The notes beneath the pieces were generated by a model. The model was not told where the DNA came from. It was given only the letters and a program-made list of their open reading frames with translations, and made no database searches. From positions 1 to 29,864 of the forward strand of contig JBBHKD010000020.1 of assembly GCA_037447605.1 (NCBI GenBank): a stretch of 29,864 nt of DNA, given 5' to 3'. Of this stretch, positions 1 to 29,864 are shown one piece after another. The translations under genes were made by a program, and so were the position numbers. How positions within the stretch are numbered: the first letter of the stretch is position 1; every line of letters starts with the position of its first letter. The stretch is from Zygnema circumcarinatum SAG 698-1b. Taxonomy: Eukaryota > Plantae > Zygnematophyceae.

Positions 1-835
1 CATCTGTTGGGACCATCGCAATGCTTTGTTTTAATTAAAAATATTTGGATTTGTTGTACCCTCCCAGGCGCCGCTCACCGCCAGGAGGACCCCCGAGGCG
101 TTTCCGCGACCTGGCTTCGCATGCCGGTGTCCTGCCTCGCCGCTAAGCATCCTCGCAGACTCTCCAACAGCCAAGATGCTCCAAGCGCAGACCCCTAGGC
201 CCAGCTTTTAAGAGCCAATCCTTTTCCTGAGTCTGCGAGGGGATCCATTTCCGCCTACTTCCCTACCTACATTGTTCTATCGACCCAGAGGCCGCTCACC
301 TTGGAGAACTGATGCGGTTATGAGTACGACCGGTGTGACAGTAGTCGCTCCTCCAGACTCTCAAGGCCGCCTGGGTCAGCCGGACACGCAAAATGTGCGA
401 TGCTTTACCGACTGCTGGACCCCATCGGTAATCCGCTTTCAGGTGGGAATGGCTCAAGAAAAGAGAACTCTTCCTGTGCCCGCGGCGCTTTGCATTTGTT
501 TACGTTGCGTCCCGCCTCGATGTTTGGCTTCGGAATGTTAACTCATTCCCTTTGATGGGTGGTGATCTGTAATGGCCTCATAAATGCTAACCCACTTTAG
601 GACTGAACCCATGTTGAAATTCACATGGAACCTTTCTCCACTTCAGTCTTCAAAGTTCTCATTTGAATATTTGCTACTACCACCAAGATCTGCACTAGAG
701 GCCGTTTCACTCGGGCTCACGCCCCAAGCTGCGCCACGACCCCCACGTCCTCCTACTCATTGAGGCCTCGCATTTGCCTCAATGGCCGGGTATAGGTCAC
801 GCGCTTCAGCGCCATCCATTTTCGGGGCTAGTTGA

Positions 836-869
<34 letters not shown>

Positions 870-2065
870 ATTTCGACTTCCATGACCACCGTCCTGCTGT
901 CTTAATCAATCAACACCCTTTGTGGGATCTAGGTTAGCGCGTAGTTAGGCACCGTAACCCGGCTTTCGGTTCATCCCGCATCGCCAGTTCTGCTTACCAA
1001 AAATGGCCCACTTGGAACTCTCATTTGACGTCGAGGTTCACTGTACCTCGGCAGCCTACCTATTTAAAGTTCTAGAACAGGTCAAGGATGTTTCATCCTT
1101 GAGGCCTCTGTACCATCCGCTTTACCTGATAACTACGAGCTCCAGCCATCCTGAGGAAAATCGGAGGAAACCAGCTACTAGATGGTTTGATTAGTCTTCG
1201 CTATACCCAAGCTTGACGAACGACTTTGCACGTCAACGCTACGAGCCTCCACCTGGTCTTCCTTGGCTTCGCCCGCCCAGGATAGTTCATTATCTCTCTG
1301 GTTCCGACAGGATGCTTGTACTTCAAACCTTTCACAGAAGATCATGGTCGGCTTACTGGCTACTCCGAAAGAGATCCCATGGCCTCAGCTTCCCTTTTTG
1401 CCTCATGGGGTCCGCCATGACGCTCTCATACATGTCAGCAACTCCGGTCCGTGTTTCACACTGTCGACGGAAGCATTGTGCCACATCGCGCGCGCAGGTC
1501 CGAAGGCCGCAGCGACACGCCGCTTCCTCGCCAGCGCGCCGGCATGCACGGGGCATCACCCCCGCATTCATCCCGCGCGCCATCATGCGATGGGCGCCCG
1601 CGTCGAAACGCAGGTCCGGCGTCGCTCACACGGGTCGGGCGCACTCGCCGTCTTCCATCGCTTCCCCTCAAACATCTCCAGTTCATTCTTTTCAAAGTTC
1701 TTTTCATCTTTCCTCGCCTGACCTGTCCGCTATCGGCTTTCTCGCGACATTTAGCCTTAGATGAATTTACCATTGAATCAGGGCTACTATTCCAAAAACA
1801 ACCTGATTGTGGAGAGGCCGCATCCCGGGAGGAACAGTAATTCACCTTCACCAGCTCCTCAGCCCCCTCATGATCCCGTCTCCACTGACCGGGGTCGGCC
1901 GTGACACAGACGCTCTTTAGATTACAGACAACTCGGAGAGCCAAGCTCTTTAATTTCCAAGTCTGGCCTTTCCCGCTCACTTGGAGCCAGATAGAATCAT
2001 CAGTTTCTTTCTTCTGCTTATAAATATGCTTAAATTTGTGGGTGCTTTGCTCATTCTAGAATTAA
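1..2065 (-). rRNA. 28S: 28S/25S (LSU) rRNA, 5' ~2 kb only; window starts inside the gene
   Basis: Reverse complement has conserved LSU blocks, e.g. 630-1020 (CTTCAGTCTTCAAAGTTCTCATTTGAATATTTGCTACTACCACCAAGATC...GCATCGCCAGTTCTGCTTACCAAAAATGGCCC) and a noisy 5' motif near 2000-2045. Other blocks are indel-rich. 5' boundary approximate. Confidence 0.95.
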
Positions 2066-2311
2066 ATAAACAAATTAAGGTATTATATCGCGCAATGGTC
2101 CTCGACAACCCGCCTCCGACGCTATCGGATGTTAATATTATGAAATATTTTACCTCGTTCGAGTTTTTGTTAGGGGGATGGGAACGTCGTCGCTCGACCT
2201 TCATTCAAGCCGACCGAGTGAAGCCGGAGCAAGCATATGCGGAGTCTCTGATGGCCAAATCCGCATGCGCGCAAGCAAAAATGCAAAACGCAAATGCGAG
2301 TGTTTTATCGG
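2066..2311 (-). other. ITS2
   Basis: Position between the 5.8S 3' end and the LSU 5' end; boundaries approximate. Confidence 0.8.
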
Positions 2312-2466
2312 TGACGCTCAGGCAGGCATGCCCCCGGCAAATGCCTCGGGCGCAATTTGCGTTCAAAGATTTGATGATTCACGGAATTCTGCAATTCACA
2401 CTACGTATCGCATTTCGCTGCGTTCTTCATCGTTGCGAGAGCCAAGATATCCGTTGTTGAGAGTTT
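2312..2466 (-). rRNA. 5.8S: 5.8S rRNA
   Basis: Reverse complement reads CTCTCAACAACGGATATCTTGGCTCTCGCAACGATGAAGAACGCAGCGAAATGCGATACGTAGTGTGAATTGCAGAATTCCGTGAATCATC...GCATGCCTGCCTGAGCGTCA, a green-plant/algal type. Confidence 0.98.
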
Positions 2467-2824
2467 TCTTTGGTTTCTTTTGGTTTTTTTGCGTTTTTCC
2501 CGCTGTCTGTCCGGCAAGCGGACTAGCAAGGGTGCAAAATCTTTTAGTCAGAAAAAAAATGGGGTTTTTGGTGTGGTGTTTTGTGGGGGAGGTAACCCCC
2601 AACCCGAGAGGCGCGAGGGCCCCCTGTGTCAGGGGGGCAAAGGGGAGTGTGCGTGCATCGCGCAGCCGTGACCGGCATCCGCCCACTCTGACTCTTGGTC
2701 GAGGACCGCATGCATAAAAACGCGCCAATCCCGCCAGCTTTGCGCCTCGCCGCCGCAGCACCCCAGAGGAAACAAGGCTTTGTTAGGTTGCCACAACACC
2801 ATCAATCGTGGTTTGATGTGTGTC
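2467..2824 (-). other. ITS1
   Basis: Between the 18S 3' end (GGAAGGATCATT, revcomp at 2825-2836) and the 5.8S. Confidence 0.85.
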
Positions 2825-3442
2825 AATGATCCTTCCGTAGGCTTCATTACGAACGTGAATCATAAACGCCCGCCTCCTTTTCCTTTGGGTGGAGAGGCAA
2901 GCTCATTGATCTAAAGTGAAAACAAATGGATGTTCCTTCCTTTTGAGAGGCCTGACTCATACTGAAGCCCTTTCTGTTTAAAATACTCACCCGTCTAGCC
3001 CCAATCGGTCTCTCCCAGGAGATTGCAGGCCAGAGGATGCATGGAGGCATTTGCCTTGGATAACCCATGTCTTGGTCAGTGTGTGGTATAGAGTATTGCA
3101 GTGTGTGCCTCGAGACCCGCCCTTTCGAAAAGGAGTGTGGGGTCCTCGAGTACAAGAACGACGACACACACCACGTTTTCACCAACCAATTTTATCTTTG
3201 ACGTTATTACCATACCCGTGGTCGTTGCCCTGGCCATACACGTCTTTCGACAAGAGTACTTGGTAGTCAAAGTTTTAGGGATTTCCCGCAATTTGGCGGT
3301 GTCGCGCCACATCATAGTGGTGGCACTGCCTTCAAGACCTTTCCCAGTTGTTCTGGAGAAAGTCGCGAAGGTCACCCTTTCGGGCAGCTAAGGCTTCAGC
3401 ATGTGTCGAACGTGCGGAAGGATATGTTTTGGCTGTTTTGCA

Positions 3443-3483
<41 letters not shown>

Positions 3484-3554
3484 TAATGAACTTCTCTCGG
3501 CGTCACCGGCGGCGAACCGCCAGCGTCGCCAAAATCCGAAATACTTCACCGGAT

Positions 3555-3604
<50 letters not shown>

Positions 3605-3605
3605 A

Positions 3606-3637
<32 letters not shown>

Positions 3638-3668
3638 TATTCCTCGTTGAAGATTAATAATTGCAATA

Positions 3669-3701
<33 letters not shown>

Positions 3702-3981
3702 TCCCAGACCTTTCGATCCAGGTTATAAGCTCGTTGAATTCATCAGTGTAGCGCGCGTGCGGCCCAGAACATCTAAGGGCATCACAGACCTGTTATTGCC
3801 TCAAACTTCCACATGGTGATACGCGAACAGCCCCTCCAAGAAGTTGGCCCTCTAAAGAAAAACTTCCGCTAACCACCACAGGCTGAGATCCGCTCGCTAA
3901 CGGAACGTAACCAGACAAATCACTCCACCAACTAAGAACGGCCATGCACCACCACCCATAGAATCAAGAAAGAGCTCTCAA

Positions 3982-4020
<39 letters not shown>

Positions 4021-4054
4021 CCGTGTTGAGTCAAATTAAGCCGCAGGCTCCACA

Positions 4055-4146
<92 letters not shown>

Positions 4147-5201
4147 TGGCGAAGTCATCGATGTAACATCTGCCATTGACCTGATCGCTGATGTTGAGAC
4201 TAGACGGTATCTACCGACCTTTGAGCCTCAACTTTTGCTCCCCTATTAATGAAAACACCCCTGGGGAAAATGCTTTTCGGAGAAGCTTTGTCTTTCATAA
4301 ATCCAAGAATTTCACCTCTGACAACTTGAAATACGAATGCCCCCAACCGTCCTGCATTAATCACTATTTCGCTTCTAAGACCAATACAATAGGCATTGAT
4401 AGTCTGATCACGTCATCCATGCTAATGTATCCAGAAAGCGAAGGCCCGCCTTGAACACTCTAATGCTTTTTCAACAAACACCGCGACTCCGCGCCCCGAT
4501 CGAACGAAGGCCACAGTGTGTCCCGGGAAGAGGATGGCGAGGCGGGCTCAAGTTGGAGGAGTACCGGGCGCTCCAACCTAAAATCCAACTACGAGCCTCC
4601 CGGGACTGCAACAACTTAGATATGTGATCGGAGCCGGAGATTACGCGGCCGCTGGGACCAGAGACCGCCCTCGAACGTACTCCCTCGCTAAGGCATCTCA
4701 TTGATCATTCCAATTACTAGGCTTTAAACAGCCCGCATTGTCATCTACGTCACCTCCCTGTATTACATTGACAGTCGCCTGCCGCCGGATGTGGTAGCGG
4801 TTTCTCAGGCTTCTCTCTGGCAATCCGACTTAATTTTTCGCCACCGCTCACCACCATGGTAGGCTCTATCCTGACCATCGAAAGTTGACAGGGGATAAAT
4901 TTGAATGAAACATCGCCAGCCAGGCTGTGCCATTCGATAGTTATTATGATTCACCGCAATACCGGGCGAGCCCGCATTGGCCTTTTATCTAATAAATACG
5001 TCCCTTCCAAAAGTCGGGAGTTGGTGCACGTATTAGCTCTAGAATTACTACGGTTATTCCGAGTAGTAAGGTACCATCAAATAAACTATAACTGATTTAA
5101 TGAGCCATTCGCAGTTTCACAGTATAAAAGAGTTTATACTTAGACATGCATGGCTTAATCTTTGAGACAAGCATATGACTACTGGCAGGATCAACCAGGT
5201 A
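2825..5201 (-). rRNA. 18S: 18S (SSU) rRNA; exons 5201-3445 and 2853-2825, interrupted by a group I intron
   Basis: 5' end TACCTGGTTGATCCTGCCAGTAGTCATATGCTTGTCTCAAA (revcomp ending 5201), AAGTCGTAACAAGGT ending at 3445, and a noisy 3' exon TTC.GTA..TGAA.CCT.CGGAAGGATCATT. Exon sum is ~1.79 kb, so no further introns. Confidence 0.97.
2854..3444 (-). ncRNA. Group I intron, subgroup IC1, at SSU position S1506 (~591 nt, no homing endonuclease ORF)
   Basis: Inserted after ...AACAAGGT (U1506) and ends in G before the 3' exon. P element AAATTGCGGGAAA, P5a CTTTGAC/GTCAAAG, GAAA-capped P5b and A-rich bulge GGTAATAA are recognisable. The Q/R/S half lies in a noisy block. Confidence 0.88.
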
Positions 5202-5929
5202 GCTTCCTTCACAATCGCGCGTGCCATGGGCAGCCCAAAGGGCCGCCGCAAGCACACGCGACGTTATCGGCCCAAAACAAGAGCAGGTGTGATTATCTCA
5301 TGAAGATGGCAAACGCATCCACACAAAAACCTGCACCCTCTGCGCGTGCGCCCGAAACATGTCCGGGCCGTCGCACCGAGGGCTCTTGCTTGCCATACCC
5401 GTCTGTACCAGAATTTCCCCCTCATCAAAAAAACGACCGAAACATAGCGCAACAAAGGACTGCCCTTCCCGGTGCTCAGAAACGAGACGAGGGGAACAAG
5501 CCTTGTTGAGCCAGCTCGACCGCATTTCTGACGATCGCGCAAGGAGTCGCCGCCCGGAAGATGGAGGGCCCGCACGACGCCAGGCGAGGCGCCTGCACAG
5601 CCCTTCTCCTTCGAGACAAGCGACGACCGCCCATTGCGAAATAAACCACGGCAGAGAGAGGCGAGTGTATGCTGTGCATCAGTTGCACAAACTTCAGTTT
5701 GATCACTGCCGATCCCGCTCACTGGAAAACATGCCTTCATGTTGCTATGCTAATCCACTGTGGGTCAAAATAAACATCTGCCCCGCAACGATATTCATGA
5801 TCGTTACTCTTGGAGGAACACGGAACCGCAGTCCCCTACAACTACAAAACCATACCTTCTGGACCAAAAACAGGGCTCTGGATGCACCGGGAACCGCACA
5901 GCCACCACCTCCAAATCCAGGTATCACTT

Positions 5930-6140
5930 CCAACCATATGGCATATGTAGTGCCCAAAACGGGTCCAAGCAGGCCCTAGTCGTCACTAGCAGGCGATCCC
6001 GAAAATGGCATATGGACGAGTCAAAGCTGGTTCAAGCAGGACCAAGCGCCACCCATAGGAGGCGACCCGAAAATGGCATATGGACAAACCCAAAACCGGC
6101 CCAAGCAGACGAGTTACCACCCTACAGGGACTCAGACCGC
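5930..6140. repeat. Three degenerate ~68-70 bp ETS subrepeats
   Basis: Recurring AAAATGGCATATGGAC...CCAAGCAG...AGGCGA.CC at about 5935, 6002 and 6070. Confidence 0.6.
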
Positions 6141-6300
6141 CCTGCGGGGAAGTGGACTGGAGGAGCGCCACCCCTCCCCCGCCGACACCTCCCCACACAG
6201 TCACACCAGCGGCTTGACCGCCACGCCTCCGACACGTCTGACGACCTCCAACATGACGCGCCCACGCCCGCCCGCGCGCGTGCCCGCCGCGCCCGTGCGC
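6118..6300 (-). promoter_or_regulatory. Candidate RNA Pol I gene promoter (proximal, noisy copy)
   Basis: Aligns by eye to 7440-7620. Its initiator-equivalent at 6188-6202 reads GACTGTGTGGGGAGG on the minus strand, ~1 kb upstream of the 18S. Confidence 0.45.
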
Positions 6301-6828
6301 GCCGCGCGCGCGCTCCGGCGCCCGCGCCCACCCGCCCGCTCCCGCGCCCGCGCGTCGCGCGCCCTCCGCTCCCCGCTCCCGCGCCCGCGCCCCCGCCCGC
6401 GCCCGCGCCCGCGCCAGCCCGCTCCCGCTCCTCCTCTGCGCCCGCGCCAGCCCGCTCCCGCTCCCGCGCCCTCGCCCGCGCTCGCGCCCGCGTCTGCGCC
6501 AGCCCGCTCCCTCGCCCGCGCCAGCCCGCTCCCTCGCCCGCGCCAGCCCGCTCCCGGGTGGTTTCAGGGACTTGGCCACCATCTGTATCCGCCACACGGC
6601 TTTAATGTAACATGCGCAATGGAAAGAATGTGCTCTGCATTCCGCATTTTGCACTCTTTTTTTTTTTTTTTTTTTNNNNNNNNNNGCCAGCCCGCTCCCG
6701 CTCCTCCTCTGCGCCCGCGCCAGCCCGCTCCCGCTCCCGCGCCCTCGCCCGCGCTCGCGCCCGCGTCTGCGCCAGCCCGCTCCCTCGCCCGCGCCAGCCC
6801 GCTCCCTCGCCCGCGCCAGCCCGCTCCC
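6256..6828. repeat. GC-rich low-complexity array (CCCGCG / GCCAGCCCGCTCCC units); ~6413-6675 is duplicated at 6686-6948 across a gap
   Basis: Direct inspection; the near-identical copy after the N gap includes the unique tail and the poly-T. Confidence 0.85.
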
Positions 6829-7439
6829 GGGTGGTTTCAGGGACTTGGCCACCATCTGTATCCGCCACACGGCTTTAATGTAACATGCGCAATGGAAAGA
6901 ATGTGCTCTGCATTCCGCATTTTGCACTCTTTTTTTTTTTTTTTTTTTCTCTCCCGCCATGCTGCGTGACTAATCGAAATGCGCCACGCGCTCCTTCAAT
7001 GTGCAGCTCTCCAGACAGACCCTCGAGTAGCCTCGCTTTCACATTTCTTGGTGTTTGTTGTGTGGAGGAATTTGCTCGTTCACACTGTGTGCATTTGAGG
7101 GGCAGTTTGTTTCAAACCTGCAGACATGGCAGAGGGTGCAGTTAGAGGGAACGACCTGACCTGACCTGGCTCAATTTAACAACAGGCAACCCACTTAAAC
7201 GCGAATTTCCAAGCACAATAATGTGGCAATAATGTCAACCCCCGCCAAAATTGAAAAGCTAGCAATTTTATGCACTTTTGCATGAAGAATTTCGAGTTCA
7301 AAAGTGTTGCATGAAGAATTCACAATTCAGATGGAAAGGCTATTGTCTTCCTTCTCACACTTTGCATTTAATTTTTCACTTTTGCTTTTGAAAGCAAATT
7401 GTAAAATGCAGAGTGCACAAAGCAGGATGTAGGGAGTGC

Positions 7440-7652
7440 ACCCTATAGTGGGGTACCGGACGCGGGCGGGGAAGTGGCACCGCAGAAGCGCCTCATCCTC
7501 CCCCCCCCCGCCGAACACCTCCCCATATAGTAAATACTAGCGTACTTGACCCGCCAAACGCCTCCCGACACCGTCGGACGCACTTTTTCAAAATATGGAC
7601 AGCCCGCGCGCGCCCGCGCCCGCGCCAGCCTGCTCCCGCGCCAGCGCCCGCT
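7440..7652 (-). promoter_or_regulatory. Candidate RNA Pol I spacer promoter (distal copy)
   Basis: Minus strand at 7518-7532 reads TACTATATGGGGAGG, resembling the plant Pol I initiation consensus TATATAGGGG, on the rRNA-coding strand. Paralogous to 6118-6300. Confidence 0.55.
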
Positions 7653-7654
7653 CT

Positions 7655-8061
7655 TGTTGGAGCATGGATCTGCTCGCTGCTCCCGGCGCCACCTCGCGTG
7701 TCGCCCTCCATTGGAACTCCGGTTCCCACCGATGAAGACATCTTCGGTGCACCAGCGCACTGGTGGAAGCTCCAGGCACCCACCTAAGAAGGGAGAAGCC
7801 CTTCCTCCAAAGCTTTACCACTTTCCACTCAGTCTGTGGATAAGCCCTCACTGCCACGTGCTGTGGGAGCAGGACTCGCAGACTGAGTACATGGTCTTTC
7901 GACCGCAGCAAGCGCAAGGCATCGAATGCACATTGCACTAAGGCATCACTGCCCATGGCATTCAAGATAATGACATGCCATTCATTCATCAAGACAGCAT
8001 TCGAAAATGCTGTTGGAGTCACAAGCATAGCAGGTGGCAATGAATAATCAGCAGGGAACGC
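7655..8061 (-). mobile_element. 3' part of an LTR (TGTTAG family) inserted in the rDNA spacer; runs into gap
   Basis: Minus strand ends ...GCTCCAACA at 7655, and 7655-7740 is homologous to the LTR end at 20090-20170. No PBS follows, so it is a 3' or solo LTR. Confidence 0.7.
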
Positions 8062-8071
8062 NNNNNNNNNN

Positions 8072-8520
8072 GAGATTTATAGGGCTGCAAAAACCGTTAG
8101 AGGGAGACCATAAAATCAGCCAGTTTCTAGGGGGACTGCCTGGCCGATTTGATGTAGCAGTTGCAGCTCTTAGGACTGTTCTAATAAACACCGTGATGAC
8201 CCTTGAGCAAGTGAAGAGGAGGATCAAGGAGGAGAACACTGTCCAAGACGTTGGAGGCACCAAGGAGAAGGTGTTGGCGCTGCACTCACGTCAAGCTCGA
8301 AGAGGAGGTGCACCGAGGGCAGACCAAGGGGAACGCCCTGCGGGAGCATGTTACACGTGCGGCAAAACGGGCCACTTCTCGGCCAACTGTTACAAGAACA
8401 AGAACACCCAAGATCGGGGTGGAGGAGCATCGTCATCCGTCAAGAAGGGATTCAAGGGAATCTGCTTCAAATGCAAGTAGCGAGGCCACAAGAGCACAGA
8501 ATGCAGAGTGGCGGTGGAGA
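8072..8520 (+). pseudogene. gag: Copia-A Gag C-terminus with CYTCGKTGHFSANC and CFKCK*RGHKSTEC zinc knuckles
   Basis: ORF 8034-8480; in-frame TAG within the second knuckle. Confidence 0.85.
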
Positions 8521-8929
8521 CGAATCTAATGCTGGTGAACATTGATTTTGTTGGGAAGATCGAGGGTTACCAAATTTGGAAGCTGACCATAGGCGTCGAT
8601 TACAGCGGCTTCCGCACGTAATGTGGCTGACAGCGAATATTCTCGTTGGACACCTTGGAGACAAGATCACATTCACTTTCGGCAACGGAGAGGAGTAGCG
8701 ATTACAAAGGAGGAAGTAGTAAAGACCGGTGATCCTCGAGCGGCTCTACATCATCTCCCTGAAGAAGAAAGGGAAGAGCGGTTGTGCATCGGTGACGTAC
8801 TTCACACCCCTGACCTGAAACAGACTTTCATGTCTGTTAGTCAACTATGTAAGAGGGGGTACGAAGTCACCTTCAAGGAGAAGTCTTGTGTAGCTACTCA
8901 CTTGGAGTCGGGGAAGCGGCTGTTTGAGG

Positions 8930-9700
8930 GGTATGAGAAGGGAGGCCTGTATTACCTTCATTATAGGAGAGAAGAAGATGAGGGTGTGATGGCCGTAACT
9001 GAGGGTGCAGTAAATCTTTGGCATCGTAGACTTGGTCATCTAAACCATATAGGGAATTTGCAGCGGCTTCTTTGCAAAGGGCTGGTCGCGGGTTAGACAT
9101 TGGCGTAGTTGAGAAGAATTTGAGCTTTTGCAAGAGTGTGTAGGGAAGGCGCGCCAGGACCCTTTTCGAGGAGTGGAGAGGAGTCATTTCACACGCAGGA
9201 GAAACTGGAATTGGTACATACCGATTTGTGTGGCCTCGTGACACCAGCAACGAGCGGAGGAGCTCACTACTTCATCACATTTCTTGACGATTTTTCAAGA
9301 AAAATTTGGGTGAAAATTCTCAAGTACAAGTCTGAAGCTTTCGGAGCTTTCAAAGATGGGCAGACTCAGATGGAGCGAGAGAGCGGTCAGAAACTGAAGA
9401 TGCTGCGCTCAGACAACGGAGGGGAATTCAAGTCGAAGGAGTTCGGCGAGTACTTAAAGGCTCGCGGGATAAGGCATGAATTTTCTGCCCCTTACTCCCC
9501 TCAAAGTAATGGAGCTGCTGAGAGGGTCAATAGGACGTTGGGGGACATGGCGCGAACCATGCTGATAGATTCCCCCTTTCCGGCATCCTTTTGGGGAGAG
9601 GGGGTGATGACCGCCACTTACCTTAGAAATAGATGCCCATCTTCTATGCTTAAGGATCAGGTTCTGAGGGATTGTGGAGTGGGAGGGGAAACCTGATTGT
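8930..9700 (+). pseudogene. pol: Copia-A GAG-pre-integrase and integrase core
   Basis: GGLYYL, LWHRRLGH, LVHTDLCG, FLDDFSR, LRSDNGGEF, PQSNGAAERVNRTL motifs, with a frameshift. Confidence 0.93.
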
Positions 9701-10002
9701 CCCACTTGAGGAGCCTTTGGATGTATTTGTGATGCGACGATACTTAGAGAAGGCGGTGAAGAAGAAAATTTCGACCCTCGGCGTTGGAAGGATGCGTTCT
9801 CGGTACAACATGGGCCGGTCGCCTCACAGGAGTGTGGAATCCTCGAGCAAACAAAGTGCAGAGCTTGAGAGACGTCACGGTGGACGAGAAGGGGGCGGTG
9901 ACTCGACTAGGTGAGCCGCACCACCCCAAAGGCGGGGTTGGAGGCCCAGTAATGCAGGGGATATGGAGACCCGGCCCGAAGAGGCATGGGCATACCTCTG
10001 GT

Positions 10003-10479
10003 TGTAGCAGCTTCGCTATACATGTGTTATGTATGACCTAGTACCCACATCCTTGATTTGCCTTTTAATATGGTAAAAAGCAACCTTTAGGTGGAGTACC
10101 GGGGGTCGAGTTCGAACCTTACAGTTGGCAGGTTTGTTACATTGGTATCAGAGCCTAAGGACTGGTATTTGTAATCCACCCCAAAAAGACCGTGATCTCT
10201 GAGCATGACGGCTTGGCTGACTAATCACTAGCCAACAATGACCAGAGGGTCTGAACCGTGAGGGGGCATGTGTTGAAAGAGCTTGAATGCAGCTCGTGAA
10301 AACCCTTAAGCATGGTCTCGAGGACGAGCCCGATTTAGGTGGGGAGGAATGTAGCGAAACGCTATACATGTGTTGTACGGCCTAGTACTTACATCCGCGG
10401 TTGCCTTTTAATGGTAAAGCACTTAGGTGGGTACCAGGAGGTCTTGAGTTCGAACCTTGCAGTTGGCAGGTTTGTTACA
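10003..10479 (+). mobile_element. Complete TRIM with tRNA-derived LTRs (LTRs 10003-10141 and 10350-10479)
   Basis: LTRs TGTAGC...GTTACA; PBS TGGTATCAGAGCC (tRNA-iMet) at 10143-10155; PPT AGGTGGGGAGGAA before 10350; perfect 5-bp TSD CTGGT at 9998-10002 and 10480-10484; ~208-bp non-coding interior. Confidence 0.93.
10397..10468 (+). promoter_or_regulatory. tRNA-derived module in the TRIM LTR (Pol III A/B-box-like; not a functional tRNA)
   Basis: D-arm-like CTTT-TAATGGT-AAAG, 5+7+5 anticodon-like arm, variable loop AGGTC, T-loop GTTCGAACC (10448-10456). The acceptor stem pairs poorly. Confidence 0.75.
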
Positions 10480-10899
10480 CTGGTCCAAGCTTTAGAGGAG
10501 ATCAGCACGCCTAAGAGCGGAGGAGCTGAGCCGGAAGCAACGCCAAACGTGGAGGCAGCCGTGGGAGTCGAACCTGAGGAGCCTCAAGCGGGAGAACCGC
10601 ATCCTTTGACGGAGACGGCACCACTACACACTCACCTGTCCGACGAGGAGAACTCGGCCAAAATTGTACCTTTGCATGGGCAGGAGTTTGAGGATTTGGA
10701 GACGGCTGAGAAAGAGGCTATGTTGTCGAGCATGCCTCCTGGGTTTGTCTCGAGGATTTTCTTCAACACAAGGAGCCGGAGAGCGCAAGGACCTCGAAGG
10801 AGCACCCGTGTGGTGAGGAGGCCTGATCATTACAGGCCTTTGCAGACTAATCTAGTACAGGAAAGAGTGCCTACAAACTCAGCAGACCTCGCGGGAGCT

Positions 10900-11881
10900 G
10901 CCCACTGTTTTATGATCACCGAACCGCAAACCTTTGAGGAGGCGCACGACGGGGTTGATGGAGAGAAGTGGCGAGCAGCGATTGACAGCGAGTGGGACAG
11001 TTTGCTGGAGAATGGCACATGGCGACTTGAGGAGCTGCCGAGTGGAAGGCGAGCCATTGGATGCAAGTGGGTGTTCAAGGTGAAGCGAAAGGCGGACGGG
11101 AGTGTCGACCGTTACAAGGCGCGTCTGGTGGCGAAGGGCTTCAGCCAAGCGTACGGAATCGACTACACAGAGACCTTTGCCCCCGTGGTGAAGTTCAACT
11201 CCTTCCGTGCCCTAATATCAATTGCAGCGACCGAGGGGATGCATGTACATCAACTTGATATCAAGACCGCATTTCTGTACGGAGATCTCGCGGAGGAGAT
11301 CTACATGGTACAGCCCGAAGGGAAAGTTGTCCCGGGGCAGGAGCATCTCGTTTGTCGTCTTGTAAAAAAATTGTATGGACTGAAACAGGTGCCCAGGATT
11401 TGGTACGAGAAAATTGATGACCTCCTGAGGAGTAACGGATTTGCGCGATTTGAGACGGATCATTCCGTCTACCGACAAGGGGAAGAGGCAGATCTCATGT
11501 ACGTTGGGATCTACGTGGACGACCTCATAATGGTGAGCCTCTCATTGGAGATAATCAATGATTTGAAGCAGCTTTTGGAAACTAACTTCAAAATGTCGGA
11601 TCCAGGGGAGGCGCAGTATCTCCTAAGAATGCAGTTGAAGAGGGGGCAGGACGGCAGCTTATTTCTTTGTCAGAAGAAGTACGCCGCAGATGTACTTGCC
11701 AGATTCAAAATGGAGGAGTGCCGTCCGTGCACAAGTCCGATGGAGATTGGAATGCGATTGTCGAAAGATATGATGCCTGCGACAGATGCGGAGGTACAGA
11801 GAATGTACGGAGTGCCGTATAGATCGGCAATCGGGAGTTTAATGTACCTGATGATAGGTACTCGTCCTGACTTGGCAAAAG
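10900..11881 (+). pseudogene. pol: Copia-A reverse transcriptase (open to the gap)
   Basis: EPQTFEEA, KARLVAKGFSQ, QLDIKTAFLYG, YVDDL, RPDLA in ORF 10339-11964. Confidence 0.96.
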
Positions 11882-11891
11882 NNNNNNNNNN

Positions 11892-12201
11892 ATTCGCGCC
11901 GTCCGCGACGAAATCTCCGTCGTCGCATTTCCGCGCCGTTCACACTTGTCCGCGTGGCTGCTGACTCGGTCTCCTCCGTAGTTGACCTCGTCAGAGTCCG
12001 CGGACCGCACTAAGGGTCTGACGCGGGTCCGCCGACATCACCGACATTCTCCGTGCCCGAAAAGCGTACGGGCCACCGACATTTGGCCCAACCGTATTTC
12101 CTAGGACTACTACTAGCAGATCTCATGTTTCCCAACTGAGGACCACAACAATGTTAGTGTGAACCCATACAATGTCTAACTATAGCACACTAACACTAAC
12201 A
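11892..12201 (-). mobile_element. 5' part of a TGTTAGTGTTAG-family LTR, minus strand
   Basis: Revcomp from 12201 reads TGTTAGTGTTAGTGTGCTATAGTTAGACATTGTATGG, homologous to the LTR start at 18641; abuts RNase H IGYTDSDW. Confidence 0.8.
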
Positions 12202-12581
12202 ATCGGATACACCGACTCTGATTGGGGAGGTGACGTAGACACGTCACGATCAACGTCAGGATTTGTGTTCTTGAACGGAGGAGGAGCGATCTTATGGAGC
12301 TCGAAGTTACAAGATTTGGTGGCACTGTCGAGCACCGAAGGAGAGTACATGGGAGCGTGCCACGTAGCGAAGGAGGGGATGTGGTTCTAACATTTCTTTG
12401 ATGAATGTAAGAGACCACAAACACTATTGACTCTTTTTACGGACAACCAGTCATCTATAGCTCTTATGGAGAACCTTGTGTTCCATAGAAGAACCAAGCA
12501 CATTAGGGTGCAATATCATTATGTGCGAGAGTTGGTAGAGGAAGGGATGATTGTGAAGTTTGTAGGTACAAAGGAGCAAGC
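12202..12581 (+). pseudogene. pol: Copia RNase H, cut at ...TKEQA by an LTR insertion
   Basis: GYTDSDWGGD, RSTSGFVF, LSSTEGEY, DNQS, TKHIRVQYHYVRE motifs. Confidence 0.92.
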
Positions 12582-13370
12582 TGTTAGTGTATGATAGTTA
12601 GCATGTCTTTGTTGGGACATTAGTTTTGTGTGTTTGTGTTGTGTGTTTCCTTGGCGGCGGTGTGCGCCTAAGTTAGTAGGCGGGAGTACAGACATTTGGT
12701 CGGTGGAGGAGGCGCGGCGCGGCGGAGTCAGAAGTGACGAGGCGCGACGCGATGAATCGAAAAGTGACGTGGCGCGGACGCGGCCGCGGAGCGAATTGAA
12801 GAATTGGCGCGACGCGCGAATCTGCGCACGAATCAGAAGTGACGNNNNNNNNNNGGCGAATCGCGACGCGCCACGTGGACACTCATGTAGTGGGTCCGCT
12901 GGTTCGATCGTACGGCCGAAATGTCGGCGGACAAAAGTCGCTAAAAGGGCTGGCAAAGCGGCAGAATTGTACGGACAACTGTACGAATAGACAAGAACTA
13001 GGTCGGTGCTATCGTAGGTTTACGAGGCGCACTAGTTGGTCGCTATTCCTGAGTGCGCCCACTGAGATAGTGCATGGGCTTGCAAATGGCGGACGAGACG
13101 TGACAACTTGTGTCACGTCACACGGCCATTGTTGTATATGATGGAGGTCTGATTTGAAGGAGTTAACCTTCTCGGGACTCACGTAGGCAGTGAGGCTATC
13201 TTTCTTTGGGCTTAGAAGATAGTGGGAAGTGTTCAGCTTGTAGTGGGGTGGTGTAATCACGTAGCTTGAGTTTAGGTGCTTGAAGCTTGGCTCTAGAGTT
13301 GTCAAGTTGTATTCATCTTTATATCAAGGAGTTTTAGGCTGGAGGCTTTCTCCTTACATCTTTTCATTTC
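12582..13370 (+). mobile_element. TGTTAG-family LTR pieces (5' part 12582-12844; mid/3' part 12855-13370)
   Basis: Starts TGTTAGTGTATGATAG; ~12985-13370 nearly matches ~14535-14920. Confidence 0.8.
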
Positions 13371-13380
13371 NNNNNNNNNN

Positions 13381-13993
13381 CTTTACTTTCTAGAGTGGAA
13401 GGAGGCTCAAGGGCTGAGCAGTCCCGCCAAGGATCCTGTAGAAGAACCCATTCACCATAAGGTAGATCCAGAACAGCTTGGAGGAGGAAAGGGGATGCTA
13501 GAGCAAGCTATGAGGCTAAGGGGAGCAGGGGATAATTTCGTGAATTACATTTCAGATAGCCAGGCTAAGGGGGTTGAAAGACCCATCACCAAAAGGGTGG
13601 ACATTAGTAGTGGTGAGAATGTGTGCGAATTCCAGGTTCACTCAGAGTTAGTGAGCTCCAAGGAGGCCGAGAACAAGGGCTTGTTGTATCCAAGCAAGGA
13701 TGGGGTTGGGGAGTGGAGGGTCCTTTCAGCCCATGGTAGTGGGCGGCTGAGCACCGAGCGCAGCTCTGAAGATGCCGATTCTTTGGACCTATGAGAGATT
13801 CGGCCAGGCGCCCGGGGATCAGTGTGGGCGACCAAGTCAAGATCAAGAGGGGGAAGTTGATCTCTCGGGCCTTGAGATCAAGAGGGGGCAGCTTGTTAGG
13901 ACAAGGGAGCATACACATAGTTGTGGGACACTATGGAATAGTAGTGGTCTCATGGAACTAGGGCCCATGGAGAACTAAGTACCAAGAGGGGGA
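13381..13993 (+). mobile_element. 3' internal region of the Gag-PR-only element: ORF tail (stop at 13792-13794) and PPT AAGAGGGGGA (13984-13993)
   Basis: 13381-13635 overlaps ~17860-18113 and then continues to a stop and a polypurine tract next to the LTR. Confidence 0.85.
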
Positions 13994-13994
13994 T

Positions 13995-15064
13995 TGTTAG
14001 TGTTAGGCTAGTTAGGAACTTGTAAATACACTAAGTTGTTTTGGTACTAAGTTCTTAGGGGTGTGCTCCTAGTCCGAATTGCATGTAGGACCGCCTAAGC
14101 GGCAGGTACAAGTCTTGAGGGGTGTGCGGCGTGGCGCTGGAATCGGCGAGCGAGGGTGTGCGGGCGTGGCGGGTGTCACCCGGCCATGAGGCCCAGCAAA
14201 TTAGTCCAAGCCTTGGCAGTCTTGAGTCTGGGCGCAAAGCGGCGAGTGCGTGCATTGAAGTCTTGTGGTGACAAGCGGCGCTGATTGGTGCGTGCTTGGC
14301 CAGCCTTGTGAAGACGCGAATGCAGACCTTAGCGACTTGATGATAAGCGCTTGAGTCCTTGAGCGCAAAATTGCGGCGCGCCGCGGCGAAGAATATAAGC
14401 GGCGAATACGCGGCAGCGCCAGCGTGAACACTCGTAGCGAGTAGGTCGCTGGCGGATTTGTCGTACGGCGAAATAGCCGGCGGACAAAGTAAGCTAAAAG
14501 AAAGCAAGCTGGCGGAGTATGCGGACAAGCGTGCGAATAGACAAGAACTAGGTCGGTGCTGTCGTAGGTTTATGAGGCGCACTAGCTGGTCGCTATTCCT
14601 GAGTGCGCCCACTGAGATAGTGCATGGGCTTGCAAATGGCGGACGAGACGTGACAACTTGTGTCACGTCACACGGCCATTGTTGTATATGATGGAGGTCT
14701 GATTTGAAGGAGTTAACCTTCTCGGGACTCACGTAGGCAGTGAGGCTATCTTTCTTTGGGCTTAGAAGATAGTGGGAAGTGTTCAGCTTGTAGTGGGGTG
14801 GTGTAATCACGTAGCTTGAGTTTAGGTGCTTGAAGCTTGGCTCTAGAGTTGTCAAGTTGTATTCATCTTTATATCAAGGAGTTTTAGGCAGGAGGCTTTC
14901 TCCTTACATCTTTTCATTTCCGCTGATCTGTTCTACTGCATTCAGTCTTGTGTGTGTGTCTACATCCTTGAGGAGTGTGGTTGATCAAGTCATTGAAGAT
15001 GTCCAGCTCTACCGAGGGCAGAGGAGAAGTAGCAGCACCTCGCACGGAGGCCGCTGCACCAACA
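13995..15064 (+). repeat. Complete 1070-bp LTR (TGTTAG...CCAACA) preceded by a PPT and followed by a PBS
   Basis: TG...CA ends; PBS TGGTATCAGAGC at 15067-15078. Confidence 0.92.
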
Positions 15065-16387
15065 AGTGGTATCAGAGCCGAAGGCGTCGACGACGTGAAG
15101 TTTACCATTCCGACTTTCGATGGGAAGAACTACAAGCGGTGGAAGTTTCGCATGCTCACGGTGTTGGAGAACAAGCGACTGTTGGGGTATGTGGATGGCT
15201 CCACTGTGGCCCCGGATTCAGAGACCAACCCTATAGAGTTTGAGCAGTGGAGGGTGAAGGATTGTAAAGTTAGGACCTTGCTTTGTGCTGGCGTTAGTGA
15301 GGACCCGACAGATCTGATTTCAGAGTTAAAGACAGCTCGAGAGATGTGGGATACGTTAGAAAAGATCTATGATGTAGTAGATAACGCCACTGTAGTTTAT
15401 CTCTACACGGAGCTAGGAAAACTCAGCTTGGAATCAGGGGAGGATCTTAAAGACTATGTGATCAAGTTTGATAATCTAATGCAAAAGTTTGATGGGATGA
15501 AACAGTCCCTTCACTTGGATCACAAGATTAGTCTGTTCCTAGGAGGCTTACCGGACAGATTTGACCCTGCTTGCACTGCCTTACGCACTCAGCTTTCTAC
15601 AGCAAAGATGACCTTTGAGCAGGTCAAAAGGAGAGTGATAGAGGAGGATGGTCTTCAAGAGCGAAGCAAAAGCGAGGTCGAGGATTCAAAGAAGGTGTAT
15701 CTTTGGCAACAACTTGGCGCCCACATACGAGGAGCGGCAAGGGGACCAAGCACTGGCGGAGATGGTGGAAGCTGAAGACTCAAAGACTTGCTACTCTTTG
15801 TAGGAAGCGGTCACTTGAAGGCTGCCCACGAATTCGAGAGGCGGTTCCGCCTCGAATGGAGATGCTTCGAAGGAGCAAGAAGGGAGGGGGGGTGATGGCA
15901 GGTATCCCAGAGATGATCGCAGGAGGACTCACGAGACGAATTTGATGTTCACAGATTGGGGAAGTGATGATGAGTTCGTAGGGTGTGTTCGAGTTCAAGA
16001 TTCAGCGAAACCTTGGGTGATTGATTCCGGTGCTTCAAGGCACATGTGCGTGGACGACTCACTCTTTGCAGAGAAGCAGACTTTGGAGGGAACCCGCTCA
16101 GTCTACTCGGCAACAGGACAAGGGGTCATGGTGACGCAAAGTGGAACGATCAGGTTGGAGGTGCTCGGGGAGAGAAGCACGCAGAGGGTTGTCAACGTTG
16201 GTAACGTACTGCATACTCCCGGATTACAGATTAATTTCCTCTCTGTTAGTCAGCTGTGTGAAGAGGACTATGGAGTATGGTTTGAGAAGGGTAGTTGTGA
16301 GGTTATTCACAAGGAGACAGGTCAGGTCTTGTGCAAGGGAATTCAGCAAGGTGGGCTTTACTTTCTAGAGTGGAAGGAGGCTCAAGG
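14999..16387 (+). pseudogene. gag: Gag-protease ORF copy with a frameshifted (probably mis-sequenced) patch at ~15660-15850
   Basis: Identical to 16506-17887 outside the noisy patch. Confidence 0.85.
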
Positions 16388-16505
16388 NNNNNNNNNNGGA
16401 GGCTTTCTCCTTACATCTTTTCATTTCCGCTGATCTGTTCTACTGCATTCAGTCTTGTGTGTGTGTCTACATCCTTGAGGAGTGTGGTTGATCAAGTCAT
16501 TGAAG

Positions 16506-18113
16506 ATGTCCAGCTCTACCGAGGGCAGAGGAGAAGTAGCAGCACCTCGCACGGAGGCCGCTGCACCAACAAGTGGTATCAGAGCCGAAGGCGTCGACGA
16601 CGTGAAGTTTACCATTCCGACTTTCGATGGGAAGAACTACAAGCGGTGGAAGTTTCGCATGCTCACGGTGTTGGAGAACAAGCGACTGTTGGGGTATGTG
16701 GATGGCTCCACTGTGGCCCCGGATTCAGAGACCAACCCTATAGAGTTTGAGCAGTGGAGGGTGAAGGATTGTAAAGTTAGGACCTTGCTTTGTGCTGGCG
16801 TTAGTGAGGACCCGACAGATCTGATTTCAGAGTTAAAGACAGCTCGAGAGATGTGGGATACGTTAGAAAAGATCTATGATGTAGTAGATAACGCCACTGT
16901 AGTTTATCTCTACACGGAGCTAGGAAAACTCAGCTTGGAATCAGGGGAGGATCTTAAAGACTATGTGATCAAGTTTGATAATCTAATGCAAAAGTTTGAT
17001 GGGATGAAACAGTCCCTTCACTTGGATCACAAGATTAGTCTGTTCCTAGGAGGCTTACCGGACAGATTTGACCCTGCTTGCACTGCCTTACGCACTCAGC
17101 TTTCTACAGCAAAGATGACCTTTGAGCAGGTCAAAAGGAGAGTGATAGAGGAGGATGGTCTTCAAGACAAGAAGCAAAACAGGTCAAGTTCAAAGAAGGT
17201 GTATGCGGCAACAACGCGCCCATACAGGAACGGCAAGGGACCAAACGCAGCCAGAGATGGTGGAGAGCTGAAGACTCAAAAGACTTGCTACTCTTGTGGG
17301 AAGCCCGGTCACTTCAAGAGGAACTGCCCCGAATTTCAGAGAGGCGGTTCACCCTCGAATGGAGATGCTTCGAAGGAGCAAGAAGGGAGGGGGGGTGATG
17401 GCAGGTATCCCAGAGATGATCGCAGGAGGACTCACGAGACGAATTTGATGTTCACAGATTGGGGAAGTGATGATGAGTTCGTAGGGTGTGTTCGAGTTCA
17501 AGATTCAGCGAAACCTTGGGTGATTGATTCCGGTGCTTCAAGGCACATGTGCGTGGACGACTCACTCTTTGCAGAGAAGCAGACTTTGGAGGGAACCCGC
17601 TCAGTCTACTCGGCAACAGGACAAGGGGTCATGGTGACGCAAAGTGGAACGATCAGGTTGGAGGTGCTCGGGGAGAGAAGCACGCAGAGGGTTGTCAACG
17701 TTGGTAACGTACTGCATACTCCCGGATTACAGATTAATTTCCTCTCTGTTAGTCAGCTGTGTGAAGAGGACTATGGAGTATGGTTTGAGAAGGGTAGTTG
17801 TGAGGTTATTCACAAGGAGACAGGTCAGGTCTTGTGCAAGGGAATTCAGCAAGGTGGGCTTTACTTTCTAGAGTGGAAGGAGGCTCAAGGGCTGAGCAGT
17901 CCCGCCAAGGATCCTGTAGAAGAACCCATTCACCATAAGGTAGATCCAGAACAGCTTGGAGGAGGAAAGGGGATGCTAGAGCAAGCTATGAGGCTAAGGG
18001 GAGCAGGGGATAATTTCGTGAATTACATTTCAGATAGCCAGGCTAAGGGGGTTGAAAGACCCATCACCAAAAGGGTGGACATTAGTAGTGGTGAGAATGT
18101 GTGCGAATTCCAG
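16506..18113 (+). CDS. gag: Copia-type Gag-aspartic protease polyprotein lacking IN/RT/RH (TR-GAG-like); open to the gap
   Basis: FDGKNYKRWKFRM Gag N-terminus, CYSCGKPGHFKRNC knuckle, WVIDSGASRHMC protease and GGLYFL, then unrelated sequence. ATG lies within the LTR; PBS at 16574-16585. Confidence 0.9.
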
Positions 18114-18123
18114 NNNNNNNNNN

Positions 18124-20170
18124 TCTTTCTTTGGGCTTAGAAGATAGTGGGAAGTGTTCAGCTTGTAGTGGGGTGGTGTAATCACGTAGCTTGAGTTTAG
18201 GTGCTTGAAGCTTGGCTCTAGAGTTGTCAAGTTGTATTCATCTTTATATCAAGGAGTTTTAGGCTGGAGGCTTTCTCCTTACATCTTTTCATTTCCGCTG
18301 ATCTGTTCTACTGCATTCAGTCTTGTGTGTGTGTCTACATCCTTGAGGAGTGTGGTTGATCAAGTCATTGAAGATGTCGGCTACGGCGAGAGAGGAAATG
18401 CTTGACACCTGCATGCGAGGAAGGCGGCTGCACCAGCGGTAATGTCATCTCATCGTTGGAGCAGCGAACTCGATGGAAGGTGATCTCGCGAGGTGGAGAA
18501 GCGGTAGCGATTGGAGTCCTGCGCCCAACACAAGGCTGCGGACATGGTAGGCAAAGGGGTCGTGAGGAGACACTCTTAGTGAGCAATGACGAGGTTGATT
18601 GGGCTAGGGCCCATGAGGAAGGCTGAGTCCCAAAAGGGATTGTTAGTGTTAGTGTATATGATAGTTGGAGCATTGTATGGCACCTGCTTAACTTGTTGTG
18701 GAACTCGGTTGTTGGCATTGAGATCTGGCAGGCGTAGTGCTCTTGGAATTTAGGAATATGATTACTTTCACTTTGGTAAGATGCGCCCTTGAGAGTGCGC
18801 GGAATGCAAACAACGGCGGCTTGATTAGTCGCGACGACACAAGTAAGTAGATGCGAGCGGCGCAAAGCTTTGATTGGTGAGGAGCGCGGCACCAGTTAGT
18901 GAGAATGCGGATCTGGCGTGACTCGATTAGTGGCCTTGTATATAAAACATGGAGGAAGCGCGCAAAAATCTTGGCCAGCGAAGCGACATGGAAGATATTT
19001 GGCGGCGAACGGAATGGCGTGACCACTCATGATGTGGGTCCATGAAGGTTAGAAGTGTATGGCGAGATAACCGGCGGGCAAGAGCTAGCGAAGGAAGCTG
19101 GCAGCGGCAAAAGCATGCGGGCCGGATATGCGATCCAGGCAAGAACTAGGTCGGCGTAGGTTTACAAGGCTGTTGGTCCAGCGTTATTTACGAGTCGCGC
19201 CGGCTGGGGACTTCGGTAAATGGGTTTTGCGATGGCCCGGTTAGCGGCGTGGCGTGTATTGTGCGTCCGCAGTCTACATATTATATAGTGCTTGGATTTT
19301 CTTGTGGGGGAGTAACCCGCCCAGCGCTCTTTCTGTCATAGTCACCGGGTCTTGTCCGAGACACTGCTTTCGTCTTCAGCCCAGAGCACGCCTACAGCAG
19401 TAATGCGTGAGGTGGTAGTAAGAGGGACCTTGAAGTAGTGGGAGGGGAACTTTGGCCAATGGGAGAGAGCAGGTTTTATTATAAGGAGTTTTAGTAGCGA
19501 GCTTTCTCCACAACAGCTCTCTCTTTGTGATTTCAGTTGTGCTTGTCTTGTAGCTTCATTACATTTGTTATGGAAGTGATGAGGTATGAAGTAAGATAGA
19601 GCTTTGAGTGTTTGAATGTCTGTCACATGGCGAAAGCAGTATACATGGGTTGTATGGCCAAAATCTTTAAATCAGCGGTTGCCTTTTAATGGTAAAGCAC
19701 TTAGGTGAATCTAGGGAGGTCACGAGTTCAAACCTGGCGGAGGTAGTGGTTTGTTATTGTGTCGAGCCCCTGGGGTGGTATTTGCAATCCACCTAAAAAC
19801 ACCGTGATCTTTTGAGCATGATGCGGGAACCCGTCCCTCGGTGGCCTTGGGGATTGAGGCCGTAGTCAATGTTGGAAGGAGCTTGAGCGGCTAGCTGCGT
19901 GAAAAACCTTGGCCCCAGCCGGCTAGAGGGGGCGAGCCCGGTTTTAGGTGGGGAGAATGTAGCGGCTTGCTTCTCGTGGGTTGTATGGCCAAGTACTTAC
20001 ATCCGCGGTTGCCTTTTAATGGTAAAGCACTTAGGTGAATACCGGGAGGTCCTGAGTTCAAACCCTGCTGGAGGTAGTGGTTTGTTACATCATCCGTGGG
20101 AACTCAAGTTCCAATGGAGGGCGACACCCGAGGTGGCGCCGGAAGTGGGGAGCAGACCCCTGCTTCAGCA
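18124..20170 (+). mobile_element. LTR 3' part (18124-~18437), ~200-bp interior with PPT, and a sister-family LTR (18641-20170) carrying a TRIM
   Basis: 18124-18378 matches ~14750-15003. CTAGGGCCCATG..AAAAGGGAT precedes TGTTAGTGTTAG at 18641 as it does at 13995. The LTR ends CTTCAGCA at 20170. Sequence is noisy. Confidence 0.7.
19628..20089 (+). mobile_element. Second TRIM with tRNA-derived LTRs (3' LTR 19958-20089; 5' LTR noisy, ~19628-19756)
   Basis: Same GCGGTTGCCTTTTAATGGTAAAGCACTTAGGTG...GAGTTCAAAC core, homologous interior and PPT AGGTGGGGAGAA. PBS degraded; TSD not cleanly seen. Confidence 0.85.
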
Positions 20171-20651
20171 CTGACTTCCTTGGTGTCTCTTCATCATCAC
20201 TCTCATTTGTGTCCTCCTTTCTTCTCTGATTTGCGTTATTTCTCAAACTTAGTTCGTGTGTCGTCATGCAGGCATCCACATCACTATCATCTGCTGGTTG
20301 ATAACTGAATCTCCTTGGCTGCTGCCTGTCCTCCTTCTGAATATACTCATCCTCATAAAACTGCACATTTTTGCTCGTGATAACCTGCTGCATTTGAGGA
20401 TCATAAATCCTGTACTGGTAACTATCACGACTATATCCAACTATAAAGCTTGTTCTCCCTTTAGCTGCCATCTTCCAACTTCTCTGATGTTGAGGGATCC
20501 AAACAGTACACCTACTCCCCCACACTCTAAGATGAGAAACATTGGGCTTTGAACCTGCCCATCTTTCTTGTGGAGTCTGCTCCTTCAACAAAGAGTTGTA
20601 GCTCCTGTTCTTGATGTAGGCTGCTGCAGTAACTGTTTCAGCCCAAAGGTT

Positions 20652-21419
20652 TTATGGATGGTTGCTCTCCACCAGATTACACCTTGCAATGTCCATGAGG
20701 GACTTGTTCATTCTCTCCGCAACTCCATTCTGCTGCGGTGTATAAGGGGCAGTGAATGCCTGCCTTATACCTGTCTCTGCACACATCTGTTCAAAACTCA
20801 TGTTTTTTAATTCGCCCCCATTGTCAGTCTTTATCCTTTTCACTAACTCTCCACTCTCTCTCTCCACCTTCGCTTTCCATCCCAAAAAGGCTTTGAAGAC
20901 TTCATGCTTATGCCAGATCATCCGCACCCAAACTTTCCTACTGTAGTCATCAACAATGGTGAGGAAATAGTGATTGGTGCTAATGCTCTCAACATCTGAT
21001 GCACACACATCCATGTGCACATGCTCCAAACGTTTCCTTGTTCGAATGGTCTCATCCAACCTCTTTAATGCTTTCTGCTTCAACTTCCCTTCTTCACAGC
21101 CTTTGCAACTATGCTGCATTTCCTTACTGCTCAAAGTCTCCAATCCTGCCACCATCTCCTTCTTACTCATTGCTACTAACGACCTCCAACTGAGTTGGCC
21201 TAACCTCCTATGCCATAAATCAGCATCTGCAATGTATGCTCTCAACACATGTGACTCTATAAAATTCCTTCCTTTCTTGCCTCTTGCACATCTAACCCTA
21301 TAGAGATTCCCATCATCGTATGCCTCCAAACCCAAGTGCCCATTTGGCCTTCTCATTGTGCATCTATCTCCAAAGAAATTAACATTCATGCCATTTCTGG
21401 CAAGCTGCTTCACTGACAT
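20652..21419 (-). pseudogene. pol: Copia-B GAG-pre-integrase/integrase
   Basis: Motifs in ORF 20652-21419. Confidence 0.9.
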
Positions 21420-21874
21420 TAGGTTCTTTTCAAGCCTGGAGCATACATGACCTCTGAAACGAGTACTTCCTCTGGTTGTGGTCGCACCATCAAATTCAGC
21501 TTCACCGTCTCAACTTCATCCACGATCTCCTCTCCTCCATTGGCTGTCCGAAGAATCTTTGGAACTGCCAATTTCCTCATCTCCACAAATTCGTCTCTAT
21601 TGGCACAAATATGATGTGATGCACCATTGTCCACTATCCAATCTGCACGTTGCTCCTTCTCCTCCAAATGATAGGCTGACTCCTCATCTTCCTCTGCACC
21701 TCCTTAAAGATTTCTCATTGAAGCTGCAAGTCCTTTGATGCCGCCTCTTCTACCATAGCCGCCTCTTCCTCTACCTTGCGGTTTATGAAAGCAATCTCGA
21801 GCCAGATGACCTGGCTTTCCACACACAAAACATCCTTCTCCTCTAGTATCTTCATTCTGTCCACTAGCGCCTCT

Positions 21875-22759
21875 CTAAACTCCTCTTCCGCTAGAGGCTC
21901 CATTTCCTGCTCTAGAACTCCTTGAACTGCTCCGGCAATCCTTGGCAAGATGTCCAGGTTTTCCACAATTGTAACATGATGCCTGCTGGACCTGACCTGT
22001 GCGTCCTCGTCCAAACGATGGACCTCCACGGAAGGCACCCCCTCTTGCTCCACGATCTCTACCTCTGTAGTTAGTTGCGTAGGCTTCCACCTGTTCTCCT
22101 CCATCTTCATCTCCGCTTTGATTGTCGAAGGCCTCACTAGTCTGAGGCCTATGACCTATGAACTTCTAAAACCTCTGCTTATTGTTCTGCTTAGACTCTG
22201 CTGCCCTTAAAATAGCTTTCACTGACTCTACATCGCTCAACTGTTGAGTTTTTATGTTGCCGACATCTCTGGAGGCTCTCTCTTCACAACACCGTAAGAT
22301 CGTATGGATCTGTTGTTCCTCCGAGATAGTTCCCCCTACATCCTCATACTGCCTTACCAGAACTTCAAATCTTAAAATAAACTCATCTATTGACTCTTTC
22401 CTTGATAGACTTAAGGTCGTCAATTCTGTGCAGAGGGAATTTTTCACGGCTATAAACTTCTTCAAATAAATCTCCTTTCGCTTGTCCCACATCTCCTTTG
22501 CAGTATCCTTGCCCCCTAGCAGAATAAGATGCTTCTTATCTACTAGGCTAGCAATCTGATATTTTGCCTCATCATCTAATTCTTGCCATTTCTCCAACTC
22601 TGGTCCTGCCGCCGCTGGTTTAGCAGATGTACCTTCAACGATTTTCCAGCATCCTTTCTTCTGCAGCTTGATCTTGGCGAATATCTCCCATGCTGCATAG
22701 TTAGTTCCATCGAAGAATATCTTTCCTTCATCACTCCGCTTACTCATTTTCGATCTCAC
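21875..22759 (-). pseudogene. gag: Copia-B Gag with one in-frame TAG (22166-22168)
   Basis: ORFs 22166-22759 and 21875-22090 are in the same frame, with no other stop between them. Confidence 0.8.
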
Positions 22760-23332
22760 TCAGAATCACTCACTTGCTTACTCACTTGCTCTCTCAATAA
22801 ATTATCAACCAGCTTTCTCACTCAGCTCTGATACCACATTGTGACAGAAGAAAACACAATCAAGCTTGATGCACAAAACACATGGTCTCACAGGATCAGC
22901 ACATAACTCATAAGCACTTCTTTATTTCATCAGGGGGCCTCAATACAAATTCTCCTCTCTTCTCTCTTCCTCTGTTCTACATCTGCGCAGCGGTACTTTT
23001 CTACTCACTGTCAATGCTTCCAAAATTCTCCTTTCTAAATCCTCCTTCCTGAGCGTCATACATTTCCGACGCTTCGCCTGACATTTCTCCTCCGCCTGAC
23101 ACTTACTCTTCCTGCACAGACCTTCCTGAACTCTCTCACACGCGCAGTCTCTTTTGCCCGTACACATTCCGTACAATGTCCGTACACGTGTCCTTACACC
23201 TGTCCGTACAGGGGGTCCTCGTCATATTTTCCACCTTCAACAGTGCGTCACCAATAAATTCGCACCGATTTTGCCGAAACCACCTTTTTGTACGGTAACT
23301 TCGTGTTAGCCGTACTATTCGTACTATCCGTA

Positions 23333-23369
23333 CCCTAAAAACCCTGAAACCCTAAAAACCCTAAAACCC
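23333..23369. repeat. Interstitial telomere-like tract (CCCTAAAAA, CCCTGAAA, CCCTAAAAA, CCCTAAAA, CCC)
   Basis: Direct reading; variants of plant/algal TTTAGGG/TTTTAGGG. Confidence 0.65.
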
Positions 23370-24037
23370 GTACTAGCCGTACTAACCGTACTAACCGTAC
23401 TAACCGTACTAACCGTACTAGCCGTACTAGCTGTACTAGCCGTTACGGGTTACGCAAAACTTCACCTAATCTCCCCGCACGTGCCGCCGTAGGAGGCGCT
23501 CGCTCTTCTCCCCTTCTTTTTGGCTTCGATACGATACGATACTCCCCGATACAGTACTATCCGTACTAACAATACAGTGGGGGGTCCTCGTATTTACCAC
23601 CCCAAAGAATGCGTCCTCAATATTTTCGCCCCAATTTTGCCGAAACCACTTTTTTGTACGGTAACTTGTGTTAGCCGTACTATTCGTACTATCCGTACTA
23701 TCCGTACTGTCCGTACTGTCCGGCGCTCGCTCTTCTCCCCGTCTTCTTGACTTCGATACGATACGATACAATATTATACGGTCGATACGATACGAAACTC
23801 CCCGATACGGTACTATCCGTACTAGCCGTACGAGCTGTAGTAGCCGTTACGGGCTCGAATTTAAACTCTCCGAATTTTCCCGCCCTTGCCGCCGCGAGAG
23901 GCGCTCGCTCCTCTCCTCTTCTTCTTGGCTTTGGCTTTGTCTTGCTGCTGCAAGCTCATCAACACACACAGTACACACACACACACACAGATCACACAGT
24001 ACATCCACCATCAAAAGAAGGCGGCACGATCTCTTTT

Positions 24038-26333
24038 ATGCGCTTATACCATGGAGGAGGAAAATCCAACAGTGAAGGAGGCAGCACCACCGCGGAGGTG
24101 CTGAGGGAGATACGAACGCTCCTGCCACCTGGAAGCGACACTCGATATCGAACAGCTCAGGTTGCGCTGGCTTACATTCGTAATCTTCTCTCTACTTCAT
24201 CTCGTCATCGATTTGAAGTGTACGACCCACCAGGTGATGGCCACTGTGTCCTTCGGTGCGTAGTAGCTTCCCAATTCGGGTTTGAGAGGAGCAAAGACAC
24301 GGACACTATTTGGGAATTGAGGTCGAAAATCAGCGAAGTTCTTTGTGCCAATGTGGAGTCGTTCCTTGATGATGGAAGCTTAGACATCATGTTGCTGGAG
24401 ACAGATCTGTCTCTGGTTATTGATAACTTAGACGCGGATGAGAAGAAAATGTTATGGGGCTTATATTGTGACGAGTTCAAGGAGCAGTACCCGGACCACC
24501 AACCTCTGTATGCAGGCCATGCATCACTTCTTGCCATTAAGTACTTCATTTTCCCAGAGAAGTGGATAGTGTTTGTGAGTACACAGATTAAAGGCGGTCA
24601 ATCAGAAGATTCTTCATATCTTATTGGCTCTACAATGGTAATGCAAGATGAATCAGAGTTGGTTGATGACTGTAATCTAGTACTTTTACTTTATATAGAC
24701 TCCATTCAGCATGCGTGTCTTATCTATGAGGTGACGACTGACGAGAATGGTGGAGCAGTCGAGCCACAAAGCACTTCTCATCAAGAACAAACGAAGACTG
24801 TCCCTCAAACTCTTCCAGGCATTTGGTCATATAGTGCGAAGAGCACCTTCTTCAATGGCACCATCAGACGTCAGAGAGAAAGGAAGGCGAAGGTGGTGCT
24901 TTCACATGAGATGAAGCTGGGCCTTCTTAACGATATCAACAGATATGGTGTGTCAACTCTCTCTGTCGCAAAGAAGTACAATGTCACTCGACGCACTGTG
25001 CAGAATATGTTGAAGCGTAAAGACAAGATCATCGAAGCAACTCTGAATCCGAGAACGACAAACGCAAACACATTCTTGTGAAGCTGAAGTTTCCTACCCT
25101 TGATGCGTTGGTCCAAGCATTTGTCCAGCAACTCCGTGATCAAGGGTTCCTTATCACTTCCCGAATTATTAGAGACTTTGCGCTTGTAATGGCTACAAAC
25201 AAATCTAAGGAAACGTTTGGAAGGATATCCTTTGGAGAATATATACAATATGGACGAAACAAGGTTATTTTACCAGTTGCTTCCCAAGAAAACGTATGTT
25301 ACAATGCGTGAGGATAGAAAAAATATCAGAGGAACAAAGCAGATGAGGTCCAAGGATAGGATATCTTTATACTGTGCGACTAATGCGACTGGTACTCACA
25401 AAATACCGCTCGGTGTAATCGGCAAATCAAAGAATCCAACAGTGTTTGGTAATGGGAAGGAGGCTATCTTACGCGATTTGGGCTTGGCCTATTTTAGCCA
25501 GGCGAATGCGTGGTCCGATGGTTCTACTATGACAAGGTGGCTTCGAGAGGTCTTCCTTCCGGCTATAAAGACAAAGAAAAAGAGCGGCAGGATAGCACTT
25601 TTACTAGACAACTGTGGTCCTCACAATATGAAAGCAAAGGGAGAGAAGACCATAACGTCGAGCGATAGCCTGTCATGTGAAAAGCTGGCCTCCGTGGAGA
25701 ATGTCGATATTCTTATGCTACCTCCGAATGTGACATCCCTTCATCAACCAATGGACCAAGGAGTAATCTCCATGACAAAGAAGAACNNNNNNNNNNAAAC
25801 TCAGCTGAGTCTATTGAGAAGCTATTGCATTCATGGGTGACGATTGAAGACAACCAAGATGTAAGAGAGGCGATCGTGGAAGACTTTGTCGGAGACTTAG
25901 AGCGACAAGCACTCAAGAACTTACCATTGCAGGACCACGAGAATGATGCACAGAATCAAGAGCAACAATCAATGCTTAATGGCAACAAGGAAGAAGAGGA
26001 GGAAGGTGAAGAACTAAACGAAAAAGGAAGCGACCTCCAACATCAAACAGGCTCNNNNNNNNNNCCACTGAGCAGCTTCAACTTCCTGGCTTGGAGGAGG
26101 CTCTCTCTACCCTGAACGATTTTGATACCATGCTGAACAACATGGGAGGTCACGGGTCGAAGGCAATGCTTCATCTTAGCCAGGTAAAGCGAGACTTCAT
26201 TGGTGCTTGGCGAACGGTGAAGAGGGCGCAGACAAAGGCGAAGCCATCTCGACAAACTTTTGTTCAAGACTTCTTTACTGTTCAAGACTTCTTTACTCCT
26301 GAGGAGGAGGAGAGGCGTGAGGTTGTGATCTGA
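24038..26333 (+). pseudogene. OTU-like domain plus pogo transposase (CENP-B-type HTH, partial HTH_Tnp_Tc5, DDE_1 with DDD triad), frameshifted and gapped
   Basis: PGDGHC...LR...YAGHASLLAI...LLLY...QHA (24212-24730), then in frame VVLSHEMKLGLL...VAKKYNVTRRTVQNMLKRKDKI. Downstream frames give NIYNMDET, KDRISL, LLLDN, QPMDQGVI. Start codon and possible introns uncertain. Confidence 0.88.
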
Positions 26334-26486
26334 CGCCAGATAGAGATTAGAAATAGTCAGTGCGGTTTATGCAATGGTAGGCTATCTCCCATCACGTGGG
26401 ACTTTGTTCACATTTGTTCGGAATGTTCATCGTAGGTAGGGCTATTTTTCTCATATTCTTTCTTTGTCAACTCTTGCCTTCTCTAG

Positions 26487-26575
26487 CGCCTTAGCATTTA
26501 CTAAGGCAGCAAGACTGTCTCAGTAGCTGAGGCAGCTACTGAGGCAGTCTTGCTGCCTTAGTAAATGCTAAGGCG
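26487..26575. repeat. 43-bp near-perfect inverted repeat with a 3-nt loop
   Basis: Arms 26487-26529 and 26533-26575 differ at one position, which is a U-G pair on the + strand. Confidence 0.95.
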
Positions 26576-27764
26576 TGAGCTGCTGCTTCCATCTGTTTTT
26601 CGGTTATGTGTATGCGGTTCACCAGCTGATCTTGGCTCATGTAAGCCACCATAAGGTTGGTTGCCACATTTAGCATCTCGCAAACAACGTACCTGCTGTA
26701 CAAGTACAAGTGCAATTACAGTACAGCATATCAAGTAACGTTTGCTGTGTGTCGTGTGTGGAAATCGCCCAGTCTGCATGCAAGGTGCAAAGGAGAGAGA
26801 GAGCGAGCGAGAGAGAGAGAACGGCAGCCCTCGGCAAGGGTGCAACTAACTGCCGGTACGTTGGTTGGATGACGACAATATGTACGACAGTATATGCGTC
26901 ACGATACGTCACGATACGATACGATGCTAAATGATACAGTACGAAACAATACGATATGGTACGGTACGATACGTACGGTTCAACATGAACTCTAACATAA
27001 TACCGCCCGTCTATTCGTAACACGAACCTTATATATGCAAATTTAATATTTTCGCCTCATTTTGCCCGGAACCAGGGTGGAAAATATGAGGACCCCCTAC
27101 TGTATGACCTGTAGTAGCCGATACGGTACGATGCGGTACGATATGACAATAAACGATACGATACGATACGTACGGACATACATGAACATTAACATCATTC
27201 CGCTCGCCTATTGGTAACACGGACCTTCTGTTTGCCAAAAACAATATTTTCGCCCGGTATTTGCCGAAACCAGGTGGAAAATATGACGAGGACCCCCTGT
27301 ATAGCTTCCGTACAGTAGTCCGTACAACCCGCAGCATCATCATCTATCACAGAAGTCGCCGATGATGATGTAATCAGCCGCTGCTCGACAGCACGAACTT
27401 TCCCCGAAACGTACGCTGGAAATGACGTCTCCTACGTCATATAACGGCAATGGATGACGTTAAATTCAATCTGGGCTGTGTCGTTATTCGAACTGCTCAA
27501 ATAGGTTTTTACCACGTGTGAATTGTGTGTACGTGGCAGTTTTATATTGGTAAATTTGCATACCAAGAGGCCGCCAGCCGTGGAGGCTGTGCGCCAGGCT
27601 GACTCTTTCATCCAATGAAACGCTCCAGTTGATCACGTGGTCAGGGGCCTCCAGGATCCGAGGACTGCCATCGTGGACGTATCCTCCAATCACAGTCTGC
27701 CACGTATACATACTGTAGTGCGCCATATCCATCCATGCATACATTCCGTACAGCACGGAACACC

Positions 27765-29864
27765 CCCCCCCCCCCCTCTTAAGGGGCTGGAAAACCGAAG
27801 GCTGCCTAGAGGCTCTCTCTCTCACCCTCTCTCCCTCCCTCCCTTCCTCCCTCCCACCCTCCCTCTCCCCCACACCGCTGAGCCCCCAGCTTGTGGAGCC
27901 TCTCCGAGCCTGAACCCTAGATTATTAGCCTCCTCCTTTCTTGCATTGTCCTCTGCTTCCCATAGATGCATTCGATTACTTTTTCCGCCTCAAAAAGGGC
28001 CCATCCGGACCCATCCTGCACGCAAAAACCTCTCAAAGCTGATGCTGATTCGGGTGGTGAGTCTAAATCCAACTCAAAATTCAATTTAATTCTTAACTTT
28101 AACCATATTGATGCATCTGACCCTAGTCTTTGTTTGAATCTTACTCACGTTCATGACTGAGGCAAAGGCTATCACCGCGATCCAAACCTTGACATGAGCC
28201 CTTACCCTAAAAATATCCAAACTTGCCGCTGTGTCTAAGCTGGCCGCCGTATATCGCAATGTGGGTCTGCCAGGTGGCGATATGGAGGTGCCACGTGGCA
28301 GGCGCACAGCTGCAGCAAGTTGGGTCAAGAAGGGAGGGGAGGGAGAGGAGGAGGAGAAATTTGGCGTTGACTTTGAGTTCACCGCAGGGCCATGGTGGGC
28401 CCAGCTGGCACTCAGGCGTCGCCTTCTGCGCCACGTCATCATTAGTGGTGGGTTTGACTGCATGAAAGATGTCTGTATATTTTTCTTCAAAATGGCCAAA
28501 CTTTACATTTAAATAAAGAAAGGAAGAAAAGAAAACTTCATCTTGAAATTTGACTTCAACCTTATTTTTTCCTCCTCCCCCTTTTTTTTTGTCGTCTTTT
28601 CTCTCTGTGCAGCGATTGCGGCGTTCGCTCTGATGATGAGCTTCGCCTTCTTGTACTCCCAGCCGGCCTATCCTGAGGCGCCACGTGGCATAGGAAGCTG
28701 CCACGAAGCTTCCTCGTCGTCCATTGTAGCGGACATCGGAGCAGTGGCTTCGGACGAAAGTCGCTGCTCCCTCGTTGGAGTAAACATTCTCAAGGTCAAT
28801 TTTTTTTTTGTATAAAATACCTTAATCTATCTTATTCTATTTCATTTCAGAGCATACTTTCTTTAATACATGTTATTTCGTTCGATTGTAGTATAGTTAT
28901 GTTTTTCTTGTTGGTTTTGGATTTTTGTACTACCTCCTTTCTGTCCGTTATCCTATCCATTTTTTTGGAGAGAATCGTTTCCATGAAATGAAATGTGAGA
29001 AACCCTCCNNNNNNNNNNCCCCCCCCCCCCCCTCTTAAGGGGCTGGAAAACCGAAGGCTGCCTAGAGGCTCTCTCTCTCACCCTCTCTCCCTCCCTCCCT
29101 TCCTCCCTCCCACCCTCCCTCTCCCCCACACCGCTGAGCCCCCAGCTTGTGGAGCCTCTCCGAGCCTGAACCCTAGATTATTAGCCTCCTCCTTTCTTGC
29201 ATTGTCCTCTGCTTCCCATAGATGCATTCGATTACTTTTTCCGCCTCAAAAAGGGCCCATCCGGACCCATCCTGCACGCAAAAACCTCTCAAAGCTGATG
29301 CTGATTCGGGTGGTGAGTCTAAATCCAACTCAAAATTCAATTTAATTCTTAACTTTAACCATATTGATGCATCTGACCCTAGTCTTTGTTTGAATCTTAC
29401 TCACGTTCATGACTGAGGCAAAGGCTATCACCGCGATCCAAACCTTGACATGAGCCCTTACCCTAAAAATATCCAAACTTGCCGCTGTGTCTAAGCTGGC
29501 CGCCGTATATCGCAATGTGGGTCTGCCAGGTGGCGATATGGAGGTGCCACGTGGCAGGCGCACAGCTGCAGCAAGTTGGGTCAAGAAGGGAGGGGAGGGA
29601 GAGGAGGAGGAGAAATTTGGCGTTGACTTTGAGTTCACCGCAGGGCCATGGTGGGCCCAGCTGGCACTCAGGCGTCGCCTTCTGCGCCACGTCATCATTA
29701 GTGGTGGGTTTGACTGCATGAAAGATGTCTGTATATTTTTCTTCAAAATGGCCAAACTTTACATTTAAATAAAGAAAGGAAGAAAAGAAAACTTCATCTT
29801 GAAATTTGACTTCAACCTTATTTTTTCCTCCTCCCCCTTTTTTTTTGTCGTCTTTTCTCTCTCT
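27765..29864. repeat. Direct duplication with 1256-bp offset (27765-28606 vs 29019-29862) across a gap
   Basis: Essentially identical copies, both starting in poly-C; tandem unit or assembly overlap. Confidence 0.85.

Follow-up and report, generated by a model that had tools for sequence, protein, structure and literature searches.

Does the transposase of a pogo element in the green alga Zygnema circumcarinatum begin with its own ubiquitin-directed cysteine protease? The question arises from the window analysed here (the whole 29,864-nucleotide stretch of contig JBBHKD010000020.1, assembly GCA_037447605.1, strain SAG 698-1b), in which a sequence-only reading had placed an OTU-like deubiquitinase domain in frame ahead of the HTH of a pogo transposase. 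Proteases recur in DNA transposons, with Ulp1 domains in Mutator and Ginger1, OTU domains in Ginger1 and Helitron-like elements, and an IS5-like transposase that bears a C19 protease; to our knowledge, nobody has shown the role of the ubiquitin or ubiquitin-like proteases that transposons bear. The Tc1/mariner–pogo elements are the best understood and are easily assayed, a single protein reconstituting transposition, and a pogo case would make it possible to test directly if transposons depend on the editing of ubiquitin marks. Here we describe a defective pogo copy whose transposase, we consider it likely, begins with a highly divergent member of the OTU family (papain fold, clan CA) of about 180 residues.

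The N-terminal part of the protein is encoded as follows.

24038 to 25081, forward strand: open frame of 347 codons, ATG at 24038, covering the OTU-like domain and, after a linker, the first HTH
24200 to 24730, forward strand: OTU-like domain, delimited by motifs and profile comparison
24890 to 25045, forward strand: first HTH, psq/CENP-B_N type (HTH_23, E = 0.008; CENP-B_N, E = 0.013; both under the Pfam cut-offs)

The OTU-like domain and the first HTH are fused in one frame. The single stop-free run described from the letters, from the Asp/Cys pair through LR and YAGHASLLAI to His 24710 and on into the HTH, is exact in its coordinates: GAT (Asp) occupies 24236–24238, TGT (Cys) 24245–24247 and CAT (His) 24710–24712, ELR starts at 24314 and YAGHASLLAI at 24509, and a TGA at 25079–25081 closes the frame. 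In ORF numbering, DGHCVLRC covers residues 67–74, ELR 93–95, YAGHASLLAI 158–167 and SIQHAC 222–227, with Cys70 and His225 as the catalytic candidates. At 46% GC, a stop-free length of 347 codons is far above chance expectation, and an exact-protein look-up of the 347-residue ORF in public assemblies returned no record. About 50 residues of linker separate the OTU-like domain from the HTH, whose weak CENP-B_N and HTH_23 matches sit where the pogo layout expects them, with no change of frame from the OTU-like domain. Downstream of the OTU-like part, the first in-frame Met lies within the HTH itself (LSHEMKL), so the HTH could not be translated separately without truncation. The 24038 frame offers no usable internal start upstream of the HTH, and the start codon supplied with the OTU-like domain is the only plausible one for the transposase.

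The remainder of the transposase was searched piece by piece, with the frames left unjoined and no consensus built.

25060 to 25201, forward strand: HTH_Tnp_Tc5, the second DNA-binding domain (window frame 1; E = 9e-5)
25217 to 25786, forward strand: DDE_1 catalytic core (window frame 2; E = 4.3e-26, 92 bits)
25797 to 26333, forward strand: acidic C-terminal transposase tail, in two frames separated by the second N run, with its stop at 26331 to 26333

The HTH_Tnp_Tc5 match reaches 22.8 bits (cut-off, 22.2) and comprises profile positions 1–45 of 66; the DDE_1 match (PF03184) is ended by an N gap at profile position 128 of 177. With the pogo superfamily (Tigger, Fot, Lemi and Passer; PMC7386202, PMC7325037), the Zygnema element shares the TA target, CAG... 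TIRs, derived MITEs, a CENP-B_N-type HTH, HTH_Tnp_Tc5, the DDD triad of DDE_1 and an acidic C-terminal tail, and it derives, as a defective copy, from an autonomous DNA transposon of that superfamily. The copy itself still shows the TA target duplication and the CAG... TIRs, and its transposase has both HTH domains at the N terminus ahead of the DDE_1 core. In the window, the triad is formed by Asp 25253, 25607 and 25754 (D-117-D-48-D). Its D2–D3 spacing of 48 residues exceeds the 29–42 that is usual in pogo elements.

As an intact gene, the window copy does not hold up: 1 nt is lost at 25059/25060, a deletion lies near 25202 and N gaps interrupt the sequence twice.

25059 to 25060, forward strand: frameshift site, an A-run 1 nt shorter in the window than in contigs of sequencing runs X5 and X16
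25201 to 25203, forward strand: internal deletion breakpoint, window copy compared with the run X5 copy, at least 144 nt missing
25787 to 25796, no strand: run of 10 N, where the contigs have at least 216 nt that the window lacks, the end of DDE_1 among them
26055 to 26064, no strand: second N run, at which the contigs are longer by 10 letters, which would bring both tail pieces into one frame

The shortened A-run creates the TGA that ends the 347-codon frame, and with the extra A of the X5 and X16 contigs the frame continues as KRKHILVKLKFPTLDAL..., where HTH_Tnp_Tc5 is expected to begin. At the deletion, the alignment of one X5 contig ends at 25201 with 24 nt over, and that of another begins at 25203 after 144 unaligned nt. 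We rejected introns as the source of the two frame changes. The first is not an intron because the homopolymer differs in length between copies, and the second is not because it coincides with the breakpoint at which another copy's contigs hold extra sequence; near the latter, the sole GT..AG candidate is 24 nt long, and none of the contig joints listed was a splice-like joint within the coding region.

Comparison of sequences makes it probable that the N-terminal segment has an OTU protease fold. One check proposed for it, a HMMER comparison with the Pfam OTU profile (PF02338), went against the assignment, as neither the window protein nor P0001, its one relative (described below), gave a match at E values up to 10. 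PDB sequence searches with the OTU-like domain returned four matches, three of them OTU domains (6w9s, E = 0.05–0.56; 7y5m; 11ny) aligned on the catalytic Cys loop, and OTU domains were the sole or top-ranking matches; the same kind of search with the two-sequence profile, or with P0001 alone, returned no OTU. Using hhalign, the domain was matched to Pfam-verified OTU domains with a probability of 69% over 93 columns that take in the YAG..LLA helix, and to a set of 39 OTU domains with a probability of 82% (E = 1.1e-5). In these alignments, DGHCVLRC is paired with DGNCLFRA, the Cys loop answering to the OTU pattern D-G-x-C-[LF]-[FY]-R-[AS], and ELR with the invariant Arg of OTU domains; MAFFT places His 24710 on the invariant OTU His and LLLYID on LGFID.

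The 10-residue Cys-loop motif contributes around three quarters of the hhalign profile score, and this concentration, together with the silence of Pfam, is what would be expected if an unrelated N-terminal extension had acquired the motif by chance. That account, already disfavoured, is highly improbable given that shuffles retaining the motif never attain the real score, either with hhalign (39.6 for the real sequence, 29.2 ± 1.8 for motif-keeping shuffles and 11.6 ± 2.1 for full shuffles; 0 of 150) or with a purpose-built OTU HMM (14.3 bits against −0.4 ± 2.0; 0 of 500). Nor is the motif needed for a protein-language-model search to arrive at OTU clusters: 62 of the 100 neighbours of the whole domain belong to the OTU set, as do 53 of 100 for residues 95–235, from which the Cys motif is absent. 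The MAFFT alignment, moreover, has the three motifs in the order and spacing of OTU domains. Profile comparison, shuffles and language-model neighbours support the OTU-like reading, and Pfam does not, nor does the C-terminal (His) half, which by itself scored at shuffle level in hhalign and has no profile signal of its own.

Structure prediction, another check proposed, was likewise divided. Given an alignment with the 39 OTU domains, AlphaFold produced a model (pLDDT 75, pTM 0.70) for which the best Foldseek matches were OTUD1, OTUD3 and DUBA (E = 7e-6; TM 0.54/0.66), in a comparison whose input alignment steers the model. On the family's own two sequences it yielded an unusable model of pLDDT 33, so the good model is steered by its OTU-rich alignment and is not independent. 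Confidence is low for the helical stretch that the model places between the LR and YAG helices, a point of difference from known OTU deubiquitinases.

An exhaustive phmmer search of 1.84 billion representative proteins recovered a sole relative, P0001, at 53% identity, which is not an annotated OTU. This protein, from an open frame of 253 codons on a 1,404-nt contig of JGI metagenome 3300059473, retains DGHCVLRC, LR and YAG.A.LLA.K and has Thr in the column of the catalytic His (MAFFT). In word-index homology searches, neither the OTU region nor the two-sequence profile found anything beyond P0001, and a metagenome scan for relatives gave 102 pattern matches, none of which was confirmed. Among the alga's own copies, the result was mixed for the sequence-only reading, which had looked to intact OTU–HTH–DDE_1 copies and to copies without the OTU segment. 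No coding copy without the OTU-like domain was found in the contigs at 85% identity or more, in keeping with the fusion; no intact single-frame transposase was found among the window and the copies in contigs of the sequencing runs, the X5 copy having its own 1-nt loss at 25151, after which the frame stops at 25187. Depth in run X5 is similar for the OTU part and for the transposase part (about 100), and each is represented by one contig.

These results bear on whether the domain is a passenger, that is, a captured fragment of a host gene that came to lie in frame by chance and has no role in transposition. DNA transposons often capture genes, and coding copies were detected in only a handful, both of which fit such an origin. 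We nevertheless judge it improbable, because no similar host-type OTU protein turned up among the 1.84 billion representatives, whose one match is not an annotated OTU, all of the detected coding copies carry the domain at equal depth, the domain provides the transposase's only plausible start codon, and its 53%-identity homologue keeps an open frame.

If the domain is an OTU, is it an active one? It is possible, although we put it forward tentatively, that the window samples a recently active green-algal pogo lineage encoding a single OTU–HTH–HTH–DDE polypeptide, in which a putative working deubiquitinase or ubiquitin-like protease is needed for efficient transposition. The domain would remove ubiquitin or a ubiquitin-like modifier. 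It might thereby shield the transposase from ubiquitin-dependent turnover or, alternatively, tune ubiquitin signalling at the double-strand breaks left by excision, as has been suggested for OTU and Ulp1 domains in Ginger1, Helitron and Mutator elements; an action on chromatin, raised in the sequence-only reading, would be equally hypothetical.

The His motif of OTU domains reads H-[YF]-[DNE], and the residue two positions after the His, usually Asp, Asn or Glu, is here Cys (HAC). The absence of this acid residue, the lack of the His in P0001, and a C-terminal half as silent in profile comparison as the domain is in Pfam would all suit an OTU derivative that is catalytically dead and serves as a ubiquitin-binding or protein-interaction module, or has no function. 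So would the divergence between copies, which is nearly all in amino-acid changes: 14 of the 15 differences between the window and X5 copies are non-synonymous, indicating that the recent copies are not under selection. A dead enzyme is nonetheless unlikely in our view, as the Cys loop keeps its Asp, Gly, Cys and Arg in both known members at 53% overall identity, the window His falls on the OTU His, and some active OTUs do without the canonical third residue.

A protease that cuts itself off the transposase, for example after Gly-Gly, with deubiquitinase activity secondary, is very improbable. A Gly-Gly does occur at residues 238–239 (DENGG/AVEP, 24749–24754), 11 residues past the last predicted strand of the domain and within the linker, and the OTU-type proteases of tymoviruses and arteriviruses pair polyprotein processing with deubiquitination. 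GG dipeptides are common, however, P0001 has none at that place, and we know of no cut-and-paste transposase that is made as a self-cleaving precursor.

The preferred reading, a divergent OTU domain at the start of a pogo transposase, has precedents in other transposon groups. Transposases with OTU or Ulp1 domains, and a proposed link to the ubiquitin pathway and DNA repair, are known from Ginger1 (Bao, Kapitonov and Jurka 2010, PMC2836005), so only the pairing with pogo is, as far as we could find, new; full-text literature searches found no pogo paper mentioning an OTU domain. Like the Zygnema element, Ginger1 joins a cut-and-paste DDE transposase and an OTU cysteine protease domain in one polypeptide, but its transposase is Gypsy-integrase-like, its OTU is C-terminal and matches PF02338, and its hosts are animals, whereas the Zygnema element is a pogo (DDE_1, CENP-B-type HTH) from a green alga with an N-terminal domain too divergent for Pfam. 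Helitron-like elements, in which the OTU is recurrent and was acquired more than once (HELIANO, PMC11417382), share an OTU upstream of the transposition enzyme; theirs is a rolling-circle RepHel rather than a DDE cut-and-paste enzyme, and in many of them the OTU gene stands apart or is in fragments. The Ulp1 (C48) domains of Mutator-like KI-MULEs likewise place a clan CA protease of ubiquitin-like modifiers in a DNA transposon, with an unproven role in transposition, but belong to another protease family and another transposon superfamily. Among OTU deubiquitinases, OTUD1, OTUD3, DUBA, EschOTU (6w9s) and the nairovirus vOTU share with the Zygnema domain the D-G-x-C-[LFV]-x-R Cys loop followed by the LR helix, the aromatic-(A/G)-G...L-x-A helix, a putative C-terminal His strand and the predicted α/β layout; the Zygnema domain differs from them in its identity of about 10–20%, its lack of a Pfam match and its lack of an acidic residue at His +2.

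A pogo element with an OTU-like domain would be an independent case among the unrelated DNA transposons that carry ubiquitin or ubiquitin-like proteases, and, as OTU domains this divergent escape Pfam, proteases borne by transposable elements are probably under-counted. Were the enzyme active and required for efficient transposition, DNA transposons would have recruited an OTU independently for a third time, the earlier cases being Ginger1 and Helitrons, which would suggest that such elements generally have to counter ubiquitin-dependent control by the host.

The TA-flanked pogo TIRs said to enclose the coding region are present, as two TA-bordered pairs.

23207 to 23236, forward strand: outer left end, TA (23207 to 23208) then a TIR starting CAGGGGGTCCTCG, 100% complementary to 27272 to 27301 (30 nt)
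27272 to 27301, reverse strand: outer right TIR (27272 to 27299) then TA (27300 to 27301)
23573 to 23602, forward strand: inner left end, TA (23573 to 23574) then a related TIR starting CAGTGGGGGGTCCTCG, pair 90%
27075 to 27105, reverse strand: inner right TIR (27075 to 27103), partner of 23575 to 23602, then TA (27104 to 27105)
23209 to 23960, no strand: left terminal region, common to a very abundant MITE family by contig word depth
26844 to 27299, no strand: right terminal region, common to the MITE family by contig word depth

The chance expectation for the outer pair (23209–23236 with 27272–27299) is 0 matches. The coding element itself probably ends at the inner pair and sits inside a MITE that belongs to a sister family. 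This element family provided the ends of a very abundant MITE family of the alga: contig word depth is 9,000–61,000 over the left terminal region, which includes a (CCCTAAAA)n-like tract at about 23332–23380, compared with about 100 inside the element, and contigs over that region show many joints leaping about 3,000 nt. A working OTU, if there is one, would be tied to the element behind the amplification of a MITE family that ranks among the most abundant in the genome. None of the sequencing runs listed is recorded as RNA; for the low-depth contigs that X7, X8 and X16 have over the coding region, the end-to-interior depth ratio is 85 to 480, similar in order of magnitude to the DNA run (about 600).

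The window contains one stop-free frame of 347 codons that leads from an OTU-like domain into the first helix–turn–helix (HTH) of a pogo transposase, as the sequence-only reading had described. The positions it gave for the Asp, Cys and His codons proved exact on checking the window sequence, and the TA-flanked pogo TIRs that it placed around the ORF were found as an outer and an inner pair.

Coding features of the pogo element (features from Asp 24236 to the first HTH lie in the 347-codon frame)
24038 (ATG) to 25079–25081 (TGA), forward: stop-free ORF, 347 codons
24236 and 24245, forward: Asp and Cys (GAT-GGC-CAC-TGT) within PPGDGHCVLRC
24314, forward: ELR
24509, forward: YAGHASLLAI
24710, forward: His (CAT) of LLLYIDSIQHACL
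Between LLLYIDSIQHACL and 24890, forward: linker of about 50 residues
From 24890, forward: first HTH, KVVLSHEMKLGLLNDINRYGVSTLSVAKKYNVTRRTVQNMLKRK; weak Pfam matches (HTH_23, E = 0.008; CENP-B_N, E = 0.013)
Downstream of the first HTH, another frame, forward: HTH_Tnp_Tc5 (E = 9e-5, exceeding the Pfam cut-off)
Downstream of the first HTH, another frame, forward: DDE_1 (Pfam E = 4e-26)
25253 (NMDET), 25607 (LLLDNCGPH) and 25754 (QPMDQG), forward: three catalytic Asp of the DDD core

The frame offers a single Met between the OTU-like part and the HTH, and it lies inside the HTH, so a separate transposase start would truncate the DNA-binding domain. Public contigs from two sequencing runs (X5 and X16) have one extra A in the A-run after 25059, with which the frame runs on into window frame 1, reading KRKHILVKLKFPTLDALVQAFVQQLRDQGFLITSRIIRDFAL, that is, the HTH_Tnp_Tc5 domain; the stop at 25079 is secondary. 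In X5, single contigs of similar depth (~70–240) cover each of the two parts, OTU and transposase. Copies lacking the segment, the sign by which the earlier reading would have recognized a captured passenger, were not seen among coding copies in the X5 contigs at ≥85% identity. Contigs of X16 are around 3% diverged across both parts and those of two further runs (X7 and X8) are identical to the window, which indicates several alleles or copies with the same architecture.

The window copy is defective. It has a 1-nt loss at 25059/25060 and a second frame change near 25202, where one X5 contig (record 11) aligns up to 25201, leaving 24 nt over, and another (record 12) starts at 25203, preceded by 144 unaligned nt; at least 144 nt are therefore missing from the window, in agreement with the absence of the linker and of the final third of HTH_Tnp_Tc5. 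The N run at 25787–25796 stands for at least 216 nt, with the end of DDE_1 among them, and contigs across the N run at 26055–26064 have 10 extra letters, which would place both C-terminal pieces in one frame. The X5 copy has a 1-nt loss of its own at 25151, leading to a stop at 25187, and 14 of the 15 substitutions between it and the window copy change the amino acid. The present copies are decaying neutrally, like inserted transposon copies. Ten runs of exactly 10 N occur in the 30 kb (6676, 8062, 11882, 12845, 13371, 16388, 18114, 25787, 26055 and 29009); at two of them, public contigs give real sequence of other length (at least 216 nt and ~20 nt). Frames across N runs are unreliable.

The OTU-like domain is rare. 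Among 1.84 billion representative proteins, phmmer returned one relative, P0001 (253 amino acids, 53% identity, E = 3e-36), encoded on a 1.4-kb JGI metagenome contig. Conserved in P0001 are DGHCVLRC, the LR helix and YAG.A.LLA.K.F..PE..IV.VSTQ.K; a metagenome scan for more relatives of the domain found none. The proposed OTU identity found no Pfam match (the OTU model missed both the window protein and P0001, even at E up to 10) but drew support from profile comparison, shuffles, a language model and MAFFT. PDB searches with a profile of the two sequences, or with P0001 alone, found no OTU. Searched with phmmer against all PDB sequences, the domain gave a single match, the bacterial OTU EschOTU (6w9s; E = 0.56), aligned on its catalytic Cys loop, and OTU domains made up three of the four matches to the first 77 residues (6w9s, E = 0.05; 7y5m, the OTU of Tacheng tick virus; and the N terminus of an L protein).

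Reference OTU domains were taken from viral contigs through the patterns DGNCLFRA and PGDGNC; of the 16 in the first set, 13 matched Pfam OTU. Against this set, hhalign aligned the window protein plus P0001 over 93 columns (probability 69%, E = 4.5e-5); the aligned stretch begins at the Cys loop, takes in the LR helix and extends to YAGHASLLAIKYF..IVFV, which fell on the OTU W-G-x helix and strand; against 39 OTU domains, the probability was 82% (E = 1.1e-5). The real score of 39.6 compares with 11.6 ± 2.1 for full column shuffles and 29.2 ± 1.8 for shuffles with the 10-residue motif held in place (0 of 150 reached 39.6), and a query without the motif scored 18.3 with the ELR helix still correctly placed. 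An HMM built from the 39 domains gave 14.3 bits, against −0.4 ± 2.0 for motif-keeping shuffles (0 of 500 reached 14.3). The Cys loop therefore carries most of the signal, and its surroundings contribute significantly. In a language-model search of the ESM Atlas, 62 of 100 hits with the complete domain fell in OTU clusters (score 0.94; 187 features shared), as did 53 of 100 with residues 95–235, without the Cys loop. MAFFT placed His 24710 on the invariant OTU His and LLLYID on LGFID; on its own, the C-terminal half scored 10.1 in hhalign, no signal above the null of 11.1 ± 2.2.

Structure prediction, which the earlier reading had suggested as a check, failed from the two family sequences (AlphaFold, pLDDT 33). 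With the 39 OTU domains added, it yielded a helical lobe followed by four strands (pLDDT 75, pTM 0.70), whose top PDB matches were all OTU domains: OTUD1 first (E = 7e-6, TM 0.54/0.66), followed by OTUD3, DUBA and viral OTUs. As this model is steered by the alignment, it is consistent with an OTU fold and no proof of it. We consider an OTU-type fold for the N-terminal domain probable. The earlier observation is confirmed and its interpretation partly supported, for an element found as a broken copy.

At His +2 there is a Cys in place of Asp, Asn or Glu, and Thr is aligned to the His in P0001. From its sequence, the domain might be an active isopeptidase, which we regard as somewhat doubtful; alternatively, it could be catalytically dead and serve binding only. 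As in other pogo elements, TIR binding would fall to the two HTH domains of the transposase and the cut-and-paste reaction to its DDD core, and the OTU-like domain would be carried along to sites of excision and integration. By analogy, the domain would most likely remove ubiquitin or a ubiquitin-like modifier, candidate targets being the transposase itself (stability) or repair or chromatin factors at the double-strand break. Self-processing, by cleavage after the GG at 24749–24754, is an alternative to this deubiquitinating role.

The pairing had been put forward as new, and our full-text literature search found no paper that connects OTU with either pogo or Tigger elements; an OTU on a DDE transposase is, however, known from the Ginger1 elements of animals (PMC2836005). 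There the OTU is C-terminal to a Gypsy-integrase-like transposase and alternates with Ulp1, whereas the domain described here is N-terminal, on a pogo transposase and in an alga. Also on record are Helitron proteins with OTU, Mutator elements with Ulp1 and an IS5-like transposase with a C19 ubiquitin hydrolase, and a role in ubiquitin-regulated DNA repair has been proposed (PMC2836005); Helitron-like elements gained OTU at least twice (PMC11417382). The principle of a transposon-borne OTU is therefore already known; the pogo pairing, N-terminal position, algal host and extreme divergence are new.

Terminal inverted repeats
23207–23236, forward: outer left end, TA + CAGGGGGTCCTCG...
27272–27301, reverse: outer right end, a perfect inverted copy of the outer left
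23573–23602 and 27075–27105: inner pair, related to the outer and TA-flanked

By chance, 0 pairs such as the outer one are expected. The subterminal sequences after the two left TIRs are very similar by eye (23237–23330 and 23603–23700). The segments 23209–23572 and 27106–27299, with outer TIRs and subterminal sequence, together resemble a separate sister-family MITE of ~560 bp. Read most simply, the coding element (inner ends) is nested in this MITE (outer ends), and it looks like an insertion at a TA within it. X5 contig word depth reaches 9,000–61,000 at 23244–23960 and 26844–27275, against ~100 in the element interior. Many contigs link left to right ends, skipping ~3,000 nt between breakpoints that differ from contig to contig (23805>26862, 23837>26893 and 23931>26901 are examples), the pattern of internally deleted, non-autonomous derivatives. 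The OTU–pogo family is likely to be the autonomous family from which a very abundant set of MITEs arose.

The element is situated in a transposon-rich stretch, its surroundings being rich in Copia-type retrotransposon fragments (forward strand, 10339–11964, 14975–15775 and 16482–18140; reverse strand, 20652–21419 and 22166–22759) with matches to RVT_2 at 2e-73, to gag at ~1e-21 to 1e-26 and to integrase at 6e-14. Contig depth in the region peaks at a (CCCTAAAA)n-like telomere-type repeat tract in the outer MITE arm (23332–23380), where loose ends are many and variable. CA-rich and GA-rich microsatellites at 23960–24000 and 26787–26827 mark the inner edges of the arms shared with the MITEs, and contigs vary in length at these places (X5 record 10 shows 19 gaps). 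The 3′ untranslated part of the element holds a 43-nt hairpin palindrome (26487–26575; 98% complementary, 3-nt loop), to which the loose end of one MITE-type contig at 23859 (GCTTTTTGGTTTGCTGCCTCAGTAAACGCT) is similar.
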